Below, piece after piece: positions 1 through 64,000 of a stretch of DNA of 64,000 bases. The stretch's first letter is position 1; each line of letters opens with the position of its first letter. The stretch is from Octopus vulgaris (Eukaryota), in NCBI GenBank assembly GCA_951406725.2, contig OX597817.1:57164001-57228000 (forward strand), read 5' to 3'. A program made the position numbers and the translations under genes. Under the pieces are notes generated by a model that worked only from the letters and a program-made list of their open reading frames with translations, ran no database searches and was not told the DNA's origin.

Positions 1-160
1 TTGAAGTTGACAGTGACACTAACTTCCTCATCCGTAACGCTGCAGATACAGAAAGTTCAAGCGATAATTGTGAGGATTATCCCAGCAATGATCCTATAAT
101 ATGATGGACAAATGATGAAGTCAAAATCAACAGTTCTGAAGGATATAAAGCAACTATTAA

Positions 161-371
161 CCCTTTTGTTACATTATTTCTGTTGAGATGCTCTGTGTTT
201 CTTTCAATTAATTTTAAATATTACAAAGAATTTAGTAAAATAACTTACTTATCATTCAGCTAGTGTTAGGAACATAAATTGTGACTAAAGTTTGGTGGAA
301 GATTTTAATTAAGAACTAATGAAAACAAGACATTTGTACTCAGAGCCAGAGCCGGTTTGGTAGCAAAAGGG
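161..371. mobile_element. piggyBac-type MITE
   Basis: TTAA on both flanks, CCCTTT...AAAGGG termini; homologous to 4529-4749 and 44125-44348. Confidence 0.85.
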
Positions 372-502
372 TTAAACACTTCTGAAAGGGGTGACAGAAG
401 TATCAACATTTTTACGGAGTTTTTCAAGTGTTAACAAAGAAAAGAAGAGAAGAGAGAGAAGTGACTAACATCACAAATGGACGTGAAACACATTTCCCTT
501 AC

Positions 503-608
503 CTTGTAATCTTAAGCTATCCGAGCAGTAGAAGCTTATTAACACAGCCAGACTACATCCATCTCCAATATTACTCAATCCATTTAACACTGGTATCGTA
601 GGATCACA
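503..608 (-). CDS. CAMSAP: CAMSAP-like CH-domain exon (CDPTIPVLNGLSNIGDGCSLAVLISFYCSDSLRLQ); gene continues beyond the left edge
   Basis: ttttctttgcag acceptor and gtaagg donor; 106 nt, phase 0-1; resembles DGSDGAALLAVIHYYCPEQMKL. Confidence 0.92.
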
Positions 609-1589
609 CTGCAAAGAAAATAATTCTCATGAAAGTTGGGTCATTCTAAACTATTCTCTCTAAAATTCAAACTGTACCAAACTGGAATCTATAAATGTAA
701 ATCTTAACGTAATTTTTTTTTAATTAAAACAATATAATGTAATTAATACTAATAGAAAGTAATCTTTTAAATAGTCATTTACTCATCTTAATGTGCATCA
801 CTGATAGGCCACTGTATATACATTAAGTATGATACATAAATTGCTATTTTAATTTAAAACTGCCTCAATGGTGTACACTGAGTGGCTTGAATAGTTTGTA
901 ATCTTGCTGGTCAGTCATTAAATGGCCATGACCACTAACTACTACTGTGAAATATTTAGCCAATACATCTACTGACCAATGCTTTTTGAAGACAATGACC
1001 TTTGACCACTGCCCACCTTTCTTTGCAATGTAACGAGATAATAGTGAGTTATCTTCCCTTTACCCAACAATTCACATTTCCTCAGTTTCAAAAGGAACTT
1101 TTGGGTTTATTATTCAAACAATCCTTTCAGCTGTTCCTAAGTTTTGTCAAATACTACAGTTTAACAGCAAATACAAATTAAGCCAAGTTTCTCACATCTT
1201 AATTAAAACAAAGAGCCAAATAGCAATTCCTCTTTAGGGTATAACAAAGTCGATGACAACGTAGAGAATATTTAGGTTAATAAACAATCCATCACACAGG
1301 TTAAAACCAGTCACTTGCCCTTGAATTTCGTTAACAGGGGCCACTTTGCTGCAAATGATTGGAAGGCGTGACCTCTGGTCTGAAGATAACAAAATTATTA
1401 TAGCTGTAACTATGGAAGACTGGTGGGATTATTATTTGTATGGACTTAAAGATTGGTCGCTATTTGATATTGTTGTTGGGTAATTCTAAATTTCAATTAT
1501 TTACCAAATATCCTATAAGTAGGGGAACTCCTGCTGTGGCTCAAGTATAAAAAAAAAAAAGACGAATAGAGTTTTGTATTTCTAAAATG

Positions 1590-1775
1590 AGGACATAGTG
1601 GAGGAAGGCATTGGTTAATGCAGTGCAGGCAACTAGAGGTTCCAAGTTCGATTCCAAACAATGCACTGAGGTGAATCACAAGACACCTGAAGAAAGCTCA
1701 AGTGTTCAACAGTCAAGATGTAGTGAAAAGTAACGACGAAGATGAGGACAGCAGTCCGACTAATGTAACACTGTA
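1590..1775 (+). mobile_element. Old relative of the tRNA-head/hammerhead element
   Basis: B-box-like AAGTTCGATTCC, then caagacacCTGAAGAa and aagatgaggaca..tccgactaatgtaa, colinear with the copies at 13.8, 18.9, 54.3 and 56.7 kb. Confidence 0.6.
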
Positions 1776-1844
1776 CAGAAGACAAATCAAGTTTAAATTT
1801 GCAACGTTGGAAATCTTTATTAAATGTAGTCATAAAGAACTATA

Positions 1845-2037
1845 AGCGATCTTTCGGTACAAGTACCATAACTGCCAATTATATGGGTTTATTTACATTT
1901 CTGAAGAAAAAAGAAACCCTTTTCCCCCACCCTAACCCCCCATATATAAAAAAAAACTTTACGGAAAGTGACGATCATCTTCTTCAAATGTAAACAAACA
2001 CAGGTGGCAGTTATGGTACTTGTACCGAAAGATCGCC
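1845..2037. mobile_element. MITE with long TIRs (Merlin- or Mutator-like)
   Basis: GCGATCTTTCGGTACAAGTACCATAACTGCCA with an exact reverse complement at the right end; flanks gaactata/aaactata suggest an 8-bp TSD. Confidence 0.75.
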
Positions 2038-2306
2038 AAACTATATCATACATTATGTAGATTGACCAGCTCATCAGGTGAATTTAAACCTAGTCAACCT
2101 CAATTGGCAGGTATTCCAATTAATCAGAAAGCCAGCCAGTTGAGGAATGATGTAATCTATTATGATTACGTTAAATAAAAGTCCTTAGTGAAACAAATGT
2201 TGCACACTCCATTTGTTTTTAGTTTATATATTACACACACACACACACAATAAATTCGGTACAGAATCCCCAAAATAGGTATATATAAATGAAGGGTGCT
2301 ACTCAC

Positions 2307-2457
2307 AAACTTCTGACCACTGAGGGCATCATGATGACTCTGGCTTTCCTTATGTAATAACTGTTGGACATAAAGGCAGACTTGATTCACCCATAATAAT
2401 AATGCATCTTCTACAGTACTCAATATGTGTTGGGAGACATCAAGGTTAGTAAAGCAA
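2307..2457 (-). CDS. CAMSAP: CAMSAP-like exon, start of CH domain (CFTNLDVSQHILSTVEDALLLWVNQVCLYVQQLLHKESQSHHDALSGQKF)
   Basis: cctatttcag acceptor and gtgagt donor; 151 nt, phase 2-0; EDALLLWVNQV matches the CAMSAP EDAMVFWINKV motif. Confidence 0.92.
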
Positions 2458-2509
2458 CTGAAATAGGAACGGAGAAAGAAAAAGGGAAACATTATTAATA
2501 AGGGCACCA

Positions 2510-2705
2510 ATCGTTAGCACGCAGGATGAAATTCTCAGCAGTATTTCATTTGTCACTATCTTCCGAGTTCAAATTCCTTTGAGGTCAACTTTGCCTTTCA
2601 TCCTTTCGGGGTTGATAAATTAATGACCAGTGAAACACAGGGGTCGATGTAATCAACTAGCCCCACCCCTCCCCCACAATTTCAGGTCTTGTGACTTTAG
2701 TAGAA
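2510..2705 (+). mobile_element. tRNA-derived SINE, family C (Nin/Meta-type central domain)
   Basis: gagttcaaattcc B box followed by gtcaactttgcctttcatcctttcggggttgataaa; many copies in the window. Confidence 0.75.
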
Positions 2706-2729
2706 AAAATTTTTTTTTTCCTCATATAA

Positions 2730-3062
2730 AAACTGGCACTCTTTGGTTGCAACCAATGAGGGTTTCAGTTGGTCCAATAAATGGAACAGCCTGCTCATGA
2801 AATTAACATGCAAGTGGCTGAGTACTCCACAGATACATGCATACCCTTAAAACATAGGTTCTCAGAGAGATTCAGCATGACACAGAGTGTGACAAGGCTG
2901 GCCCCTTTGAAATAAAGGTACTACTTATTTTTGCCAGCTGAGTGGAACTGGAGCAACGTGAAATAAAGTGTCTTGCTCAAGGATACAATATGCCACCAGA
3001 AATTGAACTTGTGGCCTTATGGTAGTGACCCTAATACTTTAACCGCTTAGCCATGCACCTTC
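2730..3062 (-). mobile_element. tRNA-derived SINE, family D
   Basis: Minus-strand tRNA-like head plus CORE-like ccttgagcaagacacttta; second copy at about 53855-54165. Confidence 0.7.
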
Positions 3063-3680
3063 ACCTTTTTTGTTTTTTAACATATATGAAGAAATTCTTT
3101 AACAAAAACCATTTTTATTTCATTTAATGTCTAAGATTGGCTTGACAGGGATTGTCTGTAAAATATAGGTATGGATTCTGCAACTTATGGAAAATGGAAA
3201 CGGGTTCTGCAACAAAACCAGAATGGGAACAACTGGTTCAATACAGTAAGGAAAGAACCCCCCTCCCCGCCCCACAACATAATCTGGTCACATTGGAAAT
3301 ATCTTCACCAAACCATAGACCAAGAATCATTAAATCCACAGAATTTCTTGTTGTGTTGCCCCATGTTTACCCTCACCAAACACTTTTATAGTGAACATGC
3401 TGATTGAGACCGAGAAATAACTGGTTCAGCTCTGAGATTGTTCCTTATCCCAGAATACAAAAACCTCACATTTTGAAGTGCCGGTAATGAAACTAAGACC
3501 TTTCTTTATAGTTTTACATTCCAAACAGTAATATTGGTAAATTCCTCCAAACTTTTTATTCTTTTCAAAATGAAAATAATTTCAATGCATAAGCAGTGTA
3601 CATGATTGGAAATATGGTAATGAAAAGTCTATTTAGTCCCTACAAGTTCTCACCTAATGTATAAAAGGTAGAAAACTTAC

Positions 3681-3766
3681 CAAAGGCTGTGTACAATATG
3701 ATCTATAGACACCAAAGTATTAACGTAGGCTTTCATTAAGACATCCAGGAAACTTAAGTGGGCTTT
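3681..3766 (-). CDS. CAMSAP: CAMSAP-like exon (KAHLSFLDVLMKAYVNTLVSIDHIVHSL)
   Basis: tttgtag acceptor and gtaagt donor; 86 nt, phase 0-2; resembles SAHMAMVDALMMAYTVEMISIEKVV. Confidence 0.92.
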
Positions 3767-3912
3767 CTACAAATATAAAATTTTAAAAATACATCAATAA
3801 ATGAAAAGGTAAACAAACAAACACACACACACACACACACACACAGAGTAGATATTGGTATTAAATGCCATTTTTAATAAATTCATCCATTGTCATCAAT
3901 GATGACCAAAGA

Positions 3913-4280
3913 CATCATCATCATCATTTAACGTCCACTTTCCATGCTAGCATGGGTTGGACGGTTTGACTGAGGGCTGGCGAACCAGATGGCTGCACCA
4001 GGCCCCAGTCTTGATCTGGCAGAGTTTCTACAGCTGGATGCTCTTCCTAACACCAACCACTCCGAGAGTGTAGTGGGTGCTTTTACGTGCCACTGGTACT
4101 GGCAACGACCTCACTCGAATTTTTTTTTACACATGCCAACGGCACAGGTGCCAGTAAGGCGATGCTGATAACGATCCTGCTCGAATGGTGCCTCCTACAT
4201 GCCACCGGCACCAGAAGCCAGTTAGCCGCTCTGGCAACGATAACGCTCGGATGGTGCTCTTAGCACCCTACTAGCACGGG
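3913..4280 (-). mobile_element. RTE-tailed non-autonomous retroelement, family A
   Basis: (GAT)n tail, catgctagcatggaaa..gacgttaaa 3' end, gttaggaagggcatccag-type body, 5' modules. Confidence 0.85.
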
Positions 4281-4528
4281 GCATCACATACGATAATGGA
4301 GGGCATGGTGTGACCAGCTGAGGCCAATCAGTCCCATGTTTGCTCAGAAAGCTCTGCTGCAGGTTGTGCACTGGTGGTCTGTTGGGACTGGAGACAAGGA
4401 GTTGGCTCTAGACTTGTGCAGTTTGCATTTTCTTTGTGCCCCTGCAATCCCTTTTTGTTCGTAGAGGGCAGCACATCTGTTGGTGAGGCTTTGCCAGGCA
4501 GGGCAACACATTATCATCATCATTTTAA

Positions 4529-4749
4529 CCCTTTCATTACCAACCCGGCTGAAACCGGCTTTGGCTCTGTATTACAAATGTCTTGTTTTCGTAAGTTTTG
4601 AATTAAAATCTTCCACCAAACCTTAGTCACAATTTATGTTCCTAACACTAGCTTAATGATAACTAAGTTATTTTACCAAATTCTTTGTTATATTTAAAGT
4701 AATTGAAAGAAACACAGAGCATCTCAAAATAAATTCAATAATAAAAGGG
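4529..4749. mobile_element. piggyBac-type MITE inserted in the tail of a family A copy
   Basis: TTAA TSD, CCCTTT/AAAGGG ends; interrupts catcatcattttaa|tgtccac. Confidence 0.85.
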
Positions 4750-5689
4750 TTAATGTCCACTTCTTCCTAGCTAGCATGAACTGGAGAGACTTTCAGAGCA
4801 TTATACAACTGGATACTCTTCCTGCCTCCAACCCTAGTTTGTCAAGAAAGGTATTTCTTATTGCTTTGATTTTCATATATTAAAGTCAACAAACCCAGTG
4901 GGATAGGTAATGCTCTGCATAGTTAAACCCGTAGCAAATTACCACTGATAGAGAGTCACAACTGTTTGACCCACCCATTCTAGTGTCACATAAAACGCAC
5001 TGGTGCCATGTAAAAAAAGCACTGGTGAAACTGTCAAGTAAAAAGTACCCAGTCCAGCATCCTGAGATTCGCCAACACTACACCTGATTTTTCTCCTCTC
5101 CATACACACACAAGCATGTATCTGACTCATACACTGTTCACTTCCCAGACATTTGTACATTACTGCATATGCTTTATACACACTTTTGACAAGTTGTGGG
5201 ACACCTGAGCACTGTATACAATAATTTCATTGTTGTTATTAAAATGGTTGATGCTAGGAAGGACGTCCAGCCATTGAAACTATACCAAAACAGAAGACTG
5301 TTGGTGTAGCCCTCCAGCTAACCAGCTCCAGTCAAACAGTCCACCCATGCCAGCATGGAAAATAGATGTTAAATGATGATGATGATGATGATATGAAATA
5401 AAGAAGGATAAAATACATTGAAAACCAATTCATGAAGAACATGGTAAATCTATTTACAAACCTAAAACCATTAGCAGTTTCTAAGATGGATCTTATGTAT
5501 TAGAATTTGTGAACTTTCAGCTGGATATAGCTTGCCAGCTCAGAACCATTACATATTAAGTATAACCCAGATGTTCTGGTGATCTGATGAGCTAGCTTTC
5601 TACATCTGCATTGATTTCTAAATATACAATTATATTGGATAATGCACTGCAGCCGTATTAGTGCAGACATGTAAACATAATTTATTACA

Positions 5690-6295
5690 CACTGGCCTGA
5701 CTGGTTCCTGTGCATGTAAATGGCATGTAAAAAGCATCATTCAAGCATGGTCGATGCCAGTGCCGCCTGACTGGCTCCTGTGCCAGTGGGACGTAAAAAG
5801 CACAATTGGAGCATGCTTGTTGCCAGTGCTGCCTGACTGGCTCCCATGTTGGTGACACGTAAAAAGCACCATTCCAGCGTGGTCGATGCCAGTACCGCTT
5901 GAGTAGCTCCTGTGCCGGAGGCACGTAAAAAGCACTATTCAAGCATGGTTGTTGCCTGTGCCACCTGACTGGCTCCTGTATTGGTGGTACGTAAAAAGCA
6001 CCATTCCAGCATGGTCGATGCCAGTACTGCCTGACTAGCACTCATGCTGGAGGCACATAAAAAGCACCATTCAAGCATAGTGAATACCAGTACCGCCTGA
6101 CTGGCCCTCATGCCAGTCACACATAAAAAGCACTTACTACATTCTCAGAGTGGTTGGCGTTAGGAAAGGCATCCAACTGTAGAAACTTTGCCAGATCAGA
6201 TTGGAGCCTGGTGCAGCCATCTGGCTTCTCAGTCCTCAGTCAAACCGTCCAACCCATGCCAGCATGGAAAGCGGACATTGAACGACGATGACAAT
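5690..6295 (+). mobile_element. Family A element with about 7 tandem ~66-bp 5' modules
   Basis: Repeated gtgcc..tggcacgtaaaaagcacc modules, then the body and gatgac tail. Confidence 0.85.
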
Positions 6296-7002
6296 GAAAT
6301 TATTATTGCATGGAGTAGGCTGTGAAATGGTCATAAACCAAGGATAACAAGTGGTTCAATAAATTTATTCACCTCTCATACCCCCTGACTTTTTATGGTC
6401 CATATTGTGTGTGTGTGTGTGTGTGTGTGAATAGTCACAAGGGTGTGACTGTTACCTATTACCCACCAGTATCTCATAGCTTTCATTCTTATAACCTACG
6501 TGATAAGTTGCTGCGTATAAGTGATGAACAACACTTGTGAACAATTTTAGAGAAACATTATTCCATTCACCACACAGAATATTCTCCATGTTGGTCTTGA
6601 ATTAAAAATACAACAGCAAAGTCTAAATACCGGAAGGAAAATTCTGTAGTTATTAGAAAATAATTGGTTAAGTAGGCTCCATGAATACACCGCCATGACA
6701 GGAGACAACATCTCACTGGATTCATGATTGCAGAACTCTGACTGCTGTCCACTACTCTAAGAAGTCATTAGAATGAATCCAATGCCACAAAATGAGAATG
6801 CAGGTCACACGGTGGCAATACTCCAAAAACTTTTGGCGCCCAAAGCATCACCATTTATGAGCCTCATTAGGAGATGTTCTAGAACAGTGTTTCTCAAACT
6901 ATCTGATGTGGCATATGGGCAGTTTTTTTTTCCCCAATGTGCCAGGGACCAGTAAAAATTTCTTCATGATATTAATTTATACCAGAAACAATATATATAA
7001 TG

Positions 7003-7238
7003 CAGTTGTATACTGTCAACTTAACGTGACAGTCCCATAAAGGGAATTACACCACCGCTATTTAGCCCTAGGAAGCATCAACGCTTCCTGTCGGCCTTGA
7101 CACATTTCCTGTGTCCTTATGTTTACAAAGGGGAGACAAGCACCCCCATCCAGCTAAGCCTGCATCCAGAGACATGTTTCTGAGCCTTACTCGTCATCAG
7201 CCTGGAGTAGCATGGCCTGCTAGCTGAAGATACCTAAA
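7003..7238 (-). mobile_element. 236-bp insertion carrying a hammerhead motif
   Basis: Flanked by the 10-bp direct repeat ATATATAATG (6993-7002, 7239-7248) inside the hAT MITE. Confidence 0.7.
7165..7206 (-). ncRNA. Minimal type-I hammerhead ribozyme motif
   Basis: UCCAGG-CUGAUGA-CGAG uaagg CUCA-GAAA-CAU-GUC-UCUGGA: 6-bp stem I, palindromic ACAUGU stem III, GUC triplet. Confidence 0.75.
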
Positions 7239-7889
7239 ATATATAATGAATATAATAAAAGCTGACAATTTTTTTTTTATCTTATATTTATTTTGTAAAC
7301 AAATAATACAGTATTATGTAAGCATTTTATAATGTTTCTTTCTTTTCTGGAAACTCGCCGCGTACCGGCAGCTAATGGCTCGCAGACAGGAACCGGTCTG
7401 CAGACCACCACTTTGAGTAGCACTATTCTAGAAGATTCTAGAAAGTTGCATTACTCAGAGCAAGTTGATGTCTCAGTGCTGATTGGTCAGTTAATCAGCC
7501 AATGAAATTACTGTTACTAAGTCATGGTCTCCACTTGGCAATTTGTCAATTCAGTTTTGAATCTGCTACAATATTTACAACGCTAAATCATTTTCTTCAT
7601 AACAACATATACGTTAGAACTTGTAGATTTTGTAGTCAGATATTCTTCCCTCTGTTCAACACATAAGCATCAAAATGGTAGTGTTACCTTATATTAAATT
7701 CAGTTTGTACCTTGTCTCTAAGATCACAGCAGAGACCAGATGCACCTCTGTGAAACATACCAACGTATAGTAATGCTACATTGTTTAGTCAAACCTTTTC
7801 AAGTCCTCGTTAATTTTGGACAGGTATTTCAATCACTTCTGCATCAAGTTTCTCTAATGACCAACCCTCTATCATCCTCATCACAGTCA

Positions 7890-8590
7890 TTATCATCATC
7901 ATTTAACATCCGTTTTCCATGCTGGCATGGGTTGGATGGTTTGACTGGGAACTGGCAAGCCAGGAGGCCACACCAGGCTCCAATCTAATCTGGCTGAGTT
8001 TCTATAGCTGGATGCCCTTCCTAACACCAACCACTCCGAGAGTGTAGTGGATGCTTTTTATGTGCCACCGGCACAGGAGCCAGTCATGGCAGGGGGTTCT
8101 GGCATCGACCATGTTTGGATAGTGCTTTTTGCATGCCACAAACATGGAGAGCTAGTCAGGCAGCACTGGCAACGACCCACACATGAATGGTGCTTATTGA
8201 ATGCCACCAGCACAGGGAGCCAGTCAGACACTACTGGCAACGACCCACACGTGAATGGTGCTTATTGCATGCCACCAGCACAGGGAGCCAGTCAGACACT
8301 ACTGGCAACAACCATGCATGAATGGTGCTTATTGCATGCCACCAGCACAGGGAGCCAGTCAGACACTACTGGCAACGACCCACACGTGAATGGTGCTTAT
8401 TGCATGCCACCAGCACAGGGAGCCAGTCAGACACTACTGGCAACGACCCACACATGAATGGTGCTTATTGCATGCCACCAGCACAGGGAGCCAGTCAGGC
8501 TGTACTGGCAACAACCATGCATGAATGGTGCTTATTGCATGCCACCAGCACAGGAGTCAGTCAGGCAGCAGTGGCATCAGCCATCTTAAA
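7890..8590 (-). mobile_element. Family A element with a homogenised 67-68-bp module array
   Basis: gaatggtgcttatt recurs at 8185, 8253, 8320, 8388, 8456 and 8523; (CAT)n tail at the left end. Confidence 0.88.
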
Positions 8591-9137
8591 TGAATGTTAC
8601 TTAGATCACAAGCAGACAAAAGGGCTAAGAACTGGTGACAACGTTAACAGTGAATTAATAGAAGGCAGCCAGTTGGTAGAATCATTAGCATGCTGAGGAA
8701 AATGCTTAGCAATATATCATCCATCTTTATGTTCTGAGTTCAAATTCTACCAAGGCTGACTCTGCTTTTTACCCTTTCAAGGTCAATAAAATAAGTGTCA
8801 TTCAAACTCTAGGATCAACTTAACCCATCATCATCATCGTTTAACATGCATTTTCCATGCTAGCATGGGTTGGACGGTTCAACTGGGGTCTGGCAAGCCA
8901 GAAGGCTGCACCAGGCTTCAATCTGATCCGGCAGTGTTTCTACAGCTGGATGTCCTTCCTAACGCCAACCACTCCATGAGTGTAGTGGGTGCCTTTTACA
9001 TGCCAGGCAAGGCTGTCAACGGCCCTTCTCTGAAATTGTTGGCCTTGTACCAAAATTTGAAATCAATGTGAACCGTGAGTCAACAGGCACTAAATACATT
9101 TACCAAACATGCCAGAGTTAGGGTTAAGGTAACTTAC

Positions 9138-9247
9138 CACTTTAAAGGGAGAAGTTTGTAATAAAACAGATTCTGTTATAACTTGACCTTCATAATCACT
9201 GATGTAAAATCCTTTCCTAGACAGGGTTTGAAGAATACTGGAAAAAC
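9138..9247 (-). CDS. CAMSAP: CAMSAP-like exon (SFSSILQTLSRKGFYISDYEGQVITESVLLQTSPFKV)
   Basis: ttttactttccag acceptor and gtaagt donor; 110 nt, phase 1-0; resembles SVIQALSRKGIYV..TPVTESDL...PIKM. Confidence 0.92.
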
Positions 9248-10079
9248 CTGGAAAGTAAAATAATTTTGCCGAAATTTAGAATAAGAAAAAACACTGTAAA
9301 ATGATGGGTTGTGGAAATTTTCAGAGCAATACAACAAGGTTAGATGAATTTTGTTAATTATTTGAAATCTGAGGAAAACGGATTCATGTTAGGTATGATG
9401 GTAGTTCTTGGAAAACTGCACAAGAAAGATAAAAGTTGAAAGTACAGTTCTCACGACACTACTGAGGCCGTTCAAGAATTTGAACTTGGAGATCTCCATT
9501 TCCAGCGACTTCGAGGGCCACCTCCCAGTGGTGTTGGGTGTCAACGAAGAGCCCTCGACTACACACAAGACGACCAAAGTTTTTTTCTCCAAGGTATGGG
9601 GTCTCCCGCCCCTAAGCCCTAGACCATTACCTAATCACCCTTACCCATTTTGTTGCTTAACAACAACAACAGCAGTACTTCTAAGTGTTGCACTGCATGT
9701 TAGAGGGGTCAGCAGCTGGACAGAAGGATATCTAGAATAGATTTGTTGGTCAGTCATTCACCCAATGACCTGCAAACGAAAGGTCTGTTCTGCTCAATCA
9801 GAGATGACCCAAGGCTAGAACAGCAGAAACAGTGGAGAAATATGAGAGGAAAGAGACATGAAAAAGAGATCAACTCCAGCCTGGGACACACAATTCATTG
9901 TGACCAAATGAATTAGTAGCCATTCATTGCATTTAATCGAACATTTTATTTGCTTGTTTCCCCACAACCTGAAGGAATGCAATGGGCAGCAAACCAAGTA
10001 GCCAAGGAGTGAGTCATCATCTTTGGACGACTTTGTGTGTGTGTGTGTGTATACATGTGTGTGCATGTGTGTGTTTTGT

Positions 10080-10440
10080 TATTTCACATCTGTTTCCCCA
10101 TGCTAGCTCCAGATTGCACAAGTCTTCTTCAGCAAGTCTCTCCACTCATTGGAGTGGCCTTTAATCTAGATAGAAATCTTATCCTCTTGAGATCAGCCTC
10201 CACCATTTCTTCACGTATCGTCATCAACTGCATGTTTCTTCCATTTCTTCACCCAACTATCAATTTCCAGACCGACATATACCAGCCCCACATTTACACA
10301 CCACATCCGCTGCCGGCCCTTATATCCCTTTTTACATCCCCATCAGCTCAATTGTGCTCCATCCCTCATACATACTAACATTGCATATCTAGGAGCAGAC
10401 TTCGCTTCAGGCTCACTTTCACAGCATGTCTTTCACAATA
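10080..10440 (-). mobile_element. Degraded RTE LINE 3' fragment with a family A-like tail
   Basis: Minus strand resembles the RTE ETWAVK...SMLRWMCNVS region and ends gctagcatggggaaacagatgtgaaat. Confidence 0.5.
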
Positions 10441-10511
10441 GCCCCAGGTCAACTAAAGCCTTGTGAGTGAACTTAGTAGATGGAAACTGAAAGAAGCCCA
10501 TCGTATATATA

Positions 10512-10547
<36 letters not shown>

Positions 10548-11089
10548 CAGTTTGCCTTGGATTCACGTGACGGCAGTAAATGAGTGCCGCCATCATTGAA
10601 GCAGTATCCTTTATTTCCAATCTTTCAAAGAAAGATATCTTGTCATGAAGGAATACTACCTTACAGGTGGGGGGTTGGTGACAGGAAGGGCATCCAGCCA
10701 TACAAAATCCACCTTAACAAATTCCATCCAACCCATGCAAGCATGGAAAAGTGGTCGTTAAAATGATGATGATTATGACAAAGGAAACCTACTTATCTCA
10801 TTTCTTTCCACCTATCACACATTTTTCATATTCAATTCTTATTTTTTCCCCCTTATGCAATATCTTAATCCACAAATATTATATAAACTGCCCTTTGCAT
10901 AAGCAGAGAGTGCATCTGTTACCAGTAGCAGTAATAATTCCATTAACCATTTACCATATCATCCTTATTCTGGGTAGGCTATTATGCTTCAATAACAGCT
11001 TTCTACATCGCATTTGGTCTCCTAAGGCAAAGAAACTTACTACTTCTGAGGAAACAGTTAGGCATTTATATATATATATTATGTTCCTT

Positions 11090-11345
11090 TCAATGTCCGC
11101 ATTCCATGCTAGCATGGGTTGTACGATTGACTGAGGGCTGGCGAACCAGATGGCTGCACCAGGCCTCAATCTTGATCTGGCAGAGTTTCTATAGCTGGAT
11201 GCCCTTCCTAACGCCAACCACTCCGAGAGTGTAGTGGGTGCTTTTTACATGCCACCGGCACGGGGCCAGTCAGGCGGTACTGGCAATGACCTCACTCGAA
11301 TCCTTTACACATGCCACCGACACAGGTGCCAGTAAGGCGATGCTG
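11090..11345 (-). mobile_element. Family A element
   Basis: Near-identical to 3913-4180. Confidence 0.85.
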
Positions 11346-12077
11346 ATGTGCATGCGTATATGTATGAGAGAGCAAAAAATATATTGGTGAGAAAATAACC
11401 AATTAAACTAGTGTTGTCAAAAGTACCTTGTCGTTGTTTGTTCTGCCCAAATTACACAAACAACCCCTTATCATTGTTGCTATCTACAGAGAACCTGTAA
11501 TTGGTGCACTGGAAACCAGTAAACAATGACAATGCTATTGCTTGCAAAATACAGGATATGACATGGGCCAACACTGTTTTGATAGCAGACACCTGTACAC
11601 CTGTGAGAGGTCTGGCCAGAAGACACACACACACACACATTATTCAGTGTTAAAGTTTTACACACCACCCCTAGCAGACATATTAGAAGATTTAGCGAGT
11701 GAAATAGGTACCTGGGTTTGACATAAAAGGAAATAGCATGATTAACTGAAATCGCCGACTTGAATAATTAACCCATTTTTATGGTCAAACTTGGTGACAG
11801 TGGTGGTGGTGCTGGTTGTAGCGGTGGCGGTGGTGGTGGCGGTAGAGGGGTCTTACACTTCCCATATCCTTCTTATTACAATTACATATTTGACAAGAAG
11901 TCTCCACACTATTCTGTTGTTGTCATAGCGCTGACTACCACCAACTTTAGTCTCTCCCTCCCTGACCTTTTCCTCAGAATTTACAGAGCACAACTTCTTG
12001 ACACTCCAAACCCGCCAACTATAAAGTCACACACACCCCCAAAACATTCACATGCAACACAGCCTTCCCTCGTACCT

Positions 12078-12380
12078 TATTTCTTTACTACCCACAAGGG
12101 GCTAAACACAGACAGGACAAACAAGGACAGATAAATGGATTGTCGATTATATCGACCCCAGTGCGTAACTGGTACTTATTTAATAGACACCGAAAGGATG
12201 AAAGGTAAAGTCGACCTTGGCGGAATTTGAACTCAGAACGTAGCGGCAGACAAAATACAACTAGGCATTTCACCCAGTGTGCTAACATTTCTGCCAGCTC
12301 GCCGTCTTTCATAGCGATAGACGAAATACTGTTGAGCATCTCACCCGGCGTGCTAACGTTTCTGCCAGCTCACCGCCTTC
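12078..12380 (-). mobile_element. Family C SINE with a duplicated head
   Basis: Nin/Meta-like domain; the tttctgccagctc head segment occurs twice. Confidence 0.8.
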
Positions 12381-12756
12381 CTTCATACCTTGCCCCACTC
12401 TGCAATAAACACACACACACAGAGTGAAACTTTGCTCACATTTTAGAGTCAAGAGTGCCAGATAATCTCTATCTGCAAACACAGATTTATCGTTGAACAT
12501 TCCAAATCTGATAAAAACTGTGCCAATGTATATTTGCTTTAATTTCTAAGGCGGGACAGAAACAATGCTAACTTCACAAAGATTCGCAAGTTGTCACTAA
12601 AGCTATAAATTTACCTCGAAGCTTTGTGGATTTAATTATTTACCAAAGGGGTGGGGGGACTCGCAATTTTATTCTTTCGCTTGTTTCAGTCATTAGACTG
12701 CGGCCAGGCTGGGGCACCATCTTGAAGAATTTTTTTAGTCAAACAGACTCACCACT

Positions 12757-12962
12757 GTACTCTTTTACTTGTTTCAGTCATTTGACTGTGGCCATGCTGG
12801 AGCACAGCCTTTAGTCGAGCAAAACGACCCCAGGACTTATTCTTCGTAAGCCAAGTACTTGTTCTATCGGTCTCTTTTGCCAAACTACTAAGTTACGGGG
12901 ATGTAAACACACCAGCATCGGTTGTCAAGCCATGGGGGGGAGGGAAACAGACACAAACATAT

Positions 12963-12995
<33 letters not shown>

Positions 12996-13155
12996 CGACG
13001 GGCTTCTTTCAGTTTCCCTGTACCAAATACACTCACAAGGCTTTGGTCGGCCCGAGGCTACATTAGAAGACATTTGCCCAAGGTGCCACGCAGTGGGAAT
13101 GAACCCAGAACCATGTGGTTCGTAAGCAAGCTACTTACCACACAGCCATTCCTGT
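12757..13155 (-). mobile_element. tRNA-derived SINE, family B (CORE-like, internal (CA)n/(TA)n)
   Basis: Head ggctgtgtggtaag..gggttcattccc, ggcaccttgggcaa motif, tail gactgaaacaagtaaaagagta; at least 12 copies in the window. Confidence 0.85.
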
Positions 13156-13782
13156 GATTATTTTTTTTGTTGTTTTAAGTCATTTTTTAAGTACTCATTC
13201 TGTCAGGCTCTTTTGTCAAACTGCTAAGTTAGAGGGATGTAAACACACCAACACCGGTTATCAAGTGGTGGTGGGGGGGTACACACACACACACACACAC
13301 ACAATGGGTCTATTTCAGCTTCTGTCCATCAAATCCACTCATCAAAGCTTTGATAATGTTATAAATAATAGGCTTCCAAACAATTTCCATCCACCTAATT
13401 CACTCACAAGGCATTTTTGAGTCCTCTGCTATAACACAAGACCCTTACTCAAGGTGCCACACTGTGTGAGAGAACCCCAAATCATATGCATGCAAAGTGG
13501 ATTTCTTGATCATGTACACATGCCTATTTAGCTTAATACATTGCCATATGGCCCTTGGGTACCGTAAGCTTCTAGTGCATGCATTCAAAACAGGCCCTTG
13601 GTGTCTTCCCTGCCTACATTTCCCAGTAGATATTGACTGACAGATTTTCAATTAGGGGCCGTTATTTCCTTCTGCACTTACATTTTGCCTCTGTAGAGGT
13701 TTGCTCATCAACAGGTGTTTAGTCATAGCATTAACTACATTATTCTTACCACTGTCTTGCTTCTTGCGGAATAATTTATAAA

Positions 13783-14090
13783 CATTTACATTATTTACAT
13801 TTGACGGATATTTGTCCTCATCTTGTTTGTTGTTAACACAATGTTTTGGCTGATATACCGCCCAGCCTTCATCAGGTGTCCTGGGGAAATTTCAAACCTG
13901 GGTTCTCATTCCTAAGGTATTTTTCGATGTTATAATAATAATAACATTGAAAAATAGCTAAGGAATGAGAACACCTGATGAAGGCTGGAGGGTATATCAG
14001 CCAAAATGTTAACAAACAAGATGAGGACAAGTATCCGTCTAATGTAAATAATATACATAATTCCTCATCTCTTAAATACAGAACTGTATT
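13783..14090. mobile_element. Inverted pair of hammerhead-bearing elements (Penelope pLTR-like)
   Basis: Minus copy 13783-13940 and plus copy 13930-14090, each with acacCTGATGAaggctg..cagcc; GAAA is decayed in both. Confidence 0.75.
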
Positions 14091-14239
14091 AATTTATAAA
14101 TATTTGTTTATAACGACCCAAAATGTCATCATCATCATCATCGTTTAACGTCCGTTTACCATGCTAGCATGGGTTGGACGGTATAAAATAAAATGCCACA
14201 GTATCAGCCAGACCCTCAGATGCTGGTCCTAATGCACAT

Positions 14240-14470
14240 CCAATTCTGTCTTGATTGTGCCATTCTTTGCCATCTTGATCCAAATTGCTAAACTCAATCA
14301 TCTTCCCATCATTGTGGTGGCCTTTTACATTTTCTTGGATACCACTCAGCAAGTACATGGGCCCACCTGCTGTCTGGGAACCTTGTGACATGTCCAGCCC
14401 AACGGAACTTGTACTTTTGGCAGTCTGCAACCCCATCATTCACTCCAATCCATTCTTGAATTATTCCAAT
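14240..14470 (-). mobile_element. RTE LINE 3' fragment
   Basis: Translates KFRWAGHVTRFPDSRWAHVLAEWYPRKCKRP, a typical RTE C-terminus. Confidence 0.85.
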
Positions 14471-14854
14471 ATATAAATATTTAATTAAAGCAGATTTTAA
14501 CCGAGCAAAATCAACAGCAGATTGTTGCAGAGAACTACGACCTTTTACTTGTAACAAGTAAAACAGGGCAAACCACAACAGTGTGTGTTACCCTGCTATC
14601 TATGTAGCATTCCATCAGAGAAAACATATAAAAGGTGCTTGAAGCTGACAGTGGGAACCGTCTTGAAGCAAGACTAAGACAAGGGTTGCGTTGAAGCTCC
14701 ATTATACAGCTCTTGCCTTTAAATCCAGTGAAGGAGACATTACTGGCAAGAAACTACCTGTAGAAGTATAGGAATTCCATTAAAAGTTCCGTAATGAGTT
14801 AACCATAAGCTTATAGGCTATAAAAAGAACCTACACCTTATACACACAGCATAT

Positions 14855-15220
14855 ACTCTTTTACTTGTTTCAGTCATTTGACTGCGGCCATGCTGGAGCA
14901 CAGCCTTTAGTCAAGCAAATTGACCACAAGACTTATTCTTTGGAAGATAAGTTACAGGGACGTAAACACACCAGCATCGGTTGTCAAGCGATGTTGGGGG
15001 ACAAACACAGACACACATACATACATACATACATATATATATATACACACACATAATATATGACAGGCTTCTTTCAGTTTACATCTACCAAATCCACTCA
15101 CAAGGCTCTGGTCGGCCCGAGGCTATAGTAGAAGACATTTGCCCAAAGTGCCATGCAGTGAGACTGAACCTGGAACCATGTGGTTGGTAAACAAGCTACT
15201 TACCACACAGCCACTCCTGC
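14855..15220 (-). mobile_element. Family B SINE
   Basis: Colinear with 12757-13155. Confidence 0.85.
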
Positions 15221-18200
15221 ACTTATACACATTTATCATCTAACACTAACAGATATGTGCACCTCTGTAGTGTGTGTGTGTGTCTGTGTGTGTGTCTGTG
15301 TGTCTGTGTGTGGGTGTCTGTGTAGGTCACAAAGCAAGCTTCATAGTCCCACAATCTTGTAATTTGGGTAAATCATGTCAGAATTGTTTTGTTGCCATCC
15401 TGTAAATGACACAGCTCCAGAGGGTGCATATATGTTTAAATATCAACCAGTAACAAACTACAACAACAACAATATCAACAGCAGACAGTGAATATCAAGG
15501 CAAGGACATGAGACTAACCAGGAGAAAGAAAAGTTTTGAAACAACTCAGAAGACAGAAGCAGAAAAATTGTTTCAAATATTTTAACAAGGAATGAAACAG
15601 TTCTTCTCTGATTCAACGTTGGAACCTTGATTCATTGCAAGTCCCCCGTCCAAGAAATGAAAGACTGGTCACACAGCTACGTGATTAAGTCTGCAACCCT
15701 GGACTGACCAAACCTTTCTGAATAGATGAGTGAATGGAAACTGAAAGAAGCCCATCGTGTGTGTGTGTGTGTGTGTGTGCATGCTCATATGAGGAGGTGG
15801 GGTACTTGATTAAATCTGCACTCCAGCAAAAATGGTAAAATGGCCAAGCTATGACCAGTGATGTTGCTTTCATTTACTCTGTCAACAGGTTTGGAATAAG
15901 ATATTCCTTATTTGAAAAACCTTAATAATATATCCATTTAACTCATGCTAGCATGGAAAAAATGGACATAAAAAAGAACAACTGACCAAGACAATCACCA
16001 CCAACATCATTATTGCTGTTTAACGTCCATATTCCATGATGGTATGGGTGGGATGGTTCAATAGGATCCAATTAAGCCATGGTTGTATTGGTTTCCAATG
16101 CTTGCTTTAGCAACCAGATGTCCTTCTCTCGTTAAACAAAGCACATGACAAAATGTACTGAGTTCTCTTCTCACGGCACCCGCACTAGTGAGGTCACCAA
16201 GGAATCAAGTTCAACAGATTAATCCAATGCCGTAGATTTTAAGCTAGGATGATGATGATAGATTAGTGGTTAAGTCTAAATTATGCAACATAAATTGCAT
16301 GTCACAGCTGCAGGTTCAATTCAAGCCAAGGTTGACTGAATATTTCCTCTCTATCAGGAAGTGAAATACATATCAGTCACTGAATGAGAGACAACTTAGG
16401 TCGTCTAGTATTTTGTATTTGTGGGTCAGCATCACATATTCGGCTGACCACACCCATATTAAATATCTTCTATTTAACCAGAGCTGATTGAGGAGACAAC
16501 CAGCAACAACGACAATAATTGCACTAAATTGTAGTAATTTAGATTAGACACAGATTAGGGAGAATTTTCTCTTAATTAGCTTTGGAGAGCAGAAGGAAGT
16601 TTGCCATGACCTTCATAGATTTTCCCAGACTAGTGAAGTCAATGCGGTTCATGAGTTAATTTACATGTCTGTCGTATCATGAATTTAGATAAACATGGCC
16701 TGAGAAGATGTTCCCGAGAGCTGCAGATCAGGATTGAGAAGAATGCTTAATAATGAGGTTTGACAGGACAGAATGAGATGATTGGGTATGGATGTTTGGA
16801 CGTTGATGATCTGGTATGGCTGACTGGACATTCAGCCTGTTTAGGCAATAGTAGGTTTTTTTAGGCACTGGGGGTATACACATACACATGCATGTGTGCA
16901 GAGAGAGAGAGAGAGAAAAAGGGAGACATTACACATACATATAAACCTAACTAGATGTTCACACAGATAAACAGAATGACAGACAGAGACATTAAAAGAA
17001 AAACATTAAAGCGGCAATGCCAAATAGGTGGCGCCAAAACGTCTCATACCTTTGACAGAGTGAGAATTGTATAGAACGTGAATATAAGAGAGACAACTAA
17101 ATCGAATGAGTTTGAGCAGGGAGAAGTAGACAGGTTACTGGTTTCAAAGAAGAGAGGCCATTGTCATCGTTGGTTCAAGTGACTTGCACAATCTAATACA
17201 ATTCTTCCATGCCAGGTGTCCCAAGTGAACAACGTGGCATGAATATCTGGCCTCGGTTTTAGCCACATTGGTCTTTTGCTGAGTGAAAGACCACATCTGT
17301 GCACACAATGACTACAAATGATGGTAGTAGTCCACTTAACGCAACTAGTTCATCTTGGATGTTGGTAATTTGCTGTCTGTTCATCCAGTCAGCATCAAGT
17401 GGTATTTGCCCATTGGGTCAATAAAATTCATTTGTCAGAATAGTTCACGCCTCCCATACTGCATCCCATAATTTCAGTGTACCCTGGCTGGGGTGGTTAC
17501 ATGTTTAACCTATAGCTGCAACTCCCAATCCAGAGCCTATCAGACGCAGCTTCCAAGACAGGGGTCACAGTAGGCATGGATTAAAAATAGGGAAAACAGT
17601 CAATCTGTAAAAGAAGGGCTGAGTGTTTGCTGATCAGTTGAATGACCTTGGTCAGGATGTGGTCAAGGACACCTAGGAGTATAGAACTAGTACCATCCCA
17701 AACATGAGAGCAATTTTTCAATGCAGAATTTACATGAGCTTTCTAAAGTGGAAACATTTAATCAGAGAATAAGGATTTTCAAGGTCTGAAGAGGAGTCTT
17801 AGACAAGTTCTCTATACAAGGTCACTTTGGAGGTCATCACAGATACTAAGATGTTATTGTATTTGAAGACTTTCATGACATGTCTGTATATAGAAGAGGT
17901 GTGGTGCAAGGTGATCTTTGGTGTGTGTAAGGGTTTGTAAAAGATTGAGTCACAGGAAACTAAGCAAGGGGGTTCTCACAACAAACAGCAAATTGATTCA
18001 TTGATGTTCAAGTAACAACATTGGTTGCAATGAAGTTCCTTAACGTTTTATCATCAAAACCGACATATCTGACCAAAACAGTCTACCTGTTTTATGTCCA
18101 AACTGGTCAGATCCAGCATCTCACACCAACCCTACAATATTATTTTTAAAATTAACGGTTACCACATCAAAATCTCAAAGCTATGAGATAATCCCATGAT

Positions 18201-18899
18201 TAATTCAAACCAATGGGAATAAATAAACATAATATTTGACAGAATATTGTGAATACTTAAGGGTTAAGACAAGAACAACATGGGGTGTGATGTTGTGGAA
18301 GCTGATCTTAGCCCCTAATCATTTTCATCAGCTCCAAAATGTTCACAGAAGACAATAACTATGAAACTGGTTGGAGCCACTTAATCAATATAATTAATTT
18401 ATTAATTAAAATAATGAGTGAAAGAGTGTTTAACGGGTTTCGAGATATTTGAAATAGAAATTTAAGATACAAACTTTCATGGCTGTGTGGTGAAGAAGCC
18501 TTAAGCACAGGCATGGCTGTCTGGTTAAGACGTTTGTTTTGCAACCATGTAACATCTTGAGCAAGTGTCTCTACTACAGCCCCAGGGTCAATTAATGCAT
18601 TGTGAGTGCATTTAGTAGACAAAAATTGTATGGAAGCCATTAACACATGCACAGTGTCTCCGTAAAATCATATTCTTTTCTACTCCAGGCACAAGGCCCA
18701 AAATTTTAGTGGGAGGGGGCCAGTCAATTAGATCAACCCCAGTACTCAACCCTGAAAGGATGAAAGGCAAAGTCGACCTCAGCGGAATTTGAACTCAGAG
18801 CGTAAAGTCATATTCACTCATCCGACTGACATATTGATCAGATGTGTGTAGAACAACAAACAGAAACCACATCAAACTGCACTAAACTATATGTTAACT

Positions 18900-19196
18900 T
18901 AATTACATTATTTACATTTGACGAATATTCGTCCTCATCTTGTTTGCTGCTAACACGTTTCGGCTGATATAACCTCCAGCCTTCATTAGGTGTCATAGAG
19001 AAATTTCAAACATGGGTTCTCATTCCCAAGGTATTTTTCACTGTTATTATTATTATTATTATTGTTGTTGTTATTATTATTATTATTCAGGTCACTGCCT
19101 GGAATCGAACTCAGAATCTTGGGGTTAGTAGCCCGCACTCTTAACCACTACGCCATATGCCCGTGTAAATAATGTACATAATTCCTCATCTCTTAA
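18900..19196 (-). mobile_element. tRNA-head/(AAT)n/hammerhead element
   Basis: A box TGGCGTAGTGG and B box GAGTTCGATTCC at 19090-19162; hammerhead-like segment 18952-18994; short inverted terminal piece 19165-19196. Confidence 0.8.
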
Positions 19197-20759
19197 CTCT
19201 TTTGTTACCAAACCGGCTGAAACCGGCATATCTACAACTACATTGTTATGTGTAAGGGAGCAAGCTAACTGAATCCTTAGGGCATCAGGCAAAATGCTTA
19301 GCAGTAATTCTGCCAACTCTATATTCTGAGTTCAAATTCTGCCAAAGCTAACTTTCGTTGTTTCAAAGTCAATAAATTTAAGGGGAGGGGTAAATTGAGT
19401 ACATTGACCCCAGTGCTCAACTTTTATTGACTCTTAAATTTGCTGGCCTTGTGCCAAATCTTAAAACCAGTATGTAATGTGCCCTTTCTTTTTCAAGACA
19501 ATTTAAGGGCAATTTGAGGTAGATTTAGCTGTTAATTCTTACAGAGCAAGTAACCAAATAAAGGTTCTATTTTAGCCACAATTTATCTTGACAGAGAAGA
19601 ACTATGGTTAAAAGTATCTGAGACATGATCACTCCTATCTTATTTTGGTTGACATAGTTCATCTTGGATTATATTATCTAGTGTGCCCTTCCTCTTTTTA
19701 AGGCTCCTTCCCTTGTCTTATCATAAGTCAGTATTCAGTGAATGTAAAGAGATAAACAGTGATTCAAATATGGAAAACGGTAATAAAATGCTGAGTTTTA
19801 ACCAAGGTACTGAATGGTAGCCGAATAGAAATGGAGAAACAGACTGAAAGGTATCTGGGACAAGGAAGTAGATAAAAGGATGTTTAGACGATGGGGACTG
19901 AAAGTTAAACATATCTTTGACATGTAGACTTGTTAAACATAAGTAAATATGAAAAATGTTTACCAACACACACACACACACACACAGACTGTTTCTCATG
20001 AAATTATATGTAAATACCCAACCAGAACCCATACTAAACACTAGCCTAATATGTGCAAATCCTTAAACAATCTTTCTCCAAGGGGACCAATCCCCACCCT
20101 CAACCTGCACTGACACCCTAATTCCTTAATCATTAACCACCAATTCAAATCTGATTGGAATCTCAGTCATCATCGTCATCACCATCGTTTAACGTCCGCT
20201 TTCCATGCTAGCATGGGTCGGACAATTTTGACTGAGGGCTGGCGAACCAGATGGCCGCAGCAGGCTCCAATCTTGATCTGGCAGAGTTTCTACAGCTGGA
20301 TGCCCTTCCTAACACCAACCACGCAGGGAGTGTCATCAACATCTCCAAACTAAGGAGGAGATCGAAACCAGAAAGACAACATCACTGATGACAGGAGTCA
20401 ATGAAGGAAAGGAGTCTATTTGGTAGCCCAAGATGCAAGAAAGAAAAAAAGCAGTCAGATCCTACCATCTTGTAAAAGAACACACTGGACGATACAGTAT
20501 AGTGAACCCTGTTCTGGAATAAAAGGTAGGATGTACACAAGGCAATAGCCTTTGATTATGTGATCGACTACTCAATCAGCACTGACCTCAGGCTACACAA
20601 CAATCAATATATGAAATGTACACTTCACTTTAAAGGCAGAGGAAACTAAGTGATGCATAAACACTCAGCTCTGTGTGCTACTTCGAACGGCAGAAACAGT
20701 TGTAAGCTAATGAAGTTGATTCTGTAATTCTTGTTTCTTGTCATTTTATTAATTTCATA

Positions 20760-20791
<32 letters not shown>

Positions 20792-21077
20792 GGTCAAGTC
20801 AGTCTCTTGCTGCACTAGATTTCGCCTGTGGGTGCACAGGGACTTGATGTTACCCAGTGCTTCCACAGGTGGGACTCAGAGTAGCAAAAGACTATAATAA
20901 TTTCTACTATGATACCAAGTACTCTTTCTTCTAACAGTCAACACTAAACAGTGTGTGTGTGTGTGTGTATGTGCAGGCGAATGTACACACGTACACTCGT
21001 GCCATGCAGACAAAAGCATTAGTTGCCATGACAATGTCTGAAAGCAAAATTTCACGAAGCTCTGGTGCCATACTTAC

Positions 21078-21183
21078 TATTTAAGGATCCTGTATATTCA
21101 GGGAATATGTTATTGCAAGCAAGAATGTAAATTTCTCCCGATGATAATTTGAGTACTAATTGAGGTTTCAGAAGGCACAGGCC
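21078..21183 (-). CDS. CAMSAP: CAMSAP-like exon (GLCLLKPQLVLKLSSGEIYILACNNIFPEYTGSLN)
   Basis: ttttcttgcag acceptor and gtaagt donor; 106 nt, phase 0-1; resembles CAMSAP IKPPVIKLLLSSELYCRVC. Confidence 0.9.
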
Positions 21184-22051
21184 CTGCAAGAAAACATTAA
21201 AAAAAGACATTAGAACAAACAATTTTATCAACTTACAAAACATGTTACAATGAAAATAGAGTTCAAAGTCAAGTTTTTCATCATCATCATCGTTTAATGT
21301 TCGCTTTCCATGCTAGCATGGGTTGGACGATTTTGACTGAGGGCTGGCGAACCAGATGGCTGCACCAAGCCTCAATCTTGATCTGGCAGAGTTTCTACAG
21401 CTGGATGTCCTTCCTAACGCCAGGATGCCCTTCCTACAAAAATATCAGTATCTTTATTTTTTTTTCTTTTGGGAAGCAGTTAAACTTCTCAGAAACTGTC
21501 ATCCCAACATTACTAAGGCCAGTGGGGGAGTTTTGTTGGAAATCCCTGTTCCCTGGGAGGACCAGATTAAGGAGGAAATATAGACTGAGCTGGTGGAGAA
21601 TTTTACCACAGCAATGGATGGTTAGCAATGTGCGATCCTGTCGAGGTTGAATGCAGAGTTTTTGCAGGCCAGCTTACACCATGCTTAGCATCAGAGGGGC
21701 CCAGCCCGTAGGCAGGAGACTATCGGGTTGGCTGTGGAGGAGCAGAGGTTGCCTCAGAGTAGCTGTAGATTAGGAGGTGTGATCATGTAGGTGTAGATCA
21801 GGAGGGGTATTGATACCAAGGGTAGTGCTAACTAGACAAGTAGGAGTCTGATTGATCAACTTTGGCCAGGTCACCTAGATGAGGATGTCTGATATTGATG
21901 GACCTCAAACACCTAATGACACCAGGAAACATCACTGACAATGCATCCCAAAGCACTACACTATGACATATAAAAATAAAAAGTTTATTACAATTTATTA
22001 AATTTAAAGAACGTATGGAAGAGCAAATTTACATTAATGATAAAATATATA

Positions 22052-22836
22052 CAGTGATACCTCGCAGTACAAGTTTAATTCATTCCATGACCGAACTTGT
22101 CTTACGATTTACTCATTCTACAAATCAATTTTCCCCAAAAGCACCATCCGAGTGTGATCGTTGCCAGGGCCACTGACTGGCTCCCATGCCGGTGGCACGT
22201 ATAAAGCACCATTCAAGCATGATCTTTGCCAGCATCGCCTTACTGGCAATTTTCCCCAAAAGCACCTTTCAAGCATGGTTGTTGCCAGTGCCACCAGACT
22301 GGCTCCTGTGGAGGTGGCACGTAAAAAATACCTTTTGAGTGTGGTCATTGCCAGTACCACCTAAATGGCCCTCGTGCTGGTGGCATGTAAAAGCACCCAC
22401 TGCACTCTTGGAGTGGTTGGCATTAGGAAGGGCACCCAGCTGTAGAAACTTTGCCAGATCAGATTAGAGCCTGGTGCAGCCTTCTGGCTTACCAGTCCTC
22501 AGTCAAACCATCCAACCCATGCTAGCAAGGAAAGCAGACATTAAACGATGATGATAATTAATCCATTCCAGCCTCTCAAAAACTACTCAAAAATAATTTT
22601 TTACAGGTTTTAAAACAGAAAAGGTGTAGTTACAAGTAAAATGACAATTATAAAAATGAGAATACAAAAGAAATATGTAAACTGGTTTTATTAACTGAAT
22701 TGATTTAAAGATGGGACGATTTGTGTGCTTGTACTGTGGATTTTCGCTCATACTTCAACACAAAAATTCGCATGAGTCTCAGCTTGTGCAGTAAATTACT
22801 CGTACAATGGGGGACTCATACTGTGAGGTTCTACTA
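22052..22836. mobile_element. Tigger/pogo-type MITE with a nested family A insertion (about 22137-22557, +)
   Basis: TA-CAGTGATACCTCGCAGTAC ... CATACTGTGAGGTTCTACTA-TA termini. Confidence 0.7.
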
Positions 22837-23099
22837 TATTTAGTTAAAAGTAGTTAACAAAAATAAAGAAAAAAGATAACATTCCACAATTTGATTCCAA
22901 TACAAATCTTATGAAATGACAAACGCAGGTGCTGGAATGGCCGTGTGGTTAAGAAATTCACTTAACAACCACGTGGTCTCAGGGTCAATGCCAAAGAGCC
23001 GGAAGAAGTGCTTTCTACTCTCACTCCAAAACAACCAATACAAACTGAAACTGTATCAAACCAGTTATATGAGTGGGTGGGCATGTGTATGCATGAATA

Positions 23100-23550
23100 T
23101 TGGTTTCAAATTTTGACACAAGGTCAGCAATTTATGGGGGAGGGGGTAAGTCAGTTACATCGACCCCAGTGCTCAGCTGGTAAAAGACAAAAGGCAAAGT
23201 CAACTTCAACAGAATCTGAACTCAGAATGTAAAGGCAAATGAAATGCTACGAAGAATTCTGCCCGGTGTGCCAATGATTCTGTCAGCTCCCCACCTTAAT
23301 GTGTATGAATATTTATTTCTTTATTGCCCACAGGATGGGGGCTAAACATAGAAGGGACAAATAGGAACCGACAAAGGGATTAAGTCAAGTACATCAACCC
23401 CAGAGCATAACTGGTACTTATTTACTCGACCCCGAAAGGATGAAAGGCAAAGTCAACCTCAGTGGAATTTGAACTCAGAACCTAAAGGCAGACGAAATAC
23501 CGCTAAGCATTTCGCCCAGCAGGCTAATGATTCTGCCAGCTCACCACCCT
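23100..23550 (-). mobile_element. Two tandem family C SINEs
   Basis: Two aggcaaagtcaac..gaactcagaa..ctgccagctc units. Confidence 0.75.
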
Positions 23551-23836
23551 AAATGCATGAATATTGATACTGTGCCTATCCCCATGAAAGCATAGCTGTG
23601 TCATGTTAGCATCCTTTGTTGACATTATGACCAGTGGCTCTGCACTTTCAAAGTCCTGTAGAATATAAAAAAAAAGACCCCTTTCCTGCAAAAAAAGTGA
23701 GGGCTGGTGACAAGAAGAGAACCCAGTATTAAAACCCTTGTCTCAAATCCTTCCTCCAACACTTGATAGCATGGCAAGGAAAAATGACAAATTAACAAAC
23801 ACCACAAAATAAACACGACAGAAGCTTTTAACTTAC

Positions 23837-23932
23837 TTGGGCATTTTCATAAAATAGATCTAAGAAGTCATGTGGAATACAGTCAGCATAAGCCTTTGCT
23901 AGTATCCAGGAAAGGGACAGACGTAGCTTCGC
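23837..23932 (-). CDS. CAMSAP: CAMSAP/Patronin-like, first identified coding exon (AKLRLSLSWILAKAYADCIPHDFLDLFYENAQ)
   Basis: tattttag acceptor and gtaagt donor; 96 nt, phase 0-0; resembles the CAMSAP1 N-terminal AKIAANLQWICAKAY..IPEDLRDPFY. Confidence 0.9.
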
Positions 23933-24912
23933 CTAAAATAAGAAAATATATACATATTAGAATTAGTACAGAAGTTCAAAATACAAAATATAATTCCTAT
24001 ATAATAAACATTAAAGCATAATCACTTCTATGTATGTATTTACATGTGTATATATGTTTTATATGCAAGTTACTCGGCAACTTTACTAGTGCTAGCAGCA
24101 GGGAAAAAAGCACCAGTACACCCTGTAAAGGGGTTGCTGTTAGGAAGTGCATCCAGCTGTAGAAACCAACCCAAAGCTGACAGTGGAACCCAACATGGAC
24201 TATGGCTCACCAGAGTCCATCAAGCAGTCTAAACCATGCCAATGAGGAAAGTGGACATTAAATGATGACACCCCCACCCACCAATACAAATGTGTTTATA
24301 TGTTCCCAAACAATTCTAAACTATATTATATGAATGCTGTTTGACACTGTCAGAAGTAGTGATCTTGTCGTAAAGTGTTGAAATGATGAGGATAAACAAT
24401 TGGCAGCTGATGGGTGAAACCCTCTAGTTATGTAAAGAGTTTTTTTATCTCTAAAACAGCACCAGGTCAAATTCAATTTTTTATTTTCCAATGTTATTGC
24501 ATGAATTTGAGATTGAATTGACTTCATGCTAAGAGGATATTGTTTGTCTAGGTTATAGTTTAAGTTCACAGCATCATTGCATGGTATACAAGAAGTGTGT
24601 GTGAATACAGTGCACATCTCACCAACAAACAAAAACTTTCTATGAAACTCAATCATGCATCATCTCAAATGTCCCATATTTCTTTGTGACGACTACAAGA
24701 ACCTACTGCCAACACTTTCACCCAACTGTCCCATTATCACAGCAGTCTCATCAGCACAAACACACACACACACCTTGTATCTAATTTCAACTTGTAATGC
24801 AACTTTTTCAAGTAATTCCTGTAACATTCAGCAGACAAAACCTTACACCCCACCTCACACACGGTTCTTTTTGAGTATTTTTTGGTCTGATTCCTCAAAG
24901 TGTTCAGATTTT

Positions 24913-25410
24913 GTGGCATCTTTCAGCTTCCCATGTGTTACTTTTTAAAATATATGTATTCTGGTTTTAGAACAGGTACAACCAAAAGAGGGCACCATTA
25001 ATCAAAAAGTTAACTTCAATAAATATTAATTCGTTAATTCTTTAAAAATGTAACAGAAGTTATCGATAAACCATTAACGATTATTTTTATTATAGGAAAA
25101 AAATGGAAAAAAATCAGTTTTTTTTCTCTCTAAAGCCCACCTAAAAACACCTTTGAAAAGTGGCATCTTTCAGCTTCCCATGTGTTACTTTTTAAAATAT
25201 ATGTATTCTGGTTTTAGAACAGGTACAACCAAAAGAGGGCACCATTAATCAAAAAGTTAACTTCAATAAATATTAATTCGTTAATTCTTTAAAAATGTAA
25301 CAGAAGTTATCGATAAACCATTAACGATTATTTTTATTATAGGAAAAAAATGGAAAAAAAATCAGTTTTTTTTCTCTCTAAAGCCCACCTAAAAACACCT
25401 TTGAAAAGTG
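24913..25410. repeat. Near-perfect 247-bp direct tandem duplication
   Basis: Copies start at 24913 and 25160 and differ only in homopolymer lengths. Confidence 0.95.
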
Positions 25411-26505
25411 CCAAAACTATAAAATCCGTTAACTTCAAATGAATTAAAGTTAACGGAAGTTAACTCGAGTTAAGAGAAGTTAAATGTGATGGAAATTAAT
25501 TAGTTTGGAAAGTTAAATCATTTACGAAAATGTTAACTTCGTTAATTAACAATTAACAGCTTGGTGCCCAAGTTTGGGTACAACCTATCCTTATCATAAG
25601 AGGTGACTAAAAGGGTTAGCATCCTACCATAAAACAACTAAAAAAAGGGTGAGGCCCTAAAATGAGTATGAGAAGACTGACATGGGGCCTGCAAGATTAG
25701 CCCCTTAAGTAGGCAAGGAAATGGCCTTAAAACATTTGTTGTGCTGCTGAGATTTCCTGCAAGACACTGATTCAAAACCCACAATTCCTCAATACAAGAC
25801 CCACCAAAATGGCCATGGTGGTTTAAATGAAGTGTTTTGCTCAAAGACACAATGAATTGCTCAGTCAAGAAATCGAAACCATAATCTTACAATCAGGGGT
25901 CCAGTACTCAAACCACTAAGCCATGCACAGTCATGGTGCTTTAAATTCATTGAGCAACATAAAGTACATAAGTGAATGCAGGCTTCAAGACACTACATGG
26001 ATACCAGTTCAATGCCACTGCACTGCAACGTGAGCATTTTCTATCAAAGCCTTCAGTTGATCAATACCTTTATGAATAGAATTTACTACATGGAAGCTGT
26101 GAAAGACTGGGGAGGGGGTTGCATGGGTATAACTACACTGTGGTATTTATGTGGATAGAGAGGGTAAGTCTGATTAAAATGAGAGCTAATTGCTAATTTA
26201 CGAGAGACCATCCATCCTACCCATAAAAAACTGAAAAAATAGACATGGTGATGAAGATGGTAATGATACATTACAAAATATGTTGTTTTTTTAAAAACAA
26301 TATTATTCTAAAATTAAAAAATTCCAAAATGTGTTTTGCTGTTTTAAGATTCTAAATTACGAAAACATAACCTATTTTGATTCACTGGAATGTTTCAAGA
26401 GATTTTTGGCAGATATTTTGAATATTGTAAAATGTTTCGAAACGCGTCTTATTCAGATAAATTCATCTCAGGATTCATTTACCATTTCCTAGCATCCATT
26501 TCACT

Positions 26506-26544
<39 letters not shown>

Positions 26545-28617
26545 CCCAATAAATGTTAATAAAAGCCCAACAAACCCATTGAAAAGGGTAAAAACTGACA
26601 AAACCAGAAAGTATTAAAGCACCTGCCAATAAAACATATGCAAGTTGGGTAAAAAGAATAAGAGTTTATTTATGACATCATCAAAGTTTAGATGAGTGGA
26701 TTTGATAGACAAAAACTGAAACAGACCCGTCGCACATGCTTGTTCTCTCCACGGAGGATCTAGCTTGGTTGACAGCTTGTGTTGGTCAACCATGTGCTAC
26801 ATAATCAGAGAGGATGAGGAGGTATCTTATGGAAATGGGAACTGACTAGGACTCTGCTCAATGGATCACCTGGGAAGATCCAGGAATACACTGAGAAATG
26901 ATGAATGCAGCAATGTGCTGCAATGGCACATCTCACCTCACCTGAGCTATGTTCCGAGTTCAAATGCCAGTGAGATCAATTATTGAGGGGAGGGCCAATA
27001 TAACCGACTGTTCTGAATCTAACTCCTGGCTTTGTACCTATGAAAGAAATTATTATTGCATACATATATTCCTAGGACTGGACAAAGGAACACAAATGAC
27101 CCAACCTTATAACTAATCCGTTTACCTTTGTGACACAGCTGACCTAACCTTGCTACAGATGACCTGTCCTTTCAACTAATTGCCACCAATGACACAGGTG
27201 ACTTGACCATGTTATGAACCACTACCTGTCGCAGGTAACCACCTCAAAACTACTCAGCTTACTACAGGTAACAAATTCAAAACCACTCTCCTTGCCACAC
27301 ATGCAACAACACGCATGCACACACACTTTGCAGTTAAATGCCAAGAGAAATGCAAATAAATTAATTTGCAAATGTGAAAATTTGCAGAACTATCTAACTG
27401 ATACAAAGACAAGAAAATATCAAGAAGGGAAAAAAGCAGACAAGCATAACAACAAACTTGAAAAGGACAGGTTTTATTGCCGAACACAAGATTTATGGTG
27501 TAGAAAACTTCACAACCTAATTCAACCTAATTTACCAGACAAAAAAAAGAAAAGAAATAAAAATAAGTAAAAGTAATGACTGCTATTCTTAAAAAAAAAA
27601 AAAAGCAATTCAATCTGCAAGTACTTAAAATACTGAGTTGAAAAAGAAAAGGAAACAAAAAAATGTCACTCCCAAAGCAATCATGAAGAAAGCCAGCCAG
27701 CTGTAAAAACACCCACACATAATAGTTTCTAAACTACTTTTGTGCAACTAAATCACCTGTTCTCTTTTTCAAAAGAAAAAAAAATATTTTTTTTTAATAA
27801 TATGAGTATAACTTTGAGAGAAGCTTTCCTAAGCAGCACCAATATTCAGTTTTTGGAAGTGTGGGTATTGTTTTAACACTAGGGCAGAACATAGAATTAC
27901 AACCACCAAATGATCTTACTATTCAGAACCCCACATACTCGGTCCCTTATCACCTCCTCTCCCTCACCCATTCAGTATTTCCCCTTCACTTGGCCTCCTC
28001 AAAACTGATATTCACTGCACCCAACTCGACCACCCACCCAGTCTCTACTCATCTGTCACACTCCACATTTAGTGCACTTACCCACCCATCTTTCCTATTC
28101 CTGCCCTATATATTTCTCTCATATTCACCTTGTACCCTTGACCTTACATCTCTCTCTCTCTCTCTCTCTCTTTCCAGATGGGTAAGTCATGTATTCCTCC
28201 TCTTCAACAAGACACCTGCTCCTATCCCTCTATTATATACTTTCATATCCCTCCCATCTCAATATGTTGAGGTGGCTTGTCTTGCAAGTACTTGGTGACC
28301 TCACAATGAACACACCACATAACCAACCGAGAAAATGCACCCAGTAACACTTTGTGAAGTGGTTGGCATTAGGAAAGGCATCCAGCTATGGAAACCATGC
28401 CAAAACAGCATAGAAAAAGGAACATTAAATGATGATATGATACCTCAATTTGGATTCAGACAATGATGAATCCCAAAAAGTTATTGTTATACCAGGATAA
28501 CAACAACTGAATCCAAACATTTTCATGGGGAGCAATGATGGCACTGAGGTGACTGGTCCTGTGATTTCATTCGGTGTTCACACCATTAGAACTCCAAAAT
28601 TCTTGTAGAACAAAGAA

Positions 28618-29216
28618 AGAGGGTTCCCAAAGTGGGCAGTATTGTTCCCCTGGAGATGGTGGGAAGTTCCAAGGGGCCGTTGAAGAAAAATGGAGCAATA
28701 ATGGGGTAGCGATTCATGTAAAAAGTGGGGCAATAATGGGGTAGCGATTCATGTAAAATGTGGGGCAATAATGGGGTAGCGATTCATGTAAAAAGTGGGG
28801 CAATAATGGGGTAGCGATTCATGTAAAATGTGGGGCCATAACGAGGTAGCAATTCATGTAAAAAGTGGGGACATAATGGGGTAGCGATTCATGTAAAAAG
28901 TGGGGCAATAATGGGGTAGCGATTCATGTAAAAAGTGGAGCCATAATGGGGTAGCGATTCATGTAAAAAGTGGAGACATAATGTGGTAGTGATTCATGTA
29001 AAAAGTGGGGCAATAATGGGGTAGCGATTCTTGTAAAAAGTGGGGCAATAATGGGGTAGCGATTCATGTAAAAACAACAAAATAATGGGTTCGTTAGGTT
29101 AAGTTTTATTTGTGAAATACAGTTGCTTTGAATTTGCTTCAGAAAGAGGTCTGTGTTTGTGATGGTTAGTCGGGGTGTTAAGGGGTCAGCAGCCCAGAAA
29201 AGTTTGGGAACCGCTG
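28618..29216. mobile_element. hAT-type MITE containing a minisatellite
   Basis: gggttcccaaa ... tttgggaaccgctg termini. Confidence 0.6.
28688..29073. repeat. 35-bp minisatellite, about 11 copies
   Basis: Unit GTGGGGCAATAATGGGGTAGCGATTCATGTAAAAA. Confidence 0.95.
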
Positions 29217-30117
29217 TGCTTTTTATGTGCCACCTGCACAGGAGCCAGCCAGGTGGAACTGGCATTAACCATGCTGGAATGGTGCTTTTTACATGCCACC
29301 AGACTGGGTGCCAGTCAGGCAGCACTGGCATCGTCCATGCTCAGAGGGTGCTTTATGTGCCACCAGCACTGGCATTGGCCACACTCAAATGATACTTTTT
29401 ATGAGTCACAGGCACGGGTGTCAGTCAGGTGGCACTGGTATCAGCCACAGTATTTAAAAGGGTTAAGGAGAACTAATTTAAACTAATTTACTGTTAACCA
29501 TGCTTTTGGTTTTGGTCCCGTTACACTGCACCTTGGGCAAATGTCTTCTACCAATGCTTTGGGAGTGAATTTGATAAACAGAAACTGTGTTGAAGCCTGT
29601 GATGTGTGTTTGTGTTTGTCCCCTACCACTGCTTGACAAAGAGTATTGGTTCGTTTACATCCGCTTTAACATAGGGGACACAGCAAAAGAGATTGATCAA
29701 ATAAATACCAGACTTGAAAATTAAGTACAAGGGTCAACTGCTTCAACTTAAAAAAAAAAAAAAACTCTAATGACCAAAACAATTAAAAAGAAAATATTTC
29801 ATCTCTATTGATTTTTAATTATTTAAAAATTTGAATACGTAATCTGCTTATTTAGATTAACATAAATACAAAAGGGAAGGAAATTTACAACAATGACTTA
29901 ATTAAACGAGTGTGTCCTTTTGTTGCCAATCAACAGACGTATGTTACAGCCTAACAACAGGCCAATCAACACCATGGCTCAGCTATATAATCCACGTTTA
30001 TCTCGCATAAATTAGCATAGCCAATTATCTGTACAATTGAGTACTTTTATACCATTGCTTCACAGAATTTCTCACTGCATACAAGCCTTCAAATGACAAA
30101 AACAAAAAAAAATACTA

Positions 30118-30343
30118 CTCTTTCACTCTTATTTCAGTCGTTTGACTGTGGCCATGTTGGAGCACCGCCTTTAGTTGAACAACAAATCGACCCCAGGACT
30201 TATTCTTTGTAAGCCCAGTACTTATTCTATCGGACTCTTTTGCTGAACTGCTAAGTTACGGAGATGTAAACACACCAACATTGGTTGTCAACCAATGGTG
30301 GGTGGACAAACTCAGACACACAATACATACATATGTGTATGTA

Positions 30344-30392
<49 letters not shown>

Positions 30393-30545
30393 GACAGGCT
30401 TCTTTCAGTTTCCATGTACCAAATCCACTCACAAGGCTTTGGTCAGCCTGAGGCAAGAATAGAAGACACTTGCCCAAGGTACCAAGCAGTGGGACTGAAC
30501 CCGGAACTGTGTGTTTGGGAAACTAGCTTCTTACCACACAGCCAC
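30118..30545 (-). mobile_element. Family B SINE
   Basis: Full head-to-tail copy with internal (TG)n(TA)n. Confidence 0.85.
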
Positions 30546-30820
30546 TGAGTTTTTTTAAAGTTGCAATTCTTTTAACAGCAGTGCCCCAGCATGGCCACAG
30601 CTCTTGAGCTAAAACTGATAAAGGGTACTAGTTTGTTGAGAAGAGATGAGTTAAGACGTAGCTGAGTCAACAACAAATATTTGTAGCAGAGAATAATTGG
30701 AGCAAAGGTTCTCAACCATTTTTTGCCCATGGACTCCTCTTGTTCTTATTTTACTCAAGAGGACCTCCACAGCTTTTTGATGTATATTTTAAAAAAATCT
30801 GACTGTATTTTATAATCAAA

Positions 30821-31177
30821 CTAGCACTATGACCCGACAACGCCGGGTGATAGTGCTAGTGCATGCATATACAGCTGCGTGCGTGCACACATATACACGA
30901 GTACTGTCCAAATTTCCGACCAATCACATACAGCTAGCTGGCATTCAATTGACGTATCAAGTTTCGGGCATTTTGATTGGGTTTTGGATAGAAAATTCAC
31001 AAAAAAGTCACTTATATTGATTTTTTTAATGGCTTTGCTGGGTGACTGGGGAAATGTAAAGATGTGCACAACCACCCTTGGACATAGAAAGTGCAAGCCC
31101 TCTAACTGAAAAATTGTGGATTTGTATAAAGGACACACACTCAAACACACACACATTTTGCCATTAATATATATAGA
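30821..31177 (-). mobile_element. Non-autonomous Helitron nested in a hAT-like MITE (about 30703-31283)
   Basis: Minus strand begins TCTATATATA and ends with a CCCGGC/GTCGGG hairpin followed by CTAG. Confidence 0.8.
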
Positions 31178-31505
31178 AATATTATTTGGAATCGTATGAA
31201 AAAAATTAAAGTATTTTCTGTGCTGTAGAATATAAACAATTTATAGTCACAAGGGTCATGTGGACCCTGGTGGAGAACCGCCGATCTAGAAGGAAGAATC
31301 AGATCCTGGAAGATTCCAGGGAACAAAGGATGTGACTGAAGAGAAATGTGAAGTGTTGGGTTATATCGCAGAAAAGCACAGTAGCTAACATAAGTGGGAA
31401 GGCAGGTGCGCACGCACACACACACACACACATATATACACTTATACCTGTTTTACAATCTTTCATCAAGGAAGAAGAGTGTGCAGATCATAATCTGAAA
31501 TGTGT

Positions 31506-31568
31506 TGGGGCAGAGGATGAGGTGGGGCAGAGGATGAGGTGGGGCAGAGGATGAGGTGGGGCAGAGGT
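31506..31568. repeat. 17-bp tandem repeat, about 4 copies
   Basis: GGGGCAGAGGATGAGGT units. Confidence 0.9.
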
Positions 31569-33954
31569 GCTTGTGTAAAAGAGGTCAGTCAAGTAGAGAT
31601 TAATAATATCAATTACTGCAATAAACACAAGTGTAGAAAGTGAAGTGAAGTGAAGAGAACTGGTGACTGTGTGTCACATGGCATGGAACCTAACATGAAT
31701 TAACTCAATTAGGAGAGGCATCCAAGCCATATGCTTAAGTCACTTTGCAACTACTAGCTTCCTGGTTCAATCTTACTACACAATATTTCAGGCAAGCGTC
31801 ACCTTCCTTAATCAACAGAAACTGTATAGTAATTGGACTGTTTTACAGAAATTCAAAGGGTTACCTTGTCTTGCACAGTGCCATACAAATTCAATGTGAA
31901 GATTATATTAAGGTTATGAATATAATTGGAATACTCGACCACTTACATCAGAATTCAATGAAAAGGTATTTGTGTTGATTGATTATGAAATCATTACTGT
32001 CATTTAATATCCATGTTCCATGCTGGCATAGGGAGACCGGTCTGACCGATTCTGATCCATCAAAGGATTGCATTGTGCACTAGTTCCTGCTTCAGCATGA
32101 TTTCTGCAGCTGGATGCCCTTTGTAACATCAACCATTTTACAGAATGTACAGGTAGCTTTTTTTTTCATGTCACCTGCAGCAGTGAGGTTGCCATGCAGC
32201 TTGCAAGACACACACCCAAAGTGAGGTGGAGGAGTTTATTAAGAGATGAGGGTTAAAGTAGGAGTGGAAGGCAGCAGGTTGTTGTTGCAGAGGCGCTACT
32301 TGGCTACTCACATTTAGAAGCGAAGGTGAAAGCACTCAGTAGGAGTGGCAAAGAAGTGATAAGGTGTCCAGGTGCTTCCACAAGGTATGGGGGTGAGTAG
32401 AAGTGAGTGGTTTGAAAAAATACAGAAGGCCCCCTAATCAGAAACACTCCACAATCTAACCAAATACTGTCTGTTCTTAATAATTCTTGATGCTTCAAAT
32501 ATTTCGCAATCGTGGGAGGATAAGCGGCTGAAAGCTTTGACCAGCTCAAAGGTTTCTCTTTCTGTTTCATCACCATTACTGCATAGAAACAACTATAATA
32601 TTTGGCACCTGTTGCAACATTTTTCACTCCTGCTTTTTAGATTTTTGCCAATAATTTTTTCTTCATATTGATAATGTATGTTATGAAGTTAAAAGAATAT
32701 CAGGCATTAAAAGATGAAGCTGGCATACAATTATAATAAGGATACAACTTCAGAAGAGATACAATAGGTGAAAGTAAGGGGGGAATCTGTTTAACATTAC
32801 TGTCTTAACAATACAACAATCTATTTAACTTTATATCATCATTTTATTTTAACCATGTATGGTCAGTCTCTAACAATGGAAATTGCATGAAGTATTATAA
32901 CTTTGTATCTTGGTGGAGTCATTATGCCATTAGTAAATACTTACATTGGTTCCATTTCACTTCTTTTATCATCTTTATTAGTCAATGGTTAATCAATGAA
33001 ACACTTAGCTCATCAATTGAATAATTCAGTGAGTCAATTTAATTAGCTAGGATTGTCAAAGTTTTTCTGTTGCTATGAGGAGAGAGAGAGACAGATCTAA
33101 AACAGAGCTGGAGTAGAGAGGGTTTGTCACTGATAAGGTCAAAATTGGCAATAAAAGGACTTTGACAAAGTGAGCTGATTGCGTGGTCAACCAAATAATT
33201 ATTCAAACAATCAAATAGATAACTGGTTAAATAATAAATTGATTAATAACATTGATTTCAAATTTTGGCATCAGGGAGGAGGGATAAGCATTAACCCCAT
33301 GGTTAAACTGGTACTCATTTTATTGACCCAGGAAGGACAAAAGGCAAAGCCGACCTTCACAGAATTTGAACTCAGAATATAAAAACAGACAAAATGCCAC
33401 TAAGCATTTTGCTCGATGTGATAATGATTCTTCCACCTCGATGCCTTAAATTGATTAATATTAAAAGAAGTGAAACAGAACCAGTGTGTGGGTTTATTAT
33501 TGGCATAATGACCCTGCTGAGATACAACAAAATCTATTTCAACCACACGAGTTCACATCAAGAATCTTACAAACAAAATGCAGAAACCAAATAAAACTCT
33601 GCATCTTTTCAATATCAGCATTTACATGGTTTATTGCGGATGGCCAGGTTACATGGTTCCTTGACCAGCTAGAAATAGCAGCCAAATCTCCTTCAAATCA
33701 TATGCATACTTCCTTTATTAAGACAGTAGGATAAGAGTGCAAGTAATAAATTAAGAAGAAAGCTCACAAACAATAAATATCTGGGTAAACAATATATTAC
33801 ATAATTTGGTTTCATTCAACTAGCTGGTCCTTGGGTGACTTTACAGAGCCCACCCCATATTAAACATTCATACCAGGTCTTCTGCAGGAGGATAGCATCT
33901 TCTGTTTGTCCTATCTGTCTTAAAGGTCCTGGAAAAAGTCATAGCAGCTGTTTT

Positions 33955-34289
33955 ACCCCACAGAAGTAAAGTGGCTGAGTTCCTTTTGAGCATTGGACCT
34001 CACGCAGGCGATGACCGAGACCTTTGGCATTAGGTCATGCTTGAGAAGAAGACCCATCAAGTGAGCAAAACCACAGTTGTGGCAGATACTGGTGTCACAC
34101 AAATGGTACCCGTACCGGTGGCATGTAAAAGCACCCATTACACTGTCAGAGTGGTTGGCGGTAGAAAGGGCATCCAGCCATAGAAGACCATTCCAAATCG
34201 AACTGGAGTCTAGTGCAGCCTTCCAGCTTACCAGTCCTGGTCAAACTGTCCGACCCATGTCAGAATGGCCAACGGACATTAAATGATGA

Positions 34290-34290
<1 letters not shown>
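33955..34290 (+). mobile_element. Family A subfamily with an alternative 5' region
   Basis: Reverse-complement homology to 60200-60640; same body and (GAT)n tail. Confidence 0.75.
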
Positions 34291-34323
<33 letters not shown>

Positions 34324-34919
34324 AATGTGGTTAAGAAGCTCACTTTGCAAGCTCATGGTTTCAGATCCAGTCCCACTGTGCAGTACCTAAGGTGTCTTTA
34401 AGTAAAGCTTCAGGTCAACCAATGCCTTATGAGTAGATTTAGTAAAGGGTAACTGTGAGGAAGCCTGTTGTGAGTGTGCATGTTCACCCCTCCACCACTG
34501 CTTGACAACTGGTGTTTGTTTACATCCCGTTACTTAGTGATTCCACAAAAGATACCCACAGAATAAATACCAGACTTAATTAAATACTGAGACCAATTTA
34601 TTTGACTAAAAAACCCCCTTCAAGGCAGTGCAGTGCTCCAGCATGGCCCCAGTCAATGACTGAAACAAGTGAAAGATAAACTTAACTAAATACAAGATAT
34701 TTTATCTGATGTAATATTATTATGATGCTTCAATAATAATAAAAAAAAAAATTTTCTAATGGAGGCACAAGGCCTAAAATGTTGGGGGCAGGGATTAGAC
34801 AACTATGCTTGAACCGTACTTTATCAACACCCCACCTCAAAAAAATTTGAAGTAAAGTTGACCTTCATGAGACTTGAACCCAGAAAGCAAACAGCTAGAA
34901 TAAATAATACAAGCCACAA

Positions 34920-35315
34920 GTTTGGCTGTGTGGTAAGAAGCTTGCTTCGTAACTACATGGTTCATAGTTCAGTCCCACTGCATGGAACTTTGAGCATGTG
35001 TCTTCTGCTACAGCCTTGGGCTGACCAAACCCTTGTCAGTGGGTTTGGTAGACACAGAAACAACTGAAAGAAACCCCGTCGCACATGCGTGTCTTTGTGT
35101 CTGTCCTCCCACCACCGCTTGACAACCAGTGTTGGTGTGTTTACATCCCCATAACTTAGCAGTTCAGCAAAAGAGACTGATAGAAGCAGATAAGCAGCAG
35201 ATTGAATTTTTTAAAAATTAGGTACTAGGATCGATTCATTCAACAGAAATTTCTTCAAAGCGGTGCCCCAGCATGGCCACAGTCTAAAGACCGAAACGAG
35301 TAAAAAATAAAAGAT
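34920..35315 (+). mobile_element. Family B SINE
   Basis: Head ggctgtgtggtaagaagc through tail gagtaaaa; another plus copy at about 35945-36280. Confidence 0.8.
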
Positions 35316-36358
35316 TTTGTCTAGCATTATATCAAAACTGACCGTATTCTTCTCCAAGAGCAGATCAGAAAATGATGGAACATTCTAGGTGTTTCCTTTG
35401 CAGTAATATTTACTACTATTTCAGTAACAGAGTGTTCGGAATAATAATTCCATTTGACTGACTTTTTTTTCTTTCTTATTTTATTACCTTTCATCAACAG
35501 CTGGTATCTACCTCCTCCACATCCTCTGACAAGCATCTACTATAAAACATCCCACCCCAGAAATATTTACTGCTGTGTTTATGGTTTGTTTCATTATTAT
35601 TATTATTATTAAATTCACAACTACTATTACAACCAGGTGGTAGTAACAATGATGATGATAATGATAGCAGTAGTATTAGTACCAACAAGTATCCTGGTGT
35701 AGACATGGCATTGTATCAGCAAGGCACTTAACTGCTGCTGTCTGGTTGAGAAACCATTATCTCTATTAGACAAAGCGAGAAAGGAAGGAAGAAAAGAGAA
35801 AAAAAAAAAGAAAAGGCACCAAAAATGAATTTTTTTTTAAAAATTCATATATTCCATAAAGAACTGAATGAAAAGAAATTGCTGTTGAATGATGTATATG
35901 AATGAGGATGCATATAATGACTTGGTGTTTAATATAAACATACATGGCTGTTTTGTAAGAAGTTTGTTTCTCAACCACACGGTTCCGGGTTCGGTCCCAC
36001 TGTGTGGCACCTTGGGCAAGTGTCTTCTAAAATAACCTTGGGCCAACCAAAGCCTTGTCAATGGATTTGGTAGATGGAAACTGAAAGAAAACCTGCATGC
36101 GTATGTGTGCATGCGTGATCATTCTTGACAACTGCTGTTGGTGGGTTTACATCCCTGTAACTAAGCGGTTTGACAAAAGAGACTGATAGAATAAGTAAAA
36201 GGCTTGGAAAAAGAAAAAAAAGAGCGGTACCCCAGCATGGCCGCAATCTCATGACTTGAACGAGTAAAAGACAAAAGATACACATCAATACAACACTACA
36301 CTAAATTTTACAGATCCCCCTGACACAAATTGCTATAAGCCTTTTTCTAGTGTTCAAC

Positions 36359-36395
<37 letters not shown>

Positions 36396-36414
36396 CATAT
36401 ATATAAAAATCTAT

Positions 36415-36760
36415 ATCATCATCATTTAACGTCCGTTTTCCATGCTAGCATGGGTTCGACGGTTCGACCAGGGTCTGGGAAGCCAGGAGGCTGCACCAGG
36501 CCCAGTCTGATCTGGCAGTGTCTCCACAGCTGGATGCCCCTCCTAACGCCAACCACTCCGTGAGTGTAGTGGGCGCCCTCCACGTGCCATCAACACAGGT
36601 GCCAGGCGAGGCTGGAAACGGCCACAATCGGTTGGTGCTTTTTATGTGCCACTGGCACGGAGGCCAGTCGAGGCGGTGCTGGCAACGGCGACATTCGGAT
36701 GGTTCTTTTACGTGCCACCGGAACTAGTATCACAACTACAATTCCCATTGACTTTTGATT
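36415..36760 (-). mobile_element. Family A element
   Basis: (CAT)n tail, body and three modules. Confidence 0.85.
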
Positions 36761-39669
36761 TTATATGTGTGTGTGTGTGTGTGTGTATCAATACTAAGGA
36801 AACATCAAATCTAAATAGGTCCCTTGACAACAATTTGGAACAAGAAAGCTTATAGTTATTATTGATTGTGAACATGGACAAAGGGACGGCTAATAGAAAT
36901 TAAACAGAAATTGGATTCGCTAAATATTCTATTGATTAAATTCTAGCTATCCTATCTAACCTATATATATATACATTGAACAGAATTGGAGAAGATTGGA
37001 AACATGTTTATATTGCAATGCAACTACAAAGATATAGAGAATTCATTGGAAGTAATATTAACAGAGAAACGAATTCACCAACAAACAGAATTTGTCAACG
37101 GTCTTATCTACACCAACCTGTATGTGGCAGTAATAAGTGTGTGTGTGTGTGGTGGTTTTTAGAATTCCTTCACCATATCAATCAAAAGTGATTAAAAGGG
37201 TCGGACAAATTTCGGAACGATCATAAATCATTGCCTCCAAAGTCCTATCCGACCCATGCGGCACACGGGCCTGTGTTTGTGTGTGTGTGTGTGTGTGTCC
37301 ACTTTTCCATTTTCCTGTGGCCAACATCACTTTCCAAGCAAGGCCAGGCACACTTTCACAAGATATTGGAAATGAATAACATTCATTTACAACAACCATG
37401 TGATGTCAAAACAAGGACATGCACACACACACACACACACACAAAGAACAGGCTTCTTTCAGTTTCCATTTCCCAAATCCATTCCCAAAGCTTTGGTTGG
37501 CTCAGACCTACAGTAGAAAACACTTGCTCAAGATGTTATACAGTGGGATTGAACCCAAAACCATTTGGTTGGAAAGCAAGCTTGTTACCACACAACCATC
37601 CCCCCATACACACACACACACACACACATGTTGGCTATTCCTTATTTTCAAGTCTTTTAGTTCCTCTTTTCTTTTATTCATTGCACTGATATTTCTGATG
37701 ACTAAGCAGACCTCTCCTCACATGACCATCCATTTGACAGACAAGAATTGTATGTAGTTGGAAATGGTAATGTTTCATTTTTTTTGTGTGTGTGTATGCT
37801 TTTTTTGTATTATTTATTTGTCCTCTTCATTTCTGCTACATTCTTGTGCAAATAGTTGTTCAGCACCAATTGAGATGGGTTGCTGCCAATTTGCAAGCTG
37901 CTGCAAGTTCATCTCAGGTTTTCAGGTGAATGTCAGAAAACCTTCAGCAGTCAATACCGTACCTCGTAACTAAACAAAGAAAACATCTGTGAGGCCTGCT
38001 AGAAATAGCAACCAAATATCCCTCAAATCACACCCTTTGTCTTTAAAAAAAAAAACAGAACAAACACAATGGATAATGTCATCTAAGATGCACAGATGGG
38101 GTGGTCATGGCTGGAATGCTTTCAATCATGTTTGCTAAATCAATACTAACCTGAAGTTATAGTAACAAAAACAATTCATCTTTTCTCATTATAAATACTG
38201 TCACTGCCCTTAATCCTTTCAAAGTACACAGCAACAATTAGCCCTTGGTAGCTTTGTTAACCCTCTCGGTCAACAACATCATCCGCTTTTTCATGCTTTC
38301 ATGGGTTGGACAGGATTTGTTGAACCACATTTTCTACAACCGGATGCCTTTCCTGTAACCAACCCTCATCCATTTCCAAGTATGGTAACATCTCCCCAAG
38401 ACAAGACATGTTTTTTTTATTGAGGACTGGAAAGAAAGGACACTGCTTGTATGACATTGACACATCTATCACATGGGGCTTTTGTAGAAGACACATGCCT
38501 AAGGTGCACAAAATGGGACTGGACCTCCAAAACTGTGTGATCAGGAAGTAAACTTTTTACCACAAAAGCCATGCCTGATACCTGCTCTCAAAAGAGTTTG
38601 TGTGTTCTCTTGACCCAAGTAATCATCATTTAATGTCCATTGTCCATGCTGGCATGGGTTGGACAGTTTGAGGAGCTGGCCAACTGAGGAGCTGCACCAG
38701 ACTCCAGTCTGATTTGGCATGGTTTCTATGACTGTATGCCCTTCCTAATACCAACCACTTTGCAGAGTGTGCTGGGTGCTTTTATGTGGCAACTAAGGGA
38801 TAGTATCTATCCAATATACTGCTGGTAGAATACCCAATTATTAATACACAAGTGTTCTTTTCATTGCATTGCAATTACATTACCGAGTGTAATAAATGGG
38901 TGAGGGTAAAAAGTTTTTTTACCCTTAATTTATACAGCAAGAAGATGGATGGTATCCAGTGGTAGTATGCATCAACTGTTAGACATTATATTATGTCTAT
39001 CTATTTATTCATTTAAAACAATTATGAGAATATATATATACATATGTAAAGATTGTGGTATTTACATACATATATACCAGTAATTTCTATACTAGAAAAA
39101 AAAGAACAGTTTTGTACAGCTGTTTCTGCCAAGAGGTCACGGTACTTCACATGTTATTTCCATCTTTTCAGTGTACTGTAGTGATTGGTATATAAAATTA
39201 GGGAACTTGGGTGTGCCTCTAGGCTTCATCAGAGTTCAGAAGAGGGTCTAAAAAGTTCAGAGGGCTAATTTATGTAGATATAAATATACATATACACACT
39301 CACATATATATATATATATATACACACACACATACAAAAGAATCAGTTATTAGTAGGTATAGTACAATATTCCCATCAGAGAGTGTATGAGAAATAATAA
39401 TAGTAATATGGAACACCACCTTTAATTGAAGAAATCAACCCCAGTAAGTCTAATACTTATTCTGTCATCACTTTTTGCCAAACAACTAAGTTATGGGGAC
39501 GTAAACACACCAACATTGGTTGTCAAGCAATGGTGGGGGGAACAAACACACACACAAACATATACATATATACGACGGGCTTCTTTCAGTTTCCGTATAC
39601 CAAATCCACTCACAAGGCTTTGGTCAGTCCGAGGTTATTTTAGAAGACACACAGTGTGAATGAACCCAG

Positions 39670-39914
39670 GAGGGCTGTTGAGTCGAAACAGAAAACTTCG
39701 ATTCTGACTGACTCCTGTACTCCTTTTTATGTAATTGATTGTGGTCTGCATATCCCATAAAGCATATGCATATGCTTGTACTTTGAGTATGCCTATATGT
39801 TATAACTGGTTTATATCAAAGAATAAATATATTGGGAGTCAGAGTCGGTAAAACTATACTGACTCCAACTCCAGCTACCCCTTAATTGTTTCAGACTCCG
39901 ACTCGAGAGCCCTG
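39670..39914. mobile_element. hAT-type MITE inserted in the head of a family B SINE (about 39405-39972)
   Basis: agggctg..gagtcg / cgactc..gccctg ends; 8-bp TSD gaacccag/gaacacag. Confidence 0.75.
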
Positions 39915-40093
39915 GAACACAGCACGACATGGCTGGGAAGCAAGCTTCTTACCACACAGCCATGCCTGCGCCTATATATACATATTGGCCTGCTCGCATA
40001 GCCAGCAGGGTGACGTCATTTGAAGGCTAAAACAATGCGAAGCGCATTGTGACCAGCGATGTGTAGCAACATCTGATACTTTGGTCGGTCACG

Positions 40094-40149
<56 letters not shown>

Positions 40150-40934
40150 AAAAACTAACATATCAGAAATGTAACTCTGAAGAAATAATTTATCAGGCCT
40201 GTCTATAACAAGAGAGAAAACTGTTACACATGTAACACAGACAACTTTTAAATTTAAACGACATCTAATTATCATAATGTAACAACAGCTTTCTGAAAAA
40301 TGAAGGAAAAAAAAAGGGAAAACTTACAAAGCTAACAAAGATGTGTTGCAATGTCCAGAAGATGTGTGGCATCAACCACATGCATGAATGTTAGTAGTAG
40401 CAGCACTCCCTACACACGTTAATATTTTTGATGAAATGATAGGAGACATGGAGAAAGTTACACATTATGAATCATTGCAGCATTAAAAATCTTATCTTAA
40501 GCCTACCCTGAGGTGAACAACAAAAATATAAATCTCCCATGATAATGTGATGCTGTCATTGTCAATGAAACAGAGCATGAGAATATTGTAGTAGACAGGG
40601 AAAAGATTTAAGTGGCCAACAGATTCTTAAAAACCAATTAATAATATTATTTTCTCTTCAAAAATTGAAAATAGACAAATAGAAGTAGATTTCACACAAA
40701 AGATGTAAATTATGGAATAGATATACATTTAAATATTTCAATTATTATATATATATATATATATATATTGCCCACATCCTTAGAAAAACCCTATCCATTT
40801 AAATGTCTGTGTTGTAGTACGTGAAGATATTTTGTGACTGCCCCTGTCACTTCCCCTTCTCAAGCTTTCAGTCATTCTGTAATCCTTCACTTGCCATAGG
40901 ATGCTGTGTGTGTTTCAGCAAGTGATTGTAACAA

Positions 40935-41260
40935 ACATAGGGCCACTGACTGGCTTCCGGTCCCGTGGCATGTAAAAAGCATCATTTGAGCGGGATCGTG
41001 GCCATCATCGCCTCACTGGCACATGAAAAACACCTTTTGAACATGGTCATTGCCAGTACCTCGTGCCACTGGCACGTGAAAAGCACCCACTACACTCTCA
41101 GAGTGGGTGGCTTTAGGAAGAGCATCCAGCTGTAGAAACTTTGCCAGATCAGATTGGAGCCTAGAGCAGCCTTCTGGCTTGCCAGTCCTCAGTCAAACCG
41201 TCCAACCCATGCCAGCATGGAAATCAGCCGTTAAACGACGACGACAATGATGATGATGAT
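40935..41260 (+). mobile_element. Family A element
   Basis: Modules, body and (GAT)n tail. Confidence 0.85.
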
Positions 41261-41644
41261 AATATATAGCATTTGAAAACCTCTTGCTGTGTAAATCAGT
41301 TAAATGGAGACTGACATGTGATGGGATTAAGAGAATAAGTCAATACTAAAGAACAATAACAGACAACAAAGCAAAGCTGAGCAAGACAAATTAACATGAC
41401 AAACTGGAGTCTCTACAATAAAGCCCTCGTAAACTATTAAAATGTCATGGTAACACAACACCACCACCACCACGACTACAGCAAATGCTACAAACTGTCA
41501 GCAGCTAGTTATGATGTAGGAAATGAAAAAGTCTTGTTCAAGATGACATCAATATTATGAAAGGGAGGGAGAGAGGGAGTTTCTATGAAATGGTTTCCAC
41601 TGGCAAGAAATAGCAGGGAAATCACTTTCAAATGAGAGGGCTGA

Positions 41645-41960
41645 GAACTTGATCAGGATGCTGGGTTGGAGGAATTGGTGGAACAGCTGGCAAGGGCAAA
41701 TGGAAGGCAGTGGTATGGACATTTGTCGAAGAGGGATGAGGTTCATATTCTGAGGAGAGTGCTTGAATTTGGAGTGAATGAACTATGAAAGTGAGGTCGA
41801 CCAAAAATAACATGGAGGAGGAGATTGGGAAGGTCAGCTTGAGGAGGGAGGATACCCAAAACTAGGCAAGGTGGTGTGAGAGCAGTTGCTGTAGGAGTGA
41901 GGTAGATCCAGCCACCCCCGTTAACGGGGACAAATCCAGTTTCAAAATATTGGACAAGAA
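41645..41960 (+). mobile_element. RTE LINE 3' fragment
   Basis: LARANGRQWYGHLSKRDEVHILRRVLEF..GRPKITW with stops; 3' end gatccagccacccccgttaacggggacaaa. Confidence 0.8.
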
Positions 41961-42056
41961 GACGTTCAAGTTCTGTAATCCAAAGCTATGAAAGACAGAT
42001 GATGATCAAAGTTAACTAAAGAGGATCTCTTAACTCCTGGTGATCCCTAATAATAA

Positions 42057-42190
42057 TCTCTCTCTATATAAAGCTGAAGTTGTCTGTGTGTGTGACAGGT
42101 TTGGTGGCCTTCAACTAACACTATCTCCTCCGAGACCCTGCGGCGCAAGTTGACCAAAATTGAGAGTATGATAAAAGAAGGCTTGCTCTG
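42057..42190 (+). mobile_element. Helitron 5' fragment
   Basis: TCTCTATATAAAGCTGAAGTTGTCTGTGTG start, resembling non-autonomous Helitron 5' ends. Confidence 0.5.
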
Positions 42191-44124
42191 TAATTATGAA
42201 AAGAATCAAAATCTGGAGGGGTTTAATAAACCAACATTTCTATTTTTAAGTAGGGTTTTTGAAATAATTATATCACAGATCCAAGGGTGGTCCCAGGTAG
42301 GATGGTATGAAAAGGATTAAGGGACAAAACTGGTGAATACCAAAACATTTTGTTTTTGGTATTTTGTTGTAGGTAGGTTTGTTCTGTGTTGTTTGTGGTT
42401 GTTTTTTGTTTTTTTCTTCAAACAAATGCTTCAAAGAACGATAAAACAAGAACAATGAACAGAGTTTTTGGCTGAGAACTTTCCAAAATGTATTTCGTAT
42501 AGTCAGTTGTTTTATAATTAGTCTGTTAATTATGGTTGCAAAACAAATGAAAGTAAGAAAACATGACTCATTCGTAGATAATATAGAGGTATACAGTCAA
42601 AATTTCTTCTCATTAAACTGACATATATTCAAATTATTTTGACGAGGACTTATATAAATGTATTATGAATATGTGAGTTTGCATCATAAAAACGTATGGT
42701 TGTGTGTCTGCATATCTACATGTGTGAGAGTGAGGTGTATGAAAGAGAGAGAAAGAGAGAGAGTGTGTATGTGTGTGTGTGTGTATACACACACATTTTT
42801 TAAATTACTCACTGCTTGATAATTTGCTAACAAACCGCAAGCAGCTTATTGAATAGGTACATGTGTTATTTATGTAGGGTGAGGTGATAGCTACAAATAG
42901 TGAAATTCTTCGTTTATACAAGTGTATATGGATACGGGGTGGGAAGTTCACTTGTAAACAGAAACAAACGCAACCTAATTCAGTCTGACAAATGTCTCCA
43001 GTATTGTCAAGGAAGTGTGGAGCTGTTTACAGCACAAACATACTTCAATGCCCTTTACAATGTCAAATCTTTTAAACTGTCATTAACTGTTTACTAACAT
43101 GTCAGTCAGTCTGGCAAGAGAACATACTGTTCTTATATCTTTATTGTTTCATTAGCATCATTTTAGCACCGAATTTTCCCTGATTATATAGGTCAGACAA
43201 AATTCGTTGAAGCACATTTTCTACAGCTGGACGCCCTTCCTGTTGCCGACCTCCACCTGTTCCCAAGTAAGGTAATATTTCTGGGGCAAAATGCTTAGCG
43301 GTATTTCATCTGTCTTTACATTCTGAATTCAAATTCCGCTGAGGTCAACTTTGCCTTTCATCCTTTTCAGGGGTCGATAAATTAAGTACTAGCTGCATAC
43401 TGGGGTCGATCTGATTGACTAGTTCCCTCCCCAAAAATTTCAGGCCTTGTGCCTTGAGTAAAAAAAAATTTCCTCAACTCCGTTCTCAAGTCACGCCCAA
43501 CTATCATGAGAAAGGAAGAATACATTGTATCACATAGTCCTAGATACACCATGTCTGAATTAAAAAAAAATACTGGATGGGGTTAGGGTCTCAACAACAG
43601 CAACAAGATACACTATTAAACAGACACATAAGCCAATGAACAAGTTCCTATGCAGTTTCACAACTTGTAAGAAGCATCGAATCAGATCCAACAACCTTTT
43701 AAAAGAGAAAAGATCATGTAATTCTAGACCCAAGATATTCACCACTGCAAAGTCTTTGATAAACTGGGCCTCTGTCCATCAGGGTTGACCATTTAGCTGC
43801 TTCTGTGTGTACAGCTGCGGGTATGATGTTTTGAGGAAGACTGGCAAGTCTCTCCACTGCAAGTCTCTCCACTGATGCGGTTCAAGAGAAAGGCCACTCC
43901 TTCCGAGTACCAGAGTCATAGCAGATACAATTCTCAGAACACAAACAGCCTCAAGACGTTTTGCAAGGGCAGATAGTTCAGTTAATCCACGGTCTTGGAT
44001 TAGTATAATTTTTTTGTTTTTTTTAACTGACCTCAAATGGATGAAAGGTAAAGTTTAGTCTCAATGTTATTTGAATTTAGAGGACAGACTTAGAAGAAAT
44101 TCCATGAGACATTCTGACACTTAA

Positions 44125-44348
44125 CCCTTTCATTACCAACCTGGCTGAAACCGGCTCTGGCTCTGAGTACAATTGTCTTGTTTTCATAAGTTTTGAATTA
44201 AAATCTTCCACCAAACCTTAGTCACAATTTATGTTCCTAACACTAGCTGAATGATAACTAAATTATTTTACTAAGTTCTTTGTTAGATCGAAAATTAATT
44301 GAAAGAAACCTGACAGAGCATCTCAAAATAAATACAGTAACAAAAGGG
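44125..44348. mobile_element. piggyBac-type MITE
   Basis: TTAA TSD, CCCTTT/AAAGGG ends. Confidence 0.85.
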
Positions 44349-44714
44349 TTAAGCAACTCCACCATTTTGACTTTGATCATAAAGTTTGCTGGATGAGAGC
44401 TGACCTAGGGCTAAATAACAGCCAGGTGTATATGAAACATACAAGCCAATGAGGGAACCTCTACATAGTCACTTGACCTAAAACTCTGAAACATATCAAC
44501 CGCCATTTAATTTTCGTACATAAGTGTGAAGCAACTGATTAATAAAGTTCTCTGCTCCCACCACCACCACACACAGGTACTGCATTACAGGTGTGAATTT
44601 AGGCTATAGTTGTCGTTAATTTGATCCACCTGGGATGGGCAAAGTCCTGGTTGGTGGACACACACACCCACACCTTCAAATGCAACAAGTCAAAACAAAA
44701 GCAAATGTTCTGAG

Positions 44715-44774
<60 letters not shown>

Positions 44775-45104
44775 CTTTCATTTTCTTCCTGATTTCAAGT
44801 CATTAGACTATAGCCATGCTGGGGCACTACAAGGTTTTATACTGACAACAATACTTTATCTGGTACTTATTTTATCAATCTTGGGGAACAAAAGTAAAAA
44901 TGAACTAGACATAAAGAGCAAAGCATTAGGGGCTATCTAACAACCCACACTATTTCTCCCTTTTTATTCTTTTTTGTGACTACTGCTTATGAGGTTGCAT
45001 CAGTTTTTCAATATAATCAAATTTTGGAAGGTTTTTAGTCAAATAACTGTAACTTTATATTGTATTAAATTAATAAACTGGTATTTCATGATACGTATAA
45101 CAAT

Positions 45105-45275
45105 AAGGCGGCGAGCTGGCAGAATCATTAGCACGCCGGGTGAAATGCTTAGCAGTATTTCGTCTGTATGTTCTGAGTTCAAATTCCACCGAGGTCAACT
45201 TTGCCTTTCATCCTTTCGGGGTCAATAAATTGAGTACCAGTTGCATACTGGGGTCGATCTAATCAACTGCCCCCT
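45105..45275 (+). mobile_element. Family C SINE
   Basis: ggcggcgagctggcagaa head, B box, Nin/Meta-like domain. Confidence 0.8.
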
Positions 45276-45354
45276 GTATAACCAATTTATAGCAAATTCC
45301 AACAGCAAAATCGTATATGGACCCCTAAGGGCCATATGAATGCCATCGAGAACC

Positions 45355-45680
45355 ATCCATTCATCATCATCCAGTGTTTTAAATCTGGGTTTTGTCCCCA
45401 TTAACTGGGGTGGCTGGATCTACCTCAATGCCATAGCAACCACCCTCACACCATCTCGCCCAATTTTGGACATCATCCCTTCTCAAGCCAACCCTCCCAA
45501 TCTCCTCCTCCACCTTTTCTTCAGTCTACCTCGCTTTCACAGTCCATTTACCTCAAACTCTAACACCTTCCTCAGAACATGCTCCTAGTCCCTCCTCAAC
45601 ACATGCCCATACCACCACACACCAGTCGCCCTTGCCAGCTGTTCCACCGATTCCTCCAACCCCAGCATCCTCATCAAGTC
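45355..45680 (-). mobile_element. RTE LINE 3' fragment, same family as 41645-41960
   Basis: Reverse-complement homology and a (CAT)n tail. Confidence 0.8.
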
Positions 45681-46634
45681 CTCTAATGTAGATTTTAATT
45701 GAGGATGAACACATTAGTAGAGTAGTCTCAGGTGGACTGGTGCTATTAAAAAGGACAATACTGATGACACTGACAACAAGAAAAATATACATTTGTAAGA
45801 TATTTAAATAAATCTCACAAGTTCAGCTCCAAATGAAACCACAGTATGTTTGCAGAATGATAAAAAGATAAAATTATGATAAAAAGAAGTCCAGCCATGA
45901 CCAACCCATTTTTTATTCAAGCATCGTGTATCTAATTATTCAATGTCTAGTCTAGTGGTGGTCTGCCATTGGGCAGGTCCTGTGCATGTGAACCTTCTCC
46001 AACATTTTCTATACAATCTGGGAGGGCCAGTACTCTCCCCTGCCAACTGTTAAGTAGATTACTGGAACTTCAGCTTCCATGACAATAAGGAAGAACACTG
46101 AAGTGGTTTCTTGTTGCCTTCTCCAGGCAGGTAGGATTTGAACTCAGAATGTAGAGAGCCTGAAACTATACAATAAAGAATTTCTGCCAATGTATCAACA
46201 ATTCTGCCACTCTTCCACCCTATCTTCGAGTGCAAAACCCTAACCACTAGGCCCACACCTTGCCCAATGTAGGCTTAGGTATCTTTTCAAGACAGCAATT
46301 TAAAAGAAAACTTGGTAACTATTTCTAGCATGTCCAACAACCACATAGCTTGACCTGCTAGAACTATTGTTCTACGCTTACTAAGAGAGAGAAATTAATA
46401 TTTCATTATTAATCAGTTATCCCATACATCCATACCAGATCCTACGAATAAATATTGATGAAAGCAACTTACTCTATTGTACAAATGCAGCAGCAGGAGG
46501 TTGGTCTATATTTGTACGAATTCTACATTCTCACAATATGTCCTTTGTGCAACTAACCACTCAACTGTGGACCGGGGAGTGGGGCAAGCTGGGTTTTCTT
46601 TTTGCTTTCTTTCTTTTCTTTATTTTTTTGATCG

Positions 46635-46922
46635 GTGACACGTAAAAAGCACCAACCGTTCATGGCCGTTACCAGCCTCGCCTGGCACCTGTGCCGGTGG
46701 CACGTAAAAAGCACCAACTGATCGTCTGGCCTCTGTGCCAGTGGCACGTAAAAGCACCTACTACACTCACGGAGTGGTTGGCATTAGGAAGGGCATCCAG
46801 TTGTAGAAACACTGCCAGATCAGACTGAAGCCTGGTGCAGCCTCCTGGCTTCCCAGACCCCAGTCAAACCATCCGACCCATGCTAGCATGGAAAACGGAC
46901 ATTAAACGATGATGATGACGAT
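46635..46922 (+). mobile_element. Family A element
   Basis: Three modules, body and tail; similar copies at about 48435-48785 and 59490-59720. Confidence 0.85.
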
Positions 46923-46979
46923 GTGATGCAGTTCTACTTGCTAGGTCTGGAGGAAGCAGCAATGATCATGTCCTTTGCA

Positions 46980-47430
46980 GGTCCTCCAAGACTCATGAGA
47001 CTGATGCCTTTAAAATTTCTCTTAAACTTTTGCAAGTCAGGACTTACAAGAAAGACATGGTCGAGAAGAGAGTTCCAGAAGACCAAAGTCGTGAGAAAGA
47101 AGAACTGTGTAGTGGTTAATATGGGAGACAGCAGGGGGAGTGAGGGTTAGATACAACAAGGGTGGTGGAAAGAGGAGAGAGGTAAATGGGCTGAGAACAC
47201 CTGAGTGAAAGTGGCATTAGGCCCAACCAGCTGTGAAGACCAGGGGCCATTATAGTAACAGTAGAAAAGGCATACAGAAGAGACAGCATACCTGTGGGAC
47301 AGAAGCTGAAGCATGTCTCTAAGGGACATTATGCCAATCAATCGGGGTAGCTCTTTTCTGAATGCAGTCAATGATGGCTTTGTGTCTAGCATCAGCACTG
47401 ATCCATGTGTGTGCATGCTTTCCTCCATTG
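46980..47430 (-). mobile_element. CR1-group LINE 3' fragment
   Basis: LQLLSHRYAVSSVCLFYCYYNG and HYTQFFFLTTLVFWNSLLDHVF..DLQKFK resemble CR1/Daphne-type C-termini. Confidence 0.7.
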
Positions 47431-47439
47431 TTTCACACC

Positions 47440-47670
47440 TATTTCTTTACTACCCACAAGGGGCTAAACAGAGAGAGGACAAACAAGGACAGACAGACGG
47501 ATTAAGTCGATTACATCGACCCCAATGCATAACTGGTACTTAAGTTATTGACCCCAAAAAGATGAAAGGCAAAGTCAACCTCGGCAGAATTTGAACTCAG
47601 AACGTATTAGCAGACGAAATACTGCTAAGCATTTCGCCCGCCGTGCTAACGTTTCTGCCAGCTCACCGCC
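47440..47670 (-). mobile_element. Family C SINE, full length
   Basis: Colinear with 12078-12300. Confidence 0.85.
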
Positions 47671-47679
47671 TTTTTCTAT

Positions 47680-47907
47680 TGACGGGATGCCAGCCCATTG
47701 CAGTGTTACCCAAGAAACAGGAAGGAAGAGTGAGAGAAAGTTGGGGCGAAAGAGTACAACAGGGTTCGCCACCACCCTCTGCCAGAGCCTTGTGGAGCTT
47801 TAGGTGTTTTTGCTCAATAAACACACTACACCCAGTCTGGGAATCGAAACCGCGATCCTCCGACGGTGAGTCCGCTGCCCTAACCACTGGGCCATTGCGC
47901 CTCCACA
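47680..47907 (-). mobile_element. tRNA-derived SINE, family E
   Basis: Head gtggaggcgcaaTGGCCCAGTGGttagggc...GGTTTCGATTCCc, followed by a non-tRNA body. Confidence 0.7.
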
Positions 47908-50900
47908 CCTTCACCTCACAGTCAATGTTGTCTCATTTGATCAATCACAGCACCATAACCCTGGAAAGTGTGACAATAAGATAACAACAAAGAAAGCTGT
48001 CTACAACAACAACTAATTCAAGTCCCAGCTAAACTAAGTCACTTAAATTAAGCTAGAAATACAGGTCACTCTTATCCCTTCTCTCTCTACCAGCAGAATT
48101 TTCACTGCTACAGCAGAACCCACCCACCAGCCCATCTAAAACTAACAGTCAATGAAAATATCTGACACTGCCTCTAATTATATTATCAAGAACATTCCCC
48201 TGTGATAAGGAAAAGAGATCACAGTCTAAATGTAGATATAAACGACTGAATTCGTTCATAGAAGTGAACCATGAGGAGATGTGTAAACCTGAGAAGAATA
48301 ACAGAGACTCATTCTGTAAACTTCATGCATCTTATCTTCTATCCCTAGCCTTATGCTACCACTAGCTTTACTCCATTAATTAATTGTGTCACCTAATTAA
48401 CAGAAACAAGCTGAAACAAATTACTATAAATATCAAATGGAAATTGTAGTTGCGATCCCTGTGCCGGCGGCACGTAAAAAGCACCGTCCGAACGTGGCCA
48501 ATTTCAGTGCTGCCTTGACTGGCTTCTGTGCCGGTACACGTAAAAAGCACCAACTGATTGTGGCCGCTGCCAACCTCGTCTGGCCTCTGTGCCAGTGGCA
48601 CACAAAAAGCACCCACTACACTCACGGAGTGGTTGGCGTTAGGAAGGGCATCCAGCTATAGAAACGCAGCCAGATCAGACTGGAGCCTGGTGCAGCCTCC
48701 TGGCTTCCCAGACCCCAGTCAAACCGTCAAACCCATGCCAGCATGGAAAACAGACATTAAACGATGATGATGATGATGATGATGAATGTCATCTGGAAAC
48801 TGTGGAAAAACTTCCAAGCAGCTTTTAAAACTGATTTTAAAAATAAGTTTCAAAAAATTAAAACCATAAATATTTGAGATATTAGCAGATCAGGTAATAT
48901 TTTAATGTAAAAGTTTCAAGTTTAAGTGTTTATCTTTTATTTCTATTTTTTCATTTGTTTCGGTCATTAGAGTATGGCCATGCTGGGGAACCATTTTAAA
49001 GAATTTTTAGTCAAATGAATGGATCTCAGGACTTTTTTTTTTTTTTTTGGTAAAAAAAAGCCTGGTACTGTTCTATCAGTCTCTTTTGCCAAACTGCTAA
49101 GTGACAGGGACATAAATACACCAACACTGGTTATCAAGCAGTGATGGAGAACACCAACACACACACATACACAACAGGTTTGTTTCAGTTTCCGTCTACC
49201 AAACCCACTCCAAGGGTTTTGGTCGGCCCAAAGTTACAATAGAAGACACTTGCCCAAGGTGCTACACAGTGGGACTGAACCCAAAACCATGTGGTCTAGA
49301 AGCAAGCTTCTTACCACACAGCCACACCTACAACTATTTCTTCAATTATTTCAAGATGATTAATAATTAAGCAAGGACCTCTTCGGTAGCAACTGTTTCA
49401 CAGGTAAACACTCCCATAAAGCCCCATTCCCATCATGTTAGGGGTAGTTACAAGCAACGGGGAGAAGGGGGGCACAGTTTAAGGGCAGTTTTAACACCTT
49501 AAGTATAAATGTTAAATTATATTATAATTATAGATAAGGAAGCAAAGCAGAAAATATTCTGAAATACATAATTAAATCTTATCTTTCATTTGTTTCAATT
49601 GCTGAACTATGGCCATGCTGGGGCACTGACTTGGAGGGTTTTAGTCAAACAAATTGCCCCCACCTCATCCCAGCACATTTTTTTTTTTGGTTTGTTTTTT
49701 TAAGTTTGGTATTTATTATATCATTTTCTTTTACTGAACCACTAAGTTACAGGGGGCGTAAACAAACCAGCACCCATTGTTAAATGGAGAGGGTGACAAA
49801 CAAACACACACACAAACAATGGGCTACCAATGTTTCCATCTACAAAATTCAATCACAAAATATTGGTCAACCCAGGGCTATAATAGAAGACACTTGCCCC
49901 AAGGTGATACGCGGTGGGACTGAACTGAAAACCATGAGGTTGGGAAGCAAGCATGCCTGCACCTGAGAACAATTAAAAAAATTTTTATGTCATTATTTCA
50001 CCTGCTCATTTGAGTAGCCATGAGAGCAAAAAAAAAAAATCCTCTACGTAACTTGAACTGTTGGAAAAAAATAGATAAATTTCCCTTAATCACACACTAT
50101 AATCAAAGACACATTAAATTATGTAATCCTAGATACATTATGCAAAATAAAACAAAAACCAAAAAAAAAAAAAAGATAGGATTGTTACAGCTTGAATATC
50201 TCTGTTCGTAGATTTACTGGATCAAGGCTACATCAGATTAAACGAATTGTCATATAAAAAATATCCTCTCCAAAATGCTCGATAGATTTATCAGGGCCAG
50301 AAGCCTCCAGAGAGTATTTCCAAAACTCCATAAATATTTTTCAGTGGTCAGTCAAGTGGAGGGAAAAAAGACAAAACAGATTATGGTCAGTTAAGAAATT
50401 GGAGATAGTAGAGAGGGTGGCTGCTATTCAGCCAGCGAAATTGCTTAAGCTGAAATTCACATGCTAAATGAAAAGAATAACTAATTAAGAAGAGACTCAT
50501 AACTAATTAAGTCCGTAAATGACGTAATTATAAAATATGTCAGATGGTGAACTGTACAAATCAATTTCGATAAAGGGTGAAAGTAACCATACTAATCATA
50601 TTAACATTAGCCTGATTGATGGAGAGAGAGTAGCGATGAAATGGATTTAGGAAAATATTAGACAATTAAACTCGTTTCAGAGAAACCTCACCAACAGAAC
50701 AGAACAGTGGTTCTCTCCTGGGATATTCTTTTATTCTTTTACTGCAGCCATGCTGGAGCAAATCAACCCCAGGATTTATTCTTTATAAGCCTAGTACTTA
50801 TTCTATAGGTCTCCTTTTGCCGAACCAAGTTACAGGGAACGTAAACACACCAACATCAGTTGTCAAGCGATGTTAGGGGGACAAGCACAGACACACAAAT

Positions 50901-50969
50901 ACATGCATGCATACATATATACATATATATATGGGCTTCTTTCAGTTTCATATATATATATATATAACT

Positions 50970-51390
50970 ACGCTCTGCTAAAGCTTTAACCGCAACGACT
51001 GGCCTCCGTGCTGAGGGCACGTAACAAACACCATCCGAGCGTGGTAGTCCGCCAGCCTCGTCTGGCACCTGTGTCGGTGACACATAAGAAAACACCATCC
51101 GAGCGTGGCCGTCAGCCAGCCTCGTCTGGCACCTGTGTCGGTGGCACATAAAAAACACTATCCGAGCGTGGCCGTCTGCCAGCCTCGTCTGGCACCTGTG
51201 TCGGTGGCACATAAAATCACCCACTACACTCTCGGAGTGGTTGGCGTTAGGAAGGGCATCCAGCTGTAGAAACACTGCCAGATCTGACTGGCCTGGTGCA
51301 GCCTTCGGGCTTGCCAGACCCCAGTTGAAGCGTCCAACCCATGGTAGCATGGAAAGCGGACGTTAAACGATGATGATGATGATGATGATA
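50970..51390 (+). mobile_element. CpG-rich family A copy inserted in the (TA)n of a family B SINE (about 50730-51540)
   Basis: Four ~62-bp modules with retained CpGs and a (GAT)n tail; host SINE sequence tatatatgggcttyttcagtttc is repeated on both sides. Confidence 0.85.
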
Positions 51391-51538
51391 TATATGGGCT
51401 TTTTTCAGTTTCTGTCTACCAAATTCTCTCATAAGGCTTTGGTCAGCCCAAGGCTATAGTAGAAGATGCCACGCAGTGGGATTGAACTCAGAACCATGTG
51501 GTTGGTAAGCAAGCTTCTTACTACACACCCACTCCTGC

Positions 51539-51581
<43 letters not shown>

Positions 51582-51940
51582 TAAGGAATTAATAGTATAT
51601 GTCCAAGGCACACAAGACAGTACCATAATTTTATAAAGGGTGTGTGTATGTGTGGATAGAAAGATGTGTAGGAATATTAAACACTTCCTCTTCTCTCTCC
51701 CTCTCTAACACAAAAGCACACCCTCTTCTTCCCACCTTACTCACACTTTAACCACACACACTCACACTATCTTTCACTCCTTTCTCTCTCTCAGATTCAA
51801 CCTCACTTCCTATATTCCGCTCTCCTCGCCCCGCCCCAGATAGCCGAAGCCAGACTATGAGAGAGTATGAGGGTGATAAATAAAAAAAATATTCTATACA
51901 AGTGTCTGTCTCTCTGACTTCTGTGTGTGTGTGTGTGTGC

Positions 51941-51993
<53 letters not shown>

Positions 51994-52439
51994 GAAACAC
52001 AGACATATAGACACAAACACATACAGATACACACACACATATAAAGATACACACATATGGACACACACAAAGTTAGTGGTTTAGGTAATTTGAATGGTTT
52101 ATAAAAAACCCAGGTAAATACCTGATATATTTATAATGCAAACAGGAAGTAGGTGAGGAAGTGGTGAATGGGAGCCACAGAGAGTGAGGTGTGGCCTAAG
52201 AAGAAAGAGTGCTAAGAAAGGAAAGGCTGATGCGAGGAGTAGTAAGAGGCATGAGTTACCAAAAGGTGGGTGGTGTGAGAGATAGGTAAGGTGGTGACAG
52301 TGTAAGGGAGGGTCAAATGGTTTGAGGTTAGAGCTTTGGTCACACACACTAATGAACTTATACAGACACATACACACACCACCACACATAAATGTACATA
52401 TATACACACACATACAGATTTATATCTACCATTTACTTT

Positions 52440-52644
52440 TTTTTACTTCAGTCATCAGACCGTGGCCATGCTGGGGCACTGCCTTGAAGAATCTTTAGTC
52501 AAATGTCTCAACCCTGGTACTTTTTTTCCTTTTTAAGGCCCGATACTTATTCTATTGGTCTCTTTTGCTGAACCACTAAGTTACAGGGACATATATACAC
52601 CAGCACCGGTTGTCAAGCAGTGGAAAGGAAAGACAAACACAAAG

Positions 52645-52677
<33 letters not shown>

Positions 52678-52835
52678 ACAGGCTTCTTTCAGTTTCTGTC
52701 TACCAAATCCACTCACAAGGCTTTGGTCAGCCTGAAGCTATAGTAGAAGACACTTGCTGAAGGTGCTACGCAGTGGGACTGAACCCTGAATCATGTGGTT
52801 GGGAAGCAAGCTTCTTACCACGCAACCATGCTTGT
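52440..52835 (-). mobile_element. Family B SINE
   Basis: Full copy; others at about 48950-49330, 49580-49945 and 56120-56480. Confidence 0.85.
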
Positions 52836-54289
52836 GCCTGTGTGTATGTGCACACGCACACACATACATGCTTATATACACACACGCACATACATACATA
52901 CATACACAAATATACATGCATACACACAAATATACACACACAGTCACACCTCCACTCCAGTTCATCATTTACCACATTGACCTCTACCCAAATATTTTAC
53001 CATCCATTATTATCCCATCCTGATCCACTGTTTGTATCAGCTCTTGTTTCCTGATGGGTTTGCTCAGGCAAACCATTACTACCATCTTGCCCTTTTCCAA
53101 GATACTCCCAGCCACCCCTATATAAATGTGGGGTAACCATGTACCTTCTCCACAGCAAGACACCTCTACTTGTCTCTGGCATACAACCTCCTCACCCCCT
53201 TTTCAAACAGTCCCTACTTAGTCAATAGGGCTTTCCCTTCACCCTCTTTTCATTCGTTTCTCTTGTTCTTTCCTACCTTGCATGTTATTGAGTGACCTCA
53301 CCTGACCTGGTACCATATAAAAAGCACCCACTACACCCTAGGCATCCAGCCTTAGAAACTATGCCAAGTCTGACAGAGAGCATGATGCAGCTCTGCAGCT
53401 GTCAAAACCATTCAACCAATGCCAGCATGGAAAATGGACACGTGGTGGTGGTGGTGGTAATAAATGACAATATCTATGAACCTACACACAAGATTTTGAT
53501 AGCATGCACACAAACCATTCCCAAATATTAATGAATATTTAATATATTCATTAAATATATAGTGAAATATAGAGAAATATATAGTGTCCAAACATCAGTT
53601 GGAACAAGTCTGGGTACTGACCCCGAAAGGATGAAAGGCAAAGTCAACCTTGGCGAAATTTGAACTGAGATAGATGAAAAACCGCTAAGCATTCGCCCGG
53701 CATGCTAATGATTCCACCAGCTCGCCACCTTAGACTGAATGAATAATGAAATACAAATGAGTTGAGAGAAAAAACTAGTTCCAAGAGAAACCCATTGCAG
53801 AAGTGCAAGAGAGAAGATTTCAGACAGAAAAGTGTGATGTATATGGAGAATGGTAACTAGCACTCTGTCGATTACAATGACAAGTGTTCTAGTTGGTTCA
53901 ATCAATGGAACAACCTGCTCATGAAATTAACAAGTGGCTGAGTACTTCATAGACATGTAACCGCTTAGCGTCGTTCTCAGGGCGATTCAGTGAGACACAG
54001 AAAGTGACAAGGCTGGCCCTTTCAATTACAAGTACAACTCAATTTTTGCCAGCTGAGTGGACTGGAGTAACATGAAATAAAGCGTCTTGCTCAAGGGCAT
54101 AATGCACACCAGGGATCGATCTTGCAACAACACGATTGTGAGCGAAATACCCTAGCCACTAAGCTAATTACTTAGTGGTTAGGCTACGATGATAGTTGGG
54201 TAATGAAGTGCTAAGCAACCCGAGTAGAAGAAAACTGCAGAAGAAGGTGATGGAAGACATGGGCAGAAGCAGTAAAAGCTAATATCAGA

Positions 54290-55290
54290 ATTATTTACAT
54301 TATTTACATTTGACGGATATTTGTCCTCATCTTGTTTGTTGTTAACACAACGTTTCAGCTGATATACTCTCCAGCCTTCATCAAGTGTCCAGGGGGAATT
54401 TCAAACCTGGGTTCTCGTTCCTAAGGTATTTTTCTGATATTATTATTATTATGTCGAACACCTGCTGTCACATGTAGGACAAATCCAGCTATCTGCTAAA
54501 TCCATTGTGAAGACTCCGCTGCTGCCCTCCTTTGGGCAGGTAATTTTTTATTTGTCTAGTGGCTGTAGCAAAAGAGGTAGTATGGTGGACCCATTTGAAA
54601 GGGCTAAAAACAGACACTTTCCTCTTTGGCCAAGCCCTCATCAACTTTTGCAAGTTTCACTTGAAAAATAAGTTGAGGGTGGGGAGGGAGGTGTTGCCTT
54701 GTAGCAAGTTTGTTGAAAGGTGGGTGAATGTGGGAAGAATGACCAGCGTGAAAGGATCAATTCTGAGTGTGCACCTGTAAAAAGGAAATCAAAGGAGAAG
54801 GGCTATTTCCCTGTTGTTCAGGCACCCATGGCTTTTGTGGGTTTTTCCATGAGGATCTTAAAATGCTTCCCCTATTGAGAGCTTTAATTTGTTTAATTTT
54901 TAATTGTTATTTATATTGTTTACACACAGTAAAACCCTTTGAATCATCCTGTTTCTGTCTTTAATGTTCTTGCATGTCTTTTAATGTTATTTTATGTAAG
55001 CCCTTGTGGCTAATAAAAGAATTATTATTATTATTATCATTATTATTTTCCTTCTTTCTTCAAATTTTCTTCCATTTCTCGCCGAATATTTTCCATACAC
55101 CTAGGGCAGAGAAGCTCATTGTATGCATTCCCAGATTACACACACAAATTCCCAAGTAAAATATGTATTTAAAAAATTAATAAATAAATAAATTCATGAA
55201 TTTATTATTATTATTCAGGTCACTGCCTGGAATCGAACTCAAAATCTTGGGGTTAGTAGCCCACACTCTTAACCACTACGCCATATGCCA
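54290..55290 (-). mobile_element. tRNA-head/hammerhead element split by a LINE insertion
   Basis: Hammerhead part 54290-54452 and tRNA head 55201-55290. Confidence 0.8.
54453..55047 (+). mobile_element. L1/Tx1-like LINE 3' end
   Basis: VAVAKEVVWWTHLKGLKTDTFLFGQALINFCKFHLK..FVERW; AATAAA at 55012; (TTA)n tail. Confidence 0.6.
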
Positions 55291-56675
55291 TAACGTTGAG
55301 CATTAACTGGTGAAATGTTCAAGCCATAGAATCATGGAAAAACAGATGATGATGATGTATAGCTAAGCAAGGTTAGGAGAGGAAGGGTGCAACCAGGAAA
55401 ACCAATTTAGCATGTGTAGGTGGTAGCATTTCTAGGTAAGAGTGCACCCATTCTGAATAACATAGCAAATGTCAGATCATATTGACTAACAGTGAATCAG
55501 TCTAAACAGCATTCTGTGTGCTGACAGCATGACCAACACACAGGATTAAACGATGCAGGCTATTAGGATGGTGTGTTTAAATATTTGATGCCTAGTTACC
55601 TAGGTAACCTAATTAGTGATTAGGCCAGGGGATCAAAAGTGATGGTGGCAAAGATAGAAAGTGAAGCAGATTACATGAAATTAAGACAACTGCTTTATTT
55701 GACTGAATGTATTTTTGTGGCTATGCAAAATATATATACACAAGTGTGTGTGTGTGGCCCAAATGAGATCAATCAATAATGAGGGAAACCACCATTTTCT
55801 GCAGCAAATAATTAAAAGCAAAAGCCTTCTCAGCCTCCATGCTGCCAGCAGGTACAAAAAGATGAAAAATCTGGCTGTTCACACAAGGAGGTGGAGAGTT
55901 GTCAAAGAAGCTAAAAAACTGGCCACAAGGACACCTGTGACATCTTCAAGGGAAGTTCTGTGGATGCTTGACATGCTACACATTGCAGCCAAATTTCTTC
56001 GAATCTATACGAAGTAACTGAATGAAAAAATGACGACAGACATAACTGGAACACCTTTGACCATAGGTATACTTAGCATGGGTTCACCTGGAATTAACAA
56101 TTGAGGGAGGATTGTGTTTCATCTTTTGCTTGCTTCAGTCATAAGATTGTGGCCATGCTGGAGCACCACCTGCAAGAATTTCTAGTCGAATGAACCAACC
56201 ACAATACTTTGCTAAACTGCTAAGTTACAGGGATGTAAATACACCAACACTGGTTGTCAAGCAGTGGTAGGGGGACAAACAGACACAAAAAAACACACAT
56301 CTATAAATATACAATGGGCTTCTTTCAGTTTCCATCTATCAAATCCACTCCCGAGGTTTTGGCCAGCCCAAAGCTATAAGCCATAGTAAAAGACTTGCTG
56401 AAGGTAGCATACAATGAGACTGAACCCAGAACCATGTGATTGGGAAACAAACTTCTTACCACCCAGCCACACCTATGCCTATAGTAGACATCATTAAAGG
56501 AAGTCACAGACTTCCTTGCCAAATATGATTGGGTGACGGGTGGATTAAAATTTTGCAGGAACTTACAGATACCATGGGTGTGGATGTGGGGTAGACTAAC
56601 ATCACATCAAGATAAAAATTAGGCAACAACTTACAGAGATCAAACTAAGCTTGGTCTGTTAACTTTCAGTAAACA

Positions 56676-56846
56676 TACAGTTCTATATTTAAGAGATGAG
56701 GAATTATTTACAATTGACAAGATATTTGTCCTCATCTCGTTTGTTGATAACACGTTTCGGCTGATATACCCTCCAGCCTTCATCAGGTGTCTTGGGGAAA
56801 TTTCAAACCTGGGTTCTCATTACTAAGGTATTTTTCGATGTTATTG

Positions 56847-56878
<32 letters not shown>

Positions 56879-57044
56879 TAGGTCACTGCCTGGAATCGAA
56901 CTTGGAATTATTGATGCAATGACCCCCCCCCCCCCCAAGACAAGATATATACACAAGTTAATGTTTGTTTTTATGTTTAGATATACATTAGTTAAGAGCA
57001 CAGGCTACTAACCCCAAGATTTCGAGTTTGATTCCAGACAGTGA

Positions 57045-57094
<50 letters not shown>

Positions 57095-57238
57095 TGGAGA
57101 AATACCTTAGGAATGAGAACCCAGGTTCGAAATTTCCCCAAGACACCTGATGAAGAAGGCTAGAGGGCATATCTGCCAAAACGTTGTATTAGCAACGAAC
57201 ACGATGAGGACAAATATCCGTCAAATGCAAATAATGTT
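56676..57238. mobile_element. Inverted pair of tRNA-head/hammerhead elements
   Basis: Minus copy 56676-56905 and plus copy 56990-57238. Confidence 0.85.
56749..56791 (-). ncRNA. Minimal hammerhead motif with an intact core and a 3-nt deletion near the cleavage site
   Basis: GACAC-CUGAUGA-a-GGCUG gagggUAUAU CAGCC-GAAAC-GUGUU. Confidence 0.6.
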
Positions 57239-60199
57239 CAGTAACCATGTTGAGAAAGATAACTTCGTTGTCTTCCTCGAAATCTTATTTGGCCTTGGGG
57301 AAATGTTAATTTGCTTGGAAACAGAGTTAGTGACAAGGGAATCTCAATATAGAAAATCTGATTCAAAATGATTAGTATACACACACACACACATTTTGTT
57401 TTGGTATTTCGTTGGCAAGATTCTTGATGTGAATTCCTGTGTTGAAACATTTTGTGTCTTAGGAGTGTTGTTATACCAGCAATAAACACAAGCAGTGAGT
57501 ATATCATTATTGATGTAATGACCCTCCCAAAACACAAGATATATACACATGTTAAGGTTTGTTTTTGGGTTCAGTTATACATTGATTTCAAGGTTTACTC
57601 TATACTTTTGTATACATTTTGTTTCTTTTATTTGTTTCAGTCATTTGACTGAGTATCGGCCAGCTAAACCATCATCCAATGGTTTAAACTTGCTGAGACT
57701 TCAAAGTCACAGTTAACAATATTCTTGTTCGAAAAATACAAACACACAACTCAAGAAGAGAAAAACTTTAATAAATATACAAAAAAAAAAACGTTAGCTG
57801 CCGAACTGGTGCCGAGGAAGGATTGATAAACAGAGCTACACCACTGCCAAACCAGGGGGATGGGGGACATAGATAATGCCAGTGAAGTTGATGACTCAGT
57901 TTCTTTATATGAAGTTATTTACTTACTAATTTTCTGAATCTAAAAAAAAAATTTATTTTTCTTCTTCTTGCATCTTTCCTGATTAACATGTCAGCTATCT
58001 TTGCCTCATCTAATCCTTGTACTGGTAATTCCTAGCAAATGTCAATAACCTTGAAAAAGACATTGTGCCAAACTGAATGGTGGATTCAACAGAGGCACAG
58101 CCTTTGCTGGTCGCCGCTCACTGAACACATTGTTCCTAAACACTTCTAGATTAGCCCACTAAAAGACGGGATGGTCCCAGGTGGAACACCCTTGATTATA
58201 AATCTACCCAATCAGAGATGACAACATGAAGGTAAACAACAGTTAGTGATTGAATACATCGACTAAGATTTGGTTAATGAAACCTGCTGCCAACATGAAG
58301 GAAACCCATTTTATGACTACCACTCTTCCATCAGTCTCATAGATACATCATCAGCATCATCATCATCATCGTTTAACGTCCACTTTCCATTCTGGCATGG
58401 GTTGGACAGTTTGACTGAAAACTGGCAAGCCAGGAGGCTGCACCAGGCTCCAGCATTGAAACAAATAAACCTGGCTCTCACAGGAATCCAACTTATTAGG
58501 TCAATAATGTAAACCAATCTAGTATTCTGCAGGACAAAGTCATTAGTGTTAATTAGAAAGTAGCGCTATAATATAGTTAAGATGACGTAGTAACGAGACT
58601 GACTCAAAGAAAAAAAAATGCAACAAACAAGCTGTTTACACACTGTTTTAGTGGTAAATCAGTTTAAATCCGAGAGCAATCAATGAACTGTGAAATAAGT
58701 ATCATCATCATCGTCATCATGTATATGACTCAGAGTTGTGGAAATACCAGGAGGTGATGTCCAACAGAAAGCTTTTCTGTGTACTTAATTTTAATTACAC
58801 AGACAGAATTAAATGATAGACATTATAAGACATGTGATAACTGAATAATGACACAGTTTCATTGGTGGAGCAGGAAATCTCTTGGTTTACCAGGGTTTGT
58901 GGAATCAGTACAGAAAACTTTTGACTGACTCATAATTCATGGTAACAAAGACCCCAACTTCTCAATTTGAAGTCAGGCTAATTATTATTTTTTTTATTGA
59001 TTGAAAACACACAACATTCATGATCAATGTGAATCATCAGGTTACTTTTTCGCATCCTAATCTGTTAAAATTTAGATATAAAGGCTAAAGCTAGATTAAG
59101 GTTGCTGTGGAATACTCGGTCACTTATCCTATAATTCTTTAAGTGGGCAGATTTGTTCATTGAACAATCAAAATAACCACAGCATATGAGTCCACAGTCA
59201 CCATCGATGAAGGAGGAAGTGAATGCTCTTAGCTAAAGAAAGGGAGGTCCCTCCTAAGACCCACACTTTACTGGTGAAATGAGAAGTGGAAGTCCTTAAC
59301 TACACACTTAAATGGCAAAGTAGGCAGAGGCTGTGGCTATCAAGAATTATACATTCAATAATGAAGGTGATGATGACTATCATTAGCTACACAATAAGTG
59401 GGTGGTGGACACCCTTAGCAGAAATAAAAAGATGGTCGCCCATTCATTGATAAAATAGTAGGTGAATGACATTGATAAAGTGGGAATAAAGCACCAACCA
59501 ATCATGGCCGTTTGCCAGCCTCCTCTGGGCCCTGTGCCAGTGGCATGTAAAAAGCACCCACTACACTCACGGATTGTTTGGCATTAGGAAGGGCATCCAG
59601 CTGTAGAAACACTGCCAGATCAGATTGGAGCCTGGTGCAGCCTCCTGGCTTCCCAGACCCCGGTCGAACCATCCAACCCATGCTAGCATGGAAAACGGAC
59701 GTTAAACAATGATGATGATGGCAATGTGGATACACACTTCAAATGATGAATGATAACATGTTTCTTTACCAGAACAGTGTTCTAGGTAAAGCACTAAATA
59801 TCCTCTGTTTTAAGTTGTCAAAGAGCAGATTAAAACAAAAAGAGGTTTTCTAGTTCATACCCAACCAATAGCAATGCATTGTTGTATCATTGGGCAAGAT
59901 ACTCAACTCTCAAATGGCACAGCTGATCTCATGTTTGATAGGGATTACAGAGTAGAGAACAAGCTCTAACGACAGCTCTAAAATGCACAAGCAATTGTCA
60001 TTTAGGCCTATGTCAGCCGACAGCATTCTGACATTCCAGCATACCATATCTAGCACTAGATTATACAACACTTTTCTTTTCTCACCTCCACCCCGCTTTG
60101 TTTAGCCCCAACTCAACTCTTATCCAGCAAATCTACAATCAAAGACATTCCAGCTTCAATCATTTGAAGCGGAGATATATATATGCACACGCACACACA

Positions 60200-60640
60200 A
60201 TATCATCATCATTTAACGACCATTGTCCGTGCTGGCATGAGTTGGACAGTTTGAAGACTGCACCAAACTTCAGTCTGAGTTGGCATGGTTTTCTATGGCT
60301 GGATGCCCTACCTAACGCCAACCACTCCAAGAGTGTAATCGGTGCTAATACGTATCACCGGCACAGGTGCCAGTGGAATGACACCAATATCTGCCACAAC
60401 AGCGATTTTGCTCGGCTTGATGGGTCATCTTCTCAAGCACAACATAATGCCAAAGGTCTCAGTCATTGTGTCCGTGAGGCCCATCACTCAAAAGGAGCTC
60501 AGCCACTTTGCTTCAATGAGGCACAACACTTGAAAGGAACTCAGTGAGACTCATTAGAAAGGAGTTCAGCCACCTCGCCTCTGTGAGTCCCAACACTCGA
60601 AAGGAATTCAACCACTTTGCCTACATGAGGCCCAGGAGCT
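60200..60640 (-). mobile_element. Family A subfamily with ~44-bp 5' modules
   Basis: Repeated gaaaggarytcagccactttgc..gaggcccaacact units at 60485-60635. Confidence 0.75.
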
Positions 60641-61016
60641 CAGCTACATGAATTGAAGTGGTTGCAATTTCTAGCAACCAACTTCTGACTGAAATGCTCC
60701 CCATGAACCTCAGATTTTTTCTTTAAAAACGTTAGATTTAATTTATATGAGAGCTACTTTTTAGAGAAACTTTTGTAACATGATTCGTTTAATTTTTGCC
60801 TATGTACAAGTTGCTAATGATTTATGTAAGATATGATGTAACATCCATATAGGCCATGGGCAAATGTCTACCCTTTCATTAGCATATTTCTGTTCAAACA
60901 TTTTTTTTATGAAGACGTACTTGAATAGTAAGTGACTTGATCTGAGATCGTGTGCTGAAACAAAAATAATTGTAGCAGTGTGGAAGGTGTTTATAAGCCA
61001 TTTAAAAAACATACAA

Positions 61017-61188
61017 AAACTGTTAGATTCACTTCAACATTTAAATTTAATTCGTCAAAATATTTTTGTCGCTTTCAAACTAGAACCTGTTCACTGACAA
61101 AATTCCGTGAGTGAACAGGTCACGGTTTCAAAGCGACGAAAATATTTTCACAAATTAAATTTAAATGTTGAAGTGAATCTAACAGTTT
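61017..61188. repeat. Long imperfect palindrome (arms about 78 bp)
   Basis: aaactgttagattcacttcaacatttaaatttaatt matches its reverse complement at the right end. Confidence 0.95.
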
Positions 61189-61384
61189 CAATTGTCATAT
61201 ATTCTTTATTTCAAATAAATATGGAAATAAGGTAAAACTTAGTAAGTCACTTTTGTCATTATTCAGTGGCTGGAACATGAATTAACATGAAATGTTGATA
61301 AGAGGATTTTAAGTGGGTCACTTTTAAAACAGGAAGTCTGGATGATAGAGTCATGGGCGGTTTCATGTGGGGTGATATGATCAT

Positions 61385-61660
61385 TATTTATTATTGTTCC
61401 ACCGTGGTCAAGACAATGGAATTTACTATGTTACACCAGACTTCACAGTCCATCATAGCATTATGGAGGTCCTGTTGCTGGATGCCTATGTCCCTGGAGA
61501 TTACATCAGGGTAGGGGAGTGTGAGCCCTCTGGTATCGCGAGTATATGGCTTCCAGAGGAGAAGGGTAGAAATTACCTCGTTTTCAGCTCTACAACAATG
61601 TCCAGCAAACTGGACTCTTCTACCTTTCACAAGAGATGATAGGGTGCTGATCCCTGATAC
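61385..61660 (-). mobile_element. RTE-clade LINE 3' fragment
   Basis: RRVQFAGHCCRAENEVISTLLLWKP..YPDVISRDIG..DLHNAMMDCEVW, followed by a (TAA)-like tail. Confidence 0.8.
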
Positions 61661-62125
61661 AGGCCAAATCCCTTGTTGGCTCAAAGGGCAACAGTGACCG
61701 TAACTGCTATAACACTGGAAGTAGTAAAACCAAATACATAAGAAAAAGAGAAACAAAACAGAGGATGATGGTGATGGTGAGATTATGACCACAGACTACA
61801 CTAATCAGCAGCAACAGTTGTGCTGTTTTACTGCTGGTTTTTATTTTTGTTTGTTCACCACCACTACCACCTCTTCATCCTTTTTTTTTTTCTAACTACC
61901 ACTGCTCTTCATAAATATTTTGATCCAATCAGCAGCTAAGTCAGTGAACCATTTCTGTCAGTGGAAATTCCAATGAGCTTAGATTTAAATTAGATTTAAA
62001 ACATTGATCTTTCACATAGATTACGGTGGTAGTGGTGGTGGCAGGAGGAGGGAGAAAATTTGTACATAATAGTTTCCCATACCCCACCCCATCAAAATTA
62101 CTGCTGCTATTACTACTAATACAAC

Positions 62126-62156
<31 letters not shown>

Positions 62157-63019
62157 AGTAGTAACAACAACAAAGCTTATTTAATAGGAAATTTTTTTTT
62201 TTTAAATTTAATTTCAAAATTTCCTAACTTTGAAACCTTGTCAACCCTCCAAAAACAAAAGCGGAAAGTAAGTTTTCCACATAAGAAAGCCAAATGATAT
62301 TTGCAACATTGCCTCAAGTCCTGAATCTTGCCTAAAATACAAGACCTCTCCTCTTTCTCACAGTAAACTCCTAAGCCATGTTGCAATCTGTGTTTCTTAC
62401 CAAAACAGACCACCACTACTTGCTTCAGGTTTAATTGTTTCACAATATCAAAACTTTTCTCAGTTAACAACTGATGGAACCACTAAGTGGAGGCTTGAAA
62501 CAGCAACCAAATCTCCCTCATATCACATCAAGTACCAGTTGAACACTGGAGTTGATGCAATCGACTAACACTCTCCCCTGAAATTGCTGGCCTTGTGCCT
62601 ATAGTTGAAAGGGTTATTACCATCAAGCAAGCACTAACAGAAGTAAACTGAACCAGTTATTTCTTGTACACAGTTTCAATCCCCAGCCGTACACTAAGGA
62701 CATCAGCAAACTAAATGTGAAGAAAGAGATCAACGTCACAACTTCATTTCCTTTGATTATAAATCTGATAGACGATAAATATTAATAGAGTACAGTGGAA
62801 AAGGTGTGCTCCAGGTCTTTCAACAGTCAGCATTGACCTAGTGGCCTCTTGGATATGTAATGGAAGGTGGGCAGTTCCAACAACCACCTGTAAGTATGAA
62901 CTCAGATATGCAACGTCTGAAAATTTTCCTTGTGTTCTCCCAGAACAGGTAGTGTTTCTAAACACTTCTAGATAAACTCTCCAATGACGGAGGGCATGAA
63001 GAATAGATGCAAATATTTT

Positions 63020-63330
63020 GGCGCCCTCCGTCGTCAACCAGGAGAATTCATCTATGAAGCAATTGCCCCAGCTCCCCTTCAGGGTTGGTGAAAGCGATGT
63101 AGTGGACAATGAAAAACCTGGCTGATGACAGTCAAGGCTGATCTGGAACCCAACCTAGGCCCCCGTGTCTACGGTGTTTGCTGCTGGAATAAGGAGTGGT
63201 TGGAGATCACGCAGTTGTTAGCCTCAAATCGCCAGGTCTGGTCGGCGTTTGCGAGTGATGCAGCATTGAGGATGAATGAAGCCAGCTCAACCCACCCCGG
63301 GTGAATGCTGTCTCAAGACAAGACAAAACT
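63020..63330 (+). mobile_element. RTE LINE 3' end
   Basis: ALRRQPGEFIYEAIAPAPLQGW*KRCSGQ*KTWLMTVKADLEPNLGPRVYG...EASSTHPG*, then a caagacaagac tail. Confidence 0.8.
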
Positions 63331-64000
63331 CTCCAATCTAGTGGAAGCACATGACAATGGTTGAGACACTGCTTGCTCACGATCTGGCAATGAGGATTTC
63401 AATTCTGAAAAGAAGTGATGCAATGCGTTCTTTGAGCAAACCACTTCATTTCACACTATTCCAGCGCACTCAGGTGCAAATGAGTTCCAGCAACAGTTGG
63501 GAAGTTAAGCCTGCAGTGGACCAGCAACCCATACAGGTGGGGGATTGGGGGAGACTTATTAAAACCCCACAACATGGGAACATGGTTAACCTACAGGCTT
63601 ATGAGTCATTAGGACTATTGACAGACCCACCCCAAGGTAAACTGTCTGCAACCACTCAGACTAACTCAAATTACTGTGAATAAATACCTTTTAGCTTCGA
63701 GATTTCAACAACATGATCATTTCTAGAATAATATTACAGGGGAAGTGTGAGAAGCCAAATCTGGCCAGTTTGAAGATGAAAATGGGGATTATTTTGGTCA
63801 GATATGGTCAGTTTAAATGCTAAAGGGTCGAACAGTGTTTATGACCACTTGTGGGTATGTAAAGAGTTTTTATGACCACTTCTAGGTATGTACTCGAAGG
63901 TAAACAGTGTATGACTACTTGTAGATCTCAAATCCTCTTAAACCTTGCTAGGACAGCTACAATCAATCAGAACATACCAATGGGAAAAAGTATTCGCAAT

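Follow-up and report, generated by a model that had tools for sequence, protein, structure and literature searches.

SINEs are classically partnered with the enzymes of LINEs. For Penelope-like elements (PLEs), the described integration marks consist of an inverted truncated arm and a tail of 30–40 nt found on one side only, and in Pen2a the first codons of the ORF reside in the pLTR and its tail, with a 5' palindrome being another described feature of pLTRs (PMC3846280). In Poseidon_Ac, the ORF begins at the hammerhead, reverse transcription sets out from +111 to +118 and two internal RT start sites flank the tail; its hammerhead depends on protein and can be dispensed with during insertion in vitro (PMC11167929). 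Pairs of minimal hammerheads on opposite strands, located 100–700 bp apart, have already been reported (PMC4209133). The minimal hammerheads described in print cleave weakly and as dimers only. Promoters of characterised PLEs overlap an intron, and a splice donor is found near the end of the pLTR in Penelope and Chlamys-3. The combination of a Pol III promoter with a hammerhead is already known from the schistosome repeats Sm-alpha and Sj-alpha, as are tRNA-derived promoters in the terminal repeats of TRIMs and non-autonomous hammerhead elements tied to PLEs. In Octopus vulgaris, SINEs account for 11.6% of the genome and 893 of the 900 recently active SINE families are unclassified.

The window investigated here is a stretch of 64,000 nucleotides of O. 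vulgaris DNA (GCA_951406725.2, contig OX597817.1, positions 57,164,001 to 57,228,000 of the forward strand), to which all coordinates refer. Within this window, six copies of a repeat, termed family A, align over a common body, with a pairwise identity of 83–91% among the five that are free of large deletions. All six had been listed in the initial annotation and were found by alignment at the same places, but they go back to only four insertion events, two of which are inverted pairs. The order of family A runs from a tRNA-like head through an (AAT)n tract and a 48-nt linker to a minimal type-I hammerhead and the 3' end, and each of the four heads is followed by a body in the same orientation. 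The tail that had been quoted for the element is present, but the terminus is formed by an optional 32-nt tail located past it, which had been overlooked. The four units contain the following features:

13772–14105, whole unit of inverted pair 1, bounded by a target duplication (13772–13787 and 14090–14105, 16 bp, 1 mismatch)
13786–13942, minus strand, and 13932–14088, plus strand: the two arms of inverted pair 1, both cut in the AAT tract
14057–14088, plus strand: tail of inverted pair 1, on the plus arm only, with none on the minus arm
18899–19163, minus strand: full-length unit at 18.9 kb, with the head starting from tRNA position 1 and no tail
19145–19155 (A box) and 19101–19111 (B box), minus strand: promoter boxes of the 18.9 kb unit
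18952–18994, minus strand: hammerhead of the 18.9 kb unit, with G5 changed to A and a 3-nt deletion
19165–19196, plus strand: short inverted second arm of the 18.9 kb unit, consisting of the 3' end plus the greater part of the tail and abutting the head
54291–55289, minus strand: full-length unit at 54–55 kb, single and without inverted arm, its AAT tract split by about 750 bp of unrelated DNA
54291–54452, minus strand: body of the 54–55 kb unit, with the hammerhead at 54344–54389
55202–55289, minus strand: head of the 54–55 kb unit, with the A box at 55273–55283 and the B box at 55229–55239
56665–56676, plus strand: left copy of the target duplication of inverted pair 2 (56676–57238), 12 bp, 1 mismatch
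56676–56707, minus strand: optional 32-nt PLE-type tail of pair 2, on the minus arm only (arm 56676–56908), the plus arm being without tail
56749–56791, minus strand: minimal type-I hammerhead of the pair 2 minus arm, core intact, cleavage triplet affected by a 3-nt deletion
56792–56839, minus strand: linker of the pair 2 minus arm, holding the ATG (56820) of a frame that crosses hammerhead and tail
56840–56878, minus strand: (AAT)n tract of the pair 2 minus arm
56879–56908, minus strand: 5'-truncated tRNA-derived head of the pair 2 minus arm, with the B box only (56892–56902)
56909–56985, no strand: filler of 77 bp between the arms of pair 2, with 81% identity to 57506–57583
56986–57048, plus strand: 5'-truncated head of the pair 2 plus arm, lacking the A box and with a single change in the B box
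57049–57093, plus strand: (AAT)n tract of the pair 2 plus arm
57142–57190, plus strand: decayed minimal hammerhead of the pair 2 plus arm, with a 3-nt insertion, G12 changed to A and changes in the stems
57237–57248, plus strand: right copy of the target duplication of pair 2

The plus arm of pair 2 spans 56986–57237 and ends at 57237 with the tail absent. The roughly 750 bp at 54453–55201, which lie within the AAT tract of one copy, are unrelated DNA that probably consists of other repeats.

The anatomy of these insertions closely resembles the marks left by PLEs. An inverted 5'-truncated second arm is found in three of the four family-A insertions, and in all three the tail of 32 nt is confined to one arm, being partial at 19.2 kb. 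Target duplications of 12 and 16 bp flank two of the four units and the other two show none above background (7 bp); among 3000 random flank pairs, 12 bp was reached by 0.6% and 16 bp by 0.07%. Pair 2 constitutes one event, composed of the minus arm with its tail, the 77-bp filler, the plus arm without tail and the 12-bp duplication. Its filler resembles DNA located about 270 bp beyond the unit, which is its sole other match in the window, and the identity of 81% is similar to the 83% between the two arms of the pair. The filler was thus likely templated from nearby DNA at insertion by what would amount to a template jump. Family A displays two fixed 3' ends that are not repeats together with inverted arms, and not the poly-A or simple-repeat 3' end in a single orientation that is left by LINEs. 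Inverted arms, one-sided tails and target duplications go beyond the evidence on which the initial annotation had proposed a mobilisation by a Penelope enzyme, and, as judged from sequence, family A has very probably been mobilised in this way.

A strict pattern of A box and B box at tRNA spacing has two matches in the window (19155 and 55283), compared to a mean of 0.0 in 200 shuffles. The boxes quoted previously are thus real in the copies at 18.9 and 55.2 kb, but no intact A box exists within 56676–57238. The head can be aligned gap-free with a tRNA called by ARAGORN in another locus (L046), and within the window it is itself called as tRNA neither by ARAGORN nor by Rfam; its A and B boxes are kept at consensus, the acceptor stem is lost and the cloverleaf decayed. 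Complete heads start no more than about 4 nt from tRNA position 1 (two of two in family A, one of one in family B). Since consensus boxes were kept without a cloverleaf and complete heads begin at about tRNA position 1, the tRNA-derived head likely serves as promoter for RNA polymerase III, and transcription of headed copies by this polymerase appears plausible. A short palindrome at the 5' edge of the head, found in both families, provides an alternative cause for these 5' ends, and processing by RNase P is disfavoured as their origin because the acceptor stem is lost. T4 terminators are missing from all six copies, but since 59% of shuffles are likewise without one, their absence is not significant and was dropped as evidence for Pol III. 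Two octopus gene models exit the element right after the same codons at an apparent splice donor, which suggests that a splice donor might be located near the end of the pLTR as in Penelope and Chlamys-3; the mRNA of the protein would in this case be a product of Pol II even if the template RNA were made by Pol III. Other tRNA-like SINE heads in the window are located at 2996–3055, 13094–13146, 25869–25925, 47837–47895, 51477–51520 and 52774–52821 (minus), and no hammerhead was found within the next 330 bases of those at 3.0, 25.9 and 47.9 kb.

The motif defined by the majority letters of family A pairs GACAC with GUGUU in stem I and GGCUG with CAGCC in stem II and also has an extra A, an ACGU palindrome and a GUU triplet, in agreement with the type-I fold with 5-bp stem II, loopless palindrome and GUU site that had been proposed for the consensus. 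The motif carries every listed feature of PLE minimal hammerheads, including the core, the extra nucleotide, G10.1-C11.1, the palindromic helix III and an NUH triplet. In combination with the boxes and the gap-free tRNA alignment of the head, these features uphold the assignment of the repeat as a PLE-type minimal hammerhead joined to a tRNA-derived head. As had been observed, none of the copies is intact (zero of six pass a generic type-I descriptor), but the defects are not all attributable to CpG decay or a 3-nt deletion, as G5 in the 18.9 kb copy and C3 in the 54.3 kb copy are altered and the 57.0 kb copy carries a 3-nt insertion. Two of the six copies share an identical 3-nt deletion at the cleavage triplet (18952–18958 and 56749–56755), which could reflect recurrent slippage or a non-cleaving subfamily. 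Searches with Rfam covariance models, which covered decayed copies only, gave no hammerhead match at E values up to 5 in the window and up to 10 on two copies. In public contigs, the core is restored by the majority letters in four of four runs, with CUGAUGA accounting for 89–98% of the depth at 18987. The three bases missing in the 18.9 kb copy are present in gapped contigs of the four runs (21, 18, 10 and 6) and also in loose contig ends of three runs (71, 104 and 33 contigs).

The covariation of stem I was assessed in nine sequences, comprising three window copies, all five distinct loci with the same GAAACGTT, and L009. In this hand-picked set, which includes six of 43 distinct motifs and leaves out the other 37, and where sequence relatedness and selection limit the test, four of the five pairs change on both sides and 77.8% are paired; the score was reached by none of 500 shuffles and exceeds all slid controls. 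Stem I was absent from the search pattern save for its first base, whereas stem II was itself the search pattern. The stem covariation on which the proposed hammerhead had been made to depend is thus present for stem I across families, and no compensatory change was found between families A and B. With respect to folding, the target structure of the monomer (–12.3) is 3.5 kcal/mol less stable than the minimum-energy fold (–15.8), in which the cut site is concealed by a downstream hairpin. In the minimum-energy folds of monomer and dimer, stem II is kept and stem I is not, and both are without a double hammerhead, which is not representable in the folding model. Self-cleavage by the family-A motif would presumably be slow and proceed as dimer or with the help of protein. 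Elsewhere in the window, a lone hammerhead-like core at 7170–7205 on the minus strand (CTGATGA...GAAAC with an ATGT palindrome and GTC) is unrelated to family A and possibly represents the end of another PLE, and positions 39216–39236 on the minus strand weakly match the 5' half of the hammerhead (E 4.2) with no matching GAAA half.

The relationships of the repeat extend well beyond the six copies. The 18.9 kb copy is aligned by 8528, 12792, 2523 and 743 public contigs in four runs from three organisms. Family A is a high-copy family, whose unit of head, (AAT)n, hammerhead and 3' end is found in thousands of contigs, with a summed contig depth that is similar for head and body bins. The six copies do not represent the full set of relatives in the window, as a seventh, divergent one had been overlooked:

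1590–1774, plus strand: older related family B, with a tRNA-like head directly joined to a decayed hammerhead (1682–1725) and a homologous 3' body, and no AAT tract

Family B was identified as a relative by profile search (head E 1.4e-5, body E 2.2e-7) and is aligned by 95, 117, 133 and 66 contigs in four runs, in all of which single contigs bridge its head and hammerhead core. In its majority motif, the core and stem II are kept, whereas the free positions have changed: position 7 is an A, loop II differs, the triplet is GUA and stem I comprises 3 bp. Since head and hammerhead are joined in family B without an AAT tract, their link predates the tract and is not an artefact of nesting. At position 1677, a third, headless upstream sequence joins the family-B hammerhead in 6 contigs of X22 and 12 of X21 and is a candidate for a partner or sister element.

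Among proteins, translations of the element match predicted proteins of Octopus sinensis and O. bimaculoides. Three Octopus gene models (P0001, P0002 and P0163) use the element as an exon, either by exonisation or by annotation error, where it forms the first exon (cysteine-rich membrane protein, dystrobrevin beta) or the last (tectonic-3). Many unnamed short ORFs (P0126–P0162) show further related hammerhead families, several of them arranged as direct, partial tandem repeats whose unit measures about 43 codons. Family-specific patterns were found in no viral or metagenome contigs. A relaxed pattern retrieved from metagenomes 57 loci that share this stem II, many of them evidently animal DNA, one bacterial locus that was judged to be a chance match, and no viral one. 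None of these 58 loci matches the head significantly (best E 0.77), and ARAGORN calls a single tRNA among them, about 1.5 kb from the motif. Of their 43 distinct motifs, 18 have a stem I of at least 3 bp and, as counted by a simple script, helix III is palindromic in 11 of the 18. In two loci (L014 and L044), the same hammerhead design immediately follows a decayed RT gene; the identity of this gene is drawn from homologues that include RT + GIY-YIG proteins, as Pfam and PDB gave no useful match for the ORF pieces of L014 themselves. Head-to-head pairs of this hammerhead type also occur on unrelated contigs from animals at three loci (L007, L012 and L042), which shows the inverted anatomy to be general.

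Sequence upstream of the head and the reading frame downstream of it both bear on the question whether the repeat is part of a longer element. Beyond the head, family-A contig ends agree between runs of two organisms (X1 0.49, X22 0.45, X9 similar, range 0.45–0.54). The corresponding ends of family B match those of family A at the same offset, with an agreement of 0.82 for seven contigs in X1 and a weaker one in X4. By eye, 22 of 30 positions match between the two families, among them a 9-mer and a short palindrome in which one change is compensatory; the upstream sequence is read as the majority of loose contig ends over 30 letters, and run X6 instead reads a plain palindrome. The peptide implied upstream of the head has no confident match to the C-termini of PLEs. 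Downstream, the frame starting from Met crosses the hammerhead and the tail, with about 122 nt between its ATG and the first 3' end. From the ATG at 56820, it meets a stop at a decayed CpG in the 56.7 kb copy and is open in gene model P0001. In the tail, a similar motif recurs among related unnamed peptides, which a constraint at the RNA level could also account for. With respect to a link to RT/GIY-YIG, the window has no match to the tested PLE ORF pieces, and protein searches gave no RT-bearing protein with either element frame (3 matches for 22 candidates; 41 matches, none of them a PLE of RT length; 1 in 1705), negatives that carry little weight, given that assemblies mask or break repeats. 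We consider it probable that the repeat is a pLTR. For the complete proposal, where this pLTR belongs to a longer, probably protein-coding PLE, the head is likely a Pol III promoter and short uncut transcripts are copied as SINE-like insertions, we see about even chances. It is possible, though somewhat short of probable, that an octopus PLE lineage has captured a tRNA gene as Pol III promoter and kept it through at least two families, yielding huge SINE-like copy numbers.

Some of these observations could also be explained by a true SINE dependent on Penelope, in which a master element that codes for no protein and has a Pol III promoter of its own would have borrowed the 3' part of a PLE to be copied in trans by the PLE enzyme. 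Such an element would be in line with complete heads that begin at tRNA position 1, with the similar depth of head and body, with the missing ORF link in protein searches and with the headless second upstream sequence on the family-B hammerhead, which is expected for a pair of SINE and partner; moreover, PLE cis-sequences can mobilise other RNA in trans (PMC3846280) and non-autonomous PLEs exist. We still regard it as unlikely in light of the homology shared by both families upstream of the head, the frame that is open through the tail and the requirement of Poseidon_Ac for RNA to +172, past the RT start sites (PMC11167929), a stretch that would be absent from ordinary inserted copies. The independent non-autonomous SINE of the initial annotation is doubtful: copies in the window begin at the tRNA-derived head, but sequence continues upstream of it in two families and the layout is that of a pLTR with the start of a reading frame. 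Alternatively, the tRNA could be a passive relic in a pLTR transcribed by Pol II, with copies beginning at the head because the palindrome there makes reverse transcription stop or fold back. This palindrome is found at the 5' edge of the head in both families, self-priming at such sites has been proposed for Adineta Penelopes (PMC3846280), and the intron overlapping with known PLE promoters and the apparent splice donor shared by two octopus gene models point in the same direction. The palindrome is short, however, and both boxes are maintained at consensus and at tRNA spacing despite the decayed cloverleaf in a head that is retained in both families, which renders this explanation even less likely than the previous one.

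It had also been proposed that self-cleavage generates the mobile RNA. The cut site is located between the head and the 3' ends and is spanned by six of six family-A copies, which implies that templates were uncut or re-ligated, and the pairs are inverted and not direct tandems, so that no cis double hammerhead is possible on one strand; the proposal thus finds no support in these copies, and from these sequences the hammerhead would follow to be inherited pLTR equipment and not the maker of templates. A route as in retrozymes, where tandem transcripts cleave themselves as dimers, circularise and are copied by a PLE enzyme, appears very improbable for the same reasons. Although its palindromic helix III is typical of dimer-cleaving motifs, animal retrozymes have been proposed to be PLE derivatives and unnamed proteins contain a related peptide in short tandem repeats, direct tandems of the kind seen in retrozymes are found in none of the four family-A insertions in the window, no copy is permuted at the cut site and hammerhead cleavage is dispensable for the insertion of Poseidon_Ac in vitro (PMC11167929). 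The poorest prospects are held by a nested chimera, where tRNA SINEs ending in (AAT)n would have repeatedly been hit by fragments of a microsatellite-targeting PLE. PLEs do favour microsatellites and AT-rich sites and the AAT tract did attract another insertion at 54.4–55.2 kb, but this explanation is largely refuted by the body that follows all four family-A heads in the same orientation, by family B, where single contigs bridge head and hammerhead core in four of four runs and no AAT tract exists, and by gene model P0002, which also joins the frames of head and hammerhead.

In the preferred reading as a pLTR, an RNA would start at the head and continue through the hammerhead and past the tail into the body of the element. 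Extrapolating from the biochemistry of Poseidon, the RT/GIY-YIG protein of a PLE would nick AT-rich DNA on both strands and initiate reverse transcription from two internal sites, one yielding tail-less ends and the other tailed ones. The outcome would correspond to the units found here, in which two 5'-truncated arms meet head to head and one of them bears the tail, along with target duplications. Copies that bear a head would derive from uncleaved or re-ligated RNA. Inserted copies would be without the RNA downstream of the start sites and thus, unlike those of a true SINE, probably be dead on arrival.

In the literature covered, which included work on cephalopod repeats and lay outside subscription papers, Repbase and Dfam, we found neither a pLTR with a tRNA promoter nor a tRNA SINE mobilised by a PLE. 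The repeat would, if our interpretation is correct, be either the first Penelope with a Pol III promoter or the first tRNA SINE mobilised by Penelope, and part of the octopus SINE expansion would have been made by Penelope. A tRNA-headed repeat with Penelope anatomy would either extend the partnership of SINEs to PLEs or exemplify a PLE that copies its own end in SINE-like manner. It would also offer a natural substrate for questions concerning the promoter of the template RNA, the fixing of its 5' end and the role of the hammerhead in PLEs if templates are uncut. The annotation of octopus repeats may be affected, with copies also showing up as exons in octopus gene models.

Compared to described systems, the closest resemblance is found in the pLTRs of Poseidon_Ac (PMC11167929) and Adineta Pen2a (PMC3846280), which share a repeat of about 200–300 bp with a hammerhead and the start of an ORF, an inverted 5'-truncated arm, an optional tail of 30–40 nt, target duplications and a 5' palindrome. 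The distance of about 122 nt between ATG and first end in the octopus repeat is close to the RT starts at +111 to +118 of Poseidon_Ac (PMC11167929). In contrast, the promoters described for these pLTRs are TATA/Inr-like or overlap an intron, whereas the octopus repeat begins with a tRNA-derived head containing A and B boxes, and it is a probable pLTR as judged from the repeat itself, while in the other two the repeat is linked to an ORF. The minimal hammerheads of metazoan PLEs (PMC4209133) are similarly of type I, with a helix I of 4–5 bp, an extra nucleotide before helix II, G10.1-C11.1, palindromic 15.2/16.2 and no loop 3. They differ in helix II, which comprises 7–8 bp in schistosome families and 5 bp in octopus, and in the U that family A has at the cleavage position, and the accessible parts of this source report no tRNA head. 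Schistosome Sm-alpha and Sj-alpha also place a Pol III-type promoter before a hammerhead and exceed 10,000 copies, but their hammerhead is canonical and active, they form tandem arrays and their monomers are released by cleavage (PMC6765202, PMC2770079), unlike the minimal motif, dispersed inverted units and uncut templates of the octopus repeat. The TRIMp3 elements Helenus, Ajax and Cassandra equally harbour a Pol III promoter derived from a small RNA inside their terminal repeat, although as non-autonomous LTR elements with PBS and PPT (PMC10886601), whereas octopus contains a Penelope-type repeat with a hammerhead. Finally, animal non-LTR retrozymes (PMC7229834; bioRxiv 10.64898/2026.07.22.740005) are short non-coding repeats with a type-I hammerhead that are likewise tied to the pLTRs of PLEs, but they are defined by direct tandem arrays and circles, and the accessible text of these sources makes no mention of a tRNA head.
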